Shown here: positions 1-64,000 of the stretch, in pieces
Layout of the letters: each line of letters begins with the position of its first letter
Numbering within the stretch: position 1 is the first letter of the stretch
Origin: an uncultured bacterium
GTDB taxonomy: Bacteria; Desulfobacterota_D; UBA1144; Nemesobacterales; UBA2774
Reading direction: 5' to 3'
Length of the DNA: 64,000 nucleotides
Assembly: GCA_963825135.1 (NCBI GenBank)
Contig: CAWGRW010000009.1
Location: forward strand, 2,112,001 to 2,176,000
Position numbers and translations under genes: made by a program
The notes under the pieces: model-generated
Told to the model about the DNA's origin: nothing
The model's input: only the letters and a program-made list of their open reading frames with translations
Database searches by the model: none

Positions 1-770
1 CGGCTGTTTACGTTCGGGATCTCGGGTTTGAAGGCGAAGTTCGTTATAGGCTTTCCGAAAATCAAGTCTTTTATCAGGGCGATGAACTGCGGTGACTCGG
101 CCATGTTCTTATAGGTAATCACAAGCTTCCTCGGGACCGGGCGTTTGCCGTCTTCGATCCAGATCTGCCAGTCAATATCCTTCTCGACGAATACCAGATG
201 GTGGCAATTCGTGCCCATGACCTTGCTTAGACCAAAATAGGCCCCGGAAATAACATCAGCTGTCATTGCCTTGTACGTATCTATAAAAAGAAACTCGCTC
301 AGAGCGGGGGTAAACTGATATTCCTCTTTCAGCTTATTCAGTGCCTGGTCTACAGAAGGGGGAAGCGTCGCGAGTGAGAAATCGTTAAGCGGCACTTCAA
401 GGAGCGTCGCCTGTCCTGCGTCATACCAGAGTTTGTATCCCCCGAGGTCGGTTATATATCCCACGTAAAATTTATCCGGTTTCTTGAGGTATACGGTTTC
501 TTCCGCGTTGTATTGAATCTTCTGTTTGGATTCCAGCACATCGTCGAACATCATTTCCGCTTTAAATGTATATTCATATTGACTGCCCATATAGTAGCTC
601 ATGGCCTGAAGGACGGCTGCAGCCTTAGGGTCTATATTCGGATTCGCATCCTGGGCGTTGGCGCTAACCTGCAGGAACAACGAGCCGTAGCCCGCAAATA
701 ATACGGCAATGAATATATAGAGTGAGATTGAACTCAGCTTCTTTGGTAAACAGTGTGCAGCTCTAATCAT
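1..770 (-). CDS. DUF2092-family periplasmic protein (3' end runs off window)
   Basis: Not in the ORF track. My translation from the ATG at 770 (SD AGGAGGGGG) gives a signal peptide and the motif CHHLVFVEKDIDWQIWIEDGKRPVPRKLVITYK, typical of DUF2092. Confidence 0.85.
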   Translation of the reverse strand, partial: MIRAAHCLPKKLSSISLYIFIAVLFAGYGSLFLQVSANAQDANPNIDPKAAAVLQAMSYYMGSQYEYTFKAEMMFDDVLESKQKIQYNAEETVYLKKPDKFYVGYITDLGGYKLWYDAGQATLLEVPLNDFSLATLPPSVDQALNKLKEEYQFTPALSEFLFIDTYKAMTADVISGAYFGLSKVMGTNCHHLVFVEKDIDWQIWIEDGKRPVPRKLVITYKNMAESPQFIALIKDLIFGKPITNFAFKPEIPNVNS

Positions 771-1112
771 AATACCCCCTCCTTTTTCCTTGTGGTAAGC
801 CCGCATTTTATTTTTGTAAAGCTTCCCAGCAGTTTATACAGTATCATAATTCTTTCACGGTTTTCAACCTTCGGCCATAGAGTCCGGACAGGATACCGGC
901 TATCCCCTCGTTACGACCTTCGTCTGCGGGGACTATTAGAACTCTTCCGGCACCATGCCTGATCTGAATCTATTCTATTGACTGTATTGACATAAAATTG
1001 AAAGAGACCAATAATTAGGCAAACGTTTAATCAATCCCGGGTGTAAGCCTTGAGCGGGACGGAGGGCGGGAGATTTCTTTCAATAATTCAAATGGGTAAG
1101 GAGATGAGAGAT

Positions 1113-2336
1113 ATGAACTTTTTGCGTGCCGTCATTGTGGTTCTTTTTGCCGTTAATTTGTTCTTTATTCCGCGCTCGCACGCGGGATTCAGCTTCGTGC
1201 CGAACGATTTGATGACTACCCCGTTCGGCCCTGCATATGCCGATATATTACTCGAACCTACGAATTTTCTGCCGTGCGAAGGGGGACCGTATGCCCTCTG
1301 TTATTACTCGGGCCCCGGACCAGAGACATGCGAGCTTACCGGGGACGGTACGTTCGCAAATTGCAAGTGCTTCGAAATCGCGTATGGGAAATATTTCGTC
1401 GATATAAACGCAATACTCGATAAGGACATATATCTCGATACTGTGGATGTATGCGGCGCCGACGGAAGCGGTTGTCAGACGACGAACTCGGCTCCTGTCT
1501 GCGAATCTATAAACAGCGGGAGTTTTATTCCCGGGGCTGACGTCATATCCGTGTTCAGCTTCGATTGCATCCCTGAGGAGGGTATAGGAGATACGAACTG
1601 TCCGCAATCCCTTTATGCCGGGTGCATGACGGCTCCCTGTCTCAGGACCGGGGAGGAGGGGATAGTGCAATGCTCGTGTCCGACCTACGACGGGCCCTAT
1701 CAGGTGGGGCTCGATAATCAGGCCTGCGTGCTGGAGGACGACCTCGTGTGGTCAGCCGCATACAACCCGAATATCACCGGCACAGCGCCGGTACCGCCTC
1801 CGGGAGGCTGCATACCCGACGCGCCGGAATCGGTCGGAGGTTGTCCGCTTATCAGCGAGGACATTCCTCCTCCCCCGCCTAACGTCGACTGCGGTGAGGT
1901 GTGCGAGGAGTATGACAGCTGTGTTAGTTCCAATGACCTCCAATCCGGGTATACATGCGACGCTACTTTGTGTACATCGCGGTGTAACGACAGGGGGCTC
2001 GTGGGGGAAGCGTGCTCCGGACTTCAGGGCTGTGCAATTTCGGAGATAGTCAAGCTCGAATCGGAGGTCGGGTGCAGCTGCTGCGCGAGCCAGATTTGCG
2101 GCTGTGACGCTGACAGCAAAACCGACAAAGCGGTGTTCGGACTCAATAAGCGACAGAGGGAGAAGGGTATAACACCCCAGTGCGATATAAACGGCACGCT
2201 TTGCGGGGAGAGTAAGCATAACGGGGGCTCGGGCTGCGCTCTCGCCGCCGAGGGCGGGGACGGAAGCTTTCCGCTACTTTTCATGTTGCCTGCACTTGTG
2301 GTTGCGGTAAGATTATGGAGAAAGTCCCGCTATTGA
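1113..2336 (+). CDS. Secreted cysteine-rich protein with MYXO-CTERM-like C-terminal sorting tail
   Basis: Signal peptide MNFLRAVIVVLFAV...SHA; 32 Cys in the body; C-terminus GGSGC + hydrophobic helix + RLWRKSRY. Confidence 0.75.
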   Translation: MNFLRAVIVVLFAVNLFFIPRSHAGFSFVPNDLMTTPFGPAYADILLEPTNFLPCEGGPYALCYYSGPGPETCELTGDGTFANCKCFEIAYGKYFVDINAILDKDIYLDTVDVCGADGSGCQTTNSAPVCESINSGSFIPGADVISVFSFDCIPEEGIGDTNCPQSLYAGCMTAPCLRTGEEGIVQCSCPTYDGPYQVGLDNQACVLEDDLVWSAAYNPNITGTAPVPPPGGCIPDAPESVGGCPLISEDIPPPPPNVDCGEVCEEYDSCVSSNDLQSGYTCDATLCTSRCNDRGLVGEACSGLQGCAISEIVKLESEVGCSCCASQICGCDADSKTDKAVFGLNKRQREKGITPQCDINGTLCGESKHNGGSGCALAAEGGDGSFPLLFMLPALVVAVRLWRKSRY

Positions 2337-2375
2337 TTGGAGAAGTCCGTGGGTAAAAAAAGCGTATATATCGGA

Positions 2376-2579
2376 ATGAGAAAAGTGCTTATCGCTCTGG
2401 CAATCGTCACGATCCTGTCGGCGGCAGTCATTTATCTGACGTCGACACCCGTAAAGTGCGACGACTGCAATCAGGGGAATAAGTGCAGCACTTCCTTTGA
2501 CTGCGGGGAGATCGGGGTCTGTTATTGTCAGTATACCTTCGAGGAGGAGAACGGCGAAGGTACCTGTTTTTTTGAATAG
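2376..2579 (+). CDS. Small secreted or membrane-anchored Cys-rich peptide
   Basis: MRK + hydrophobic segment, then 7 Cys in about 40 aa (CDDC..C..DC..CYC..C). Confidence 0.6.
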   Translation: MRKVLIALAIVTILSAAVIYLTSTPVKCDDCNQGNKCSTSFDCGEIGVCYCQYTFEEENGEGTCFFE

Positions 2580-2646
2580 CGAGGCTGTCCGGCAGATACC
2601 ATGGAGCGTGCTTCCCGCATGTCCCGGCGGCGATTACCAGAGTTGT

Positions 2647-3339
2647 CTACTTACACCCTTTTCTTAATTGTTCGAGCGACGTATTGAATCCCCTCAGCGC
2701 GGGCGGTATGTCGATGCTGAACAGCATTATATCCACAGGCTCCACGTCCTGCTGATATGCATTGAAAGTATCCCCGCTATCGTAAACGAGCGTGCCGCCG
2801 GATGCGTCATACGCCTTAACCTGGCCGCCTGCGGGTCCGGCGTAGGCTATGAAGGATTTCGGCGTTTCGTTGCCTGTCCCCGAACCAGAAACCGTATTAT
2901 CGTGATTCAGCTGAACCTGATCGCCGAGAACGGACTTTACGCCGCTTCTGTCCATGACGAGCACTACGAGTCCCCCGCCGTTTTCATTGAAGGTCTCAAG
3001 GTTCGTAATCTGAAAGAATATAGGGGGGGCGAATTTCCCGGAATCCGTGTAGCGGCATCCGAGAAGTCCCGTGCCTGCAAAATCGTCCCTGCCGGGAGCC
3101 ACATGGATCGACGGGATTGCGAGAATGCATTCGGCTCTGCAGATTATATTCTGCGGGATGGAGTTATTCGGGTCTCCTTTCACATCCGCCGAAATGCCGT
3201 TGATGAATTTAGAGGAATTGTCGGATATGGTCTGGACGGGGGTTTTGACATTAAATCCTTCTGTCTGTGCGAAGGATGAAACACCGGTGAGTATTGCAAA
3301 TAAAGCGGCGGACATGATCGGCATTGCAAATTTTATCAT
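2647..3339 (-). CDS. Divergent SYLF/Ysc84-like lipid-binding domain protein, secreted
   Basis: Signal peptide; IPQNIICRAECILAIP...GTGLLGCR...FAPPIFFQI...LVVLVM pattern resembles SYLF. Confidence 0.55.
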   Translation of the reverse strand: MIKFAMPIMSAALFAILTGVSSFAQTEGFNVKTPVQTISDNSSKFINGISADVKGDPNNSIPQNIICRAECILAIPSIHVAPGRDDFAGTGLLGCRYTDSGKFAPPIFFQITNLETFNENGGGLVVLVMDRSGVKSVLGDQVQLNHDNTVSGSGTGNETPKSFIAYAGPAGGQVKAYDASGGTLVYDSGDTFNAYQQDVEPVDIMLFSIDIPPALRGFNTSLEQLRKGCK

Positions 3340-3435
3340 TAGCGGGGTCTCCGGGAAAATAGAATGTAAAAAAAACTGACGACACATTAAACTATTCGAG
3401 AAAAGTTAAGGTACCGTTAAGATAGAGTTAAAATT

Positions 3436-3954
3436 CTATTTGCGCTCCATCATAATTTGAAGGGAAGGCAGAAACGGAATATCCGTAATTCCGGGATCGA
3501 TTCCGAGCTGCTTAATTAATGTCGTTATTTGACCACGGTGGTGCGTTTGATGATTGAACATGTGCGCGGCAAGTATCCATCTCGGAAACGTCCTGGTCTG
3601 CCCGTCCACATTGCTGATATATACGTAATCACGGTCCATGTATTCCCCGGTCAATGTCCCCGCCCACTCAATCAATTCGATGTCGATTTTTTCCTGGGCC
3701 GCTCTCAGATCGTCAAAATCCTCGAAAATATCGACGCCTAATTCCCGCGGGGTGAATTTAGTGTCGCGGAGTCTTTCAAGCCAGGCTATGTCACCGTAAT
3801 AAATATGGTTCAGGGTGCCGTGTATCGATTTGAAGTATGTCCCCAGATCCTTCTTTCGGTCGTTATCCGGGATCCGGCCGCATACGTCGTACAGCTTGCC
3901 GTCCATCCACAGGTTATATTGAGCCATGAGTTCGTAGTAATTTTTTGGGAACAA
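3436..3954 (-). CDS. DinB/YfiT-family protein
   Basis: YNLWMD, SIHGTLNH and HMFNHQTHHRGQ motifs. Confidence 0.9.
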   Translation of the reverse strand: MFPKNYYELMAQYNLWMDGKLYDVCGRIPDNDRKKDLGTYFKSIHGTLNHIYYGDIAWLERLRDTKFTPRELGVDIFEDFDDLRAAQEKIDIELIEWAGTLTGEYMDRDYVYISNVDGQTRTFPRWILAAHMFNHQTHHRGQITTLIKQLGIDPGITDIPFLPSLQIMMERK

Positions 3955-4025
3955 AGGGGGAGCGCCTCGTTTGTCTCCTGGATAAGGTCGTAATCCTGTA
4001 TGTTAAGGCGGCCCCTGTATGAGTC

Positions 4026-4373
4026 CTAGATCAAATGATATATGAGCATAAAGACGTATCGGAGGTTCCTCACCTTATCCCTCACTTCATGCGTGTCGCT
4101 CATGGTCCTTACCTGGAGCTCGAGGAAGCTGTTATAGTGTCTGGCGACAATCTCGAATTCTTGAAAGTTTATTCTTATCGGGTCATGGATCATCAGGGGA
4201 CGGACGTTTAGCCTGGCGCTTTCCACGATAATATCGTCTCCATCCATATGTGCATGGAACCAGCGCTCGGAATCGGGCAGGGGCAGCTCAATCCCCGTAC
4301 CTATTTTCGATTTCAGGAGCTCCCATTCTTCTTTTTTGGAATCGCTGAATTCAATCTTTCTGTCGAATAGCAC
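4026..4373 (-). CDS. Hypothetical protein
   Basis: ORF with SD GGAGG upstream; no recognisable motif. Confidence 0.65.
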   Translation of the reverse strand: MLFDRKIEFSDSKKEEWELLKSKIGTGIELPLPDSERWFHAHMDGDDIIVESARLNVRPLMIHDPIRINFQEFEIVARHYNSFLELQVRTMSDTHEVRDKVRNLRYVFMLIYHLI

Positions 4374-4500
4374 TATTCACTACCTCCTTTGGCGTTAACA
4401 AAGCCGCAGTGAGACTGTAACAGGTTTTTACAGAAATGCTAGTATCTTGAGTTCTTCCTGCTTCCCGGTTACGCGGTGCATAACTCTGGCGCGTTTACAA

Positions 4501-4974
4501 TTACTCGTCATTCACTATGGGCGTATTCTGGTTAACGACGGGGTCGGGTTCGTTTACGACGGCTTCGGGCTCTTCTACGGCGGGTCCTGGCTCGTCCTGT
4601 ACGTCCCCATTGTCGTCGGCCTGCTGAGGTTCGGGTTCGTTTACCACGTTTACGTTCTCGTTTATTACAGGCTCGCCGGGCTGTATTATGTAGGGCTCTG
4701 TCTGGTCTATAGGCGGATCAGGCTCAGTGATTACGCTATCGGGCGAGAGAGCAGGGTCGTCGATATCGCCGGGCTCGGGGGCCTGGGGGGTGTCCGGAAT
4801 AGGGGGCGCCATGTCATCGTCATCGTATTGGACCAGCAGGGTCCCTTTGCCGGAGGATAACACAGACGCGCTGGCGGTATCAGAGCTCGCGAATAATGCT
4901 GTGAGACCCGGAAGGGCCATTAACGCTAATAATACATATCCTGCCGGTAATATATTATGTTTAAAGTTTTTCAT
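4501..4974 (-). CDS. Secreted acidic Pro/Asp/Glu-rich protein, paralog of 5087..5794
   Basis: Signal peptide, LSS..G..LVQYD motif and low-complexity acidic tail. Confidence 0.75.
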   Translation of the reverse strand: MKNFKHNILPAGYVLLALMALPGLTALFASSDTASASVLSSGKGTLLVQYDDDDMAPPIPDTPQAPEPGDIDDPALSPDSVITEPDPPIDQTEPYIIQPGEPVINENVNVVNEPEPQQADDNGDVQDEPGPAVEEPEAVVNEPDPVVNQNTPIVNDE

Positions 4975-5002
4975 GCTTTCTCTCCTGTTGCTCTATTTAG
5001 TT

Positions 5003-5033
5003 GTTATATTGACCTTTTGTAAAATTGTCAATA
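5003..5033 (-). promoter_or_regulatory. Sigma70-like promoter overlapped by an inverted repeat
   Basis: Minus strand TTGACA-17 bp-TATAAC upstream of the 4974 start; TATTGAC-N13-GTCAATA dyad at 5007-5033. Confidence 0.5.
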
Positions 5034-5086
5034 GGCTGTCGATATCGCTCTGAGCGAGCGCGGTCCTATCTATAAGCCCTGAGTTC

Positions 5087-5794
5087 CTAGTGCGCCAGGG
5101 GTGCGGGATGAATAACGAGCGGGGCGGGCTGTCTTACGAGGGGCGCCGGGTGATTGACGAGCGGAGCGGACTGCCCTACGAGGGGAGCAGGTTGGATAAC
5201 GAGCGGGGCGGGCTGACGTACAAGCGGCGAGGGCTGCTCAACGAGCGGATATCCCTGGTCGACGAGAGGCCGGGCCTGCTCGACTAGAGGGTATGGTTGG
5301 CCGACTAGGGGTGCTGTATGTTCTACAAGAGGGCCGGGCCTGTCAACTAGCGGCGGGGGCTCGTCTACTAAAGGGTCGGGTTGTTCCACCAAAGGCGCCT
5401 GCTCGTCCGATAAAAACTCTTCATTTTCCTGGAACTCTTGCGGATCTCCGTCCTGATAATTTTCGGATTCGTCTCCATATGTATCAGGGTCCTCAACGTA
5501 GGGCTCGGTTTCGTCGACAGGCGGGTTGGGCTCGGAGGCTGTGCCGTCCGCGGACTGCGCGTCGTCTTCAATTTCACCCGGCTCCCCCGCCTGGGTTACA
5601 TCGGGTACCGTAACCGGCGCAATGCCGCCTTCGTCGTATTGAACGCGTGTTCGACCGGAGTCGGAGGATAAAGCGGCCCCTGACGCAGGGATGAAATCAG
5701 TCGTTAGAATGAATAGGGAAATTCCCGCCGCGATTAGAAGCAAGTGAAAAAAAGACGGTTCTGCGCGGGCTGAGTGTTCGCTTGACTCTCTCAT
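5087..5794 (-). CDS. Secreted acidic protein with C-terminal PLVxQPx heptad repeats
   Basis: Hydrophobic N-terminus, RVQYD motif and 14 tandem 7-aa repeats. Confidence 0.75.
   Translation of the reverse strand: MRESSEHSARAEPSFFHLLLIAAGISLFILTTDFIPASGAALSSDSGRTRVQYDEGGIAPVTVPDVTQAGEPGEIEDDAQSADGTASEPNPPVDETEPYVEDPDTYGDESENYQDGDPQEFQENEEFLSDEQAPLVEQPDPLVDEPPPLVDRPGPLVEHTAPLVGQPYPLVEQARPLVDQGYPLVEQPSPLVRQPAPLVIQPAPLVGQSAPLVNHPAPLVRQPAPLVIHPAPLAH
5090..5395 (-). repeat. Coding 21-bp tandem repeat (14 heptads PLVxxxx plus a partial unit)
   Basis: PLVEQPD PLVDEPP ... PLVIHPA PLAH read directly from the translation. Confidence 0.9.
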
Positions 5795-5837
5795 TGTGCG
5801 TTATTACTGCTTTCAGGACTTATCGTAGGGATATAAT

Positions 5838-6266
5838 TCATTCCTTGATCGGCGTCGCCGATATTACCTGTATATCGCCCAAGTCATAGTTCTGGTTCCC
5901 GGCTCCCACGGTTAAGCCGCCCTTCAGATATGTGTTCTTGCTTTTTGGCGGGAGCGTGACAGGCAGCATCCCGGTGGATGTGGCAATGATTCCGGCGGCG
6001 GGCTGTGAATACGAGGTGTAAATGAGATTCACGCGTATGTCCCTGTACGGAACGTCGGCTGTGTTCTCTATCGTGACGGAGCTCAGTATCGCGACCCTGG
6101 CGGCTGTATAAAAGGACCAGTCCGTGATCTTTATGTACCACTCGGGATGAAGCACCTGGTTGCTGTCATAGCTGAATTTATCCGAATCGACGGGGTTCTG
6201 GGCGTAAGACATCGTGCATATGCATATGAATGCCAGAGCGAACAGCATCTTTCCGAGGTTTTTCAT
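5838..6266 (-). CDS. Secreted hypothetical protein (possible Ig-like/FxLYD-like beta domain)
   Basis: Signal peptide MKNLGKMLFALAF..SYA; VTIENTADVPYRDIRVNLIY pattern. Confidence 0.6.
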   Translation of the reverse strand: MKNLGKMLFALAFICICTMSYAQNPVDSDKFSYDSNQVLHPEWYIKITDWSFYTAARVAILSSVTIENTADVPYRDIRVNLIYTSYSQPAAGIIATSTGMLPVTLPPKSKNTYLKGGLTVGAGNQNYDLGDIQVISATPIKE

Positions 6267-6348
6267 AACGCAAAGTGTAATCAATAATATTTGCATATTC
6301 CACAAATATATATATGCGGGCAAGCGGGCTATCCTCTAATCGCCGAAC

Positions 6349-7026
6349 ATGGGATATAATGTTTTAACTTCAGACGACATGAAAAAGAATCTCCTGATAA
6401 TATTGACACTTGCAGCCGCAATTGCCGGGTGGGCCCTGTTGGCGTATATGTTTCATAACTATGACTTAAGGGAGAAATACTACGGCAAGGCTTACAGCAG
6501 GCAGGCCCCGGATTTCAACCTCATCGATCAGGACGGGCTCCCCATATCCCTCAAGCGGTTCCGCGGTAAAGTGGTGCTCTTGGAGTGGGGGTACACGAAC
6601 TGCCCCGATGTATGTCCCGTAACCCTATCGAAGCTGAAAAAAGTGATGGAGGAGCTTGGTAACCGATCTGCCGATGTGCAGGTCCTCTTTATAACCGTTG
6701 ACCCCGAGAGGGATACGCCAGAGAGGTTAAAAGAATACATACCTTACTTCAATAAGGACTTTATAGGCGTGACGGGGACACCGGAAGGGATAAAAAAAAC
6801 GGCCAGGGATTACGGGGTTACAATTGTGAAGCACGAGGAAGTTTACGGGAGGAGCGAGAAGGACCACTGGGACAAGTACCTCATGACCCATACTAACACT
6901 GTATTTCTCGTCGACGGGGACGGCACGCTGCTCTTGACGTACCCCCATTACCTGCTCGAGCCCGCAAAAATCACTTCCGATATTAAAAGGCTATTGCGGG
7001 AAAAGGAAAAAATCCCTACACTGTAG
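6349..7026 (+). CDS. SCO1/SenC-family copper chaperone
   Basis: N-terminal TM segment, GYTNCPDVCP, ITVDPERDT and a conserved His (MTHT). Confidence 0.92.
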   Translation: MGYNVLTSDDMKKNLLIILTLAAAIAGWALLAYMFHNYDLREKYYGKAYSRQAPDFNLIDQDGLPISLKRFRGKVVLLEWGYTNCPDVCPVTLSKLKKVMEELGNRSADVQVLFITVDPERDTPERLKEYIPYFNKDFIGVTGTPEGIKKTARDYGVTIVKHEEVYGRSEKDHWDKYLMTHTNTVFLVDGDGTLLLTYPHYLLEPAKITSDIKRLLREKEKIPTL

Positions 7027-7054
7027 ATATAGTGAATTCGGGACAGGAGGATAC

Positions 7055-8524
7055 ATGCGATACCACGCCGGAGCCGCAGGCACATTATTAATAATTTTCA
7101 TCATTTCCTTTTTGTCGGTAAGCGGATGCGAAACCACCCATCATAAGCCTGACGGAGAGGCCTTTCACAATCCTCCCATTATATCCAGCGTAGGAGGAGT
7201 GATCGACGAGGACTTCGATGTCCTGTTCTCTCAGAACGAAGTAAACGGAAAACAGTTCGTGAGCCCAACTTACAACGGCGAATATACGCCGCCTGTGCTA
7301 AGGGTGAACCCGGGCGATACGATAAGGCTCAGGGTACACAACCTGATAGACCAGATGACGAACGTCCATTATCACGGCATGAATGTAAGCCCCTTGAGCC
7401 CTTCTGACGATATATTCATCATGATAACGCCGTCAGGGAGCTTCGACTATGAAGTCCAGATCCCCGATGACCACCCTGTAGGTATGTTCTATTATCATGC
7501 CCACCTTTTCGGTCTCACGGAATATCAGATTATGAGCGGACTTTCGGGGGGGCTGATCGTCAACGGAGTGCTCGCCCCGTTCCCTCAGCTCCAGGGCGTT
7601 AAGGAGCAGATCATGTACCTGAAGGACGTGCAGATAATAGACGGTCAGGTGCCGCAGGGAGATGATATAGATATTAGCGCGCCTACGAACCCAACGGTCA
7701 ACGGACAGACGAACCCGGTGCTGACGATACGACCCGGCGAGACGCAGTTCTGGCACATCGCCAATATCGGCGCCGACCACTACTATGACCTGGTACTCGA
7801 AGGCCATCAGTTCTATGAAATTGAAAGAGACGGCAACAGGCATAACCAGACCGTGGTAAAGGACGAGGAATACATGCCGACCGCTTCCCGTGTCGGGGTT
7901 CTGGTCCAGGGCGGCAAGCCGGGGACATACAGGCTGAGGGCGAGGAAAATAAGCACCGGTCCCCAGGGAGACCAATACGGAGGAGAGACTGTGCTGACGA
8001 TGGTCGTCGAGGGCGACCCCGTCGAGAATCCGATCGAGCTTCCAATTTCCCAGGCCGAATTTCCTGTCGTTGAGAATCTGTGCGACCAGCCGGTCCAGAG
8101 GAGCAGGAATTTCGTATTCTCCGAAACCGAGGACGGGGACACCTTCTTCATTAACGGCAAGGAATTCGACCCCGAGCGTGTGGATACTGTGGTGCATATC
8201 GGGGGCCTCGAAAGATGGACGCTTCAGAATACGTCTCAGGAGCTCCATGTATTCCACATTCACTTGACGGACTTTCAGGTATGCGAGATCAACGGTGTTG
8301 AGCAGCCGTTCATAGGGTATCAGGATACCGTGAACCTGCCTTATGAGGGACAGGACCCGGACTTTGACGGGCCCGGTGAAGTCGTGGTAGTCATCGATTT
8401 CAGGAACCCCATAATAGAGGGCAAGGCGGTTTACCATTGCCACATCGGACAGCACGAGGATAACGGAATGATGGCCGTGTTCGAGGCTTGTTTTGCCGAC
8501 GACTGCCCTCCCGAGGAGATGTAA
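7055..8524 (+). CDS. Multicopper oxidase (three-domain, lipoprotein)
   Basis: Lipobox VSGC; Cu motifs HYHG, YYHAH, HVFHIH and YHCHIGQHEDNGMM. Confidence 0.93.
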   Translation: MRYHAGAAGTLLIIFIISFLSVSGCETTHHKPDGEAFHNPPIISSVGGVIDEDFDVLFSQNEVNGKQFVSPTYNGEYTPPVLRVNPGDTIRLRVHNLIDQMTNVHYHGMNVSPLSPSDDIFIMITPSGSFDYEVQIPDDHPVGMFYYHAHLFGLTEYQIMSGLSGGLIVNGVLAPFPQLQGVKEQIMYLKDVQIIDGQVPQGDDIDISAPTNPTVNGQTNPVLTIRPGETQFWHIANIGADHYYDLVLEGHQFYEIERDGNRHNQTVVKDEEYMPTASRVGVLVQGGKPGTYRLRARKISTGPQGDQYGGETVLTMVVEGDPVENPIELPISQAEFPVVENLCDQPVQRSRNFVFSETEDGDTFFINGKEFDPERVDTVVHIGGLERWTLQNTSQELHVFHIHLTDFQVCEINGVEQPFIGYQDTVNLPYEGQDPDFDGPGEVVVVIDFRNPIIEGKAVYHCHIGQHEDNGMMAVFEACFADDCPPEEM

Positions 8525-8581
8525 CGGGGCTTGAACTTGATCTGATGTGTTAGATTATAATTGACTGGCAACCATCTGGAA

Positions 8582-9605
8582 TTATGCTATTTTCTCGGAA
8601 GCGAGGGTTTCCAGTTGCTTCATAGTTGCGAGGACGAGTTCTTTTAGCCCGGCTCCTGTTGCGGAGGATACGGGGCAAATCGTGATTCGCTTTTTATCGA
8701 AATATTTTTTGACCTCTTTGAGCTTCTCTCTAGCTTCCGTAATGTCTATCTTATTGGGCGCGACGATCTGGGGTTTCCTCGAAAGCTCCGCGCTGTAAGC
8801 TTCGAGCTCCCTGTTCAGGGTCTCGTAATCGTCGAGAGGATCCCTTCCCGTATCCGGAGAAAGGTCGATGAGGTGTATGAGAATCTTCGTGCGCTCGACG
8901 TGCCTCAAGAACTGGATGCCGAGTCCGGCCCCTTCATGAGCGCCTTCAATAATGCCCGGGTATATCGGCGATAACAAACGTTTTTCCGTCCCCGTAGCTT
9001 ACCACCCCAAGGTTCGGTACGAGCGTCGTGAAGGGGTAATCCGCGACCTTCGGTCGTGCGGCCGATATTCTGGATATGAGCGTGGATTTCCCGGCGTTCG
9101 GAAACCCTATTATGCCCACGTCCGCGAGGAGTTTCAGCTCGAGGAGTAATGTCTTCTCCTCGCCTTCGCCGCCGGGCTCGGCTATCTTCGGCGCCTGGTT
9201 GGTCGATGTCGCAAACCGGGCGTTTCCTTTGCCGCCCCTGCCGCCTTTCGCGACGAGCAGCGTTTCATCCTTTTCAGTAAGGTCTCCGAGGACCTCACCC
9301 GTTCCGAAGTCCCTGACAATCGTTCCCATTGGCACAGGGATGTGGAGCGTCTCGGCGTTTTTCCCGTGCATATCCTTTCCCTTTCCGTGCTCGCCTCTTT
9401 TCGCCCTGTAGTGCTGCTTGTATCTGTGGTCGAGGAGTGATGTCATGTTTTCATTCGTTATGACCACTACGTCGCCGCCGTTTCCGCCGTCCCCCCCGTT
9501 CGGGCCGCCGTGCGGGACGTACTTCTCCCTCCTGAAACTAACGCAGCCCCTGCCTCCGTCCCCGGACTTCACGTATATCTTCGCTTCATCAATGAACTTG
9601 ACCAT
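8582..9605 (-). CDS. obgE: GTPase ObgE/CgtA (split by a +1 frameshift near 8957)
   Basis: [41 protein letters not shown] and NKID; removing one extra G restores the frame. Confidence 0.95.
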
Positions 9606-9778
9606 GGGCTGTTATTATAATCGATTATTAAGAATATTCCGGCGAAGACCAAATCGGGTCGTCACGGAGAAAGCGCGTCGAGCTGTAATGTATAATTAAA
9701 ATGGTCGTACGAGACAGCAGACTGTATAGCTCAGTTTGAAACTGTTTAGAAAAATAAACCCTTCGGGAGAGAAACCAA

Positions 9779-10576
9779 ATGTCCAAATCTACTTCGAGAC
9801 AGCACGGATGGACGTCGTCTTCGGAAAACCGGGAGCCCGTGCCCGAGCCCTCTTATGCGGAGCGAGTCAGGACACTCGTATACAGGAACAGAACAGGGAC
9901 GCTATCGACGAATTCTAAGAAGCACCCGGGCTCGCCCTTCGGCTCGCTCATGCCTTACGGGCTCGACGCCAAAGGGCGTCCTATACTCCTTATCAGCACC
10001 ATGGCCGTGCATACTCAAAACCTCGAGCGCGACCCGCATGCGAGTCTCTTTATATCGCAGACCGATACCCAGGGAGACCCGCTCGACGCATCGCGCGTTA
10101 CGCTGATCGGCGGGGTGTCGAAGGTCCCCGGGGGCGAGACCGGCGAGGCCAGGGAGCTTTATCTCTCCCGCTACAGAAACGCCAGCTACTGGGTCGATTT
10201 CGATGATTTCTTTTTCTACCGCATGGATATCGCGGATATTTATTTCGTGGGCGGCTTCGGCGCGATGGGGTGGGTGACCGCGGAAGAATATTACGGGGCC
10301 GGAGTCGATCCGCTCGCGGACGACTCTCAGGGGATAATCTGGCATATGAACGAGGATCACCGTGACGCGCTCTTACTACTCGCGAAGGGGTTCGCAGGAG
10401 TGAACGCGGAAGAGGCCTCGATGACGTCTGTCGACAGGTTAGGATTTCACTTGCGGCTCAGGGCGGGCTCCGAGGTGTTCAGCAGGCGGATCGGTTTTAT
10501 CAGGGAGGCGAGGAGCAAGGAGGAGGCCCGGGAAGTGATCGTGGAAATGGTGAGGCGCGTGAGGGAAGGAGAATAG
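9779..10576 (+). CDS. HugZ-like pyridoxamine 5'-phosphate oxidase-family protein with C-terminal DUF2470
   Basis: GTLST..PFGS, LLISTMAVHTQNL, VGGFG, HMNEDH and VDRLG motifs. Confidence 0.85.
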   Translation: MSKSTSRQHGWTSSSENREPVPEPSYAERVRTLVYRNRTGTLSTNSKKHPGSPFGSLMPYGLDAKGRPILLISTMAVHTQNLERDPHASLFISQTDTQGDPLDASRVTLIGGVSKVPGGETGEARELYLSRYRNASYWVDFDDFFFYRMDIADIYFVGGFGAMGWVTAEEYYGAGVDPLADDSQGIIWHMNEDHRDALLLLAKGFAGVNAEEASMTSVDRLGFHLRLRAGSEVFSRRIGFIREARSKEEAREVIVEMVRRVREGE

Positions 10577-10582
10577 CCCTTT

Positions 10583-11561
10583 ATGAGAAAAAGGAACGCT
10601 ATAATACTTGGCGCCGGGGTGTCGGGTCTTACATGCGGGGTCAGGCTATTGGAGCAGGGGGTTGATGTCAGGGATAGCCGCCTATTCGCTCCCCCCGAAT
10701 ACCACATCGGATGTCGCGCCGGCGTACTGGTATCCGTATAAGGTCGCGCCCCGGGACAGGGTGCTCGGCTGGGCGGCCTTTTCGTACGGGAGGTTCGTCA
10801 ATCTGAGCCTTATCCCCGAAACCGGCATCTCGATGTCCCCTCTGCTCAAGATATTCGATGAGAAAGTAGAAGAGCCGTTTTGGAAAACCGCGGTGAGTGC
10901 GTTCCGAAGGGCAGGGCCGGAGGAGCTTCCTCCGGGCTATGTGGACGGGTTCGTCACGGAAGTGCCGCGTATAGAGACCCCGGTATATATGCGGTACCTC
11001 CTCAATAGGTTTACTGAATTGGGTGGGGTATTGGAAAAGCTCGACAGGGAAGTGGTTTCCCTCGAGGATATTTCGGGAGACAGGCGGTTACTCATTAACT
11101 GTGCCGGGCTCGGAGCGGGGAAATTATGTCGAGACGAAAACACCTTTTCGATCCGCGGGCAGATAGTGTTGGTGAGGAATGTCGGTTTGAATCGTATTAT
11201 CAGCGTAGAATCGGGGAAGCTCGCCCCTATCTACATAGTGCCCCGGAACGAGGACTGTGTTCTCGGAGGGACAGCGGAAGAGAATGACTGGAATCTGAGT
11301 ATTGACCCCGAAACCTCTGACAAAATATTGGAGAAGTGCATCGCAATCGAGCCCCCGCTGGCAGATGCGGAGGTTATCGGCCATAGGGTCGGGCTCCGCC
11401 CTGGAAGGTCGGAGGTAAGGCTCGAGATCGAAGATCTGCCCGGCGGCAGGGCCCTAGTACACGACTACGGCCATGGTGGTGCGGGGTTTACGCTATCGTG
11501 GGGCTGCGCCGAGGAGGTGTATAAGCTCGCGGAGGATTTCTTTTCCCGAACCGGGAATTAA
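10583..11561 (+). CDS. D-amino-acid oxidase-family FAD oxidoreductase (+1 frameshift near 10672)
   Basis: The ATG at 10583 gives ILGAGVSGL; the downstream frame has TTSDVA, INCAGLGA, RGQ, GLRPGR and HDYGHGGAGFTLSWGCA. Confidence 0.88.
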
Positions 11562-11731
11562 TCACGGAATCTCCGCGTTATTCTTTCGATTGGATCAACC
11601 GTTAATGCAGTTTATACAAAGTATTTGGCGTTCTCCGTTAAAACATTAGACTCGGTGGTTGAAATGGTATCGAAAGATATACTGCCCGCTTTCAGGGATT
11701 GAGCGATCGGGGCTGATACCCGCGTAAAGTT

Positions 11732-12154
11732 TTATTCCTTGACGTTTGCCTGCTTCGCGACTTCAAGCTGCATTACGTTCTCGAGCACATCCGCCCAGTA
11801 GCGCCACCAGTAGGAGTTTTGCTTGTGCGCGTTCTTCTGGACGTCTGCCCACGATATCACCTGATGTATGTCTCCGTGAAAGAGGAAGAGCTTCTCTGCA
11901 GCGTCTTTGGCCTCATCCGGGTCGACCTGGATTTTATCGAGCTGTGTTTCTATCTGGTTTTTTATTTCGTCTATATACGGGCTTATCTTGTCGGAAAGCT
12001 CTTTTATCGCTTCGGTAGCCTGGATCAAGTCTCCTTCGAGGTCTTCCGAGTTTTTATTAATAACATCGACGAAGTCGAGGATTTTATCTGCGTTGAGTCT
12101 GGCTTTCGTGCTCTCTTTCGAAAGGTCTGTAAGCTCTTTAGCGTTAAGGGCCAT
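11732..12154 (-). CDS. Hypothetical helical/coiled-coil protein
   Basis: SD AGGAG; charged helical composition; YWWRYW near the C-terminus. Confidence 0.7.
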   Translation of the reverse strand: MALNAKELTDLSKESTKARLNADKILDFVDVINKNSEDLEGDLIQATEAIKELSDKISPYIDEIKNQIETQLDKIQVDPDEAKDAAEKLFLFHGDIHQVISWADVQKNAHKQNSYWWRYWADVLENVMQLEVAKQANVKE

Positions 12155-12224
12155 AATATTTCTCCTTTCTATGTTGTGTGGGAATTATAAGGTTAGCACT
12201 TTTTATCGAAAATAACAGTTTCGA

Positions 12225-12890
12225 TTAAGGGAGAATAGCCTTTAGCTCCTCGTCGGCCTGGGCTTTTTCTCCGAGCGCGGGTTCGAGCTCGATGGCCCTT
12301 TTCAGGTCTGAGACGGCCTTTTCGGGTTCACCCGCTCTGAGGAGAAGGCCCGCACGGTTATAGAGTGCGTCCGAGTAATCGGGGTCGATCTCGAGCGTCC
12401 TGTCGTAAGCCTTGAGCGCTCCTTTTAGCTTGTCCAGATTCTGGAGCGATACCGCCTTGTTATACCAGGCTTCGACGTAATTCCCCCGTATGGCTATAGC
12501 CCTGTCGTACGCCTCGATCGATTCGAGCTCTTTGCCTAACGCGCTGAGAGCGGCTCCCTTGTTGCACCATGCAACGGGGAAACCGGGATTCAGCTCTACA
12601 GCCTTAGCGGCGGCTTCGAGCGCGGCTTCGTATCTGCCAAGCCTCCCCAGAGCGGACGCCTTGTTGTTCCAGGCCTCTGCGTAACGCGGATTTATAGTTA
12701 ACGCATTGTCGTAGGCCCTGATTTCATCTTCCGTGCGGCCCATGACCGAGAACGTAATGCCCTTGTTGTACCAAGCCTCCGCGAAATCGGGGTTAAGCTC
12801 GATCGCTTTATCGAGCGCCTCGATCGCGCGGTCGAATTCGCCTTTGTAATAATAATCGGTCGCTTCTAATACGAGATCTTCGGGGTTCAT
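12225..12890 (-). CDS. Tetratricopeptide repeat protein
   Basis: Repeated AWYNKG...A..AYD.A..INP 34-aa units. Confidence 0.92.
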   Translation of the reverse strand: MNPEDLVLEATDYYYKGEFDRAIEALDKAIELNPDFAEAWYNKGITFSVMGRTEDEIRAYDNALTINPRYAEAWNNKASALGRLGRYEAALEAAAKAVELNPGFPVAWCNKGAALSALGKELESIEAYDRAIAIRGNYVEAWYNKAVSLQNLDKLKGALKAYDRTLEIDPDYSDALYNRAGLLLRAGEPEKAVSDLKRAIELEPALGEKAQADEELKAILP

Positions 12891-12900
12891 CGCATGTCCG

Positions 12901-13746
12901 TTACCTGACCGGCCTGTATACCACCAGTCCGGGCTTATTTTTCATGTATTCGCTCAGGTTTTCATCGACGACCTTTTGATTCTTTTCCTTCGATGACGCG
13001 TGCCTTAAGAAAGCCTTGCCGTTTTTCTTGATGACCATCCCTGAATGAGAGACGTCGAGACCTTCCTTCTCGGTGTATATGCCGACGAAGTCGCCGGTCA
13101 TAAGATTGCTCAAAACGGATGCGTCGAGTGCGTCCGAAGGTATATAGTAAATGGTCCTGCTTACTACGGGGATTCCCGGCAGGTAATACGTGCCGTCGCC
13201 TTTACGGTTCAGGTATTTCGATGCCTCCATTGTTTTATCTCCGCCCAGGGCTGAAGTCACGTCCTTTATATATGTGGAATTGTATACAGGCCAGTCGGAT
13301 AAGAAATGATTCCTGTTAGGAAACGCGACAACGCCGTTACGGTACCTTATCTTCCTGAGCGTGTCCTTAAATTCCGGGAACGACCCGGAAAGGCTCATGG
13401 CCTCGACGTAATCAATGAACGTGAAGCAGTCCATGCCCTCGAGGTCGATCGTGAATACTTCGGGGGTTTTAATGTCCCCGGTGAGTGTCGAGCCCGCGTA
13501 CGGCGTGCCGATAAATTTACCCGATATAAAATTTATCCGGTCGCCTGCGCCCCCGAGTTTCGAGGATTCGGTCATGATTTCGGTAAGGCCGCCCTCGGTC
13601 CATTTGCCGAGCTCGATAACCTCCGTCATGTTCTCACCTGCTCCTGCCTCGGCGTAAGCGACGAACGATGCGAGACAGCACACTACTGCCAATGTGATAG
13701 ATAGGATACGTAATTGCGAAAAAATCATATGCGGCCCTGTGCTCAT
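12901..13746 (-). CDS. DUF1460 / NlpC-P60-like N-acetylmuramoyl-L-alanine amidase
   Basis: Signal peptide; FIGTPY, DCFTFIDYVEA, RNHF, GLDVSH and RHASS motifs. Confidence 0.88.
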   Translation of the reverse strand: MSTGPHMIFSQLRILSITLAVVCCLASFVAYAEAGAGENMTEVIELGKWTEGGLTEIMTESSKLGGAGDRINFISGKFIGTPYAGSTLTGDIKTPEVFTIDLEGMDCFTFIDYVEAMSLSGSFPEFKDTLRKIRYRNGVVAFPNRNHFLSDWPVYNSTYIKDVTSALGGDKTMEASKYLNRKGDGTYYLPGIPVVSRTIYYIPSDALDASVLSNLMTGDFVGIYTEKEGLDVSHSGMVIKKNGKAFLRHASSKEKNQKVVDENLSEYMKNKPGLVVYRPVR

Positions 13747-13886
13747 GAAGACCTCTTTTGGTGATCGTAGAAGTGTACCAGTACGCCGGGCCTAAAGGAA
13801 CTGTCGGCCGTCATGAGAACGATGTGCCTTCACGGTCGTTTATATTGCAGTCCGCAAGCAGCGAGTTTAGCCCTATTGAATGTCTT

Positions 13887-15116
13887 TTATTCGAATACCT
13901 CGTCGAGCCAGTCAAGAGCGACGGCGGCTGCGTAAGAGGGGTTCCCCACCTGGCAGTGCGTGTCGGCTCCTTCTAATTCCGTGAACCGGTATTTCGTTAC
14001 GGGCCCCGAGACTTTTTCGGCGAACTCGTTAAATTGTTTCTCGGGCTCTCCCCCCTCGCCCGAGCCTTCGAGCGCGAGGCAAGGGCATTTGATGTTCTTC
14101 ACCACGGCGTCGCCAACGTTAAATTCCCTCAGATAAATGAACGTGTCCCTGAACGTGGGCTGTCCATAGCGCACGATCAGGTTCGTGGTCCTCGATTTCG
14201 CTTCCGGAGGGAACACATCGTCCGGGATATTGGGGATGTCCTCTAATGTGAAATTCCGGTCGTCCGGTATCTCCGCGGGGTCGTAGCCGATAAATGCGCT
14301 CAGGTAATCGTGCAGGTTCATTATGGGGGAGTTCGGGATGAGGGCCTTTATCCTGGGCTCGTGAGCAGCGGACCTCGCCGAAAAATATCCGCCGACGCTT
14401 ATTCCCATGAGGGCAAGCCTCGCGGGGTCTACCTCGGGTCTCTCGATAATAAAGTCAATTACGGTTTTCGTGACGTTCTCGAAATCGGGCTCGAAGTGTG
14501 TGTTCGCAAAAAACCTGTAAAGGTCCATCTGACCCGGCCCGGCATAGAGTACGACGTTGTATCCCCTTTCGAGAGCCGGATAGCCGTGCATCAAGTACTC
14601 CTCTTCGAGAGTGCCGTCGAATCCGCTCACGATGAGGAGTGTTTTCCTCTTCTGCGCTTCGGGGCTTGGTGTCATGATGTAGACGGGGAGATCGATATTT
14701 TTATAAGTCAGCATCTCTTCCTCGAAGGTATGCCAGACGTACTTCATGGCTTCGATGAAACAGTCGCGGGATTTTATACCGAGGTCCCTGTGCGCGGGGT
14801 CGAGGGGGCTGGTGTAATACTCGGCCGCGCGGAAGGAATTCGAGGCTTTAAAAAACAGGTCTCGGGCGCTCGTCGTGTGTCCCTTCGACGCGCGCTTGTG
14901 CGCGTCCTTCTGCTGCCACCGGGCGAGCTTCGCGAATTCGTCAACCCAGCTTTCCGGGTCTCCGTCCTTTATGCGCGCCGCGGTCGAGAGGCATTCGCCC
15001 ACGGACGCCCCTCCGAAAGAGGCTGAGCCCAATTGCCTCATGAGCTGAAAGTCCATTTCATCGTTCTCGAAACCCTTGACTCTGGTCTTGCTTCGGGTTA
15101 TTTCCGCCACGGTCAT
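13887..15116 (-). CDS. Alpha/beta hydrolase (2,6-dihydropseudooxynicotine hydrolase/FrsA-like)
   Basis: SGFDG, GPGQ, nucleophile GISVGG and C-terminal GADTHCQ. Confidence 0.88.
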   Translation of the reverse strand: MTVAEITRSKTRVKGFENDEMDFQLMRQLGSASFGGASVGECLSTAARIKDGDPESWVDEFAKLARWQQKDAHKRASKGHTTSARDLFFKASNSFRAAEYYTSPLDPAHRDLGIKSRDCFIEAMKYVWHTFEEEMLTYKNIDLPVYIMTPSPEAQKRKTLLIVSGFDGTLEEEYLMHGYPALERGYNVVLYAGPGQMDLYRFFANTHFEPDFENVTKTVIDFIIERPEVDPARLALMGISVGGYFSARSAAHEPRIKALIPNSPIMNLHDYLSAFIGYDPAEIPDDRNFTLEDIPNIPDDVFPPEAKSRTTNLIVRYGQPTFRDTFIYLREFNVGDAVVKNIKCPCLALEGSGEGGEPEKQFNEFAEKVSGPVTKYRFTELEGADTHCQVGNPSYAAAVALDWLDEVFE

Positions 15117-15228
15117 GCTCCGGGATGTGCTTTTTTCTGGTTCGAATATAGAAAACGCTAATTACTATACTGTTTCGACGAAGACATAACAACATTCTAG
15201 TTACCGCCCGCATTCGTTGCCTTAATCC

Positions 15229-15389
15229 TATACTGCTCCCCATTAAGAAGATAGTAGGACACTACAGTGGAAGAAGAGCTACAAGCAGAGAATGGCTGGA
15301 AGCCTTGCACCGGTTCAGGCGGAAGAAGAGTATTTTAGGAATCATATTTCCCGTTTAAACGCAGCTTGATAGAAATGGGGAGCAGTACA
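15229..15389 (+). mobile_element. Internally deleted IS3-family-like element (MITE-like, 161 bp)
   Basis: Terminal inverted repeats TATACTGCTCCCCATT / AATGGGGAGCAGTACA (15/16 match). The interior encodes PVQAEEEYFRNHISRLNAA*, resembling an IS3 transposase C-terminus. Confidence 0.65.
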
Positions 15390-15417
15390 ACTTTAATAAG
15401 AAATGCTGAGAGACAGA

Positions 15418-16275
15418 TTACTTTATCTCAGTCGCAAGGTCTAAAGTCCAGTATGTTTCCATTTTGCCCTTGAACTTACCTTTATCAACCCCGACCCCGA
15501 CATCTTCATAAGAAGGGTCCATTATGTTCGCACAGTGACCGGGGGAATTGAGCCATGCGTCCATAACAACAGCCTCGAGATCGAACCCGACCGCGATATT
15601 CTCCCCCCAGTTACTCGGGTCATAGCCTTCGTTCATGAGCCTGTCCCCCGGGTCTGAGCCGTCAGAGCCCTCATGGTCGAATAACTTGTTCTTGGCCATA
15701 TCGGTCGAGTGGCTGAGGGCGGCTGCCGCAACCCTGTCGTCCCAGTTAAGTGGAGGAGCCGCGGGGAAAAACGTATCGCCGCAGTTCCTTGCTTCCGCCC
15801 GGACGTTATTGATCAGATCGAGCATCATGACCTCGTTGTGCCCTTCACAACTAGTGAAGGCATGTAATCTTATTTGGTCCAGGCATTCATCTATACCGAG
15901 ACCGCCATTTAGAAAATCAGTTCCCCTACCACCTTTCAATGTATCATTGCCGGTCTTGCCTCTTAAAGTATCGGCTCCTGGTCCCCCAAAGAGCTGATCG
16001 TTTCCAGCTCCACCTATGATTAAATCATTACCTAATCCCCCGCATATTGTGTCGTCACCCCCGAGGCCCCTAATTACATCATTCCCAGCAAGTCCGACGA
16101 TGACATCCGGACCAGGCGTGCCGTCAATCATGTCATCAGCAGGCGTGCCTATGATTGTGGCTTCCAGACCGTTGCATTTGGGTTGAGCAAAAACTGAATC
16201 AGCGTACAATGCGCTGACGGCAAGCGATAGAAATAACAAAATAATCAACTTACTTAATCTCATGAAGATATTCAT
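15418..16275 (-). CDS. CAP (SCP) domain protein with RTX-like Ca-binding GGxGxD repeats
   Basis: Signal peptide; GGLGND/GGAGND/GGPGAD repeats; CAP motifs HSTDM, HEGSDG, GENIA and [11 protein letters not shown]. Confidence 0.9.
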
Positions 16276-16584
16276 GTACCCACACGCCTCATATGTAATA
16301 TTGGCCCATAACATAATTCTCCGATACTAATTCTAATGCTCTTAAATTATTTTTGTTGAAGTACTTACAAGCCCTTCGTATTTAGATTTATGTATAAATT
16401 ACTTTTCAGGCCAAATTATAACTAATGAGTATTATGCAATGTAATTTGAAATGACTTTTCTTGATTGCTGGGCTTGCTAAAATCGGATAAAGAGCTAAGC
16501 ATGATAGGGTGTTAACTTTCAAGAGTAAAGCAATATATAAAGTTATAGGAAGTTGCCACACACTTCAAAATCCCAACTTAAACC

Positions 16585-16610
16585 CAGCTTGACTAAAGGG
16601 GAGCAGTACA
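16585..16610 (+). mobile_element. Isolated second IS3-like right end
   Basis: CAGCTTGA..GGGGAGCAGTACA matches the right end at 15362-15389. Confidence 0.5.
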
Positions 16611-16670
16611 ATCCATATCTATCGGCTGACGCCGTAAGATATTCTTTGATTATGGTGTTATGATTTAAGT

Positions 16671-17015
16671 ATGAGATTAAAAGAGTTTTTTGATTCCATT
16701 ACGGATCGGCTCTACGGGGGAGCGGCGGTCAAGTCCGTTTACGGAGAGCCTATAGAGGCACAGGGGAAGACGATTATCCCTGTGGCCAAGGTCGTCTACG
16801 GCTTCGGCGGGGGATTCGGGGAGACTGGGAAAGATAATAAGAACGGGGCCGACAAAGAGGGCGGCGGCGCGGGGGCCGGGGTACGTGCAAAGCCCGTCGG
16901 GGTTATCGAGGTAACCGAAGAGAGCACCCGTTTCATCCCCTGCTGCGACGGAAGGAAGTACGCCGCGCTTCTGGCGCTGGGTTTTATTGCCGGATTTTTT
17001 ATCGGCAGAAGATGA
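16671..17015 (+). CDS. GerW/YtfJ-family protein
   Basis: VYGEPIEAQGKTIIPVAKV.YGFGGG...GGGAGAG...PVGVIEV. Confidence 0.85.
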   Translation: MRLKEFFDSITDRLYGGAAVKSVYGEPIEAQGKTIIPVAKVVYGFGGGFGETGKDNKNGADKEGGGAGAGVRAKPVGVIEVTEESTRFIPCCDGRKYAALLALGFIAGFFIGRR

Positions 17016-17052
17016 ATTCAGTTTACGGATTCATTATCAGTATCGCCGCGCT

Positions 17053-17487
17053 TCATTTCGTCTTCCTTTCCCCGATTATCGTTACGATCAATTTCCTCGG
17101 CCCGCCCTGGTTACGGTGCTCGCATAGGTAGATACCCTGCCAGGTGCCGAGATTGAGCCTGCCGTCCTTCACGGGGACCGTCACCGAGCTCCCGAGTATA
17201 GACGCCTTAATATGAGCCGGCATGTCGTCCGGGCCTTCGAGCGTATGCTCGTAGTAAGGGGCCTCTTCCGGGACATGTTTATTGAAATGGCTTTCGAAGT
17301 CCTCCCTCACTTCGGGTGAGACGTTTTCGTTTATCGTGAGTGAAGCGGAGGTATGGCATATGAATATATGCGCGATGCCGACCGGGTATTCGGATAGCTC
17401 CTTAATCTGCTCGACTATCTCGCGGGTGACGAGATGGAACCCGCGCCTTTTGGGGGAGAGCGTGATTTCTTTCTGTATGGTGTTCAT
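17053..17487 (-). CDS. yjbQ: YjbQ/UPF0047 secondary thiamine-phosphate synthase family
   Basis: HTSASLTINEN, EGPDDMPAHIK and LGTWQGIYLCEHR. Confidence 0.92.
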   Translation of the reverse strand: MNTIQKEITLSPKRRGFHLVTREIVEQIKELSEYPVGIAHIFICHTSASLTINENVSPEVREDFESHFNKHVPEEAPYYEHTLEGPDDMPAHIKASILGSSVTVPVKDGRLNLGTWQGIYLCEHRNQGGPRKLIVTIIGERKTK

Positions 17488-17510
17488 ATGCAGGGCAGGG
17501 GATTTTACTC

Positions 17511-17990
17511 TCAGCTCCCTTTTTCTTCGATGACGACTGCGCCGAGCCTCCGGGCGAGCCCTTGCGCGCCCCAGCTCATTACTATATCGTGGTTCCACTT
17601 AAAGAGCGGCCTCGCGAGGGGCGCTATGAGGTTCATCCAGGCTTTTGTCGTGTCCACACTCCAGTCATACCTGGCGGTGACGTATTCGCCCCGGTCTTTA
17701 ATATTCCAGACCCCGCGGCCCGAGAGCTCTCCCCGCGCGATCCCTTCAATAACGGTCATGGGCTCGACCCGCACGGTCTCCACGTCGAACTTGAGCCTGT
17801 AGGGGAGCGTGCTCTTCCACGTGTAGCGGCGTATGCTGCCTACGCCGAGGTCGTCCCCCTTTTTCAACTCCCTGACCTCTTCCACCCCCCTCCACCATTC
17901 CGGCCACTTCTCCGAATAATAGATTTCATTCCATACCTTATCCAGAGGGGCTTTCACGCGCCAGACTGTTATGAATTCATATGAAGGCAT
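17511..17990 (-). CDS. SRPBCC/polyketide cyclase-family protein
   Basis: YEFITVWRV.AP...VW, WPEWW, LPY.L.F, GEL.GRG.W and WNH..VM motifs. Confidence 0.85.
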   Translation of the reverse strand: MPSYEFITVWRVKAPLDKVWNEIYYSEKWPEWWRGVEEVRELKKGDDLGVGSIRRYTWKSTLPYRLKFDVETVRVEPMTVIEGIARGELSGRGVWNIKDRGEYVTARYDWSVDTTKAWMNLIAPLARPLFKWNHDIVMSWGAQGLARRLGAVVIEEKGS

Positions 17991-18039
17991 AATGTTACCG
18001 CGTCTATCATTAAGTATTTCGATGCACCAAGACGCGCGT

Positions 18040-18973
18040 TCAGTCAAAGCCGAAAATCAATTTCCCGACAGCGTCTGCCATAGCGTCGATAAATTTGGGG
18101 TCGTCGTTTACCGTCCTCGCGCGGAGGAGTTTTATTCCCGCTTCCTCCGCCGCTTCCTTCGCCTCTATACCGATGTCGAAGAGCACCTCCACGTGGTCGC
18201 AGAGGAACCCGATCGGCTGGACTACCGTATAGCGTACCCCTTCTTTTGCGATCTCCCGTATGACGTCGCATACGTCGGGCTCGAGCCACGGGTCCTGCGG
18301 GCGTCCGCTCCTGCTCTGATATACGAGCCTCCATCTATCGTGCTTAAGCTCTCTCAGCGATCAGACGCGCGGTTGTCATAAGCTGCTCCACGTATGGAGA
18401 GCTTTCCGCCATAGGAACGGGGACGCTGTGCGCGGAGAAAAGGACCATCGTGTCCTTCCTCTCCTCTGCGGGTATTTCGTCGAAGCATTCGGCTAGACGG
18501 TCGGCCAAGTCTTCGATAAAGAGGGGATGGTCGAAGAGGGGGGTGGTGTATTCGAACTCGATCACTACCCCTGTTTCGGCCATCGCTTCGACAACGTCCA
18601 TCTCGTACCGCTCCCAGCTCGCCTCGCACTGATGCGCGGCCATTATCATGCCTATTGCCTTTTTCACCCCGCGGGCGGCCATCTCTTTGAGCGTATCGGG
18701 GATGAACGGATGCCAGTTCCTCATTCCGACGAACACCGGAATTTCGATGCCGCCATCGGCGAGCCTGTTTTCGAGACCCTTTGCCTGCTTGTACGTGTAT
18801 TCGTTAATCGGGGACCTGCCGCCGATAAGCTCGTAATGGCGGGCGACTTCATCGAGCCTCTCTTTCGGTATGGGCCTTCCCTCGGCTACGAGCTCGAGGA
18901 AAGGGCGGATGTCTTCCGGTTTTTCGGGCCCCCCGTATCCAAGGAGCAGTATTGCGTCGAACTTATCTCGCAT
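18040..18973 (-). CDS. hemH: Ferrochelatase (+1 frameshift near 18350)
   Basis: LLLGYGGP, GMRNWHP and FSAHSVP; the shifted frame continues YQSRSG..PWLEPD..PIGFLCDHVEVLFD to a TGA at 18040. Confidence 0.92.
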
Positions 18974-19002
18974 AATAAAATCCTTCCTTGGTTTCGGCTT
19001 TC

Positions 19003-20962
19003 TTAAAGTTTTGCGGCCTGGTATTCGTGAACCGCGTCCACGAGCGCGAGCACGTTATCGACGGGCGTCCGCGGGAGTATGCCGTGGCCGAGGTTGAAAA
19101 TGTGTCCGGGCCTTCCCGAAGCCTTGTCCAGGATCTCTCCGGCTCTCTTTCTTATCTCGGAATGGCCTGCAAACAGGACTACCGGGTCGAGGTTCCCCTG
19201 TACCGCTACGTCGTATCCGACCCTCTTCCATGCGTCCGCCAGATCGACCCTCCAGTCAAACCCTATGACGGAGCTTCCGCATTCCTTCATCATATCGAGG
19301 AGCGTCGACGTTCCCGTGCCGAAATTTATTACGGGTACGCCTTTCTCGATCGAGCCTATGAGCTTTCTCATATGCGGCAAAACGTATTCTCTGTAATCGT
19401 CCGGCGACAGGCAGCCGACCCAGCTGTCGAAGAGCTGAACGGCGTCTGCGCCCGATGCTATCTGTCCGTTGAGGTATTTTCCGGTCGCGTCCGTTAGCTT
19501 CTCCATGAGGGTGTGCCATGCCTCCGGGTCCTTATACATGAGCTGTTTGGTGTTCTCGTAATTCCGCGAGCCCCCTCCCTCTATCACATAGGATGCCACT
19601 GTGAAGGGCGCGCCCGCGAATCCGATGAGCGCCTTTTCGGGGTCGAGAGCGCGGCGCGTAATTCCGACCGCTTCATACACGAACCTCATGGCCTCGGGCT
19701 CGAATTCCCGCATACGGTCTACGGCGTTTCCGGACCTTACAGGCCTTAAAATCCTGGGTCCTTCCCCTTTGGAGAATTCAAGCTCGATTCCGAGGGGTTC
19801 TATGATGAGCAGAATGTCCGAGAATATTATGGCCGCGTCGACGCTGAGCCTGTCCACGGCGCTCAGCGTAACCTCGGCCGCAAGCTCGGGCGTCTTGCAG
19901 AGATCGAGGAAAGTTACCTTCGCCCGGAGCTCCCTGTACTCCCGCATGAACCTTCCGGCCTGGCGCATGAGCCATATCGGGGTGAAATCGGTCTTCTCCC
20001 TCCGGCACGCCTTCATGAACGCAGAATTATATGTAATGTCCTTATTCGTTTTATCCTTATCGCTGTTCCAGACCATCTGAACGCGGCGCCAGCTGTTCGT
20101 ATCCACACCGTTTTTGCGGGCCGTCCTCTTCTTCCTGAGAAGCTCGCTCCCGCACCTCGCCATCTCGCGTATTAGGTTCCCCATCTTCGGACTGTCGGGC
20201 TCGTAATCGGCCGCGAGTCCGAACCTGGCGAGAGCCTCCGTCGTCGTCGGCCCTATGGAGCCTATTACAATGTCTTTGAATCCCTCATTGAGGCGGTCTT
20301 CGAGCCCCTCCTCGGATGCTATCTTGAACAGGTTGTAAATCTGCTGGGAGCTCGTGAAAAGCGAAATGTCTTCGTTCTTATCCGTTATAGACTTTATTGC
20401 TTCTCGAAGCGGTTTTGTATCTTCCGGAAGGTCCCACTTATATACGGGTACGGCTGTAACGTAAGCGCCGCGGTTTTTGAGCTCCTCCAGGAACTCTTCG
20501 TTCGAGATTCCGTACTCCTGGACCGCGACGTTCTTACCTCTCACGGCGAGCTCGGCGTCGAGTGTCGAGAGCACGTCGCGCCATGTGTTGGGCTCGGGGA
20601 CTGTGATGTCGGGATCGAGCCCGAGCTCCCTGAGAGCGGCTACGGGCTTCGGGCCGCGCGCCACGATCTTGGTTTTTGCCGAGGGCTTTGGTGAATTCAT
20701 CGAGAGGGTATTTTTTGGAGACGGCCTCCGCGAGCGAGCGAGCGCCGACGCCGGTCATGAAGATTACGATGTCGAATTTGTCCTGTAAGAGCTTTCCCGC
20801 GAATTTCAGGGCGTCCCCGGATTCTGATAGCGGGACCTCCCTCATGGAAGGCGCCACCCTCGGCACCCCTCCGTGATAGAGTATCAGCTTCTCTATCTCC
20901 TTCGCTCTCCGGCTTTCAAACGCCGTGACCCTGAGTCCGTCGAATGAAAAATTACTCGTCAT
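19003..20962 (-). CDS. hemD-hemE: Fused uroporphyrinogen-III synthase (HemD) / uroporphyrinogen decarboxylase (HemE); +1 frameshift near 20675 inside the HemD part
   Basis: HemD: FESRRA, MTGVG, ARGPKP, LFTSSQQ and SIGPTT. HemE: WLMRQAGR, AAIIFSDIL, GFAGAPFT and IFNLGHG. The HemD-HemE junction is in frame. Confidence 0.9.
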
Positions 20963-21124
20963 TTTGGCTGGTTATAAATATATATCTGAGTTTATCACAG
21001 GAGCGAAAACGGTCAATTTCGGAAGAGGCCGGATCGGGCAGAGCGACCGTAATCACGCCCGCTTGATATTAAACCCCTTATTTCATATAATCCCCTTTAC
21101 ACCAATTAACTCCGGAGACGAAAA

Positions 21125-21719
21125 ATGGGAAAGAAGGTCGAATTCTACTACGATTTCAGCAGTCCTTACACATACATAGCCTCAACGAGGATAGAGAAGA
21201 TTATGCAAGGACAACGGGGCCGATCTCGAATGGAAGCCCTTCTTGCTGGGCGGGCTCTTCAACGACACGGGCGTGAAACCGGCGATAGAGATCGGTAACA
21301 AATTTGCATATGCAAAGCAGGACACACAGGATTCGGCGAAGCATTACGGTGTCGATTTTAAATTCCCCGCTATTTTCCCTCTCAACAGTGTAAAGTCAAT
21401 GAGGGGGGCTTTAGCCGCTTCGGAAAAGGGTAAACTGGCCGAATATAACCATGAGATGTTCAGGCTCTACTGGACCGAGGGACGGGACCTGAGCAAGGAC
21501 GACGTGCTCAAGGAAGCTGTCGCCGGTGTCGGGCTCGACCCGGAGTGGTTTATTGCGCGCATAGGGGAGCAGGATATTAAAGACAGGCTCAGGGAGGAGA
21601 CCTCGAAAGCGGCCGCGCGCGGGGCGTTCGGGGCTCCCACCATATTCATAGGGGAGAAGATGTTCTGGGGGAACGACAGGCTCGATTATGCGGACAATTA
21701 TTTGAAGGGGAAGTTGTAG
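21125..21719 (+). CDS. 2-hydroxychromene-2-carboxylate isomerase / DsbA-like kappa GST (+1 frameshift near 21201)
   Basis: The ATG at 21125 gives VEFYYDFSSPYTY; the downstream frame has WKPFLLG, GAFGAPT and FWGNDRL. Confidence 0.88.
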
Positions 21720-21832
21720 AACGCCGCGGCAAGCTGCTAATTCCGGATAGATTCCGGCTTTAATCATCCCTGTTTTCATTTGAATTAGTTTGTGTAAATT
21801 CTTCCCAGTTCGTTCCAAGGAGAATTCGGACC

Positions 21833-23095
21833 ATGCACAATTCCTATCGATACAGAGACGGTGAGTTCTACGTCGAGGACGTCCCTCTAAGAAAGATCGC
21901 GGAGGCCGTCGGGACCCCGTGCTACATATACAGCTACGCGGTGCTGAGGGACGCGTTCCTGAGCTACAGGGACGCCTTTTCCGGCATCGATACGCTCTTG
22001 TGCTATTCGGTGAAGGCGAATTCCAATCTCGCCGTCCTGAACGCGTTCGCCGGGCTCGGGGCTGGGTTCGATATCGTTTCTCTGGGCGAGCTCATAAGGG
22101 TAAAGCGCGCCGGGGGAGACCCGTCGAAAGTCGTATTTTCAGGCGTAGGGAAAACTGAAGAGGAGATGAGGGCCGCGATAGAAGCGGGGATACTCTTCTT
22201 TAACGTGGAATCGGTCGAGGAGCTTCGCCTGCTCAACAAGGTCGGGAAAGAGCTCGGCAGGAAAGCGCCCGTTGCACTCCGCGTGAATCCGGACATAGAC
22301 CCGAAGACCCACCCCTATATCTCCACCGGCTTTAAAAAGAGCAAATTCGGTATCGAGATTGGAAAGGCGGTCGAGGTCTATGAGGAAGCGGGCGCAATGG
22401 ACGGTATCCGTGTCACCGCTATAGACGCGCACATCGGCTCCCAGATATTCGAGCTCACACCCTTTGTCGATTCGTTAACGAAGCTCGTGAATCTGGCGGA
22501 CGATCTCATAGAGAAAGGCGTAGGTATAGAATACATCGACATCGGAGGCGGACTCGGGATAAGCTACAAGATGGACGAGATACCTCCCCATCCGAAGGAA
22601 TATGCCGGGGTGATAACGGGTCTCGTCGGCGGAAAGCCCTATAAGCTCGTGCTCGAGCCGGGGAGGTCTCTCGTCGGCAATGCGGGCATGCTCGTAACGA
22701 AGGTCTTGTTCCTGAAGGAAGGGACGGCAAAGAAGTTCGTTATCGTCGATGCGGCGATGAACGACCTCATACGCCCGGCGTTCTACGAGTCATACCACGA
22801 GATTCTTACTGTGAGCGGGCCCGCCAAGGCCGTTGAAAAGGTCGATGTCGTCGGGCCAATATGCGAGTCGGGTGACTTCCTCGCGAAGGATAGAAAGTTC
22901 CCGAGGGTAAAGAGCGGCGACCTGCTTGCGGTCATGAGCGCGGGCGCATACGGGTTCGCGATGTCCTCCAACTACAATACCCGGCCCAGAGTACCCGAAG
23001 TGCTCGTAAAGGGCGGCGAGTTCCGCGTTGTCAGGAAGAGGGAGACCTACGACGAAATGCTGAGCGGGGAATCGATCCCCGAATTCGGCGGCTAG
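21833..23095 (+). CDS. lysA: Diaminopimelate decarboxylase
   Basis: YSVKAN, HIGSQI, EPGRS, GPICESGD and GAYG..MSSNYN. Confidence 0.96.
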   Translation: MHNSYRYRDGEFYVEDVPLRKIAEAVGTPCYIYSYAVLRDAFLSYRDAFSGIDTLLCYSVKANSNLAVLNAFAGLGAGFDIVSLGELIRVKRAGGDPSKVVFSGVGKTEEEMRAAIEAGILFFNVESVEELRLLNKVGKELGRKAPVALRVNPDIDPKTHPYISTGFKKSKFGIEIGKAVEVYEEAGAMDGIRVTAIDAHIGSQIFELTPFVDSLTKLVNLADDLIEKGVGIEYIDIGGGLGISYKMDEIPPHPKEYAGVITGLVGGKPYKLVLEPGRSLVGNAGMLVTKVLFLKEGTAKKFVIVDAAMNDLIRPAFYESYHEILTVSGPAKAVEKVDVVGPICESGDFLAKDRKFPRVKSGDLLAVMSAGAYGFAMSSNYNTRPRVPEVLVKGGEFRVVRKRETYDEMLSGESIPEFGG

Positions 23096-23251
23096 TACTC
23101 GGGACCGAACCCTTGCGGCATAACGATTGGATGTATTGAGCCGTGCATCCCCGAAAGAGCATAGCTGCGCAACCCTCCGATCCGTGGAAGAGGCCGGAAA
23201 TGTCACATTTCACTTGTGCATGGATACGGGCAAATTCCCTTGCGGGAATGA

Positions 23252-23503
23252 CTAACCGAAGGTGCTGCTGCTCACGGTAGTGTCGATGAGCTTCTCGGCT
23301 TCCTGTATCACCTCTCCCAGTCTCTCTTTGAAGAGGTTGATTCCGCCGAGCGGGATTACGATGCAGGACCTGCCGCCGCTGAGCTCCGTTATTCTGAGAT
23401 ATTTGCCTTTGTGATTTTCTTTCACATCGAAGAAAAAACGCTTCGATTCTATGTCGACATGCTTGCTCGCATGTTCCTTCTCGTCTTTCTCGAGTCTGTC
23501 CAT
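23252..23503 (-). CDS. Single-repeat PUR-family (PurA/DUF3276) DNA/RNA-binding protein
   Basis: SKHVDIESKRFFFDVKENHKGKYLRITE...RSCIVIP matches the PUR repeat. Confidence 0.85.
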   Translation of the reverse strand: MDRLEKDEKEHASKHVDIESKRFFFDVKENHKGKYLRITELSGGRSCIVIPLGGINLFKERLGEVIQEAEKLIDTTVSSSTFG

Positions 23504-23674
23504 TATCTTTCTACCTCCGCCTCTTTCCCGCTCGTATTATGAAGGGAATTCGATGTTGTGGTGTATTAGGGTAGGAAATAATAACTCTTGGTTTTACAAA
23601 AATCAAGATAATAGTTTAAAATAATTTTGTGTATAATTCCTGAGCGTTATGAGTAGTATAGGGGGTCTCCGAAA

Positions 23675-24724
23675 GTGGGTAAAAACATTAGATTCGGTAT
23701 TACCGCGCCGGTCCCCGGCGAGTCCGTCGAGGGGCTGATCGGGTTCGCGAAAACCGCCGAGGACGCAGGGTTCGACACGCTCTGGTTCCCGGACCACATC
23801 GTATTCATGGCCAATAGAATCACCCCTGAAGTCTGGTCGGTCGTGACGGCCGCGGCCGTGAAGACGGGGAAAATAAAAATGGGCACGGTCGGCGACGCGC
23901 ACAGGATGCACCCCGCGGTATTCGCACACCGCCTCGCGACTGTGGACCGTATTTCGAACGGGAGGATTTTCGTATGTGTCGGGTACGGAGAAAAAATGAA
24001 TCTCGATCCCTACGGCATAGCATGGGACAGGCCTCTCACGCGCGTCGAGGAATCGATAAAAATTATGCGCGCGCTGTGGAGCGGGGGACCCGTGAATTTC
24101 GACGGGCAGATATACAAGCTCAAAGACGCGGAGCTCAGGATAGAGCCGGTCAACGATAAGCGAGTCCCTATTTACGTGGCCGCCACGGGCCCGAGGGCGC
24201 TCAGGTTGGCCGGCAAGTTCGGGGACGGATGGGTGACCAACGCCATGCCCCCGAGGCTCTTCGCGGACAAAGCCCTCGCGGTCGGGGAAGGGGCGCGGGA
24301 CAGGGAGGACGGATCGGCCGGGCCCGAGAAGACGCTCTATATATTCACCTCTATAGCGGGGAGCAAGGACGAGGCCTACAAATCGCTCGAGCCGATCAAG
24401 CACGCGTTGATCTGGCCCGAGCTCCTCACACAGGCCGGATACGACATCGAGATCGACGATGAATACAGGGGGCTCGAATACACGAAAATTATGCCTAACG
24501 ACACCGGGATGCTGAAGCGGTTCAAAGAGATGGGCGATAAATACTATTCGCGGGAAATCGTATTCGATTTCGTCGCCGCGGGCTCGAAGAAGGACGTAAT
24601 AGCGAGGCTCGAAGAATACGCCGATGCGGGGGTCGAGCACTTCATATTAAGGGACTTCAGCGCCAACAGGGAAATGTCGATGGAAATATTGTCCGGGGAA
24701 ATAATCCCGTATTTCAGAAAATAA
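23675..24724 (+). CDS. LLM-class (luciferase-like) flavin/F420-dependent oxidoreductase
   Basis: AEDAGFDTLWFPDH, LATVDRISNGR and PIYVAATGPRALRLAG..GDGW. Confidence 0.9.
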   Translation: MGKNIRFGITAPVPGESVEGLIGFAKTAEDAGFDTLWFPDHIVFMANRITPEVWSVVTAAAVKTGKIKMGTVGDAHRMHPAVFAHRLATVDRISNGRIFVCVGYGEKMNLDPYGIAWDRPLTRVEESIKIMRALWSGGPVNFDGQIYKLKDAELRIEPVNDKRVPIYVAATGPRALRLAGKFGDGWVTNAMPPRLFADKALAVGEGARDREDGSAGPEKTLYIFTSIAGSKDEAYKSLEPIKHALIWPELLTQAGYDIEIDDEYRGLEYTKIMPNDTGMLKRFKEMGDKYYSREIVFDFVAAGSKKDVIARLEEYADAGVEHFILRDFSANREMSMEILSGEIIPYFRK

Positions 24725-24774
24725 ATTTATCCATGATTTGATAACGGACGCGTGAGTAATGTATCTGGACAGAC

Positions 24775-25326
24775 TCAGTGCCTTATCCTGGAAAGCCGGG
24801 CGGTGAAGCTCTTAAAGAGGTCTCCCTGGTTCTCAGGGCCGAAATAGACCCTCCTCATGTAATCGAGCGCGCCGGAGTAGAATTCGAATTCCCTCGAAAG
24901 CTTGCTGAACATGATGGGATTCCCTTCTCCCCTCTCCAGGTCGAGTCTGGACACCACGAAGTAGGATTTCATCCCCTCGTTCATGTAATAACGGAGGTAA
25001 GAGCCCCTGTTTACGTAGTCCCTGAATATGCCGCTCATGAATAGCGCGAAATCCCCCACGTACTTCCTCATTTCCCTCTCATACGCGGAATCGTTCGCCT
25101 GAATGTTCTTGCTCTCGAGGAGCATATGCACTATCGTGTGTATCTTTTTTCCTTCCGAGTCGGTTATTTTATAAAGGCTCTCGGCGCGGGCGAATTCGGT
25201 GAGCATGTCTATTAAATAGACAGCCGCGTCCCTGTCTTTTTCTTTCCCAAGGTCGAGGAAGCTCATGTTAACGAGGCTCCTGAAGAACGATTTGATGGAA
25301 GCAGAGTTGATTTTACCTGTGGTCAT
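24775..25326 (-). CDS. Hypothetical helical protein
   Basis: YLIDMLTEF...GDFALFMSGIF...YY..G..SY pattern; coding-like codon use. Confidence 0.7.
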   Translation of the reverse strand: MTTGKINSASIKSFFRSLVNMSFLDLGKEKDRDAAVYLIDMLTEFARAESLYKITDSEGKKIHTIVHMLLESKNIQANDSAYEREMRKYVGDFALFMSGIFRDYVNRGSYLRYYMNEGMKSYFVVSRLDLERGEGNPIMFSKLSREFEFYSGALDYMRRVYFGPENQGDLFKSFTARLSRIRH

Positions 25327-25510
25327 CGCGCGTATACCCCCGTTCAGCTTCGTTGAGTATAATACAAATTTAGCAAATGATTCGGCTATATGTCAACTGG
25401 TAATTTGGACAGGCCGGGAGCTAAGAAAAAAAAGATTGCCCGGATGGAGCGTCTTCCCGCAGGATGGGTCTCCGGAATGGCGAAAAAGTGATATTCAAAA
25501 GGACACTCTC

Positions 25511-25963
25511 ATGGCAAGGATAAAGATGGAGTACCCCGGGGACGCGGCATTTTCCGCTGAAATAGAGCTGAGGATAAGCGATATAAACTACGGAGGGCAT
25601 CTGGGGCACGATTCCATTCTGTCCCTCACGCACGAGGCCAGGGTCAGGTTCTTCAGACACTTCGGATTCTCCGAGCTCAATGTGGACGGGCCCGGGATAA
25701 TATTGTCAGACGTCGCGATAGTCTATAAATCGGAGAGCTTCTACGGGGAGACCATGATAGTGGAGGTCGCCGTGTGCGATTTCGTCAAATACGGATGCGA
25801 CCTCGTTTACAGGCTCCGCGAGAAGGAGACGGGCAGGGAGGTCGCGCTCGCCAAGACCGGGATCGTGTTCATGGATTACGCCGAGCGGAAGGTCGTCCCC
25901 ATACCCGGGAAGTTCAAGGCGCTCTTCAAGGAGCAGGGGTATTTCCTGGAGATACAGCCTTAA
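25511..25963 (+). CDS. Acyl-CoA thioesterase (hotdog, 4HBT-like)
   Basis: RISDINYGGHLGHD...HEAR; start moved to MARIK. Confidence 0.88.
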   Translation: MARIKMEYPGDAAFSAEIELRISDINYGGHLGHDSILSLTHEARVRFFRHFGFSELNVDGPGIILSDVAIVYKSESFYGETMIVEVAVCDFVKYGCDLVYRLREKETGREVALAKTGIVFMDYAERKVVPIPGKFKALFKEQGYFLEIQP

Positions 25964-26062
25964 CAGCGGATTGTCGAGTAAACCATTACGAGACGAGCTG
26001 ATCGCAATGCTCGATATGATATGACTCTTCAAGACGGGAATCGGTGAGCGAGGAAAGAGCGA

Positions 26063-26084
26063 GGGGAGGGCGTTTACCCTCCCC
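26063..26084. terminator. GC-rich hairpin between convergent genes
   Basis: GGGGAGGG-cgttta-CCCTCCCC, just past the thiolase stop codon. Confidence 0.55.
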
Positions 26085-26102
26085 CCGGTTAATTATCCAG
26101 AG

Positions 26103-27299
26103 TTAACTCTTTTCCTTTTCAACTATAATCGCGATACCCATACCGCCTCCGATGCAGAGTGCGGCGAGACCGCGCTTTACTTTCTTTCTCTTTTCCATCT
26201 CGTGAAGGAGCGTGACGAGAATTCTCGTACCTGAAGCGCCGATCGGGTGGCCGAGCGCTATGGCGCCGCCGTTCACGTTGATCTTCTCTTCGGGTATCGG
26301 GAGGTCCCTAAGCACCGCGAGGGACTGCGCCGCGAAGGCCTCGTTCAACTCGAATAGGTCTATGTCGTCGAGAGAGAGCTTGGCCTTGTCAAGAGCCTTC
26401 TGAATCGCCGGAACCGGGCCGATGCCCATGATGGAGGGGTCTACTCCGCCCACGGCGTAGGCAATGATAGACGCAACGGGCTTGAGTCCCAGGTCTTTCG
26501 CCTTCTTCTCCGACGTGACCAGCACGGCCGCGGCGCCGTCGTTGATGCCAGACGCGTTACCCGCGGAAACGGTCCCGCCCACTTTGAACACAGCGCGGAG
26601 ACCCTTCAGGGTTTCAAGGGTCGTATCGCCCTTCGGGTGCTCGTCCCTTTCGAAAGGAATGGGATCGCCTCTCCTCTGGGGGATCATTATCGGCACGATC
26701 TCGTCCTTGAACTTCCCCTCGTCCTGAGCAGCCTTGCACTTCATCTGGCTCTTGTATGCGAATGCGTCCTGCTCGTCTTTTGTAATGTTGTAGGATTCCG
26801 CGAGGTTCTCCGCGGTTACGCCCATGTGGTAGTCGTTGAATATGTCCCAGAGGCCGTCGTACACCATGCCGTCCACGATTTCGTCCTTGGGCATGCCCAT
26901 CCTGTAGCCGTAACGGGCTTTCTGCAGATAGAAGGGGGCGAGGTTCATGTTCTCCGAGCCGCCGGCGATTATCGCCTCGGAGTCCCCGGCCTTGATAGCC
27001 TGCGCGGCGAGCGCAATCGACTGGACGCCTGACCCGCATACCCTGTTGATAGTGAATGCAGGGGTTTCCACGGGCAGTCCCGCCTCTATAGCGATCTGTC
27101 TCGATATATTCATTCCCTGCCCCGCGCTCAGGATGTTCCCCATGATGCAGTCGTCAATTTCCTTGGGATCTACCCCTGTACGGTCCAATATTTCCTTTAC
27201 AACCGCGGCCCCTAACTTTGCCGGACTTATATCTTTCAATGTGCCGCCAAAAGCCCCAATCGCAGTTCTTAGCGGTTCGCTAATTACGACTTTCTGCAT
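26103..27299 (-). CDS. Acetyl-CoA C-acetyltransferase (thiolase)
   Basis: [20 protein letters not shown] and LCIGGG. Confidence 0.96.
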
Positions 27300-27468
27300 A
27301 GTTCTAACCTCCTAGATTTTTATTCCCTAATAATGCCGTGAGGGGATTTTACATTAAGGCTTTTTATTTGCAAGTTCGCGGGACCCGGTCTTGACAATGA
27401 TACGGGGTTTGGGTAACCCGTTAGTGATTTTTACCTGATAATCTATATCTATTTGGAGTATAGCATAC

Positions 27469-28588
27469 TTGTCCAAATTAACCGTAGGAGTGATATTTGG
27501 CGGGAGGTCGGTGGAGCATGAGGTATCGCTCCTGTCGGCGAAGTCGATAATCAGGAATTTGGACCCCCGGAAGTACGAGGTGCTCCCTATATTCATCGGG
27601 AAGAGCGGAATCTGGCGAAGGGCTTCCGTCTCTTCATGGCTCGAGGGGGGCGGCCTCGAGATCTCGGGCGACTCGATTCTGTCGCCGTCGCTCAATCCAG
27701 GAAATCACCTATTTTACGAGATATCGGAGCGGGAAGCTCGTTTCCGAGCACAAGGTCGATGTAATATTCCCTGTCCTTCACGGCACGTATGGGGAAGACG
27801 GCGCGGTGCAGGGTATGTTCGAGCTCATGGGGATACCTTATGTCGGCGCCTCGGTGCTGGGTTCTTCCGTGGGTATGGACAAGATAGTGATGAAGGCCCT
27901 GCTTAAGGACTCGGGGCTTCCCGTTCCGGAGTATCTGGGTTTTTATAAATCCGACTGGGTATCGGGAAAGAGCGCAGTGAGGTCGGGCATATTGAAAAAG
28001 ATCGGGCTCCCCTGTTTCGTCAAATCGGCGGACCTGGGATCGAGCGTCGGAATTTCCAAGGTATGGAGGGAAGAAGAGCTCGACGGAGCTGTCGATTATT
28101 CCTGCCGTTTTTCAAAAAGGGTAATCGTCGAGCGGGCCGTGAAGAAGCCCAGGGAAATCGAGGTAAGCGTGCTCGGGAACGAATATCCGCGGGCGTCCTG
28201 TCCCGGGGAAATAGTGCCTCACAGGGAATTCTATGACTACACGGCCAAGTATCTCGAAGAGGGGACAGGGCTTATCGCCCCCGCCGGGCTCGACGAGGCG
28301 ATATCGGAAAGGCTGCGGGATTACGCGGTGCGCACGTTCAGGGCTCTTGACTGCTGCGGGATGGGAAGGGTGGATTTCCTCCTCGAGGAAGGGACGGGGG
28401 AAATTTTCGTGAGCGAGATAAACACGATTCCGGGATTCACGCAGATAAGCATGTACCCCCGTCTGTGGGAGGTAAGCGGTATGAGCTACGGCGAGCTTGT
28501 AGACAGTCTTATAGAGCTTGCCCTGGAGAGGCGGAGGCAGGCTGACGCCCTCGAATCCGATTTTTCGGAAATCGGCGGGAAAGAGTAG
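27469..28588 (+). CDS. ddl: D-alanine-D-alanine ligase (+1 frameshift near 27727)
   Basis: FGGRSVEHEVSL; the shifted frame has VIFPVLHGTYGEDG, GSSVG, FYDYTAKY and EINTIPGFT. Confidence 0.94.
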
Positions 28589-28850
28589 CGCCGGGTCGGG
28601 GCGTCCTGCCGTATTGTCCCGGTAACGGTTAAATCCCGGTATCTTCAAGAATAACGTTCATAAAAAAAATCCTTTCACGCCGTGCTATAGTCCCGTATTC
28701 TTTATCTCTCCGGAACCGGGATATCTGATTTCCTTGGGTATATTTTAATGATATGCGAATTCACATTTTGACAATAAACTTTTGTAGCGGCGGGACTCCT
28801 TGACACAAAAACGACATAGCGCCTGTTCAACTATTCCGCGAGGTCCTCTA

Positions 28851-31800
28851 ATGAACAAGATTTTACTAGCTCTGTTGTTGTTCTCATTATTCGGAATCAT
28901 GACTGCATCGGCCGAGCCTGCGGGTGAGGGGACGGGGAAGAAGACATCGCCCGACGCACTCATGCTGCAATTCCCCGACGTGAGCGCCGATAAAATAGTC
29001 TTCGTCTATGCGGGGGACATCTGGGTGGTCCCGAAAGCGGGAGGAACAGCCGTCAGGCTGAGCTCGCCAAAGGGAGGCGAGCTATTCCCCAAATTCTCTC
29101 CGGACGGCAGCGAAATCGCCTTCAGCGGGAACTACGACGGCAATACCGACATCTACGTAATGCCGACCGGGGGCGGCGTGCCCAGGAGGCTCACTCATCA
29201 CCCCGACGACGACCTCGTCGCCGAGTGGTACCCGGACGGGAAAAGCATACTCTACCGCTCTAATATGCTCAGCCCCACGCAGCGATACAACAGGCTCTTC
29301 AGGGTCTCCGCGAACGGGGGCATGCCCGAGGCCCTCCCGCTCCCCTTCGGTGAGCTCGGGAGCTTCAGCCCGGACGGGAAGAAACTCGCTTTCGAATACA
29401 TGGCCCCCATGAGGGGGGTTTGGAAAAGGTATAAGGGGGGCATGGCGAGTGATATCTGGATCTACGATTTTACTTCCGGGTCGCTCGACAAGCTGACAGA
29501 CTTTCCGGGCACGGACGCTCTGCCTATGTGGCACGGGGACAGGATTTATTTCCTTTCCGACAGGGGGAAGGAAAAAAAGTTAAACCTGTGGGTTTACGAG
29601 ACCGATACGAAGAAGACGAGGCAGGTTACCGATTACAGCGAGTTCGACGTAAAATGGCCGAGCCTCGGTCCGCAAGACATAGTGTTTGAGAACGGCGGGA
29701 GGATCTACCTTCTGAGCTTATCCGACGAGAGCGTGAGCGAAGTCCCGGTCGAGGTCCCCTATGACCTGCCCGAGGTGCGTCCCCGCCAGAAAGACCTATC
29801 TGAGTATATCTCCGATATGTCTATTTCCCCGAACGGCAAGAGGGCGCTCTTCGAGGCCCGTGGGGAGGTGCTGACCGTTCCCGCGGGAGAGGGGAGCGTA
29901 CGCAACCTTACGAACACCTCAGGCGTAGCCGAGCGTTTCCCGGCGTGGTCGCCCGACGGAAAGTACGTCGCGTATCTCTCCGACAGGTCGGGCGAGTATG
30001 AGCTTTACATGAGGCCCAGTAACGGCGGGGGGCAGGAGGAGAGGATTACCAGGGACGGAAAAGTCTACCGCTACCACCCCGTGTGGTCGCCCGACAGCAG
30101 GAAGCTCGCGTTCAGCGATAAGACGGGAAGTCTTTTTATCGTGGACACCGGCGAAAAGAGCCCCAGGGAGGTGGATAGGGACGAATACGAGAGCATCGGG
30201 ATTTATTCGTGGTCGCCCGACGGGAGGTGGCTCGCTTACGCGAAGAATAACCCGAACAACCTGAAATCAATATATCTATACGATACGAAAAAAGGCGTCA
30301 CCCGCAGGGTTACAAGTGATTTCTATAACAGCAACGGCCCTGTGTTCGACCCCGAAGGTAAGTACCTGTATTTTTTCTCGGACAGGGGCTTTTCACCTGT
30401 TTACGGGGATATGGACGACACGTGGATATACCCCAACTCGACCCAGGTCTACGCCCTGACCCTGAGGAAAGACACGGCGTCGCCGCTCGCGGCCCGGAAT
30501 GAAGATGAAAACGATTCGGGCGGTACGGCGCAAAAGGACAGCGCCGGTAAGGACGGCGTCGTTGCCATCGACTTCGACGGGATTGAGGAGAGGGCGGTCA
30601 AGATACCGGTCAATGCCGGAAACTTCGGGACATTAAGCGCCGCTAACGGCAGGATCGTATATCTACGGTTCCCTCCCGCCGGCAGCGCAGGGCAGGACTC
30701 CCCCAACGGCACACTACAGTTCTTCGACCTGGGAGACCGGAGGGAGAAGACCGTAATACCACGCATTAACGACTACGCGCTTTCAGCGAACGGCGCGAAA
30801 GCGCTCTACCACTCGGGAGACACTTACGGGATCATTGACCTCGCCGAGGGAAAAAACCCCGGAGACGGGTCGATCGATCTCTCCGGAATGAAGACGTTTA
30901 TCGACCCGAGGAAGGAATGGGCTCAGATATTCAACGACGCCTGGCGCATAGAGAGAGACTTCTTCTATGACCCGGGCATGCACGGGGTCGACTGGGAAGC
31001 AGTGAGGGACAGGTACAAAAAGCTCCTCCCTTACATAGTGGACAGGGAAGACCTCAATTACGTGATAAGCGAAATGGTGGGCGAGCTCAATTCCTCGCAT
31101 ACATACGTGGGCGGGGGCGACATTGACGAGCCCGAATCGGTGCCTGTCGGTCTCCTGGGCATAGATTTCGAGCTCGATAAGAAGAATAACGCCTACAGGA
31201 TAAAGAAAATATACAGCGGCGGAGAATATAACGCCGATCTTTACTCTCCGCTTGCGGAGCCCGGAATAAAGGCGGCTGCTGGGGATTACATACTGGCGGT
31301 AAACGGCAAACCCATCGATACGTCGATCGACCCATGGGCGTCTTTTCAGGGGCTTAGCGGGGACACCGTTACATTATCGGTGAACTCCGCTCCCGATATC
31401 AAAACCGCCAGGGAAATTACGGTTAAAGTGATTTCGGATTCGGACGAGCAGAAGCTCAGGTATCTCGACCGCATACTGGAGAATAAGAAGAAGGTGGAGA
31501 AAGCCACCGGGGGGAGGGCGGGATACGTCTACGTCCCGGATACGGGCGTCCTCGGACAGAACGAGCTCGTGCGTCAGTATAGACCTCAGACGGATAAGGA
31601 AGGGATGATTATAGACGAGAGGTTTAACGGAGGCGGGCAGGTGCCCGACCGTTTTGTAGAGCTCCTCAACAGGCCGCTCCTCAATTACTGGGCGGTGCGG
31701 AATTTCAAAGACTCGAAGACCCCTTCGGTCTCGAATAACGGGCCGAAGGTGATGATGATAAACGGGTGGTCGGGCTCGGGCGGAGACGCCTTTCCCTATT

Positions 31801-32120
31801 ACTTCCGTAAAACGGGACTCGGACCTATAGTCGGCACCAGGACCCTCGGAGGGCTTATCGGCATAAGCGGGAACCCGGGTCTCATAGACGGCGGTTTCAT
31901 TACGGCCCCGGGCTATGCGTTCTGGAACTCCCACGGGAAGTGGGAGATAGAGGGGTACGGTGTGGACCCGGATTACAATGTCGAAGACCTGCCCCCGAAT
32001 ATTAAGGATTCTTACGATCCGCAGCTCGATAAGGCGATCGAGGTTATTACGGATCTGCTTAAAAAGAATCCGCCCCAAAAACCGGTAAGGCCTCAATACG
32101 AGGACAGGTCGGGGGCGTGA
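28851..32120 (+). CDS. Tricorn-like protease (S41 family, PD40 propellers, PDZ)
   Basis: Signal peptide; repeated FSPDG/WSPDG; ELNSSH, DERFNGGG, SGSGGD and GTRTLGG. Confidence 0.94.
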   Translation: MNKILLALLLFSLFGIMTASAEPAGEGTGKKTSPDALMLQFPDVSADKIVFVYAGDIWVVPKAGGTAVRLSSPKGGELFPKFSPDGSEIAFSGNYDGNTDIYVMPTGGGVPRRLTHHPDDDLVAEWYPDGKSILYRSNMLSPTQRYNRLFRVSANGGMPEALPLPFGELGSFSPDGKKLAFEYMAPMRGVWKRYKGGMASDIWIYDFTSGSLDKLTDFPGTDALPMWHGDRIYFLSDRGKEKKLNLWVYETDTKKTRQVTDYSEFDVKWPSLGPQDIVFENGGRIYLLSLSDESVSEVPVEVPYDLPEVRPRQKDLSEYISDMSISPNGKRALFEARGEVLTVPAGEGSVRNLTNTSGVAERFPAWSPDGKYVAYLSDRSGEYELYMRPSNGGGQEERITRDGKVYRYHPVWSPDSRKLAFSDKTGSLFIVDTGEKSPREVDRDEYESIGIYSWSPDGRWLAYAKNNPNNLKSIYLYDTKKGVTRRVTSDFYNSNGPVFDPEGKYLYFFSDRGFSPVYGDMDDTWIYPNSTQVYALTLRKDTASPLAARNEDENDSGGTAQKDSAGKDGVVAIDFDGIEERAVKIPVNAGNFGTLSAANGRIVYLRFPPAGSAGQDSPNGTLQFFDLGDRREKTVIPRINDYALSANGAKALYHSGDTYGIIDLAEGKNPGDGSIDLSGMKTFIDPRKEWAQIFNDAWRIERDFFYDPGMHGVDWEAVRDRYKKLLPYIVDREDLNYVISEMVGELNSSHTYVGGGDIDEPESVPVGLLGIDFELDKKNNAYRIKKIYSGGEYNADLYSPLAEPGIKAAAGDYILAVNGKPIDTSIDPWASFQGLSGDTVTLSVNSAPDIKTAREITVKVISDSDEQKLRYLDRILENKKKVEKATGGRAGYVYVPDTGVLGQNELVRQYRPQTDKEGMIIDERFNGGGQVPDRFVELLNRPLLNYWAVRNFKDSKTPSVSNNGPKVMMINGWSGSGGDAFPYYFRKTGLGPIVGTRTLGGLIGISGNPGLIDGGFITAPGYAFWNSHGKWEIEGYGVDPDYNVEDLPPNIKDSYDPQLDKAIEVITDLLKKNPPQKPVRPQYEDRSGA

Positions 32121-32130
32121 TAGTTCTGTC

Positions 32131-32559
32131 GTGAAAAAGTTAATCGGCCTTATCACGGTGCTCGCGGGGCTGCCCGGGTTAGCCGGTATTTATCTCCTAT
32201 GGAAGCTCGGGAACCTTCCGCCGGGAGCGGTATTCATCGTCGTAAACGCTATCGTATTCAGGGGCATATGCGGTACGGCGGGAGGGGTTCTTCTATGGAG
32301 CGGAAAGAGATTGGGCAATTACCTCACCGCCCTGTCCTGGTCCTACCTGATAATAGTATCGCTCCTTACGCTCGTGAGTTTATACAATAAGGGTGCCGCC
32401 CATTCGGCGGGCGCGGCGGGTGAGAATTTCGCTGCCGCTCTCGGGAAGCCGGTCGCCTGGTCGCTCGTCAAGCTGCTACTCGGGCTCCCGATCGTGTATC
32501 TGGTGGTAAAGGATATATTTCAGTCAGGAAGACGAGAAAGTAAATACGGTTCTGTTTGA
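32131..32559 (+). CDS. Hypothetical membrane protein (about 4 TM)
   Basis: Four hydrophobic segments; directly follows the tricorn gene. Confidence 0.65.
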   Translation: MKKLIGLITVLAGLPGLAGIYLLWKLGNLPPGAVFIVVNAIVFRGICGTAGGVLLWSGKRLGNYLTALSWSYLIIVSLLTLVSLYNKGAAHSAGAAGENFAAALGKPVAWSLVKLLLGLPIVYLVVKDIFQSGRRESKYGSV

Positions 32560-32715
32560 CCTGTTTCGTGATGCTCCGCGAAAATAATCCGAATCCATTC
32601 CCTCGCACCGAGCGTATTAGACTAGAGCGTAATTGTGGCTTTTCCCCGGCCGCCCCTGAGCGTATACTTTTCAGTCCCGGTTCTAATGATTGAAAGGGAA
32701 AGGAGAAAGATCGAA

Positions 32716-33288
32716 ATGACTGATAAAAAACTTGAGAAGGCCACTTTTTCTGGAGGGTGTTTCTGGTGCATGCAGCCCCCGTTCGACAACCTTCAAGGGG
32801 TTATCTCCACCACGGTCGGTTTTACGGGGGGTAAGGAGAAGAACCCGAATTACCACGAAGTCTGCTACGGACGGACAGGGCACCTGGAATCTATCGAGGT
32901 GGTCTACGACCCGGAGCGTATCTCCTACGATGACCTGCTGGATGTATTCTGGCTCAACATAGACCCGACCGACGACGGGGGTCAGTTCGTGGACAGGGGC
33001 GGACACTATAAGACCGCTATCTTTTATCATAACGATGACCAGAAAAAAACGGCCGTGGAGTCGAAGAAGAAGCTCGGGGAGTCCGGGAGGTATAAGGCGC
33101 CGATCATGACGGAAATCAGGCCGGCTATGGAATTCTACCCCGCCGAGGAATACCATCAGAAGTATTACGAGAAAAACCCTATCGGATATTCACATTACAA
33201 GGTCGGCTCCGGCAGGGAAAGGTATATACAGCATATGAAAGAATATGAAATAAATACATCTCCGCCCGCTCCGGTCCGGGGACCGTAA
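32716..33288 (+). CDS. msrA: Peptide methionine (S)-sulfoxide reductase
   Basis: GGCFWC, TGHLE, GQFVDRG and FYPAEEYHQ. Confidence 0.95.
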   Translation: MTDKKLEKATFSGGCFWCMQPPFDNLQGVISTTVGFTGGKEKNPNYHEVCYGRTGHLESIEVVYDPERISYDDLLDVFWLNIDPTDDGGQFVDRGGHYKTAIFYHNDDQKKTAVESKKKLGESGRYKAPIMTEIRPAMEFYPAEEYHQKYYEKNPIGYSHYKVGSGRERYIQHMKEYEINTSPPAPVRGP

Positions 33289-33325
33289 AAGAAGGCGCGG
33301 CAAAACACAAAGGAGGAATTGCGAC

Positions 33326-33625
33326 ATGGCTGACGATAAGAGATGGTTCGAGAAGAACGCCCCCAAGATGGCCGAGGGCTGGTGGAGCTTCTATAACGCT
33401 GTCGAGGGGGAGACCGTGCTCGACAAGAAGACGAAGGCGCTGATAGCGGTGTCCGTGGCGGTTCACGGCAGATGCCCCCACTGCACTGAGTCCAGGATAA
33501 AGAAGGCGCTCGCGCTCGGCATCACCAAGCAGGAGATAAGCGAAACGATAATGGAGACGGCCCTTCTTTCCTCGGGGACCGAGATATTCTGGGCCAAGGA
33601 AGTTTACGACAAATACCTGGGATAG
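33326..33625 (+). CDS. Carboxymuconolactone decarboxylase/AhpD-family protein
   Basis: LDKKTKALIAVSVA...CPHC; SD AGGAGG. Confidence 0.88.
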   Translation: MADDKRWFEKNAPKMAEGWWSFYNAVEGETVLDKKTKALIAVSVAVHGRCPHCTESRIKKALALGITKQEISETIMETALLSSGTEIFWAKEVYDKYLG

Positions 33626-33744
33626 CTTCGTACCTTACGAAAGAGCGACTACCCTATATCATTATTGAATTCGGGGTATTATGAATGCGGCTGGGCTTTG
33701 CCTTGTTGTTTTCAGCGGCATGGGTATAATCATTTTTCCTCTGT

Positions 33745-33821
33745 CGGGGTGTAGCGCAGTCTGGTAGCGCGCGGCGCTTGGGACGCCGAGGTCGGAGGTT
33801 CAACCCCTCTCACCCCGACCA
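33745..33821 (+). tRNA. tRNA-Pro(UGG)
   Basis: Cloverleaf CGGGGTG...CACCCCG-ACCA; anticodon arm CGGCG-CTTGGGA-CGCCG; TATAAT upstream. Confidence 0.96.
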
Positions 33822-33846
33822 CTTTTCATATACCCCCTCGAACTCT

Positions 33847-35283
33847 TCATTGCTTTCTAAGCGAGACCGGCGGGAAATAAAGTCCTACGAGCTGTCGGTT
33901 CCAGATAGCGCCGGTCCGGCTCCGTTCCTCCGGAGTAGTGAAATGATATTCGTATAATAACGCGCGAACATACCTCGGCGGCTTATCTGGAAAGGGGTTA
34001 AACCGAAGAAGTCCCAGGACGGCCTTATCACCCTCTAAAAGTTTTTCCAAAAAACTTATGAACCACGGATGCTGGCTCGGTGTAGAGAGCGCGGCAAACC
34101 ACATCAGCCAGTCAAGCCGCAGGTGATAGGGCGCGATCTGCGGCGGCGTGCGGTTCACATCCCCGGGTTTTCCGATAAATTCATATTCGCGCCAACGTGT
34201 AGCATCCGTAAGCGCAGGCTCATCGGTCCCCTCAACAATCACTTCATAGCGCGGCCGTGTGATGGACCCGAAGGCGCCGTAAGTATTCACCAGGTGGAGC
34301 GGCTCGAAAGAAGCGTTCATTAACTGGTTTGGGGATATCATGTTGCTTACAGTAAAAAAACTTAATCCCGCTACAAGTATTGTAAGACATATTGTGGCTG
34401 ACAGATAAAGACGGCCGGGCTTGATAAGCTCGGGTGGGTGAATTGGAATAACGTGCTTCAACCATGAGTCGCTAATGGTGCTCAAAGCCAGAACCATCGT
34501 GAGTAGCCCCAGGAATGAAAAGTTCCCGCTGACAAAGAGCCACGAATGAAAGAATATGGTTATCAACCCTGCAACGGCGCTTATTTGAAAAGGCGCAAAA
34601 TAAGCAAATGGGACGACTAGCTCGGCGAAGTGATTAAAGAGCACTCCTGTTTTGTGGATCCATCCCGGCAGCCAGTGGAAATACCAGCTAAGGGCATTCG
34701 GCATCGGTTGGGTTTCATAGTGGTACTGGAGGCAGGTTAAATCACGCCAGCAGGCGTCGCCCCGAATTTTTATCAGTCCCGCGCCGAACATCAGCCGGAA
34801 GAGCAGCCAATTGAAAAGAAGGATTACAAGAAACGACGGTGTGGTTCTTTCGGAGCCCAGAAAAATCGCAAGAAATCCGGCTTCCAAAAGCAGTGTCTCC
34901 CAGCCGAATGCATAAAACGTTTGACCCACGTTTACAAAAGAGAGGTAAATCAGCCAGAGTGCGCCCCAGGTTCCCGCGGAGATAAAATTGCCGAATTTTT
35001 CCGAGAATCCCGAAAGGGCAAACAGAGAAAGCGAAATGCCGACCCATCCGAACAAATCAAAAGCGAAATTAGTCGGGAGCCAGAAGAAGATGCTCGGCGA
35101 ATCGATGAAACGCACCTGTTTTACGAATTCCGGAACCGGAAGAAGGCCGTGTTCCCCCAAAAGCGGCTTGAACTGATGAATGACGGCTATAAAAGCGATT
35201 AGATAAACAAATGCCAGGCCCCGCTGAAGGACAAGTCTTGTCAGCCAGTAATTATCTCTCCATAGAATCGTTTTTAAGTTCAT
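33847..35283 (-). CDS. Lipase maturation factor (LMF1)-family membrane protein
   Basis: FGWETLLLEAGF, LMFGAGLIK, CW..LTCL.YHYETQPMP, YGAFG and PYHLRLDWLMWFAAL. Confidence 0.92.
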   Translation of the reverse strand: MNLKTILWRDNYWLTRLVLQRGLAFVYLIAFIAVIHQFKPLLGEHGLLPVPEFVKQVRFIDSPSIFFWLPTNFAFDLFGWVGISLSLFALSGFSEKFGNFISAGTWGALWLIYLSFVNVGQTFYAFGWETLLLEAGFLAIFLGSERTTPSFLVILLFNWLLFRLMFGAGLIKIRGDACWRDLTCLQYHYETQPMPNALSWYFHWLPGWIHKTGVLFNHFAELVVPFAYFAPFQISAVAGLITIFFHSWLFVSGNFSFLGLLTMVLALSTISDSWLKHVIPIHPPELIKPGRLYLSATICLTILVAGLSFFTVSNMISPNQLMNASFEPLHLVNTYGAFGSITRPRYEVIVEGTDEPALTDATRWREYEFIGKPGDVNRTPPQIAPYHLRLDWLMWFAALSTPSQHPWFISFLEKLLEGDKAVLGLLRFNPFPDKPPRYVRALLYEYHFTTPEERSRTGAIWNRQLVGLYFPPVSLRKQ

Positions 35284-35635
35284 ATCGTTTTGTGATCACA
35301 TTCAGGACCGGAGACCGATTCCCTGCGGCAGATGCCGCAAGCGCTGTCATAATAGATCGTTATTGGGTAATTCGGTCCCTTATCCATTTCTAAATTATAA
35401 TAGGGGCTGTCCCGGATAACTAGTCCAAATAACCTTTAACCCATTGTCTGAGTTGCTTTAATTGCGATTGGGGATCAGGGTTATGAACTGCTCCCCTTCA
35501 TATTCCGCGAAGACCCCCCTATCCCTTGACAACCGAAAGCGATTTGCATTATATTGGGGGAGTGGGTCGTCGCGTCGTATTGAGATATTCTGCTTTTCGC
35601 ATTGAGACCGAAAACGGTTTTTCAGATACCATGGC

Positions 35636-36361
35636 ATGACCATTAGAGCAACACACCTTTTAGTATCTCTCATTGCTCCCGTTATTTTTGTGCTCGGCTG
35701 TTCGTCCACGAAATATGTGCGTATTGAAAATCCGTCGGAGAGGATAGTCAACGGCTGCATATCCATGCTCCCGCCCGCTCGGGGGGAGTGGTACGTGGAT
35801 AAGCACTGGACCGAGATACTGTACGGTCCCGAGCCTTGCGAGGACCGGCTGAGGCTCGCGAGCGGGGGAGGGCACGATCTCTACTATATCTATATCACGA
35901 CCGGGCTCAGGGAATGGAGCGATAAGCTCGACGATGAATATCTGTTGAAATGGGTCAGAAATTATCACGACAGGCAGTTAATAAAGAATAAAGAGCTCGG
36001 GGCGGAGGACATAGAATACGAATCCGGCACATGCAAACTGGCCGGGGCGGTCTGTGCGGAGGCGAGCTACGATTTCGTATCTTCCAAGCGCCTCCAGTTC
36101 AAGGCGGGCGGGCCCACTACGACGTTCAGGGACAAGGAGCTCAATCCGAGCGATAAGTACTTTTATGAAGTGGTTGAGTTCTACGTGTTCGAAGGTCCGT
36201 ACGACAAACTCGAAAAGGACAGGAACGCCTTTTATTATGAAGTCACGTTTCTGCATGTATCCGTGGATAAGATTAAGGACCCTGAGCTTAGGGAGAAGGC
36301 CTTCAAGGTCCTCGAAAATATAGAATTCAACCAGGATTGGGATAAGGAAGCTAATCGCTGA
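35636..36361 (+). CDS. Hypothetical lipoprotein
   Basis: Lipobox VLGC; no recognisable domain. Confidence 0.7.
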   Translation: MTIRATHLLVSLIAPVIFVLGCSSTKYVRIENPSERIVNGCISMLPPARGEWYVDKHWTEILYGPEPCEDRLRLASGGGHDLYYIYITTGLREWSDKLDDEYLLKWVRNYHDRQLIKNKELGAEDIEYESGTCKLAGAVCAEASYDFVSSKRLQFKAGGPTTTFRDKELNPSDKYFYEVVEFYVFEGPYDKLEKDRNAFYYEVTFLHVSVDKIKDPELREKAFKVLENIEFNQDWDKEANR

Positions 36362-36609
36362 GAAGAATCGAAAGACGAATTGTATCAGGCGGCCTGAAAC
36401 ACATAGTTGAATCCTCCCATAAACGAAAAAGAAGCGCACATAGTCCCATTTTAAACCCTCTGTAAGTTTTTCGGACAGATGACGCTGGCTCTCATCGTAA
36501 ATAACTGAGTAATATCAAATAGATGCTTTCGCTCGTTCCGTGGTACGATGATTGCACCTATTATCAGTAGCCGGAGGTCTGAGAATATGACCGGGGTCGG
36601 AGAAGCGCG

Positions 36610-38373
36610 ATGACTATTAAAATCAGTGACGATATAGACAGGGAAGCGGACGTGCCCAACGCGCTTTCGGGAGTGGACAAGATGGTCCATTCCACCATAA
36701 GCCGTTTTACGCTCGGCGTATCGCCCGCGGCGCTAATGCTCGCCTACCTCGACTGGCTCGTGCATCTGGGGATATCGCCGGCGAAGCAGCTCGAGCTAGT
36801 GCAGAAAGCGCTCAGAAAGGCCGTAAGGTTCTATGTTTATACCTCCAAGTGTGCGTCTCATTCGGGAGCGCAGCCCTGTATCGAACCTCTGCCCCAGGAC
36901 AGGCGGTTCAGCGGCGAGGGGTGGCGGCATATGCCGTTTAACCTGATGTACCAGTCGTTCCTCCTGACACAGCAGTGGCTCCACAATGCGACTACGGGGG
37001 TTGCCGGGGTTAGCCGTCATCATGAGGACGTCGTCTCGTTCGTCACCCGCCAGATACTTGATATATTCGCGCCCTCGAACTTCATACTGACGAATCCCGA
37101 AATACTCAGAAAGACGATCGAGTCCGGGGGCAATAACCTCTACAGGGGTTGGCTCAACCTGCTTGAGGACTGGGAACGGTCCGTGATCGGCAAAAAGCCG
37201 GTCGGGATGGAGGAATTCGAAGTCGGGAAAACCGTTGCCGTCACGCCCGGCAAGGTGATCTACAGGAATCGTCTTATAGAGCTTATACAGTACGAGCCCT
37301 CTACAAAGAGCGTCTACGCGGAGCCTGTACTTATCATCCCCGCCTGGATTATGAAATACTATATTCTCGACCTCTCCCCGCATAATTCTCTTGTCGGATA
37401 CCTCGTCGATAAAGGACACACGGTTTTCATGATATCCTGGAAAAACCCGGGGCCTGAAGACAGGGACGCGGGCATGGAGGACTACCTGGATCTCGGTATA
37501 ATGGAGGCACTCAGGGCCGTGTCCGTAATTATGCCCGGGAGAAAAATCCACGCCCTCGGTTATTGTCTCGGCGGGACGCTCCTCGCGGTCGCCGCCTCGG
37601 CTATGGCCCGGGACGGAGACGGCCGTCTCGGGAGCATGACCCTGCTCGCCGCCCAGACGGACTTCCATGAGGCCGGGGAACTCATGCTTTTCATCGACGA
37701 GAGCCAGCTCGCGTTTCTCGAGGATATGATGTGGGACCAGGGTTATCTGGACACGAAGCAGATGGCGGGGGCCTTTCAGATGCTCCGGTCAAACGACCTC
37801 ATCTGGTCGCGCATGGTGCACGATTACCTGCTGGGAGAGCGCGAGCCGATGTTCGACCTGATGGCCTGGAACGCGGACGCGACGAGGATGCCGTACCGCA
37901 TGCATTCGGAGTATCTCACGAGCCTGTTCCTCAATAACGACCTTGCCGAAGGGCGGTACCTCGTAAAAGACAGGCCCGTATCGCTCACGGACATAAGGGT
38001 CCCGGTGTTCGTGGTGTCTACGGAGAGGGACCACGTGGCTCCATGGCGCTCCGTTTACAAGATCCACCTGCTCACCGACACGGAGGTTACGTTCGTGCTC
38101 ACGAGCGGCGGCCATAACGCCGGCATAGTGAGCGAGCCCGGACATCCCGGCAGGAGCTACCGCATAGGGACGAGGAAAGAGAGGGATACGTACATCGACC
38201 CAGAGAGCTGGACCGCGAGAACGCCCGGGAAGGAAGGCTCGTGGTGGGAAGCCTGGGAAGCCTGGCTGAGGAAGCGCTCGGGAAATAAAGCCAAGCCGCC
38301 TCGCATGGGGGCTTCGAGGAAGGGGTACGCGCCTCTCGAAGACGCGCCCGGCCTTTACGTGATTCGGGAATAG
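36610..38373 (+). CDS. phaC: Polyhydroxyalkanoate synthase (class I-like, with N-terminal PHBC_N region)
   Basis: LAYLDW, ELIQY, IMKYYILDL, lipase box GYCLGG, DHVAPW and GHNAG. Confidence 0.95.
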   Translation: MTIKISDDIDREADVPNALSGVDKMVHSTISRFTLGVSPAALMLAYLDWLVHLGISPAKQLELVQKALRKAVRFYVYTSKCASHSGAQPCIEPLPQDRRFSGEGWRHMPFNLMYQSFLLTQQWLHNATTGVAGVSRHHEDVVSFVTRQILDIFAPSNFILTNPEILRKTIESGGNNLYRGWLNLLEDWERSVIGKKPVGMEEFEVGKTVAVTPGKVIYRNRLIELIQYEPSTKSVYAEPVLIIPAWIMKYYILDLSPHNSLVGYLVDKGHTVFMISWKNPGPEDRDAGMEDYLDLGIMEALRAVSVIMPGRKIHALGYCLGGTLLAVAASAMARDGDGRLGSMTLLAAQTDFHEAGELMLFIDESQLAFLEDMMWDQGYLDTKQMAGAFQMLRSNDLIWSRMVHDYLLGEREPMFDLMAWNADATRMPYRMHSEYLTSLFLNNDLAEGRYLVKDRPVSLTDIRVPVFVVSTERDHVAPWRSVYKIHLLTDTEVTFVLTSGGHNAGIVSEPGHPGRSYRIGTRKERDTYIDPESWTARTPGKEGSWWEAWEAWLRKRSGNKAKPPRMGASRKGYAPLEDAPGLYVIRE

Positions 38374-38439
38374 CGGGCGCACACGGCGCGGCGCTTGTAG
38401 CTGTACCCCTGCTAATTACAATATAATAGAGGTGAATAT

Positions 38440-38988
38440 ATGAAGATTGAGCTCATAGGAAAGGGAATCGAGATATCGGAAGACATAAGAAGCGTCACGG
38501 AACACGGCCTCTCAAAAATGGAACGGCATTTGAAGGAGATGGGGGAGGGCGAGGTCGAGGCAGTCGTCACCTTCACCGTGGAGAAACACAGGGAGAGGCA
38601 CCGGGTCGACATAGACCTCTATCTCAAGACTCCGGGTGGAGGGGCGCTCCACGCGTGGGAGGAGTCGAAGGATACGTTCATGTCGCTCGAATTCACGCTC
38701 GACGACATCGACAAGCAGCTCAACCGTCTCAAGGAGAGGCGGATCGAGATAAGGAAGGACATCGCGCGGGAGAAAGCGAAGCGGAGGAGCGAAGAGCCCC
38801 CGGTACGCGAGGCTGGGCTGATATCGGAGGAAAGACTCTCCATCGAGAAGCCGCTGTCGCCCGAGGAGGCGCTTATGGTGCTTGAGGACGAGGACAGGTT
38901 CTTTCTCGTCTTCAGGAACGGGGACACCGGCGACTTAAACGTAATCTACAGAAAGAAGTCGGGGAAATACGGGCTTATAACGCCTTAG
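38440..38988 (+). CDS. hpf: Long-form ribosome hibernation promoting factor (HPF/RaiA family)
   Basis: N-terminal RaiA-like domain and C-terminal KPLS.EEA...FFLVFRN....LNVIYRK..G.YGLI. Confidence 0.88.
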   Translation: MKIELIGKGIEISEDIRSVTEHGLSKMERHLKEMGEGEVEAVVTFTVEKHRERHRVDIDLYLKTPGGGALHAWEESKDTFMSLEFTLDDIDKQLNRLKERRIEIRKDIAREKAKRRSEEPPVREAGLISEERLSIEKPLSPEEALMVLEDEDRFFLVFRNGDTGDLNVIYRKKSGKYGLITP

Positions 38989-39039
38989 ATTCAATCTTGT
39001 GTAAAATAGGACGCAAATTTTTTTAACGAGAAGTGTCCG

Positions 39040-40485
39040 GTGAATGACAGGATGGAGCTAAAGAAGATTCACGATTACCTCTGGGAGATTCCGCGGACGG
39101 GCGGGATGCTCGTCCCCGGACGGATCTACGCGACCGAGAAGATGCTCGACGCCATAAGGGAGGAAAAAGCCCTCGATCAGGTGATGAACGTCGCCTATCT
39201 CCCCGGCATCCAGAAATACTCCATAGCCATGCCGGACATCCACTGGGGGTACGGATTCCCGATCGGGGGTGTAGCCGCGTTCGATGCCGAGAGCGGAGTG
39301 ATATCGCCCGGGGGCGTGGGTTACGATATAAACTGCGGCGTCAGGCTCATGAGGACGAGCCTCACGGAAGAGGAAGTGAGGCCCCAGCTGAGAGACCTCG
39401 TCACCGAGGTATTCCGCCGCGTACCCTGCGGGTTGGGCGCGGGCGGCAAGATAAAGCTTTCCCGTGAGGATTATAAACATATAATATCGAAGGGTATTAA
39501 CTGGGCGATAGGTAAAGGGTACGGAGAGAAAGAGGACGCCGAGAGGGTGGAAGATTACGGCACTTTCCCGGGGGGAGACCCCGATGCCGTGAGCGAGAGG
39601 GCCTACGAGAGGGGGAGGGACGAGATCGGCACGCTCGGCTCCGGGAACCACTTCCTCGAGATCGACGTTGTGGAGGAGGTCTTTAACCCGTCCGTCGCCA
39701 ACTCCTTCGGCCTTTTCAAGGGCCAGGTATGCGTGCTCATTCACTGCGGGTCGAGGGGATTCGGCCATCAGATCTGCACCGATTACATAGACGTCATGCT
39801 CTCCTACATGAGGAAGAAGAACCTCGACCTCCCCGACAAGCAGCTCGCGTGCGCCCATATTACGTCCGAGGAGGGGCGAAGGTACCTCTCCGCGTTCGCG
39901 GCGGCGGTAAATTACGCCTGGGTGAACAGGCAGGTCATTATGTCGTTCGTCAGGGATGCCTTCCACTCCGTCTTCCGTATAGGGCCGCGGGACCTGGGCG
40001 GAAGCCTCGTCTACGACGTGAGCCACAATATAGCCAAGTTCGAAACGCACAGGGTAAACGGGGAACGTAAGAAGGTATGCGTCCACAGGAAGGGCGCGAC
40101 CAGGGCATTTCCCAAGGGGCACCCCCTGATACCCGACATATACAAGGACGTGGGTCATCCGGTGCTTATACCCGGGGATATGGGCAGGGCGTCCTATGTG
40201 CTCGTGGGTACCGAGGCTGCCCTCGACGAAACGTTCGGCTCATGCTGTCACGGGGCCGGGCGCGTGATGTCCAGGACGAAGGCCATGAAGATCGGCAGGG
40301 GTAGGGACATTATTTCCGAGCTCGGGGAGAAGGGGATTGTTGTAATGGCCAAAGGCAGAAAAACTGTATTCGAGGAGATGCCCGAAGCCTACAAGCTGAT
40401 AGACGACGTCGTCGACGTGGTCCACAACGCCGGCATCGCGAACAAGGTCGCGCGCCTGAGACCTATCGGCGTGGTGAAGGGGTGA
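39040..40485 (+). CDS. rtcB: RNA 3'-phosphate/5'-OH ligase RtcB
   Basis: MPDIHWGYGFPIGG, GYDINCG, GTLGSGNHF, HRKGAT, PGDMG and HGAGR. Confidence 0.96.
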   Translation: MNDRMELKKIHDYLWEIPRTGGMLVPGRIYATEKMLDAIREEKALDQVMNVAYLPGIQKYSIAMPDIHWGYGFPIGGVAAFDAESGVISPGGVGYDINCGVRLMRTSLTEEEVRPQLRDLVTEVFRRVPCGLGAGGKIKLSREDYKHIISKGINWAIGKGYGEKEDAERVEDYGTFPGGDPDAVSERAYERGRDEIGTLGSGNHFLEIDVVEEVFNPSVANSFGLFKGQVCVLIHCGSRGFGHQICTDYIDVMLSYMRKKNLDLPDKQLACAHITSEEGRRYLSAFAAAVNYAWVNRQVIMSFVRDAFHSVFRIGPRDLGGSLVYDVSHNIAKFETHRVNGERKKVCVHRKGATRAFPKGHPLIPDIYKDVGHPVLIPGDMGRASYVLVGTEAALDETFGSCCHGAGRVMSRTKAMKIGRGRDIISELGEKGIVVMAKGRKTVFEEMPEAYKLIDDVVDVVHNAGIANKVARLRPIGVVKG

Positions 40486-40572
40486 GAGATATTACAGGCC
40501 GCTGTCCGAATAGAGGCCAGCCGCAAGATAGTTTCTGAATTCCCGTTCTGTGCTTTCCCTGATGCTTTAAAT

Positions 40573-41073
40573 TCACTCCCCCAGGCCCTTTCCCTCGGCC
40601 TCCCTGTCGCCGAGAGGCATTTCTTCCTGAACGGGCGCCTGGTCTTGGAGAGGGTATTCCTCTCCGGCCGGGCCCGGAGGCAACACTTCAGACGCCTGCC
40701 CGGCCGTCTCCGAGTCCGCGCCCACTTCTTCAGAGGCCTGATCATCCGTCTCCGAGTCCTGGTCGATTGATTCGGTCGGCGCGATATCCGACCCGACCTC
40801 TTCCGAGGCCTGCGCCGTCTCCGAATCGCATTCCTCCGAGGCCTGATCGTCCGTCTCCGAATCGGCCCCGATTTCCTCCGAGGCCTGGTCATCCGTCTCC
40901 GATACCTGATCGAGCTGCTCAGGCTCGGGGTCTATCTGAACCAGAGCTCTTTCATCCGATGCCCCGGCGGGTTTCGCGTCTCCGATGGCGATGCCAAACG
41001 CCGGATATGTAAATAGGACGGCGAACGCGGCCAGTAATGCGCAGGTTACGCTTTTTCGCAATATTTTTCTCAT
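40573..41073 (-). CDS. Secreted acidic repeat protein
   Basis: Signal peptide, LVQID motif and SETDDQASEExxxD repeats. Confidence 0.75.
   Translation of the reverse strand: MRKILRKSVTCALLAAFAVLFTYPAFGIAIGDAKPAGASDERALVQIDPEPEQLDQVSETDDQASEEIGADSETDDQASEECDSETAQASEEVGSDIAPTESIDQDSETDDQASEEVGADSETAGQASEVLPPGPAGEEYPLQDQAPVQEEMPLGDREAEGKGLGE
40684..40902 (-). repeat. Coding tandem repeat, about 5 copies of a roughly 14-aa unit (SETDDQASEEvgaD)
   Basis: Read directly from the translation; the DNA unit also recurs. Confidence 0.85.
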
Positions 41074-41223
41074 AATATCTCCCCGTTACTTTCTATCTTA
41101 ACAATTCCTTAACATTGACCTGTATCATTCTAAGGATAGCGCCTGTATGAGCATTAGACAACGGATGAATCGAGACGGCGTTTTGAACAGGGTGATATCA
41201 GCGGGGCGGCCTCACGAGAGGAT

Positions 41224-41252
41224 TTGAAATAACCCGCGCGTTTTTATATAAT
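41224..41252 (+). promoter_or_regulatory. Sigma70-like promoter for ppk2
   Basis: TTGAAA-17 bp-TATAAT. Confidence 0.5.
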
Positions 41253-41440
41253 ATCTGACGCAGCGAATCCGACCTGCCGAAGTGAAATTAAACCGTGTTT
41301 GCGTATAAATTAGATCATACTCGCCGCCCGCGTTTAAATAAGACAGACGGGGTGTGTTTTATATTTACGATTTTCAATGGTACGTTCATGAAATCTTTCG
41401 GGGCTGGTCTATGTAATGAAAGAAATGGAGGAAGACCCGC

Positions 41441-42328
41441 GTGAAAAAACTTACCGGCGACAGCGTGGAAAAGATCGAATCCCCGTATGAGGGGATAAGC
41501 CTCAAAGATTATTATATCGAGAAGAGGCGCCTTCAGCTCGAGCTGCTTCTCATACAGCAGAGCATAGTGAAGAACGGGGAAAGGTGGTGCGTATGCTTCG
41601 ACGGGCGCGACGCCGCGGGCAAGGGCTCGACAATACTCAGGTTTACGCAGAACCTGATGCCGAAGTACTACCACATAGTGGACCTCGGAGTGCCGACGCC
41701 TAAAGAGTCCAAGTACTGGTTCCACAGGTACGAGCAGCACCTGCCGGTGTTAGGCGAGATCGTGTTTTTCGACCGATCCTGGTATAACCGCGCGCTGATA
41801 GAGCCGACAATGGGGTACTGTTCTCAGAAGCAGTACGAGTATTTCATGGACAAGGTGCTCGACTGGGAGCACGGGATCATAGACGGAGGCCTCAGACTTG
41901 TGAAGTTTTACCTGTCTGTAGATCCCGAGCACCAGCTCTACCGTTTCCAGGAGCGCCTTACGGATCCGCTCAAATTTTGGAAATTCTCCGAAAACGATTA
42001 CAATGCCAGGAAGAAATGGGAGACTTTCACGAAGTACAAGGAACAGATGTTCTCGCATACGGCGTCGGAGAAGTCCCCCTGGATAGTCATTAATTCGAAT
42101 TCGAGGAAGACGTCGAGGCTTACCAGCATGCTTTATCTGGTGAGGATCTACGGCAATAATAAGTTCGTGCCGCTCACGGGAGAGGACGTGACCGAGACGC
42201 ATACGATTGAGATAAACGGAGTCGCTTTCGACGGACTCAACAAACTACAATATTCGGTACTGAAAGAACTGGCCGACGATCAGAATCTCCATGTTCAGGA
42301 CGTACTGACGGGACTGCAAGATGGATGA
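41441..42328 (+). CDS. ppk2: Polyphosphate kinase 2
   Basis: FDGRDAAGKG, FDRSWYNRA, KFWKFS and SPW.VI.SN. Confidence 0.93.
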   Translation: MKKLTGDSVEKIESPYEGISLKDYYIEKRRLQLELLLIQQSIVKNGERWCVCFDGRDAAGKGSTILRFTQNLMPKYYHIVDLGVPTPKESKYWFHRYEQHLPVLGEIVFFDRSWYNRALIEPTMGYCSQKQYEYFMDKVLDWEHGIIDGGLRLVKFYLSVDPEHQLYRFQERLTDPLKFWKFSENDYNARKKWETFTKYKEQMFSHTASEKSPWIVINSNSRKTSRLTSMLYLVRIYGNNKFVPLTGEDVTETHTIEINGVAFDGLNKLQYSVLKELADDQNLHVQDVLTGLQDG

Positions 42329-42791
42329 AGATATTACATTAGCCAATACACTGAACCTGCCCCGCGTCAGGTCAGCGGGGGGGCTCGTTTATAACGACAA
42401 TTACCACATCCTTCTGATATTCAAGCGCGGTAAGTGGGACCTGCCTAAGGGCCGTTTCGAGATGGGCTCCGACCCGCTTGAGACTGCGCTAAGGGAGATC
42501 AGCGAGGAGACCGGCCTCGACAAGAACAAGCTCACTATTCAGGGGAAGCTCGTGTCCACCTGGCATACGACGAGACACGAGAAGACGAAATACCTGAAAA
42601 AGACCCATTGGTACCTCGTCCACTATCACGGCGAGGATTCGGACGTAGCTCCCCAGTTCAGAGAGGGAATAATAGAGTGCCGCTGGGTGCACCTTCCCGA
42701 TCTCGACAAGTACCGGTCGCTCCTGCTTCCGAGGATAGAGTACGTAATAGATTTCTGGCTCCAGAACCTGGCGTACGCGCCCCGTTTCTGA
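42321..42791 (+). CDS. NUDIX hydrolase
   Basis: WDLPKG...TALREISEETG Nudix box; overlaps the ppk2 stop. Confidence 0.92.
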   Translation: MDEDITLANTLNLPRVRSAGGLVYNDNYHILLIFKRGKWDLPKGRFEMGSDPLETALREISEETGLDKNKLTIQGKLVSTWHTTRHEKTKYLKKTHWYLVHYHGEDSDVAPQFREGIIECRWVHLPDLDKYRSLLLPRIEYVIDFWLQNLAYAPRF

Positions 42792-42895
42792 CAAACTGCA
42801 GCGATCTGACACGAAAACAGGGTTTGACAAGGTACCTTGAACCGACGGGAACGACAGGCCGGGGGTTTGATGTCCGGAGTATTTATCCGGGCTTA

Positions 42896-43237
42896 TTATT
42901 TTACGAGCTTATTGATCCTTTCTTTATAAGCTGCGTTTACAGTGTCCTCCGGGTCATCGACTATCTCCACCCCCATACTGCCGGAGAGGCTCCCAACGAG
43001 GCGGGTGGACCATTTGACGACGCCTTCTATCCGACTTTCCTGACCCTCTTTTCCCGAATCCCCCTCTTCCTGGAAGGCTATTACTATCCTGGTGCCGGCG
43101 GGGAATATATTACGCGCCTCTATTACGAGACCCTGCTCGGAAATGTTAACGGCGTACCCCATAAACGTCGGGTTCTCTTTACCGAGCCTTATCCTCTTCC
43201 TGAAGTTGAGCCTTCTCGATTTTCTTTTCTCGCCCAA
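42896..43237 (-). CDS. Stand-alone PilZ domain protein
   Basis: RKSRR (RxxxR) and NISEQG (NxSxxG) c-di-GMP-binding motifs. Confidence 0.88.
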   Translation of the reverse strand: MGEKRKSRRLNFRKRIRLGKENPTFMGYAVNISEQGLVIEARNIFPAGTRIVIAFQEEGDSGKEGQESRIEGVVKWSTRLVGSLSGSMGVEIVDDPEDTVNAAYKERINKLVK

Positions 43238-43415
43238 TTTGGTACCCCTCGCAAATTATAACTCTGTTTCTACCGTCCGGTTATAGGGTTTTAACATCCG
43301 GGAAGACCGGCGCGAATCCGGGGGGTCTCCGCGTATGATGATTTACACATCATTCCGATATGGTTAAAATTCATGGAGGAAAGGACTAAAGGTTTCGGCA
43401 TTACCGGCATCTAAC

Positions 43416-45212
43416 ATGAATCACTATGGTTCTATAATTTATGAGGCGGGGGCCTTCGTATCCTTATTCGTCGTTCTCGCCGTCTGTTCCCAACCCTGCC
43501 CGGCCGATGAAGAGCACGACTGGAGGAGCGATTGGGGTATCCAGGAGGGTTTCAATATAGCCGTCGATACCGAAGGGTTTTCTTTCCCCTCTGCGATAGC
43601 GTTTGTCCCCGATCCGGGAAAAGGGCCGAAAGATCCGCTCTACTTCGTACTTGAGCTAAGGGGGAAGGTTAAAGTCGTCACTAACGACAGAAGCGTTTAT
43701 ACGTTTGCCGAGGGCTTCATCAATTTCACTCCTCCGAAGGAGCTGCCCGACACCTCCGGGGAGAACGGCCTTACAGGCATATGCCTCGACCCCGAAAACG
43801 GGTACGTCTTCGTTACTTTCGTTTACCAGGACGAGAATAATATTATGCGGAACAATGTCGCTAGGTTCGATACCACGCCCGGTACGTTTTCGCAGAAGCC
43901 CCTCTCAATGACAACGTTCACGGATGTATTCTCGAGGGAAGGCTCAAGCCCCGCCCACCAGATTGGCCCCTGTCAGGTCTATGAAAACACCCTGTTCGTA
44001 TCGGTCGGAGACGGGTACTTAATATTTCCCGGATCTCGCAATTACTTTAGGAGCCAGGACGAGAATTCCGTTCTCGGAAAAATTCTCCGTATGACTCTCG
44101 ACGGCAAACCCGTAAGGTCGAACCCCTATTACGTCGATGACGATATTACGAAAGCCAGGAACTATGTGTGGGCAGCAGGTTTTAGGAACCCCTTCGGGCT
44201 CAAGATAGTAGACGGGCGTGTGTTCGTCGCGGACAACGGCCCCTTGTTGGACAGGTTCATCGAAGTTCACAAAGGGGAGAACTACCTCTGGGACGGTTCG
44301 GATATGAGCATAGCGACGAATGCGGACGTTGTATTCGCGCCGGCCGCCGGCGTGGCGCAGCTCGATTACTACCCGGAGGGCCTGAATGCCTTCCCCGAAC
44401 GGTTCAGGGGGAAATTTTATCAAACACTATGCGGCGATCCTAAAGACGATTCGACTTTAAAGAAAGGACGGACTGTGGTCTTGCTGGATTACAGCTTCGA
44501 ACAAAACAAGGTTCTCAGCCCGCCTTCAACGTTTCTCGCGTACCGTGGTTCTGGTTCTCAAGCGCTCGTCGGGTTAGCAATCGGCCCTGACGGGCTTTAC
44601 TTCGTACCGATTATGCCCATTTCGGACGGCAGGAGCGTTGTGTTCAAGGTGTCCTATGAACCGGAAAGCGAGCACCCGTATACTCTGGGAAATGAGACGA
44701 GCGCGCCCAGACTCCTCGAAGAGCGCGGCTGCTACGGCTGCCACACGTACGGCGGGAACGATTGGGGAAAAGCGGGCCCCAGCCTCGACAGCGACTTGCT
44801 CGTTCAGAGTATCAGCGCCAGGCTCTCAAGCGAAGAATACATAAAGAGTGTGAAGAAGCTCGACAGTCAGGAGAATGAACCTTACAAAAGCTACAGAGAA
44901 GAAAGGTCGGAAGTGATGGGGAAGAAGGGTATCGAAAAGATCAGGACCTGGGTAAAATACCATATTATCGAGCCCAAATTCGATAATCCTTATTCTCTAA
45001 TGCCCAATCTCGGAATCGGCGAATCGGAATCGGAAACGTTGTCCATGTTCCTGATCCCCGACGAGCCTCCTTTGATGGTTCGGATGGGGCGGATTCTATA
45101 TAAAGTGCTTCCCGAGCTCAAGTACAGGTATCTGGCCTATTCTTTTCTCCTGGGGTTTGCCGTAGCCCTTGTAATTGCGGGCGGGTACATGTTTATCAAA
45201 AGACGGAAATAA
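43416..45212 (+). CDS. Glucose/sorbosone dehydrogenase-type beta-propeller fused to cytochrome c, with C-terminal membrane anchor
   Basis: GENGLTGI, LFVSVGDG, GKILR and GFRNPFG; CYGCH heme motif, MPNL and a C-terminal TM + KRRK. Confidence 0.85.
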   Translation: MNHYGSIIYEAGAFVSLFVVLAVCSQPCPADEEHDWRSDWGIQEGFNIAVDTEGFSFPSAIAFVPDPGKGPKDPLYFVLELRGKVKVVTNDRSVYTFAEGFINFTPPKELPDTSGENGLTGICLDPENGYVFVTFVYQDENNIMRNNVARFDTTPGTFSQKPLSMTTFTDVFSREGSSPAHQIGPCQVYENTLFVSVGDGYLIFPGSRNYFRSQDENSVLGKILRMTLDGKPVRSNPYYVDDDITKARNYVWAAGFRNPFGLKIVDGRVFVADNGPLLDRFIEVHKGENYLWDGSDMSIATNADVVFAPAAGVAQLDYYPEGLNAFPERFRGKFYQTLCGDPKDDSTLKKGRTVVLLDYSFEQNKVLSPPSTFLAYRGSGSQALVGLAIGPDGLYFVPIMPISDGRSVVFKVSYEPESEHPYTLGNETSAPRLLEERGCYGCHTYGGNDWGKAGPSLDSDLLVQSISARLSSEEYIKSVKKLDSQENEPYKSYREERSEVMGKKGIEKIRTWVKYHIIEPKFDNPYSLMPNLGIGESESETLSMFLIPDEPPLMVRMGRILYKVLPELKYRYLAYSFLLGFAVALVIAGGYMFIKRRK

Positions 45213-45372
45213 ATCCCCCGCTCTAATGCAGCTGCATACTATATAAACAAGGCGGCGGTATCCCCCGCCGCGTCGTCCCCGCACGCCTTTACTAATCGCG
45301 GTTTACGAAATATCATCATGCGGGCGGACCCGGAGTTGCTTAATCCGGCATAACTCCGCTTACTGCAATAGT

Positions 45373-47301
45373 ATGAGAAATAAATTTTTACTGTCCAAAG
45401 TGATATACGGTATGCTAATTTTTTACACGGCCTCTTCGTCCGGGCAGGAGGAAAACCCCGGCCTCTCTAACTCCGAGACCCTCGATCCGGTCGTTGTAAC
45501 CGGGACTGCGTATCCGGCCGGGCTCAGCAAAAGCACGGGGAGCGTCACGGTTTTAACCGAAGAAGATATCGAAGCGAGTCACGCGGTGAGCGTGGGGGAG
45601 GTTCTGGAACAGGTCCCCGGTCTCTACGTCGATCAGCCCGCCTCACGGGGAGGGGTGACGTCGGTTTATATACGAGGCGGCGATCCGAACTTCACCCTCG
45701 TCCTCATCGACGGGGTGAAGGTGAACGACCCCACGAACAGCCGGGGCGGGTCGTTCGATTTCTCCTCGCTAAGCACGGACAACATCGAGCGCATCGAGAT
45801 CGTGCGCGACCCGATGTCGTCCCTCTACGGCTCGGATGCGCTCAGCGGAGTGATTAATATCATCATGAAGAAGGGCGAGGGGAGGCCCAAAGCGTCTGCC
45901 GAAGCTATGGCCGGGAGATACGGGCAGTATCAGTTCCTTGGCGGCGTCTCGGGGGCCGGGTCTTTCTATGATTACTCCGTTACGGGTTCCTGGCTCGACG
46001 ACGGGGAGCAGGTGGAGGGGAGCGCGTTCAAAAGCCCGAGCGTGACCGCGAACCTGGGGCTTATCAACCGGGACGATATGGAGATAACCTCCACCATGAG
46101 GTATTCGCACATAGACAGCACCAGCTTCCCGGACGACAGCGGAGGTCCTGAGTTTGCGGTGCTCAGGGGGACAGACGACAGGAATATCGACCAGTTCCTC
46201 ATTGGGCTCAATTACACGCACAGCCCCGCCCTATGGTGGGAGTACGGGATTAAGCTCGGGTACTACGACAATAAAGAAAAATTTTCATCACCCGGAATCG
46301 CGCCGGGCGAGCGCGACCCTTTCGGCATACCTCCCAACGAATCCGACAGCGACTATAAAAACTATGACGCGAATATTACGAGCACATTTTCCCCTTATGA
46401 GGGTCTCGATATTGTCGCGGGGTTCGAGGCTGAAATTCAGGACGGGTCGAGCCGCGGCATGATCCTCGGCGAATTCCCCCTGCCCGCTTCGTTCGACCTG
46501 AGCAGATATATATTGTCCCCTTATGCGGAAATCCAGTTCGGCATGATCGAGAACCTTTACGTCGTGCTTGGCGCGAGGGAGGACTTCCCGGAGGGATTCG
46601 ACCCGGTTTTCAGTCCGAGGGCCGGGGTATCCTACACAATCGCCGCGACCGACACTATACTCCGGGGGAGCTTTGGAGAAGGGTTCAAGCTGCCGTCGTT
46701 TTTCTCCCTCGCGAACCCGATAGTAGGCAACCCCGACCTCGTGCCCGAGGAGAGCAGGAGCCTCGACCTGGGCATCACACAAGGGGTCTGGGACGACAGG
46801 CTGAGCGCGCTGTTCAACGTCTATTACAACGAGTTCAAGAACCTCATAGACTTCGAGGAAGGGCCTCCGCCTATACTCGTCAATCGCTCCCGGGTGACGG
46901 TCAAGGGGTTCGAGCTGATTGGGAACATCCGCCCCTGGGACGAGCTGACATTGAGCGGGAGCGTGAGTTACGCGGACAGCGATATCAAGGGCACGGGCGA
47001 AGAGCTCAGGAACCGCCCGAGGTGGTGGGGAGAGCTCTCCCTCCTCTACAGTCCTTCGCCTACCGTCAAGTTCAGCCTGGACGCCGTATTTACGGGGAGC
47101 GTTCCCGATTCCTCGATACCGACCGGGGACGTAACGCTCGACCCTTACGACGTTTACAATATCGCACTGACCTGGACGCCGTCCGACAGGATAAGGGTGT
47201 ATGTAGCGGTCGATAACCTGTTCAGCGAGGAGTACGAGCAGTTCGTCGGCTTTCCTGCGCCGGGGGTGAGCCTGAGAGCGGGTATCAGGCTCACCTTCTA
47301 A
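45373..47301 (+). CDS. TonB-dependent receptor (BtuB-like)
   Basis: TonB box DPVVVTG, plug IRGG..LVLIDG..IERIEI..SLYGSDA, NPDL.PE and C-terminal Phe. Confidence 0.93.
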   Translation: MRNKFLLSKVIYGMLIFYTASSSGQEENPGLSNSETLDPVVVTGTAYPAGLSKSTGSVTVLTEEDIEASHAVSVGEVLEQVPGLYVDQPASRGGVTSVYIRGGDPNFTLVLIDGVKVNDPTNSRGGSFDFSSLSTDNIERIEIVRDPMSSLYGSDALSGVINIIMKKGEGRPKASAEAMAGRYGQYQFLGGVSGAGSFYDYSVTGSWLDDGEQVEGSAFKSPSVTANLGLINRDDMEITSTMRYSHIDSTSFPDDSGGPEFAVLRGTDDRNIDQFLIGLNYTHSPALWWEYGIKLGYYDNKEKFSSPGIAPGERDPFGIPPNESDSDYKNYDANITSTFSPYEGLDIVAGFEAEIQDGSSRGMILGEFPLPASFDLSRYILSPYAEIQFGMIENLYVVLGAREDFPEGFDPVFSPRAGVSYTIAATDTILRGSFGEGFKLPSFFSLANPIVGNPDLVPEESRSLDLGITQGVWDDRLSALFNVYYNEFKNLIDFEEGPPPILVNRSRVTVKGFELIGNIRPWDELTLSGSVSYADSDIKGTGEELRNRPRWWGELSLLYSPSPTVKFSLDAVFTGSVPDSSIPTGDVTLDPYDVYNIALTWTPSDRIRVYVAVDNLFSEEYEQFVGFPAPGVSLRAGIRLTF

Positions 47302-47602
47302 TCCCCCCCCCCACATCGTGTGGCGCAGAACCTGCGCTCGAATACGATCCTGCTGAATCTCCTCAGCTCAAATCAGCAACTGCGATAATTTCGATTGTCA
47401 GCGGCGACTCGCCGCCCCGTTCGTCCAATCTGCGCTGATATACGACATCTATGCTACTCCTTCGCTTCCGCTAATCAATCAAGGTAGCGCATCTGTCCTG
47501 AGCGAAGTCGAAGTGTCGAAGGATTGAACGGGTTATACGCTCATATGTCCGCGTCGGCTAACCGGACATAATGATGGAAAACTCTTTTTTCAACATTCTG
47601 GT

Positions 47603-48139
47603 TTAAGCAATCACTTTTCTTTTCCTAAAGACAACCACGCCAATAATCCCTAAAGCTGCCGCCAAAGCTATAAATCCCCATTGGGAAAGTACCGGGATGT
47701 TATCGGGTGACGGCCTGTTAAGAAAAGTGCAGACAACGCCCGAGTCCGTACCGCTTACGAGACATCCCGCCTGAAACCCGTTTTCTAACTTGGTAAACGT
47801 CATATTGGGAGATGCGGTGCACTGGATATCCGCGAGCTCCCATCCTTCCTGCGCTGCTTCCGTTATCGTAATATTGTCTCCCTTGGATATAAATACATCC
47901 GTGGGTATCGTATTCGAGGTAACGGAGAGCGGAGATTCAATTCCGTTTAAGACCTGGTTAAATTCAAATTCCACGTTCTTTGCGGTTGTCACTTCTTTCA
48001 CAATTCTAATCAGACAGTCACTCTGAGAATAGCTCCTTTTGGTTGATAGGACCAGAAAACTCGAAACAATAATTACTAACAATAAAACCTTGAAAATACC
48101 GTTCCCCACTCTTATCGCCAGCTTGCATGGTCTTTTCAT
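47603..48139 (-). CDS. IPTL-CTERM sorting-domain surface protein with small beta-sandwich domain
   Basis: C-terminal NIPVLSQWGFIALAAALGIIGVVVFRKRK; ITEAAQEGWELADIQC...CTFLN; SD GAGGAGG. Confidence 0.88.
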   Translation of the reverse strand: MKRPCKLAIRVGNGIFKVLLLVIIVSSFLVLSTKRSYSQSDCLIRIVKEVTTAKNVEFEFNQVLNGIESPLSVTSNTIPTDVFISKGDNITITEAAQEGWELADIQCTASPNMTFTKLENGFQAGCLVSGTDSGVVCTFLNRPSPDNIPVLSQWGFIALAAALGIIGVVVFRKRKVIA

Positions 48140-48408
48140 GTCGATCCTCCTCAAAGGAATAACCCAATATTCATTATACGATTTCTCATGAGCCGTTACA
48201 ATCGTTTGCCTAATACCCCGCGGATGACCGGGAAAAGGGTGCAATCGGCATTGAATATGTGATACTGCCCGGGAAACAAGAATTGGGCTTAATCCGTTTT
48301 ATTCGAACGTTCCCTCCTTGAAATCCTGATAACCTATAGCAACAATTTAACAATCTTCACCTAGTTTTGTATAATCCCGGCAACGATACGTGAATTAAAG
48401 GAGGCAAA

Positions 48409-48699
48409 ATGTCGAGAAGCGGAATCAATTTATTCCCATCGGTCGTTATTCTATTTATTACATTCGCAATCTGGTCTCAGGATGCAAACGCTCAAACCTA
48501 CCTGTCTGTCGGCCCGCAGACGAGTGTGCCGGAGAACACGGTAACCGGGGGCGGATGGACCGAGTATTACCGGGATCTCTACAGTAACCATCTAGATGCC
48601 GAAACAGTGTTAAGAAGCTGTCCAGGAAGCCGGTTGATGCTATCCTGTCGACCGACCGGAAGCTCTACACTGGCCCTGCTCGCGCTTATCTGCGCGTAG
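48409..48699 (+). pseudogene. Probably truncated secreted protein
   Basis: SD GGAGG, a signal peptide (ANA|Q) and a domain start (YLSVGPQ...GGW) that ends abruptly after 96 aa, 63 bp from the convergent Hint gene. Confidence 0.5.
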
Positions 48700-48762
48700 C
48701 AACCAGTCTCCGCCTTGAGCACGCATGAACTCGTTCTACTGCGGAGAGTCCTGCTCCAGGCG

Positions 48763-49383
48763 TTAGCCGAAGAAAGGTTGAATCTCCGGCTGAAGAACCT
48801 TACGGATAAAAAAGCCGGAATTCCGGGAAAGCGTGCTCCCGAGCAGAACCCCGTTAGCCCAGTAAAACCCGGTATCTCCTGCGGGGAGTAAATCATATGT
48901 ATAGCCACCACTGTATAGTACTTTTTCTATCGATGTCAGCTTCGCCCCATCTATAATATCGCCCGGAATTAAATCGCTTATTATTCTCTCATCTGCGGTG
49001 GGATGACTGCCTGAAACGTACAGCTTTTTTCCGTCATTTAAAATGAGATGAAATACTACATGACTATTGGGCACCGAAACTTTCGATACTAACTCTATCG
49101 GCTGTATTACCTTGTTTCCGTCCATGTCCAGAGTATATACGGGCATCCCCGGTCTCAATTCAATCATTGGAATATTCCCTTGTGGTGTGGCGATTAACGT
49201 GTCAAATGATAGGCAACCACCCATCCCGTCGTTGCTCTGCGCGTTCGCAGTCGTGAGGTTGAGCTTCTGGTTAAGCATCATGACCGATATGACCGTCGGG
49301 ATGATGAAAGCGCCTTTCGTTAACTTCTCAAGGAACTCACGCCTCTCGGGATTAACGTTGTCCAAATATTTTTTGTCCTTCAT
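48763..49383 (-). CDS. Tat-like leader + Hint (hedgehog/intein-like) domain protein
   Basis: ATG at 49383 with SD GGAGG; ERREFLEK; GG|CLSFDTLIATPQG (block A), SGSHP (block B) and TYDL...FYWANGVLLGS (block F/G, without HN). Confidence 0.88.
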   Translation of the reverse strand: MKDKKYLDNVNPERREFLEKLTKGAFIIPTVISVMMLNQKLNLTTANAQSNDGMGGCLSFDTLIATPQGNIPMIELRPGMPVYTLDMDGNKVIQPIELVSKVSVPNSHVVFHLILNDGKKLYVSGSHPTADERIISDLIPGDIIDGAKLTSIEKVLYSGGYTYDLLPAGDTGFYWANGVLLGSTLSRNSGFFIRKVLQPEIQPFFG

Positions 49384-49721
49384 GGAAATACCCTCCGTTG
49401 TATTCTGGTTAGATACGAGAATGTTTATTTCACAGTATATCACGGCCGGTATTTCCCGTAAAGCGGTAGGCGGTCTATGAAGCCTTACTCGGAACATGGA
49501 GACCCGATTCCCGTCCGAGGCTCTGCTTCGACTTGAACTGACGGGTAGATGCCCGGCAGAACGGCCGGTGACGAACCTTACCGACCGGGTTTTCGGGCCC
49601 GGCCCGGCATACGCCTTTTTCCATACCGGGCTCTCTCCCTTAATACCTTGGTATCGGCGATAATATATACCTTTGTCCAATTGTCGCCCGGACGGCCGGA
49701 GGTTAATCTCAATTCCTGTAC

Positions 49722-49805
49722 AAAAAAAATCCCCCGAGAGTATGGTCTCTCGGAGGACTTGACGCCGATACTTTTGGTCTGCACCGGCATTGAGGTATGG
49801 CTCAA
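49722..49805 (-). ncRNA. Candidate sRNA with three hairpins and an intrinsic terminator
   Basis: Three stems with loops CCAUAC, AGACCAAAA and ACCAUA; the last stem is followed by U8; the G-U pairs form only on the minus strand. Confidence 0.6.
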
Positions 49806-49810
49806 AGCTA

Positions 49811-49839
49811 AAATTAGTTACATATAGGAGTCGTGTCAA
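49811..49839 (-). promoter_or_regulatory. Sigma70-like promoter of the candidate sRNA
   Basis: Minus strand TTGACA (49839-49834), 17 bp, TAATTT (49816-49811). Confidence 0.6.
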
Positions 49840-49915
49840 TACCTGTTATCGACTCCGAATCGAGCGGCCAGGGCGTCCGGTCTTCCCCGCATCTCGGACA
49901 GGGAAGGGGAGAGAT

Positions 49916-50353
49916 ATGGGGTTATTCCCAAAAGGCAGGAAGGGGACCGGTCGCCCGGGGTTTTTCCTGATTTCAGTCCTGACAATCTATACGCTCGACT
50001 GCGCGTCGTCGGCCCGCCCGGAGCTTGAGGATGCAATACTATCCCTCCCCGGGAGCGAGCTTGAGGTGAACGTCAAGTATCCCGACAAGTACGACCCCTC
50101 GACGGGGCGGGAAGGGTTCTCCTGTAAATTTTCTGAGAAGGGCTGCGCCGGTACGTTCAACACGGAGGGCTCGCGTATAGACGTACCTCCGTCACTCGAC
50201 GCCCTCGGTCACGAGATGGAACACTGGATCAACTTCATGCTCTACGGCGAGACGCACGACGAGGACCCGAACGACCTTTCCAATATCTGCAATATCCCTT
50301 CCTACTGCCACCTGTATTCCGAATCGAGGAACCTTTTGTCCTGCCGGCAGTGA
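49916..50353 (+). CDS. Small exported protein with HExxH motif (possible mini-zincin)
   Basis: Hydrophobic N-terminus ending in Cys; ALGHEMEHW; several Cys residues. Confidence 0.6.
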   Translation: MGLFPKGRKGTGRPGFFLISVLTIYTLDCASSARPELEDAILSLPGSELEVNVKYPDKYDPSTGREGFSCKFSEKGCAGTFNTEGSRIDVPPSLDALGHEMEHWINFMLYGETHDEDPNDLSNICNIPSYCHLYSESRNLLSCRQ

Positions 50354-50450
50354 GTTTACGGACTAATAAGCTGTAGCCGGGGCGCGAAGCTGCACTCTCC
50401 TGATATGCACCTTTCTCTCCTAAGCGCCCCTGCTATTGTTTCCGGGAGGT

Positions 50451-51902
50451 TCAGGCCGCGGGCGGAGTCCCGCCGGCTGTCTCCCCTCCGCTTCCTGCGG
50501 CGGCCGAAAGCCCGATTAGAAACGAGAAATAGAACGCGTTCGAGGGTATCTGCAGGTTGAAATCGACGAAGCTGTGAAGGAGTATCGAGAATATCCCCGT
50601 CAGCGCGCCCAGCAGTATGAAGAACCTGAAATAGTCCTCCTCCCCCGCGAGCCTGGTCAGCGATTTAAGCGATGCGTAAAGGAATATACCGAGCGCCGCC
50701 ATGAGTGACGCGAACCCGAGGACCCCGGTCTCGGCGATGAGCTGGAGGTAATCGTTGTGCGCGTATAGGTACACCAGGGGTTTTTCGACGGAGACCTTAT
50801 AGGGTGGATATGCGTAGGCGAACGTGCCCAACCCCGTACCGAAGAGGGGGAAATCCCCGATCATGACGAGCACATCCTTCCAGAGTTCCGTCCTCGAGGG
50901 GAGGTTCTCTCCGACGAGCAGGAATCTCTCGATTACGGGATAGAGACCGATGAACAATCCGAAGAAGACCGCGACCGCGAGAACGGTGTAAACCATCCTC
51001 CCGGGCCCCCTGCCTGACCGGATCAATCTCGTGCTCAGGAATGAGAAGAATACGAGCGAGACGAGAACGCTTAATATGCCCATCCTCGACCTGGAGAATA
51101 ATACCGCAAGGAACGCGATACCCAGCAGGAAAAGAAGAAGCACCTGTTTCTGAAAATTCTCCGAGGAAACTAGACGCCTCATGAGCGGCTTCCCAGCCGA
51201 ACCGGTCCAGTCCCCGAACGAAAGCACATAACCGAGCCCCAGCGGAAAACTCAATTCGAGGAATCCGGCATAGTGGTTCCGGTTGTAGTAGGACCCCGTG
51301 GCGTCTTCCGACCCCCCGCTCACCAGGTACTGGTATATGCCAAGGGCCGCCTCGATGAAAAGCATGGCGAAAACCGGCGCGAGCACGAGCCTTATCCATC
51401 CCGCTGACCTGAAGCTCCTCGAGACCGTGATCCCGAATGCGATACAGGCGAGCAGGAGGAGCGTTTTTCTAAGCGTCGCGTCCGGGTACACGCTTATCGT
51501 ATGGAAACCGTGCCCGACCCCCTCTCCCACCGACGAAAGCACCCTGCCTGCCGTTTCCCAGACCTCGAGACTCTTCCCCGATATAGCGCCCAGCACTGAG
51601 TCCGGGAGCGGGACAATCTGAAAGAGGCATATCAGAACGAATGCAAGGAGGGGCAGGTACGGCCTCGCGCGCACGAAAGGCTTTTCCCCTCCGGCCGTCA
51701 TTTTCAGGGTCCAGACGATGAAGAGCGAGAATGAGAGTACCTCTAGAAAGAGCACTGAACCCGGCCTAACGCTGCCTAGAGGCATGGGGGCAAAGACAAG
51801 CAGCGTCAGTGTGAGGATATATATGAGAATCTGGGCCGCCTTCCCAAATCCGATATGCGCCTCCTTTCGCGCTGCGATTCTGAGCTCCGGTGCGGCATTC
51901 AT
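50451..51902 (-). CDS. O-antigen ligase / Wzy_C-family membrane protein
   Basis: Many TM segments; YYNRNHYAG, SRSRMG, GTGLGTF, AHNDYLQ and HSFVDFNLQIPSN. Confidence 0.92.
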   Translation of the reverse strand: MNAAPELRIAARKEAHIGFGKAAQILIYILTLTLLVFAPMPLGSVRPGSVLFLEVLSFSLFIVWTLKMTAGGEKPFVRARPYLPLLAFVLICLFQIVPLPDSVLGAISGKSLEVWETAGRVLSSVGEGVGHGFHTISVYPDATLRKTLLLLACIAFGITVSRSFRSAGWIRLVLAPVFAMLFIEAALGIYQYLVSGGSEDATGSYYNRNHYAGFLELSFPLGLGYVLSFGDWTGSAGKPLMRRLVSSENFQKQVLLLFLLGIAFLAVLFSRSRMGILSVLVSLVFFSFLSTRLIRSGRGPGRMVYTVLAVAVFFGLFIGLYPVIERFLLVGENLPSRTELWKDVLVMIGDFPLFGTGLGTFAYAYPPYKVSVEKPLVYLYAHNDYLQLIAETGVLGFASLMAALGIFLYASLKSLTRLAGEEDYFRFFILLGALTGIFSILLHSFVDFNLQIPSNAFYFSFLIGLSAAAGSGGETAGGTPPAA

Positions 51903-52213
51903 GCCCGGCCGGGTGCTGTCCTACTCGCCGAAGTATAATGCCGTGTCCGGTTTTTGAAAAATAATTCACCGTCCGCACGGCTCTATAATGTTTTAGCTAC
52001 GGCACTATCTTTCTTATTTGTTTCACAAGACTTACAAAATAGTAGTCAATTAACTAAGGTGCCGGAACCAACCTTCACCCACCTCATCCGCCTTATGATA
52101 TTAGCACCGCAAGTTCTAATATATACAGGGAATTTCATTAATTTCGATACTACACTCAGGCTGATTCCTTTTCTTTCTAATTTAGCTATTTAAACAATGC
52201 CGCGGAATTAAGC

Positions 52214-52241
52214 TTGACAAATAACGGATGAACCCTAAAAT
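52214..52241 (+). promoter_or_regulatory. Sigma70-like promoter of the polysaccharide operon
   Basis: TTGACA-16 bp-TAAAAT about 20 nt before the riboswitch. Confidence 0.65.
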
Positions 52242-52261
52242 TAGCTATAGATGGACCTAAG

Positions 52262-52348
52262 ACGAAAGGGCAAAGCATCCGAAAGGGTGTTGCGCAAAGC
52301 TTGAGGCCTAAAAGCCTGAAAAGGCTCAAGGCGGCTCGGTTGCCGAAG
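52262..52348 (+). promoter_or_regulatory. c-di-GMP-I (GEMM) riboswitch
   Basis: AGGGCAAA-GCATCC-GAAA-GGGTGT-TGCGCAAAGC...GGCCTAA...GGCGGC..GGTTGCCGAA matches the GEMM-I consensus. Confidence 0.9.
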
Positions 52349-52444
52349 TTAGGAGTATTAGGATTACAAACCATTCCTGATTTCCCTTCCTTAACCAGGC
52401 TCCTCCCTTTCATTCCAGTTTTAGGCCCGTATGGGAGGTGTTTA

Positions 52445-53188
52445 ATGAAAGGTTCAGTCTGGAGAATATCGATGTATTCTTGCCTGGCGGCAGCTTTACT
52501 TTTCATCACTTTCGGATCTGCTTCGGCTGACACTCTGCTCGGAAGGGTCACGCTAATAAGAGACGACGGAAAGACGGACGTCTATCCTGTCGTTTCGGGG
52601 AAACGAATATCGTACGCCGAGAAGTCTCTTATAAGATTGTCAGGCGCTACATTCGTGGCCGAAGGCGGCTCCGCACTCGAGGTCCTTGACCGGGGCGAAG
52701 AGTTCGAAATCGGCATTGAAAGGGGAATCGTACACTTTAGAATACAGCCCCAGAGGGCCGTTATATCGTTCGTAACGACGGACGGCAGGTTCGACACCCC
52801 GAAGGTAGTCACGGCGGGAACATCAATGATCGAAGGAACGATCACCGTAGATAAGAACGGGACCGCGGTCGAGCTTGCGGACGGTTCCTTTTCTGTCCTC
52901 ACGCCCGAAGGTCTCAAGACCGTAAATGCGGGGGAAAGAATCGTGATCGCGCAGTCGAACATCGACGGGGAATCGACGGTCGAGACCGAAGACGTGGTCG
53001 CGGACACACCCGCTGAAGACGACACCACCAAACCCGAGGAAACCGGCGCGACCGGAAACAATGGGTCGGGCTACACGGCGGCTGCCGTGATGGGCACGGC
53101 GGTAGCGGGCTCGGTGGCGGGCGTTATTATCGGAGTAACAACCAGCAACGGAGGTGGCGGGGATTCGGTCGCGAGTCCTATAGAATGA
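52445..53188 (+). CDS. Secreted FecR-like beta protein with Gly-rich hydrophobic C-tail
   Basis: SD GGGAGG; signal peptide ASA|D; ERG.VHF...V.L.DG...V.AGE pattern; C-terminal hydrophobic helix + GGGG..SP. Confidence 0.65.
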   Translation: MKGSVWRISMYSCLAAALLFITFGSASADTLLGRVTLIRDDGKTDVYPVVSGKRISYAEKSLIRLSGATFVAEGGSALEVLDRGEEFEIGIERGIVHFRIQPQRAVISFVTTDGRFDTPKVVTAGTSMIEGTITVDKNGTAVELADGSFSVLTPEGLKTVNAGERIVIAQSNIDGESTVETEDVVADTPAEDDTTKPEETGATGNNGSGYTAAAVMGTAVAGSVAGVIIGVTTSNGGGGDSVASPIE

Positions 53189-53316
53189 AGGAAGAAGGAT
53201 AAAAAAATCCCGGGGTAGCAACATAGCCCCTGGCAATTAAGAGCTTCAAGCAGCATCGAGTATGGGGAATAGTTTGGGAATAGTTCTGGCGCTATTTCAA
53301 TTGGGAGGAGACTGCT

Positions 53317-54349
53317 GTGAAGATATATGCTGCATTAGTTGTGTTGGCGCTCCTTATGGCCTCATGCGTAGGGAGAAGCGCACCGAACCCCGCGTCGTAT
53401 GATGGGGGGGGGCAGGGTAATTCAAACGGCAGGAACAGCGGCGCCGTTGAAAAGCAAGAGGTGGATAACCTCAATACAAAACTGTTCAGCGAGACGTCCG
53501 AATCAGGCTTAAATCCGGACACGTATACGATAGGTCCTAACGACCTCCTCAAAGTAAAAGCAATAGAGTCCGACAAATTTACAACCACCGAACGCGTCGA
53601 CATGAACGGGGACATCAACCTCCCATTCCTCGATGACGTGAACGTCACGAACCTCACGCCTGTCCAGGCGGAGCAGAAAATAGAAGACCTACTTCAGGAA
53701 CAAGGGTTCATCAAGAACCCCCATGTCAATGTTTTCGTAGCCGAGCACAAGAGCAAAACCGTTTCCGTCCTCGGATATGTCAATGAACCGGGCAACTTCG
53801 AAATGTTCGGCGAAATGACCCTCCTCGACGCGCTGGCCATGGCGAAGGGGCTTGAAGACGGCGCGGGGACGCTGGCATACATAACGAGGACCCACAACGG
53901 CAGACAGGACAAAATAATGGTCGACCTGGACGATCTGCTGAAAATTGAGGATACGCGCCGGTCAGGGGAACATCCAGCTTCAGCCGGGCGACAAGGTATA
54001 CGTTCCTAAGGCCTCGAACGTTTTTGTGGACGGCGCGGTCAGGTCCCCCGGAAGTTACCCGATTAACGAGGGAGAGACGACTCTCAGCCAGGCGATAGTC
54101 ATGGCGGGCGGGGTCGCCAGTGTAGCCGATGAAGGCGACGTGAGCCTCGTACGATATAAGGGCACGGGGAAGAGGGAAGTCGTTAACGTGGACCTCGAGA
54201 GCATCCAGAAAGGAGCGGCCGAAGACCCGCTGCTCAATGAAAAGGACGCTATTGTCGTCGGTACGAACGGGTTCAAGAGCTTCTTCTACGGATTGAATTT
54301 CAACGTTTTCGGATTGGGCGGAGTGGGCTACAACCCCCCCGCCAGATGA
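53317..54349 (+). CDS. wza: Polysaccharide export lipoprotein (Wza/OPX; +1 frameshift near 53950)
   Basis: Lipobox MASC; YTIGPND, DINLPF and two SLBB domains across the shift (LQPGDKVYVP). Confidence 0.88.
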
Positions 54350-54373
54350 CGGAAAGGGAGCGAGAGGTGCAGT

Positions 54374-56672
54374 TTGAATAACGAGAACGGCAGGGAAATA
54401 ACGGAATATCAAGGCAGAAGCCTCAAGGAAAGGCACGACGGACTCCCGGCGGCCGAGTTCAGGAGGGAGACGGAAATCCGTTCTTTCGAAGAAGAGTTCA
54501 GCCTGAGCGATTTCCTGGATATCCTCCGGAAGAGGAAATGGATAATAATCCTTGTGCTCACCCTTTCTGTAGTTACGGTGCTCATCGTGTCTCTCCTCAT
54601 GACGCCTGAGTACAAGGCCGAGATAACGCTCGAAATATCACCCGACAACCCGAAGATAACGACGTTCGAAGAAGTAGTCGAGCTCGACGCGCCGCAGGCG
54701 GAATTCTACGAAACCCAGTACAAGCTCATCAAGAGCAGGTCACTCGCGGAGGAGGTCTCGAAGGCCCTCGATCTATCGAAGAACCCGGAGTTCGAGCCCG
54801 GGAGGAAAGGGCTGTTATACTCGCTCACAGGCTCGTTAAAGACGTTCTTTTCGCCGGCCAAGCCGGTAAATCCGAAAGGCGCGGCATCGGAAAACCGTAT
54901 ACGCGGGCAGAAAATAACGGACGAATTCATGAAAAGGATCAACATCGAGCCCGACAGGAAGTCGAGGCTCGTGAAGGTGAGCTTCCTCAGCAGAGACCCC
55001 GAGTTCTCGGCCACGGCCGTAAACACGCTCGGGGACAAATACATCGAGTGGCTCCTCGAAAGGAGGCTCGACGCGACCAGGGCCGCGAGGAAATTCCTCG
55101 AAAAGCAGCTCGCCCAGGTAAAAGCGAATCTGGAGAGGGCCGAAGAAGATCTCAATCAATTTTCGAAGGCCGCCGACATAATATCCCTCGATACAAACCT
55201 GAACCTAACCTATAAGCAGCTTGCGGAGCTTAACGATGCCCTGGCGAAGTCGGAGAACGAGAGGCTGGCGAAAGAGGCTTATTACGAGGAAATAAAGAAA
55301 GGGAACTACGACTACCTCCCTCAGGTTGTGAGCGACGAGTCCCTGCAGGACCTGAACGAGGAGTACGTGAAGGTCAAAGCGGAATACGACAACCTGAACG
55401 TCATTTACGGGCCCAACTACCCGGACATCAAGCAGCTCGGAGCTAAACTCGCGAGTATGAAAACCGACATAGAGAAGCGCACCAACGGCATTGCCGAGAG
55501 CATTAACAAAGAGTACGAGACTGCCTTGAGAACTGAAAATATTATGAAAAAAAGAACAGAGGAGCAGAGACAGAGGGCGTCCGTGCTCAACGACAAAGCC
55601 ATACAGTACAAGATACTGGATAGGGAAGTCGAAACGAACAAGTCTGTATACCAGAGTCTCCTTCAGAGGCTGAAGGAGGCGGAGGTAACCTCGGGCAGCA
55701 AGGCGACTAATATCCAGATCGTCGACTACGCCACCGTCCCGCTCCTGCCCTACAGTCCGAACATCCTTCTCAACCTCCTTATAGCCGTCTTCGCAGGACT
55801 GTCGGGCGGGGTTTTCCTCGCATTCGTGATGAACCATTTCGACAAGACCATAAAGGACGAAGAGGAGCTCAAGAAAAGTTTCTCGATACCGTTCCTGGGC
55901 GGGGTACCGCTCGTTTCGAGCCACGAGCTCGGCAACGTCAATATAGAGCAAATTTCCCATACGAACCCCATGTCGATAGTGTCGGAATCTTTCCTGTGTC
56001 ATAAGGACGTCGGTCCTTTTCGCGTCTCCGGACAGCCGGGCGAAGTCGCTTCTCGTTACGAGCAGCCAGCCGCTCGAGGGCAAGACGACCTGCACGTCGA
56101 ATCTCGCCATCTCGCTTACGCAGTCGGGGTACAGAGTCATACTCGTAGACGCCGACATGAGGCGCCCGCGCCTGAGCAAGGTTTACAGGAACGGAGCCGG
56201 AGGCAACGGTGCGGGGCTTAGCACATACCTTATAGGCAAATACACTCTGGAAGAAGCGATCAGGCAGACGGAGATAAACGGCCTCAGCATCATTATGTCC
56301 GGGGCGATACCGCCCAATCCCGCGGAGCTGCTGGGCTCGGAAAGGATGAAGGAACTCGTCCGCACGCTCCAGAGCGAGTACGACATCGTACTCATCGACG
56401 GCCCTCCGGTGGTGGGCTTCGCCGACTCCCAGCTCCTGGCCAGAGCAGTCGACGGAGTGCTGATAGTAACCAGTACGGGCATCACTCAGAGAAAGGCGCT
56501 CCAGCTGACCTTGGAGGAGATCCGCAAGGTTCAGGGACGGATAATCGGAGCAATCGTGAACAGGCTCGACTCGGGGTCGGGCAGGTATAAATACAGCAAT
56601 TATTATTACGGTGACAGGGATGCAAAAACACTCAAGATACAAAAGCCAGCCGCTGGCGCTGATAACGCTTAG
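54374..56672 (+). CDS. wzc: Polysaccharide co-polymerase / BY-kinase (Wzc; +1 frameshift near 55995)
   Basis: Wzz-like N-terminal part; the shifted frame has SSQPLEGKTT, DADMRRP, PPNPAELL, IDGPP and the Tyr cluster YKYSNYYY. Confidence 0.92.
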
Positions 56673-57852
56673 TGCTCTCGCGATCGCCCTCGCGGTAAGG
56701 CTCGGGTATTCCTCCGAGCTTTCCTTAGCCGGGGACGCCCGGTCGCTCGAGCGGAGCGTATCGCTCGACGGGTGGAACGCCGAGGCGAAATATAGGCTCG
56801 CGAGGCTTTACCATCTGAACATGAGCGGTGAGGATAACACCGTAAGGGCGCTTTATACGCAGTCCCTCCTCGGTAGCCCGCTCCTCGCCCTTTCCTGGCT
56901 CGGGCTCGCGGAGCTCTACGCGGACGCGGGCGAAAACGCGAAGGCGAGGGCTGTACTCGAGAGGGCCGATGAAATAATCCCGTCCTCGATCGGGCTCCTC
57001 TGGGAATCCTCCATGCTGTCCCTCTCCCTGGGCGATGTGCGGCAGGCGCTGGGGAAGCTGAGAAAGGTTGCGAAGGCGGACCCGGCGAGAAGGCGGATGG
57101 TATTCGAAATATGCCGGGATATCGGCGCAGACCCGCGCGTGGTACTCGATACGGTCGTATCGGTCGAAGCTCTCCCGGACTATCTCCAGTACCTGATAGG
57201 AATGGACATGAAGGCCGAGACTTATCCGGTCTGGGAACGTGCGGTGCGGGAAGGAGCGGTCCCCGTCGGGCTCGTTCTCAACTACGTGGATTACCTGATA
57301 AGCAGGGACGACGTCGTTAAGGCGAAGTCCATATGGGACGGTATCTATCCCGGAGCGGACACGGGCTCCGCGGTATGGAACGGCGGGTTCGAGAAGGATA
57401 CGGAAAGCAGGGGATTTGACTGGAGAATAATAAAGACGGACGGGGTAGAGGCGGATTACGATTACAGAAACAAAACCGAAGGCGAAAGGTCGCTCAGGCT
57501 TAAGTTCTCGGGCGACAAGAATGTCGATTTTTATCATGTATACCAAGTAGTCCCTGTCGAGCCCGGATCTCACTACATGCTGATGTCCGACATCGCGACA
57601 GACGGCATAACCACTCGAAACGGCATAGTGTGGGAAGTTTATTGTCACAGCATGGACGCGCTGTCGGAAGTTTATACGGGCACGGTCGGTTGGACTCGGG
57701 CTAGCGTCGCATTCGATACCCCGGCAGGGTGCAATTACGTCGGTATAAGGCTGAGGAGGTTCAAGAGCGGCAAGCTCGACAGCCTGATCTCCGGCGAGGC
57801 GTGGATAGACAACGTTAATCTGGTCAATTTAGGGCCCGCGACGGACGCATGA
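56620..57852 (+). CDS. TPR-like protein with C-terminal carbohydrate-binding-like domain
   Basis: N-terminal TM segment, helical repeats, then NGGFE..FDW...AWIDNV.L. Confidence 0.7.
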   Translation: MQKHSRYKSQPLALITLSALAIALAVRLGYSSELSLAGDARSLERSVSLDGWNAEAKYRLARLYHLNMSGEDNTVRALYTQSLLGSPLLALSWLGLAELYADAGENAKARAVLERADEIIPSSIGLLWESSMLSLSLGDVRQALGKLRKVAKADPARRRMVFEICRDIGADPRVVLDTVVSVEALPDYLQYLIGMDMKAETYPVWERAVREGAVPVGLVLNYVDYLISRDDVVKAKSIWDGIYPGADTGSAVWNGGFEKDTESRGFDWRIIKTDGVEADYDYRNKTEGERSLRLKFSGDKNVDFYHVYQVVPVEPGSHYMLMSDIATDGITTRNGIVWEVYCHSMDALSEVYTGTVGWTRASVAFDTPAGCNYVGIRLRRFKSGKLDSLISGEAWIDNVNLVNLGPATDA

Positions 57853-58433
57853 AAATGAAAACCGATGAAGTTAGAACCGGCGTATTCAGGAACGATTTAA
57901 TGCTCAAAGGCAGAGACATAGAAGAAGCTGTCGCGGGTGAGGACACAAGGAGCTGGTTCGCGGTCTATACGAAGTCCAGGCACGAGAAGAAGGTGACCTG
58001 GTATCTCCAGGACAAGGATGTGGAAACTTTTCTTCCGCTCAGGGAGGTGCTCGTGCGCTGGAAGGACCGGAACAAGCAGGTGTTCGTCCCGTTATACCCC
58101 GGTTACCTCTTCGTCAGGATCGACCCGCAAATGAGGCTGAACGTGCTCAACACGAAAGGTGTCGTATGCATATTGGGAAATAACGGCTCTCCGGTGCCGG
58201 TCCCCGAGCCGGAGATCGAGTCGACAAGAAGACTCATCAAATCGGGGCTCGGATTCCTTCCCTTCCCTTACGAGATTGAGGGGAAGGAAGTGCTTATTCT
58301 GAGGGGCCCCCTCGAGGGGGTGAGGGGGAAGGTTCTCTTCACAAGAGGCGGCTGCAATTTGATTTTGTCCGTAAATCTGATCCGGCGTTCGGTATCCGTC
58401 GAAGTAGACGCTAACGACGTGGAATTTGTCTGA
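57849..58433 (+). CDS. Specialised NusG paralog (UpxY/RfaH/LoaP-like antiterminator)
   Basis: WFAVYTKSRHEKKV, PLYPGYLFV and KOW-like GPLEGVRG. Confidence 0.9.
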   Translation: MKMKTDEVRTGVFRNDLMLKGRDIEEAVAGEDTRSWFAVYTKSRHEKKVTWYLQDKDVETFLPLREVLVRWKDRNKQVFVPLYPGYLFVRIDPQMRLNVLNTKGVVCILGNNGSPVPVPEPEIESTRRLIKSGLGFLPFPYEIEGKEVLILRGPLEGVRGKVLFTRGGCNLILSVNLIRRSVSVEVDANDVEFV

Positions 58434-58709
58434 CACCTGGCGAGTCTGACAAAGAACGGGTCTGCAGAGTTTTTTTTGACTTGAATGTGACTGAGGAAGC
58501 GAAGCTTTATTGCATATACAACCGGGCGGGCTCACCCGGACCCGCAGCATCCATTCCGGTTCGGTAAACCGATCGTATCGAGAATCGTACCACGAAGAGT
58601 AACGAAATCTCTTAAATCGGGCAGTTGACGCCGCGGGCTTCTTGCGTCCGCCGCTCGATCAATCACTTAGAAATCCGCAGGGCAAACAATAAAAAAGGAG
58701 GCGGCAAAT

Positions 58710-59927
58710 ATGCGCGTACTCATAGCAGGAGTGGACGGTTATCTGGGATGGCCGCTCGCGATGTATCTCACTAAAAGAGGACACACGGTCGCGGGCGCCG
58801 ATAATTACTACAGGAGGGACTGGGTGCAGGAGATGGGTTCACAGTCCGCGACGCCGATACGGAGGATGACGGAGAGGCTCGAGGCGTTCCGGGAGAACTT
58901 CGACAGGAACCTCAGGTTCTTCAAGGGAGACCTGACGAACTACAATTTCGTAGAGAACATATTCAGGGGTTTCAAACCGGAGGCGATAGTCCACCTGGGA
59001 GAGATGCCCTCCGCGCCTTACAGCATGATAGACGTCGAGCACACCACGTGGACGCAGGTGAACAATATCGTGGGCACGCTCAACATCCTCTACGCGATGA
59101 GGGACGTATGCCCCGAAGCTCATCTCGTGAAGCTCGGCACAATGGGTGAGTACGGTACACCTAATATGGATATCCCCGAGGGCTTCTTCGAGATCGAGTT
59201 CAGGGGAAAAAAAGACAGGCTCCCCTTCCCGAGACAGGCCGGCAGCTGGTACCACCAGACCAAGGTGCATGATTCCAACAACGTCATGTTCGCCTGCAGG
59301 GTTTGGGGCATCCGATCCACCGACATAATGCAGGGTGTGGTATACGGGACCCGTATCGACGAGATGGGAGACGACGAGCGCCTGCTCACGCGCTTCGATT
59401 TCAACCAGAGCTTCGGGACCGCAATAAATAGATTCTGCTGTCAGGCGGTCGTCGGCGAACCGATATCTCCTTTCGGCAGGGGCCACCAGAAAAGGGGGTT
59501 CCTCGCGCTTCGGGACTCGATGCAGTGTCTGACCATAGCGCTCGAAAACCCGCCCCGGGCGGGCGAATACAGGGTATTCAACCAGTTCCAGGAGGTCTGC
59601 GACATAACGGAGCTGGCGGAGATAGTCGCCGGGGTCGCGGAATCCCGCGGGATTAGAACCGAGATACGCAACATCGAGAACCCCCGGAAGGAGATGGAAG
59701 ACCATTACTACAACCCCGACCACCGGCACCTGCTCGACCTCGGTTATAAACCGGTGTCGGACATGGACGGGGAGATATCGGTCATGCTCGGGGACTTGAT
59801 GAAATACCGGGACAGGATCGAGGCTCGCCGCGAGGTGCTCATCCCGGACGTAAGGTGGGACGGGAGGAGGGAAAAATGCTCCTACATAGAACCAGTAGCG
59901 AGAATAAAAAAAATACGCGCAGTATGA
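58710..59927 (+). CDS. sqdB: UDP-sulfoquinovose synthase
   Basis: GVDGYLGWP, SAPYSM, HLVKLGTMGEYG, GSWYHQTK and QGVVYG. Confidence 0.92.
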   Translation: MRVLIAGVDGYLGWPLAMYLTKRGHTVAGADNYYRRDWVQEMGSQSATPIRRMTERLEAFRENFDRNLRFFKGDLTNYNFVENIFRGFKPEAIVHLGEMPSAPYSMIDVEHTTWTQVNNIVGTLNILYAMRDVCPEAHLVKLGTMGEYGTPNMDIPEGFFEIEFRGKKDRLPFPRQAGSWYHQTKVHDSNNVMFACRVWGIRSTDIMQGVVYGTRIDEMGDDERLLTRFDFNQSFGTAINRFCCQAVVGEPISPFGRGHQKRGFLALRDSMQCLTIALENPPRAGEYRVFNQFQEVCDITELAEIVAGVAESRGIRTEIRNIENPRKEMEDHYYNPDHRHLLDLGYKPVSDMDGEISVMLGDLMKYRDRIEARREVLIPDVRWDGRREKCSYIEPVARIKKIRAV

Positions 59928-59937
59928 GGTAAAACGG

Positions 59938-60930
59938 ATGAAAATACTGATCACGGGCGGCTGCGGATTCATCGGATCAAACCTAATCGACCTGCTCCTC
60001 AGCTCGGGCAGACACGAAATCTCGATACTCGACAACCTTTCCGCAGGCAATATCAGGTACTTAAAAGAGATACTCGACTCTCGTAAATTAGGCTTATCGT
60101 ACGTCGATTTCACGAAGGGCGATATAAGAAGCATGTCGACGGTAAAACAGGCGTGCAAAGGGGTTCATGCAGTGGTACATCTGGCGGCCCACGCGGGCGT
60201 CGTGGCATCGGTCGAAAACCCCTACTACGACGCAGAGGTGAACGTCTCCGGCACGCTCAATCTTCTCGGGGCAGCCCGTAATGCGGGAGTCGGGAAGTTC
60301 GTATTCGCATCATCAAACGCCGTTCTCGGAGTCCAGTCGCCCCCCATGGACGAGGAGAAGGCGCCGCGCCCGCTCGCGCCTTACGGCGCGGGCAAGCTCG
60401 CGGGAGAGGCCTACTGCTCGGCCTACTGGGGCTCTTACGGTCTCCCGACCGTTACGCTCCGCTTCTCGAACGTTTACGGACCCTGGAGTCTCCACAAAAC
60501 GAGCGTCGTCTCGAGGTTTATTAAAGAGGGGATGTCGAACGGCGTCTTCACGATATACGGCGACGGCTCGCAGACGAGGGACTTCATACACTCGGAAGAT
60601 GTCTGCAGGGTGATTGCGAGGGTGATCGAATCCGATTCGGAGGATATCCGAGGGGAAACCTTCCAGCTGGGGACCGGGACGGAGACTAAAATAATCGAGC
60701 TTGCGGAAATCATAAAGGGGTTCTTCCGCGGCGGTGTCAGGATCGCGCATGAGCCCGGCAGGGCCGGAGAAATCAGCAGGAATTATTCAAACATAGGGAA
60801 GGCCGTCAAAAGGCTTGGCTTCAGGCCTTCCGTCACACTCGAAGAAGGGGTAAAAAGGGTGTTCGAGTGGTTTGTGTACCAGGGCACTGAGACGGTAAAG
60901 AAAGCGGTCGCGGTATCGGGGAGCGACTGA
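59938..60930 (+). CDS. NAD-dependent nucleotide-sugar epimerase/dehydratase
   Basis: TGGCGFIG, YGAGK, RFSNVYGP and QTRDF. Confidence 0.92.
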   Translation: MKILITGGCGFIGSNLIDLLLSSGRHEISILDNLSAGNIRYLKEILDSRKLGLSYVDFTKGDIRSMSTVKQACKGVHAVVHLAAHAGVVASVENPYYDAEVNVSGTLNLLGAARNAGVGKFVFASSNAVLGVQSPPMDEEKAPRPLAPYGAGKLAGEAYCSAYWGSYGLPTVTLRFSNVYGPWSLHKTSVVSRFIKEGMSNGVFTIYGDGSQTRDFIHSEDVCRVIARVIESDSEDIRGETFQLGTGTETKIIELAEIIKGFFRGGVRIAHEPGRAGEISRNYSNIGKAVKRLGFRPSVTLEEGVKRVFEWFVYQGTETVKKAVAVSGSD

Positions 60931-60993
60931 GGAATATCAACCACTGAGGAATATCAACCACTGAGGCATATCAACCACTGAGGTATATCAACC
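60926..60993 (+). repeat. Intergenic 17-bp tandem repeat x4
   Basis: ACTGAGG[A/A/C/T]ATATCAACC in four contiguous copies. Confidence 0.95.
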
Positions 60994-61018
60994 AAGGAAA
61001 GACTGACATCAGGGGCTA

Positions 61019-62299
61019 ATGAAGATGCAGAGCATAAACGGCGTAATCGCTTCAGAGAAGATTAAAGTAAAAAGCGTGGCCGAACGGGTCATTTCGAACT
61101 TCGCGTGGTCTATGCTGAGCGAGTCGACGGGCAAAGGTCTTTTCTTTATCACCACGCTCTACCTGGCGAGGACACTGGGGGTAGAGAATTTCGGTATCTT
61201 CACTCTCGCCCAGACCTTCACATTCTACTTCTGGGGGGCGGTCGATCTCGGCACGAACATGTACGGCATCAGGGAGATAGCGAAGAACAAAGTCGGTGTA
61301 GAGGCTATAATCAATCCGCTCCTCACGTTAAGGATAACCGTCGGGTTCGCGGTTTTCCTCCTCTACGCGCTGTCGCTCAGTCTTATCGATATGCCGGAGG
61401 TTAAGAGACTCGTCTTCACCGGCTGCGGACTTTATCTCCTCACTTATGCCTTCTACCCGGATTGGATATTCAAGGGGCTCGAGAATTTCAGGTACATATC
61501 CCTGGGGAGTCTGGCGTCTTCTTTATTCTTCCTGGCGGCGACCCTCTCTTTCGTCAGGGGAGGCCAGAACCTCATAACCGCCTCGTTCGTCTGGTCCGTC
61601 TCTTACCTCCTCGGGAGCTCAGTCCTCTTCTACTGCCTTCTCAGGAAATTAGGCATCAGGTTCAGGCCGGACTTCAATTTCAAGTCCTGGCGTATGCACC
61701 TGAGGGAATCGGTATTTTTCCAGCTTTCCGGCACGCTGATAATGCTCACCCAATACGTGCCCGTCCTGCTCCTCGGTTTATTCTTCAACGATTATACCGT
61801 CGGGCTCTTTTCAGCCCCCTACAGGATAGTGGTTTTCGTATGTCATTCCGGTTTCTTAATAATGATGTCCGTCTACCCTGTCCTGTCCGATCTACACGAC
61901 AGAGACAACGGCCGCTTCATTAAAACGCAACTGAGCTTCCTCAAGCTTATGCTGCCTGCCGGCCTCAGTCTTGCGATCATAGGGACCGTCTTCGGAGACT
62001 TCATCGTCAAGACGGCGCTTGGAGAGCAGTATCTTCAGGCATCCGGCGTGTTCAAGCTGATAGTGTGGCTGATACCGATCTATTTCATAAGGTATGTGTA
62101 CGGCACCTCGCTCCAGATAACCGGAAAGCAAAGACTCCATACGGCGTCTTCATTCGCCGGACTCTTAATAATGGTCACGGTGGGAGTTTTATTGACATTT
62201 AATCTCGGTCTCAAGGGAGCGGCCGCCACTATCCTCCTCTCCGAATCGACGTGCCTGGCCATGATTTTATATTTTTCTAGATCGGAACTGATGGGATAG
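61019..62299 (+). CDS. wzx: Wzx-type flippase
   Basis: YLARTLG.ENFG, DLG...GIREIA and VGLFSAPYRI; many TM segments. Confidence 0.9.
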   Translation: MKMQSINGVIASEKIKVKSVAERVISNFAWSMLSESTGKGLFFITTLYLARTLGVENFGIFTLAQTFTFYFWGAVDLGTNMYGIREIAKNKVGVEAIINPLLTLRITVGFAVFLLYALSLSLIDMPEVKRLVFTGCGLYLLTYAFYPDWIFKGLENFRYISLGSLASSLFFLAATLSFVRGGQNLITASFVWSVSYLLGSSVLFYCLLRKLGIRFRPDFNFKSWRMHLRESVFFQLSGTLIMLTQYVPVLLLGLFFNDYTVGLFSAPYRIVVFVCHSGFLIMMSVYPVLSDLHDRDNGRFIKTQLSFLKLMLPAGLSLAIIGTVFGDFIVKTALGEQYLQASGVFKLIVWLIPIYFIRYVYGTSLQITGKQRLHTASSFAGLLIMVTVGVLLTFNLGLKGAAATILLSESTCLAMILYFSRSELMG

Positions 62300-62334
62300 T
62301 TTTTAAAAACGTAAATAAGGATTCCGTACCCGAC

Positions 62335-63726
62335 ATGGATTACAATTTAATAATCTGCGTTATCTCGCTTATCGCCCTTTCGGCGCTGATAACGGTCACT
62401 GCAGGCGGCTGGTATAAAGAAGCGGTCGCCATGGGGGACGGCAGGCTGCGCGCCTGCTTCAGCGCGGGTTTCTTCTTCTCTCTGCTCTATTTTTTAATGT
62501 TTGTCGTGGAGCCGGTGCTGATACTCCTGTGGAGGGAGGGTTCCGGATACTATCTCATCCCCATGCCGGCGGAAACAATTTATTCCCTCCTTAGCAAGGC
62601 CATGCTCTACGGGCTGGCAGGCTATGCCAGTTTCGCTTTGGGCTACAGAGTGAAATTATTCCGCGGAATCGGACAAGCATTGCCCTACTTCAGCATAAAC
62701 AGGGCAAACAGATCTCTTCTGATTGCGGTGATAATCCTCTATTCGCTGATATCGGCATTCGGCCTGTACCTATACGGAATAGATACTCTTTTATACGTTC
62801 TCTCGCACCCCCAGACCAGGATTGAGACCCTGGCGGGCACAGGCTACCTGTTCTTTGCAGTTCAGTTCTATCTAACCGCCGTGCTATTGCTGTATGTCTA
62901 CCATCTCGACTCGCGCGAGCCGTCGAGAATATGGGGGCTTTTCCTGTGGATTCTCCCTCTGTCAGTTCTGACATTCGGCGGCAGGACGCACTTGATGGCG
63001 ATATGGCTGGCGATGCTGATAATATACGTTTTTAAGAAGCGCAGGCCTAATTTTGCGCGAATACTAACTTCCTCGCTCTTAATCATATCGACGACGGGAT
63101 TGTACTTTATCTACAGACAGTACATCACCTCGACTCAGGGCATCGGCAGCATCAGCGATATAGAAGACGCGCCGTTAACCTTTCTCTGGTCCATTCGCCA
63201 CACACTGATCCCTTTCGACAATCTTATGGCTTATCTCGACGTGTTTCAGAGTAGCCTGAACTATCAATATGGCTCGCCTTTTATAGATATATTGCATTAT
63301 GTAATTCCGGGCGACGTTTTTCATCTGACGCCTCTGGAGCCGGGCGTGGAACTTGCGCAGGTTCTCTACCCGGGGATACTCGAAGGCACGGGTACGCCTT
63401 ATACGATCGTAGGATTTCTGCATAACAACTTCTCTCTCCCGGGGATCATCGTCGGCATGTTTTTAGTCGGGGGGTTCTTAAGGGCATTGAACTCGTACCT
63501 GAGGTACAACATGGAGCAGAATAGCGTCATAATAATATACAGCATCGTGCTGGGCAGGCTAATCATACTCCTGTGGGGTGTATTCTATTCGGGAGTACTG
63601 GGCTATGCCCAATTCTTTTTGCAATGCCTCATAGCGTTCGCGCTTCTGAGCGGATTTAAGGTGAGGAAGAAAGTAGTCCGGGATTGCACCGTTTCTTCAG
63701 GTTACAAACTCAATGAATCGATCTAA
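62335..63726 (+). CDS. wzy: Wzy-type polysaccharide polymerase
   Basis: About 11 TM segments, GGR motif, large periplasmic loop and locus context. Confidence 0.75.
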   Translation: MDYNLIICVISLIALSALITVTAGGWYKEAVAMGDGRLRACFSAGFFFSLLYFLMFVVEPVLILLWREGSGYYLIPMPAETIYSLLSKAMLYGLAGYASFALGYRVKLFRGIGQALPYFSINRANRSLLIAVIILYSLISAFGLYLYGIDTLLYVLSHPQTRIETLAGTGYLFFAVQFYLTAVLLLYVYHLDSREPSRIWGLFLWILPLSVLTFGGRTHLMAIWLAMLIIYVFKKRRPNFARILTSSLLIISTTGLYFIYRQYITSTQGIGSISDIEDAPLTFLWSIRHTLIPFDNLMAYLDVFQSSLNYQYGSPFIDILHYVIPGDVFHLTPLEPGVELAQVLYPGILEGTGTPYTIVGFLHNNFSLPGIIVGMFLVGGFLRALNSYLRYNMEQNSVIIIYSIVLGRLIILLWGVFYSGVLGYAQFFLQCLIAFALLSGFKVRKKVVRDCTVSSGYKLNESI

Positions 63727-64000
63727 AGGAATATCCGAATTGGAAAACCGCTTCGCCCGGGAGATCGGAAGCGCGGTCGCTCTGGAGATAAATCGGCGCT
63801 TCGGCACCCCCGGTTGCGCCAGTTTGATCGCGTTCGACAGGGATTACTGGTCGGTAATTCTCGTCTTTATGATAACGAGAGAGCACTCGGACGAGAACGC
63901 TTGCAAGATATACTGCAAAATACCGAAGGCCAATTGGAAGATATCGACCGTGGATGGAATACTGAGGGAGGATTACGAAGCCTCGAAGGAGATGGCAGAG
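63713..64000 (+). CDS. Partial hypothetical protein (possibly kinase/phosphotransferase-like)
   Basis: Open frame MNRSKGISELENRF...IYCKIPK... runs to the window end and overlaps the wzy stop. Confidence 0.55.
   Translation, partial: MNRSKGISELENRFAREIGSAVALEINRRFGTPGCASLIAFDRDYWSVILVFMITREHSDENACKIYCKIPKANWKISTVDGILREDYEASKEMAE

Follow-up and report, generated by a model that had tools for sequence, protein, structure and literature searches.

The window, that is, the whole 64,000-nt stretch of DNA analyzed here, carries a gene for a 206-aa protein (P0001), whose parts and 5' elements are listed in table 1. Translation and the alignment of relatives divided the protein into a 51-aa conserved N-terminal region, a 5-aa variable linker, a Hint domain, and a 22-aa tail. 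The initial annotation had described the ORF as a short leader fused to a complete Hint domain, and this was confirmed by the stop-free translation and by the fold predicted with AlphaFold2; no homologue uses the longer frame (358 aa) that starts at TTG. The elements that it had named were all found as well: E13-R-R-E-F-L-E-K20, A25-FIIPTVISVMM36, A46-N-A48 followed by Q49, and Q49-SNDGMGG56 running directly into Cys57. Thus, the observation itself was upheld, and the interpretation attached to it was partly supported.

Table 1. Features of the Hint-fused precursor gene and its 5' region (positions within the 64,000-nt window)
Feature	Position	Strand	Basis
Whole gene, 206-aa Hint-fused precursor (P0001) with stop codon	48763..49383	-	Stop-free translation, TAA end
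GGAGGG, Shine-Dalgarno-like, 7 nt ahead of ATG (49383)	49391..49396	-	Read from sequence
Promoter-like site, TTTACG-17-TATACT with TG, ~50 nt 5' of ATG	49434..49462	-	Consensus match only
Conserved leader, residues 1-48	49240..49383	-	Alignment conservation, pN/pS
R14-R15-E-F17 within leader	49333-49344	-	
F26-x-x-P29-x-V31 within leader	49291-49308	-	
Junction motif A-x-S-N (A48-Q49-S50-N51)	49231..49242	-	Alignment of relatives
Variable tail ("core"), residues 52-56 (DGMGG)	49216..49230	-	Mean majority fraction 0.23
Hint domain, residues 57-184	48832..49215	-	Profiles, PDB alignment, AlphaFold2, Foldseek
C-terminal tail, 22 aa, LSRNSGFFIRKVLQPEIQPFFG	48766..48831	-	Follows the Hint domain

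The Hint domain was recognized by its structure more clearly than by profiles. Hint_2 (PF13403), the best Pfam match both for the window protein and for its distant relatives, reached 20.6 bits over residues 57-92 only, below the gathering cut-off of 28.4, and intein_Nterm (TIGR01445) reached 21.7 bits, below its cut-off of 24.5; the Hint_2 cut-off was passed by two of six distant relatives (36.2 and 37.1 bits), and the PF13403 label is precomputed on many close homologues. A phmmer search of the PDB matched 6dsl_B, an engineered intein C-part, at E 1.3e-7. In the AlphaFold2 model, the mean pLDDT was 94-98 in the 10-residue blocks from 61 to 180 and 90 in block 181-190, and Foldseek returned 65 PDB matches at E<=1e-3. 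The top-ranked among the matches listed were inteins, BIL domains, or Hh-C, led by mini-inteins, the Clostridium thermocellum BIL 2lwy, the Tetrahymena BIL2 6y75, and the Hedgehog Hh-C 1at0 (E 7e-9 to 6e-7). Of the checks foreseen in the initial annotation, Hint HMMs thus gave sub-threshold scores, whereas structure prediction confirmed the fold. The residues Cys57, Ser124-x-x-His127 (block B), Asp164 (block F), and Gly182-Ser183-Thr184 were identified within the domain, and C57, S124, H127, D164, S183, and T184 were invariant in 28 aligned family members; over 69 sequences that included 42 distant relatives, S124, H127, D164, and S183 were still invariant and C57 and T184 were conserved in at least 90%. 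G182-S183-T184 aligned with the H-(N->A)-C of 6dsl, such that Gly-Ser replaces His-Asn and Thr occupies position +1. The claim that Cys1 and the block B His are retained while the terminal Asn is absent was therefore borne out by the 6dsl alignment, by the family alignment, and by the AlphaFold2 and Foldseek results; the related statement that the sequence ends in LLGST instead of HN holds for the end of the domain but not for that of the protein, which continues for another 22 residues.

These features placed the domain within the HINT superfamily, with a horseshoe beta fold (AlphaFold2 and Foldseek), a Cys1 nucleophile, and a block B S-x-x-H. A class 1 intein would differ from it in several respects: here, Gly182-Ser183 stands for His-Asn, only Thr184 and the tail follow, and there is no host protein to religate. 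In B-type BIL domains, as characterized in PMC7765530 (which summarizes the original descriptions, Amitai 2003 and Dassa 2004), all intein splicing motifs are kept except the C-terminal one, and the N-terminal junction is cleaved. The window domain likewise has all the intein N-terminal motifs and lacks the C-terminal motif, and by its sequence it resembles a B-type BIL domain. The tail beyond it shows some conservation among family members, with L185 at 90% or more and an I-R-K motif, but was modelled poorly, with a mean pLDDT of 49 for residues 191-200 and 56 for residues 201-206. Among distant C-terminal Hint proteins, the 13 fetched stop 1-14 residues past GSTL or its equivalent.

The fused architecture was kept in at least 296 relatives (E<=1e-3), 186-227 aa long among the 120 listed, and several related genomes carry a fused copy; a one-off recombinant, one of the outcomes under which the initial proposal was to be abandoned, was thus ruled out by the number of relatives and by their spread across related genomes. 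Its suggestion that Hint-less siblings with variable cores might exist also proved correct: at least 215 proteins of 51-79 aa share the same leader and end in hypervariable tails, 2-10 residues past A-x-S-N, or up to 28 in the fetched loci. Leader-bearing proteins of at least 92 aa numbered 126; among the 120 listed, 112 were 194-227 aa long, the eight of odd length that were fetched were all Hint-fused and either cut or frameshifted, and no domain other than Hint was found fused to the leader. Neither an NCBIfam family name (two short peptides tested) nor a precomputed Pfam domain (120 listed short relatives) was found. The peptides constitute an undescribed and unnamed family of Dadabacteria, with a near-invariant leader of ~48 aa, an A-x-S-N junction, and a hypervariable tail, most members of which are free 51-79-aa peptides. 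A match was present in 19 of 61 related genomes, all within one taxonomic family, where 18 of the 32 genomes besides that of the window were positive; none was present in 28 genomes from the other seven families of the order. Intact fused copies occurred in 13 genomes, every one of which also carries short copies, while four genomes have short copies only and two have short copies together with a broken or cut fused copy. Across four genera, the fused copies have kept invariant catalytic residues and a fixed operon slot.

The N-terminal region is the best conserved part of the precursor. In the alignment of relatives, the mean majority fraction was 0.90 for residues 1-51, compared with 0.73 for the Hint domain and 0.23 for the core, and the leader is under purifying selection (pN 0.073 and pS 0.682 in 52 family copies; pN/pS about 0.11 in the short copies). 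R15, E16, F17, F26, and P29 were invariant in 28 aligned members. At position 50, Thr was the sole alternative to Ser among the matches listed, with Ser/Thr counts of 116/2 for the 118 fused and 118/2 for the 120 short relatives. The tails that follow, 1-10 aa long in 118 fused relatives, were rich in Pro, Asp, Val, Gly, and Ala in the short peptides, linker-like, and of a median length of 5 aa; fused and short copies end in the same kinds of tails, some of them identical (e.g., MTVP and DN). The junction could be parsed in 118 of 120 relatives, and the residue before Cys was P in 34, I in 24, V in 20, N in 13, F in 7, and G in 6. Hence, the GG before Cys57 is peculiar to the window copy, and the suggested ubiquitin-style GG tag was rejected because GG is not conserved. 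A lipoprotein lipobox at M-G-G-C was also discarded, judged by eye, with the Cys ~20 residues past the hydrophobic stretch and preceded by hypervariable positions.

By its sequence, the leader looks signal-peptide-like, with an RR motif, a hydrophobic stretch, and A-N-A. Tat-like elements that are conserved were recognized by eye (R-R-x-F-L, a moderately hydrophobic stretch of ~13-14 residues with a Pro inside, and an A-x-A site), and TatC is encoded in the genome (234 bits); the Tat-signal models TIGR01409 and PF10518 gave no match at E<=1 in a search whose HMMER filters may drop weak matches to short models. The stretch that had been called weakly hydrophobic also holds F-x-x-P-x-V, which is like the motif of lasso and LPP leaders bound by leader-binding proteins.

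In 11 fetched loci of relatives, short copies stand in tandem within a conserved cluster that encodes a PqqD-type leader-binding protein (PF05402, 39.3 bits), an HprK-like kinase, a GT2-TPR protein with SunS as its best NCBIfam match, a GT2, a GT1, and an NTP_transf_5 nucleotidyltransferase (135.9 bits). The kinase scored 59.6 bits with HprK_rel_A, against a 200-bit cut-off, and was also under the Hpr_kinase_C cut-off, with the P-loop GDKGAGKT visible. The fused copy lay between the HprK-like and GT2-TPR genes in all seven clusters that have one, and the short copies between the GT1 and NTP_transf_5 genes; the other four clusters are otherwise of the same makeup. Because the ORF picker at times took antisense ORFs over HprK, PqqD, and peptide genes, the per-family locus counts are lower bounds. 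In support of the comparison with a RiPP precursor made in the initial annotation, the family's main cluster offers a RiPP-like setting, in the form of a leader-binding protein and tailoring enzymes. Binding of the short precursor by the PqqD protein was predicted with a median score of 0.47 (best of three controls, 0.01), which is weakly suggestive: of 157 solved complexes, 116 attained the mark, as did 2 of 215 mismatched pairs; both of these mismatches but only 18 of the 157 complexes passed at <=0.60, and the runs agreed in at least 67% of contacts with a partner pLDDT down to 49.

The window copy is a dispersed paralogue, on a different contig from the cluster of the same genome. Its leader is 95-98% identical in protein sequence to those of the three intact short copies and the fused copy of that cluster, with pS between them of 0.57-0.77. 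Since the cluster lies on another contig, it is this leader identity that connects the window copy with the cluster enzymes. Among the data sets listed as containing this stretch, none was RNA, and the DNA ones each matched it in a small share of sequence words.

The closest described system is that of the linear polyphosphorylated peptides (LPPs) of Bacillota, encoded by lppA-K-B-S-D-N (Popov et al., Nat Commun 2026, PMC13381572), whose core, in that account, starts with AQSN and is phosphorylated at Ser3. As the LPP clusters are described there, they share with the family's main cluster, though not with the window locus, a discrete PqqD-type RRE, an HprK-like kinase, and an NTP transferase by the precursors; the two systems also have in common one to several precursors per cluster, conserved at the N-terminus and strongly variable at the C-terminus, the leader motif [aromatic]-x-x-P-x-[V/L], the core start A-Q-S-N, and sugar-transferase genes around them. 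By this likeness, Ser50 is the presumed phosphorylation site. The differences are also considerable. LPP systems, which the same paper calls restricted to Bacillota, use a SipW-like peptidase and an MsbA-like exporter; in the Dadabacteria genome of the window (94% complete), the best hit of the archaeal-type (SipW-like) signal peptidase model TIGR02228 was 16.7 bits against a cut-off of 51.85, and no MsbA/ABC-type exporter was found in the ORFs scanned at 7 of the 11 cluster loci, where the crude ORF picking makes a miss possible; an AcrB-type and an MFS-type transporter flank two scanned loci. The Dadabacteria leader is longer and looks Tat- or Sec-like, its motif has Phe in place of the Tyr or Trp of the described LPP and lasso leaders (Tyr in LPP), and its spacing from the motif to Ser is six residues longer. 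In this other phylum, the SunS-like GT2-TPR, GT2, and GT1 are conserved cluster members. The PqqD profile of the cluster retrieved no LPP RRE from the PDB (best PqqD 5sxy, E 0.18; TfuB1 6jx3, E 0.31). A comparable set of an HPr-kinase homologue, a nucleotidyltransferase, and a PqqD-type RRE is described for phosphorylated and phosphoglycosylated lasso peptides (PMC8498205), where in paeninodin and pseudomycoidin the kinase homologue phosphorylates a precursor Ser and the nucleotidyltransferase then adds hexoses to the phosphate; unlike in lasso systems, neither a cyclase nor a B2 peptidase was found in the cluster loci examined.

The initial statement that no system of this architecture was known is thus to be qualified, since the unfused part resembles the LPPs. 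For the fusion, a full-text literature search retrieved no ribosomal peptide precursor with a fused Hint, intein-like, or BIL domain, and the available text of PMC13381572 and its searched supplementary files mention neither Hint nor intein. Relatives of the fused part were instead found among autoprocessing proteins. With BIL domains, as outlined in the above sources, the window protein shares the Hint fold, the N-terminal Cys, and the block B and F residues without a C-terminal His-Asn, so that cleavage of the N-junction and not splicing would be expected; however, the BIL domains on record lie within secreted proteins that are large and variable, whereas here the "N-extein" is 56 aa long, the leader is more conserved than the domain, and the Hint_2 cut-off is not reached. 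Hedgehog Hh-C (1at0, Foldseek E 6.3e-7) is likewise a C-terminal Hint on an exported N-part that, in the accounts of PMC7664689 and PMC7765530, performs the N-S acyl shift only and depends on an outside nucleophile; the window protein differs in its short-peptide passenger and in having only the 22-aa tail after the Hint, without a sterol- or adduct-recognition region. In the Tetrahymena BUBL loci, BIL domains flank ubiquitin-like domains and, as reported in PMC8616854, provide a precedent for a BIL/Hint domain moving an upstream C-terminus to an amine without ATP (BIL2 6y75, Foldseek E 3.9e-8). There, however, BIL2 has a terminal Asn (mutated in the crystal form) and the cargo is a folded ubiquitin-like domain with a defined end motif, whereas the Dadabacteria family is hypervariable before Cys1.

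Taken together, we consider it fairly probable that the window gene encodes a peptide precursor of the Dadabacteria family with a built-in C-terminal Hint autoprocessing domain. On the model of phosphorylated lasso peptides and LPPs, the PqqD protein would bind the leader at F-x-x-P-x-V, the HprK-like kinase would phosphorylate Ser50, and the nucleotidyltransferase and glycosyltransferases would decorate the Ser50 phosphate. In the fused form, the conserved residues suggest that Cys57 would attack the Gly56 carbonyl and that an N-S acyl shift would yield a thioester, which could not proceed to splicing because the terminal Asn is absent and would therefore be resolved by an outside nucleophile, freeing a leader-plus-core peptide of ~56 aa from the 150-aa Hint-plus-tail. 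Removal of the leader would probably take place at or close to A-N-A once a general route has exported the peptide, or through the neighboring M64 peptidase; we place it so because no dedicated cluster peptidase or exporter was found and the leader is signal-peptide-like. Proline at -1 is unfavorable for the intein acyl shift, and its presence in 34 of the 118 relatives speaks against the acyl-shift reading.

It is quite possible, although not probable, that the Hint domain is active only as a removable pro-domain: water would resolve the thioester, the released peptide would be chemically the product of the short genes, and the Hint would serve as a self-removing cap or as a handle for folding or export, for example as a folded Tat passenger or timing device. 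BIL domains are indeed described as mostly giving cleaved products (PMC7664689, PMC7765530), the similarity of the fused and short tails is consistent with a common product, and no acceptor or transferase gene specific to fused-copy clusters was seen in the crude gene maps. However, since plain hydrolysis gives the product of the short genes, the Hint is then left unexplained, and so are the upkeep of a 150-aa domain with invariant catalytic residues in a fixed slot over four genera and the family-specific conserved tail. The Hint fusion may instead be a natural route to a peptide with a chemically activated end. In a more specific form, which we advance only tentatively and regard as somewhat unlikely, the Hint would be an ATP-free activating module: after phospho-glycosylation of Ser50, the Cys57 thioester would be captured not by water but by a specific nucleophile (a lipid, a glycan of the envelope, an amine, or, after loss of the leader, the N-terminus of the peptide itself), and fused precursors would give a C-terminally anchored, conjugated, or cyclized product, whereas short precursors would give a free one.

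That the peptides are a membrane-anchored glycan scaffold appears unlikely. The uncleaved leader would be a signal anchor, four to five transferases would assemble a phospho-linked glycan on Ser50, the variable tail would be no more than a spacer, and the Hint form would fix the scaffold C-terminus covalently to an envelope component. Glycosyltransferases do dominate the cluster, the tails have the linker-like composition and length described above, LPP clusters are reported within capsule loci with the final LPP product unknown (PMC13381572), and the window copy has a Wzy_C-family gene at a distance of ~1 kb and polysaccharide-export genes at ~4 kb; however, the other three dispersed copies are not near polysaccharide genes, and the hydrophobic stretch is short and contains Pro. 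Distinctly improbable is a plain exported Hint, in which the N-terminal 48 aa are a Tat/Sec signal, the periplasmic Hint and tail are the working part, and the short ORFs are signal-peptide remnants of decayed copies: the Tat-like elements together with TatC, the scanned cluster flanks without an exporter gene, and distant Hint relatives that end proteins starting with membrane-anchor-like segments would fit, but it is not usual for a signal peptide to be conserved better than the rest of its protein, the Tat-signal models did not match, and purifying selection acts on the short copies, which keep a constant operon position by the PqqD-type gene in 11 loci and have a start codon with a Shine-Dalgarno-like motif in 37 of 38 cases.

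Should the Hint of the favored precursor work as its conserved residues suggest, the peptide C-terminal thioester, the chemistry of intein engineers, would already be in use in peptide maturation, with the unfused precursors of the same operon as a matched, built-in control. The LPP-type module of kinase, nucleotidyltransferase, and RRE is also extended to a new phylum, where it is combined with a signal-peptide-like leader logic and conserved peptide-type glycosyltransferases, no dedicated peptidase or exporter having been found. If the Hint were an ATP-free activating module, nature would have its own version of intein-based "expressed protein ligation", and bacteria would have a parallel to the attachment of cholesterol in Hedgehog. 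The system is small (206 aa and a six-gene cluster) and amenable to testing in Escherichia coli. As for the region 5' of the window gene, the promoter-like site is weak, because seven such sites occur in the region against 2.8 expected, and a Shine-Dalgarno-like motif precedes 48 of the 52 family copies.

The Hint-fused gene in the window runs uninterrupted for 206 codons and ends in TAA, with GGAGGG 7 nt ahead of its ATG; its product is referred to as P0001. A longer, 358-aa frame started by TTG was rejected because every homologue begins at the MKDKK/MSDKK position, and the 206-aa reading was thus considered right. The features that the initial annotation had named were all present: E13-RREFLEK, A25-FIIPTVISVMM, A46-N-A48/Q49, and Q49-SNDGMGG56-Cys57. 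The C-terminal 150 residues of P0001 are a real Hint domain. The matches to Hint_2 (20.6 bits, cut-off 28.4) and intein_Nterm (21.7 bits, cut-off 24.5) were below threshold and restricted to the N-terminal part of the domain, but AlphaFold2 and Foldseek both gave a Hint fold. In particular, the AlphaFold2 model, built with 69 sequences, showed a mean pLDDT of 94-98 in the 10-residue blocks from 61 to 180 and of 90 in 181-190, and its best PDB matches were mini-inteins (6qaz, E 7e-9), 2lwy (a bacterial intein-like, or BIL, domain of C. thermocellum), Tetrahymena BIL2 6y75, and Hedgehog Hh-C 1at0. In addition, phmmer against the PDB aligned residues 108-187 with the engineered intein C-part 6dsl_B (E 1.3e-7), pairing NGIVSHAC of the intein with NGVLLGST of P0001; therefore, Gly182-Ser183 stands in place of His-Asn, with Thr184 at +1. 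The proposed LLGST ending is that of the Hint domain; the protein itself goes on for 22 aa past it. Residue 111 is Phe in P0001 and Cys in most homologues (consensus H-x-x-C-H-L), in which this second Cys could be a redox partner of Cys57.

A word-indexed search returned at least 296 relatives at E<=1e-3. The 120 listed among them were 186-227 aa long and 58-100% identical and, where named, were called 'Hint domain-containing protein' or 'hypothetical protein', from Thermodesulfobacteriota or Candidatus Dadabacteria MAGs. The leader is the most conserved part of this fused family. Among 28 aligned members, residues 1-51 were nearly invariant (consensus MSDKKFLDxVNPERREFLEKVTKGAFIIPTVISVMMLNQKLNLTTANAQSN) and were followed by a linker variable in length and sequence and then by an invariant Cys57-Leu58; S124, H127, D164, S183, and T184 were also all invariant. 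Over the 120 members, the mean majority-residue fraction was 0.90 in the leader (1-51), 0.23 in the linker (52-56), 0.73 in the Hint domain (57-184), and 0.49 in the C-terminal tail (185-206). The leader occurred in 126 proteins of at least 92 aa; among the 120 of these listed, no fusion partner other than Hint was seen, and the eight of unusual length were all cut or frameshifted Hint-fused forms. The residue preceding Cys57 was P in 34, I in 24, V in 20, N in 13, F in 7, and G in 6 of the 118 listed members (of 120) with a parsable junction. Because G is rare at this position, the Gly-Gly of P0001 is no family feature, and the suggestion of a ubiquitin-style GG tag was wrong.

The search for Hint-less siblings with variable cores, proposed in the initial annotation, was positive in the window's own genome, in other genomes, and in the database. 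Full-length matches in the own genome were the window copy (contig C9), one on the 3.2-kb contig C17 (92%), and one on contig C10 (68%). The latter contig also carried four leader-only ORFs, the fourth degenerate and three intact (53, 53, and 65 aa, one of them 51 aa if counted from an internal Met), which end in ANAQSNDN, ANAQSNDG, and ANAQSNDGAVPMPVP. Matches were present in 19 of 61 related genomes, all within one family: 18 of the 32 genomes of that family besides the window's own, with no match among 28 genomes from another seven families of the order. All 13 genomes with an intact fused copy also had short copies; four had short copies only (G005, G012, G024, and G026), G007 had short copies with a broken fused copy, and G018 had a short copy with a Hint fragment at a contig end. 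Short relatives of 28-91 aa numbered at least 215 in the database, and none of them had a name or Pfam domain. In the 120 listed, the tail past the conserved A-[N/D/S]-A-x-[S/T]-x motif was 2-10 aa long (median 5) and hypervariable, with P, D, V, G, A, and T abundant. Fused copies have tails of the same kind (1-10 aa), some of them identical (MTVP, DN). One copy of a fetched locus had its tail replaced by a 28-aa collagen-like GPT repeat. Collagen-like G-P-T repeats followed A-x-S-N in two short precursors (e.g., QTGPTGPIGPTGIPGPTG), and a collagen-repeat protein was encoded near the cluster in L041 (see the table).

Selection acts on the short copies, which are real genes. When 42 codons of the leader were compared among 52 copies (14 fused) from 16 loci, the mean nonsynonymous proportion was 0.073 versus a synonymous proportion of 0.682 (1326 pairs). 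The window leader showed 95-98% protein identity to its counterparts on C10 (the fused copy and the three intact short ones), with pS among them of 0.57-0.77. A Shine-Dalgarno (SD)-like motif preceded 48 of the 52 copies, and a start codon with such a motif was found in 37 of 38 short copies.

We fetched 14 further loci and compared their ORFs; the crude ORF picker sometimes took antisense frames, and the counts are thus lower bounds. One cluster was common to the 11 loci with short peptides, in the order PqqD, HprK-like kinase, zero to two fused precursors, GT2-TPR, GT2, a ~585-aa glycosyltransferase (DXD sugar-binding region plus GT1), one to seven short precursors, and NTP_transf_5, sometimes with a second GT2-TPR among the short precursors. 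GT1 was detected in 11 of 11 loci, NTP_transf_5 (135.9 bits) and GT2-TPR in at least 10 each, GT2 and the kinase in at least seven each, and PqqD (39.3 bits) in at least six, plus L009 by a separate domain call. The kinase, which has the P-loop GDKGAGKT, scored 59.6 bits against HprK_rel_A (cut-off 200); the best NCBIfam match of GT2-TPR was the SunS-family peptide S-glycosyltransferase (62-67 bits, far under the 350-bit cut-off). The fused precursor lay between the kinase and GT2-TPR genes in all seven clusters having one, and four clusters without it were otherwise the same (L044, L045, L046, and L051). Dispersed copies outside the cluster were the window copy and L047-L049, whose neighbourhoods differ from that of the window.

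The predicted complex of a cluster PqqD with a short precursor had a median score of 0.47 (best of three controls, 0.01), against a mark that 116 of 157 solved complexes passed, as did 2 of 215 mismatched pairs; passes at <=0.60 comprise only 18 of the 157 solved complexes and both passing mismatches. The runs agreed in at least 67% of contacts, with partner pLDDT down to 49; this model hints that the PqqD protein may bind the precursor. A PCMT-like methyltransferase, an ECF sigma factor, and an M64 peptidase each lay beside the cluster in six loci; the peptidase might alternatively be what removes the leader. Many precursor tails begin with N-D-G or N-D-x and are aspartimide-prone; PCMT/PIMT-like methyltransferases make aspartimides in other RiPP classes. 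In two genomes, an MbnB/TglH/ChrH-family enzyme is encoded a few kb away from the cluster, paired with a DUF2063 protein in L038; it probably belongs to a separate peptide-modification system.

Features of the window and of related loci
Sequence	Position	Strand	Feature
Window	47603-48244	-	213-aa exported protein, prealbumin-like SpaA_4 + IPTL-CTERM sorting signal (PF18203 23.9 bits; TIGR04174 27.8 bits), just downstream of Hint gene
Window	48763-49383	-	P0001, Hint-fused precursor
Window	about 49051-49053		codon of residue 111
Window	49790-50353	+	divergent 187-aa ORF, HEMEH (HExxH) motif
Window	50451-54349		Wzy_C membrane protein, O-antigen-ligase-like; genes for polysaccharide export (Poly_export/SLBB), 1-5 kb upstream of Hint gene
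Window	53317-54009; 53945-54349		SLBB gene parts
L002 (C17)	1-3211		repeat of window about 47600-50350
L042	11724-11963	+	short precursor with G-P-T repeats
L043	11475-11675	+	short precursor with G-P-T repeats
L041	4664-5764		366-aa collagen-repeat protein, about 0.6 kb before kinase gene
L009	16644-17480	-	PCMT/PIMT-like methyltransferase flanking cluster; counterparts in 5 other loci
L040; L009	370-1677; 19169-20000	-; +	Peptidase_M64 (IgA-peptidase-like, 133 bits) + ECF sigma factor beside cluster; also 4 other loci
L038; L040	1584-3238; 18917-19840	-; +	MbnB/TglH/ChrH-family enzyme (324-326 bits)

The closest described system is the linear polyphosphorylated peptides (LPP) of Bacillota, as an analogue of the unfused part. 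According to the report on them (Popov et al. 2026, PMC13381572), LPP clusters lie frequently within capsule loci; the precursors, 35-200 aa long, vary at the C-terminus but share a conserved N-terminus (YxxPxVLxHQxIxFETxxS); in the one studied, the core starts AQSNWK and the kinase polyphosphorylates Ser3; and the final product and biological role are unknown, the authors regarding LPPs as restricted to Bacillota. In the Dadabacteria peptide family the leader contains F26-x-x-P29-x-V31 (F26 and P29 do not vary), a variant with Phe of the [Y/W]xxPx[L/V/I/A/F/Y] motif given there for lasso-type leader-binding (RRE) domains, and A48-Q49-S50-N51 at the end of its conservation recalls the LPP core AQSN. 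At position 50, 116 of 118 fused copies and 118 of 120 short ones have Ser, and the remaining two in each set have Thr; from this match and the near-universal Ser, Ser50 would be the obvious candidate target of the kinase. The two families differ in Pro-to-Ser spacing (21 residues versus 15 in LPP) and in the signal-peptide-like n/h/c layout of the Dadabacteria leader. As for other LPP traits, no archaeal-type signal peptidase reached its cut-off in the 94%-complete own genome, and the scanned ORFs flanking the cluster included no ABC exporter.

The leader has several Tat-like traits, namely RR-x-F-L, a moderately hydrophobic stretch, a c-region Lys, and A-N-A ahead of Q49; the presence of TatC in the own genome and the absence of a dedicated exporter or peptidase also count in favour of a Tat signal. 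Three points are adverse or neutral: neither Tat-signal model matched P0001 at E<=1, the hydrophobic stretch coincides with the RRE-type motif, and ordinary signal peptides are not known to show such high conservation. An export role for the leader may be put at about even odds. More speculatively, the leader might serve as a cytoplasmic RRE handle and then as an export signal cut at A-N-A by the housekeeping signal peptidase, which would account for the lack of counterparts to LppS and LppD.

When 1.84 billion representatives were searched exhaustively with HMMER, 1399 matches had E<=1e-3. Among the 150 listed, the leader was covered in just two, P0045 (the own-genome paralogue) and P0121 (a degenerate leader); the others spanned residues about 56-186 only, at 43-54% identity, and by eye nearly all ended within about 20 residues of the protein C-terminus, with one exception (P0228). 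The 13 distant proteins fetched were 150-860 aa, had unrelated N-terminal parts, and ended in GSTL plus a few residues; in the six scanned, Hint_2 was the sole Hint-type family besides a weak Vint match and passed its cut-off in two. The Hint of P0001 comes from a much larger C-terminal Hint family. The initial annotation had stated that long N-terminal domains in all homologues, with a one-off fusion here, would refute it; only the first half was borne out, because distant homologues have long N-termini yet the peptide fusion is a conserved lineage.

The conserved residues are the set for the first Hint step (Cys1, block B Ser/Thr-x-x-His, and block F Asp), and the terminal Asn needed in the last splicing steps is replaced by an invariant Ser. 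In published accounts, BIL domains mainly yield cleaved products and Hedgehog undergoes only the acyl shift, its thioester being resolved by cholesterol (PMC7664689), and Tetrahymena BIL2 moves the C-terminus of the upstream domain to lysine without ATP (PMC8616854). Given these residues, the lost Asn, and these precedents, a Cys57-dependent thioester would quite probably form and release the 56-aa leader-plus-core. Pro at -1 is unfavourable in inteins, and its presence in 34 of 118 members speaks against efficient cleavage by some of them; P0001 has Gly. Hydrolysis of the thioester would give a product already encoded by the short genes. The invariant catalytic residues, the fixed operon slot in four genera, and the family-specific tail argue that the Hint adds something; capture of the thioester by a nucleophile other than water seems less likely than not.

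What the initial annotation observed was correct, and its central idea, a peptide precursor carrying its own activating Hint domain, is the best reading of P0001, backed by the conserved family, the Hint-less siblings, the RiPP-type cluster, and the LPP analogue. Its remark that it knew of no described system needs qualification for the unfused part, for which LPP is a published analogue. Of a Hint-fused RiPP precursor, no description was found in the literature searched, the LPP paper included; the words Hint, intein, and twin-arginine are absent from that paper (PMC13381572) and from the six supplementary files searched.

Around the window copy, the 187-aa HEMEH ORF has no Pfam or NCBIfam match, the SLBB gene looks split, and no link of the SpaA_4/IPTL-CTERM gene to the Hint gene was seen in other genomes. 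The repeat on C17 retains the HExxH ORF, the Hint-fused gene, and the IPTL-CTERM gene at ~92% protein identity and could represent a duplicate in decay, a variant strain, or an artefact of assembly; its Hint gene reads residues about 77-105 in another frame, a compensated double frameshift.

Follow-up and report, generated by a model that had tools for sequence, protein, structure and literature searches.

A very probable small-RNA gene of uncultivated Dadabacteria, back-to-back with a small lipoprotein gene

The stretch of DNA that was analysed, called the window, comprises 64,000 nucleotides from the genome of an uncultured bacterium. On its minus strand there is very probably a real and so far undescribed small-RNA gene of uncultivated Dadabacteria, placed back-to-back with one small lipoprotein gene (Table 1). 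In the proposed scheme, a σ70-type promoter, TTGACA-17-TAATTT, would drive a transcript of about 82-87 nt with three hairpins, the last of them a strong intrinsic terminator. The RNA family would be limited to a few Candidatus Dadabacteria lineages. It would be defined by its 3' hairpin, UCCUCCGAGAG ... CUCUCGGGGGA with the U-run, and by a fixed site divergent from the HExxH lipoprotein gene, and hairpins 1 and 2 on the 5' side would be the genus-specific part. What might such an RNA do? The reading that we prefer, with somewhat less than even confidence, is a free-standing sRNA gene whose RNA acts in trans, as an Hfq-independent riboregulator linked to the lipoprotein or envelope genes. The RNA would pair by its exposed parts, namely loops 2 and 3 with their CCA and the linker GCGUCAAG, which is invariant, and its function would belong with the lipoprotein gene or with the surrounding envelope/exopolysaccharide genes. 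This mechanism was chosen because it is the commonest one for such genes; we infer transcription of the RNA, its start site, its pairing with mRNAs and the identity of these mRNAs, whereas its anatomy, strand, conservation, covariation and synteny and the lack of a known family are shown.

Table 1. Features of the small-RNA locus (positions counted from the first letter of the window)
Feature	Position	Strand	Basis and remarks
-35 hexamer TTGACA (P1, candidate sRNA promoter)	49834..49839	-	read directly; invariant in 9/9 genus-g1 sequences
-10 hexamer TAATTT, 17-nt spacer from -35	49811..49816	-	read directly
Predicted small RNA, ~82-87 nt	49722..49808	-	5' end predicted (49803-49808); 3' end within U-run
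Hairpin 1, UUGAG-CCAUAC-CUCAA, loop CCAUAC	49790..49805	-	read and folded
Hairpin 2, GCCGGUGC-AGACCAAAA-GUAUCGGC, loop AGACCAAAA	49764..49788	-	read and folded
Hairpin 3, terminator stem, UCCUCCGAGAG-ACCAUA-CUCUCGGGGGA, loop ACCAUA	49730..49757	-	read, folded, pattern scan
U8 tail of intrinsic terminator	49722..49729	-	read and pattern scan
Non-coding block, ~115 nt, TTGAGAYTAACC ... ACAATYGGACRANGGTATAAAT ... AAGGTAT ... GAAAAAGNCTTA	49605..49721		conserved in g1, g4 and G053
Small Cys-rich HExxH lipoprotein gene	49916..50353	+	ORF and translation; constant neighbour of the RNA
Lipoprotein 5' leader, possible anti-SD/SD hairpin UUCCCC ... GGGGAA	49869..49915	+	block CAGGGCGTCCGGTCTTCCCCGC... 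conserved across g1

Every element that the sequence-only reading had described on the minus strand is present between 49839 and 49722: the promoter TTGACA-17-TAATTT, the three hairpins and the U8 run. Compared with the consensus, the promoter has a -35 hexamer correct at 6/6 positions, a spacer of 17 nt and a -10 hexamer with 3/6 positions of TATAAT. It is absent from the list of the pattern scan because TAATTT agrees with TATAAT at those three positions only. The genus, here g1, is represented by nine sequences, which are the window, seven same-genus homologues and one metagenome variant, L084; the latter two make up the eight relatives referred to below. Over the nine, the -10 reads TAATTT, TACTTT or TATTTT, with T1, A2 and T6 retained. 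With a start 7-8 nt past the -10, the RNA would measure about 82 nt, and hairpin 1 would be short of one or two pairs. The pattern scan does report the intrinsic terminator, with a 14-pair stem, 7 G-C pairs and then U8, and this terminator is kept in all g1 sequences. The U-run is T7-T8 in 9/9 of them, T5 in G053, a genome of another family, and degenerate in 3/4 genomes of a second genus, g4.

The minus-strand RNA folds into exactly three hairpins at -38.7 kcal/mol (z -5.10, 0/200 shuffles as good), and its minimum-energy fold is identical to the centroid fold. The plus-strand fold is poorer, at -31.7 kcal/mol (z -2.46, 4/200 shuffles as good). In an alignment of 8 sequences, 96.6% of the 208 stem cells are paired, compared with 39-51% when the partner columns are slid, and compensatory changes are found at 3 pairs, a number reached by 4/500 shuffles. 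Hairpin 1 has such changes at two pairs (columns 6-21 and 11-16). The stem of hairpin 2 is near-invariant with G-U to A-U changes, and its loop is variable except for CCA. For hairpin 3, compared over two genera (12 sequences), 3 further compensatory pairs were found, with 30 G-U versus 2 A-C cells. The covariation sets are small, with 8 sequences in the genus alignment and 12 for the two genera; within them the stems covary in homologues, a check that had been proposed together with the candidate. It had also been claimed that the G-U pairs work on this strand only, and the alignment agrees. The imperfect stem positions of the 8 sequences on the minus strand are 25 G-U cells over 6 pairs and 0 A-C cells; read on the plus strand, the same cells would fail to pair, so the RNA strand is fixed as minus. 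The most conserved parts are the stems and the terminator and the most variable is the largest loop, a pattern that is unusual for a base-pairing RNA. Could the stretch be coding? A 1-nt deletion in loop 2 of the genome G006 shifts the frame of the sole ATG, and the variation sits in the loops with no third-position (silent-site) change in the stems, so the stretch is not coding. A 26-aa small ORF within the RNA was also rejected, its frame being not conserved in relatives.

Is the RNA a member of any known family? Searched at the gathering score, Rfam gave only a c-di-GMP-I riboswitch and a tRNA for the whole window, both elsewhere. A permissive scan of 49300-50000 (E <= 10) gave only His_leader (E = 1) and NsiR1 (E = 3), both aligned with the terminator only. 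The candidate, first put forward as an unannotated sRNA, is thus without any matching Rfam family, and no regulatory RNA is described for Candidatus Dadabacteria in those parts of the literature that a full-text search reached. With blastn, homologues were detected in 7/9 other same-genus genomes at 77-88% identity and in 0/31 further relatives; a covariance model, R1, matched the same 7/9 among 33 genomes of the family. The promoter, the hairpins and the U-run are present in all 7 homologues. In a metagenome scan, among the 120 loci listed 118 were chance matches of a 17-mer too short to be specific and 2 were true homologues, one being the variant L084. Among four genomes, the identity is 88-93% for the RNA, 75-84% for the lipoprotein coding sequence and 61-70% for the DNA behind the terminator. 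Similarly, a DNA contig of another sample (X1) has 20 substitutions over 49375-49810 and none inside 49723-49810 (P ~0.01). The genome from which the window comes has two identical copies of the RNA, the second on a short contig, C17 (G000, locus L001; 2.3 kb read). C17 carries the whole locus, with the lipoprotein gene, the RNA and a Hint-like gene, and only scattered differences, so that it is probably a strain duplicate of the assembly, in which a second strain was collapsed.

The first description of this RNA had stressed that its three loops share CCA(U/A)A. This is true for the window genome, in which the motif is found in 3/3 loops (CCAUAC, AGACCAAAA and ACCAUA). The chance of a shared 5-mer with one free column is 0.0015 (200,000 random loop triples of 6/9/6 nt), and the sharing is not a chance pattern in this genome. 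However, it is not conserved: in the 8 relatives the motif occurs in loop 1 of 0/8, loop 2 of 2/8 and loop 3 of 0/8. Their loop 1 is UUAUAA, UAAUAA, UUAUAG or CUAUAG and never contains CCA, and their loop 3 is ACCACC in 8/8, which makes the CCAUAC pair a lineage peculiarity. Loop 2 has CCA in 9/9 sequences and CCA(U/A)A in 3/9, with the variants AGACCAAAA versus UGAUCCAAU, so what persists in loops 2 and 3 is bare CCA. Loops 1 (49795-49800) and 3 (49740-49745) both read CCAUAC in this lineage only, and the likeness was made by five substitutions. The CCAUAC motif is complementary to UAUGG at the start codon of the lipoprotein gene.

From the shared motif it had been proposed that the RNA is a protein sponge or an anti-start-codon RNA acting through its three loops. 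We consider this very unlikely, as the motif is missing from loops 1 and 3 in 8/8 relatives and from loop 2 in 6/8. The sharing in the window, with loops 1 and 3 both reading CCAUAC, does speak for the proposal, and DNA contigs of three other samples have the same RNA sequence including the CCAUAC loops. For an anti-start-codon role there is also the complementarity of CCAUA to UAUGG, with the lipoprotein gene beginning UAUGGGG, but the pairing with its start region is no better than that of shuffled sequence. For a sponge, a CsrA-like partner gene would be expected, and none was found. In the window genome, which is 94% complete, CsrA (PF02599) and Hfq (PF17209) have 0 matches each, where 3/14 and 5/14 control genomes match, respectively, and no ProQ gene was found, which takes the usual chaperones and a Csr-type partner out of consideration. 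The repeated loop motif is no sign of a new protein sponge. Another suggestion of the same reading was an attenuator or leader of the Hint-like gene downstream, for which we see hardly any chance. This ORF, a weak Hint_2 match, points in the same direction, and its start at 49383 is 339 nt past the U-run. Yet the downstream gene varies among genomes, being a methyltransferase in G009, a convergent 2OG-Fe oxygenase in G003, G006 and G007 and a convergent glycosyltransferase in G008, and the Hint gene has, at 49462-49434, a promoter-like site of its own, TTTACG-17-TATACT. With four different downstream genes and this separate promoter, the RNA is not a Hint leader. Also, no alternative antiterminator pairing was seen by eye in the sequence, and a leader peptide is absent.

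How far does the RNA extend beyond the genus? In g4, a homologous hairpin 3 with 3 compensatory pairs lies upstream of the lipoprotein homologues, with the same non-coding block behind it. The g4 locus lacks the g1 promoter and hairpins 1 and 2. Since the U-run is degenerate in most of these genomes and no clear promoter was found at the g4 locus, a small RNA may not end at the hairpin there. R2, a model built from hairpin 3 and the downstream block, matches 13/101 genomes of the order, which are the window genome, 7/9 of g1, 4/7 of g4 and G053. The unit of G053 combines a promoter-like TTGACT-19-TATACT with a single 5' hairpin, exactly the terminator stem of the window and U5. The lipoprotein gene is present in 11/101 genomes of the order and 11/120 of the phylum. 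In all genomes with both the RNA unit and the lipoprotein gene (10/10) the two are adjacent and divergent, with the unit within 100-250 bp of the lipoprotein start. G016 has the lipoprotein gene without the RNA unit, and in G002, G006 and G008 the RNA is on short contigs or next to a truncated lipoprotein gene. The constant adjacency and the patchy presence indicate that the RNA and the lipoprotein gene are co-inherited as a patchy accessory module.

The lipoprotein is 145 aa long in the window and about 200 aa in relatives, and an alignment of 7 homologues shows the HExxH motif and six additional Cys without variation. No family of Pfam or NCBIfam matched it; its predicted model has a pLDDT of 82, and a fold search gave weak zinc-peptidase matches only, with E of at least 0.29. 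The window protein is short of about 50 residues present in all relatives, the gap being at 49992-50003. DNA contigs of two other samples have 150 extra bases at this place, so close strains differ in whether they have this in-frame deletion. The deletion removes the canonical lipobox context. In the leader of the gene, the anti-SD/SD pairing was read from the sequence, and an analogous pair, UCCUCCU/AGGAGGA, is found in the leader of G053 (L178 ~1700-1771, plus strand). As far as such a reading goes, it suggests translational control of the lipoprotein gene.

On the other side of the RNA, the non-coding block behind the terminator has homologues at L163-L166, L178 and L180 1501-1604. No consensus RNA structure was found for it in the g1/g4 comparison, and the window genome has no further copies. 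Within it are a direct repeat of some 24 nt and, on the minus strand, a promoter-like GCGACA-16-TATTAT at 49687-49660; readings as σ54, ECF or FliA-type promoters were rejected by eye for misfits of spacing or key bases. In G001 the block is duplicated, with a partial second copy behind an inserted methyltransferase gene, as if this were a recombination junction of variable polysaccharide genes. A 49-aa ORF at 49475-49624 on the minus strand, behind a strong GGGAGAG site, was considered as well. Its first residues, MEKGV, recur in G002 and G008, the remainder lacks conservation, a start codon is missing from several relatives, and from this comparison the ORF is probably not a gene.

Is there any sign of the transcript or of its targets? 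A sequencing-run search gave 14 runs, one of them RNA, and four runs were compared with the locus. A contig of the RNA library covers 49826-50003, which is the lipoprotein side and not the small RNA; such contigs cannot show small-RNA ends, and RNA libraries of this kind usually lose RNAs this short. When the RNA was paired with the region around the lipoprotein start, the most favourable windows of 16 nt reached -16.7 to -19.8 kcal/mol, values matched by 20-145 of 200 shuffles in 8 genomes, G006 with no adjacent lipoprotein gene being left out. Local alignment of the RNA in antisense to the lipoprotein leader gave scores of 11-17, not above the same-sense scores. Complements of the linker, the 5' end, loop 2 and loop 3 were searched genome-wide with chance-level matches only, one of which is on the wrong strand of an mdh-like gene. 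Outside the window, at C9:1289592 (plus strand, G000), a gene start GGAGUAUGGUUUC stands behind TATAAT and a GGAGG site. It is complementary to loop 3 and the 3' arm over 12 nt with one G-U, the sole match at a start codon and at chance level, and the match depends on the lineage-specific loop 3.

Besides the trans-acting riboregulator, other functions of the locus are to be weighed. Might the inverted repeats act as DNA, as operators or an insulating terminator of the lipoprotein control region, with the RNA as a functionless by-product? We regard this as unlikely, though several observations are in accordance with it. Hairpin 1 is a perfect 16-bp palindrome, TTGAGTTATAACTCAA, in most relatives and in 4/8 of the aligned genomes, at or next to the predicted start site, where an operator reading would also fit. 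The stem sequences are better conserved than the loops, the stem of hairpin 3 is identical across families in which the lipoprotein is only ~50% identical, and the distance of 100-250 bp to the lipoprotein start is kept invariably. DNA symmetry, however, does not predict the excess of G-U over A-C cells on the minus strand (25 versus 0), and the U-run after the last hairpin in 9/9 g1 sequences and G053 and the perfect -35 conserved at the right distance also argue against it. Nor is TTGAG-N6-CTCAA a repeated operator: of its 10 further sites in this genome some fall at coding positions, and the three sites inspected are apparently coding or unrelated. Another explanation takes the RNA as a mimic or decoy in which a portion of the lipoprotein mRNA leader is copied; the RNA would compete with the leader for a factor, or swap strands with the SD-sequestering hairpin, and in this way tune lipoprotein translation. 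This explanation appears fairly improbable. The RNA linker and 5' arm match the anti-SD arm of the leader in the same sense at 12/15 positions in g1, and in G053 they match at 16/18 columns of an alignment that includes one gap. Between g1 and G053 the shared sequence has changed in parallel, the anti-SD/SD pairing is possible in the leaders of both lineages, and the RNA and lipoprotein are co-inherited in 10/10 genomes. But the similarity is weak within any one genome: in g1, 62-115/500 shuffles are as good if it is the top alignment at all, which it is not in G002, G003, G008 and L084; for G053 the number is 10/500. The resemblance was spotted after many comparisons, the g4 leader is by eye without the motif, and there is no candidate binding protein, CsrA, Hfq and ProQ being not found.

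A cis-antisense role has, in our view, a small chance. Here the lipoprotein mRNA would start from a plus-strand TTGTNN-17-TARTCT at ~49690-49712, and its long leader would be fully complementary to the RNA. The pattern TTG ... 17 nt ... TAnnnT on the plus strand is kept in 9/9 g1 sequences, including L084 despite its differing surrounding letters, and between the RNA gene and the leader of the lipoprotein gene the plus strand offers no promoter that is clearer. The pattern scans, however, list no plus-strand promoter at this place, and in g4 the TTG of the -35 reads TAG. In G053 a TATAAA near the lipoprotein gene, seen by eye, stands back-to-back with the RNA promoter and would give a short leader. 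The contig of the RNA library extends 90 nt upstream of the lipoprotein start codon, but it ends at 49826, before the RNA gene. A bolder scenario, to which we likewise give little credit, would make the RNA and the lipoprotein gene a self-contained and patchily inherited module of a gene plus its riboregulator. The RNA would be an inverted copy of the anti-SD arm of the leader, a mimic titrating whatever opens or closes the SD hairpin, and loops 1 and 3 would have converged here on CCAUAC as an anti-start-codon for the same gene.

Taken as a riboregulator, the RNA can be compared with known systems. It resembles generic orphan trans-acting sRNAs in its putative σ70-like promoter, its predicted size of ~85 nt, its stem-loops, the GC-rich terminator with a U-run, the conservation within related genera and the lack of an ORF. 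It differs from them in that the window genome has no detected Hfq or ProQ gene, in that the terminator hairpin and not a single-stranded seed is best conserved, and in its fixed divergent partner across families. Some sRNA genes are transcribed away from a neighbour to which they are linked in function, such as micF-ompC and the type I pairs istR-tisB, ohsC-shoB and agrB-dinQ. Like these, the RNA is back-to-back with one gene and co-inherited with it, but no significant complementarity to the lipoprotein leader or start region was found. A type I toxin-antitoxin RNA was rejected, because the neighbour is a 145-200-aa lipoprotein, not a small hydrophobic toxin, and the start-region duplex is no better than shuffles. 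With the Csr/Rsm sponges (CsrB, RsmY/Z) and the cuckoo RNAs it shares, in the window genome only, a short motif in several loops. No loop has the GGA of the former or the CCUCCUCCC of the latter, neither matches in Rfam, no CsrA gene was found, and the loop motif here is not conserved in homologues. ColE1 RNAI is a three-stem-loop cis-antisense RNA, and RNAI/RNAII are a copy-control pair of a plasmid. The size and the three-hairpin architecture are the same, as is possibly a facing promoter on the other strand; but the RNA here is chromosomal, and the facing promoter is a weak consensus reading, unsupported in g4 and G053.

The RNA would be a new family of a familiar kind, for which Rfam has no entry. 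Should it turn out to be no more than a base-pairing RNA, an annotation and a single new RNA family would be what is gained. The RNA and an accessory lipoprotein gene, kept together across two families, offer a concrete pair that can be tested, in a phylum that has no cultures and for which Hfq, CsrA and ProQ were not found in the window genome. The surroundings in the window are exopolysaccharide/envelope genes, with Wzy_C, Poly_export, Wzz/GNVR and an IPTL-CTERM protein. At 47603-48244 on the minus strand, downstream of the Hint-like gene, a protein combines an IPTL-CTERM sorting signal with a SpaA_4 domain of the prealbumin-like type. On the plus strand, the c-di-GMP-I riboswitch at 52259-52347 (72 bits) is followed by a gene for an unknown protein, Poly_export, Wzz/GNVR and a TPR protein, and this region looks like an exopolysaccharide locus under c-di-GMP control.
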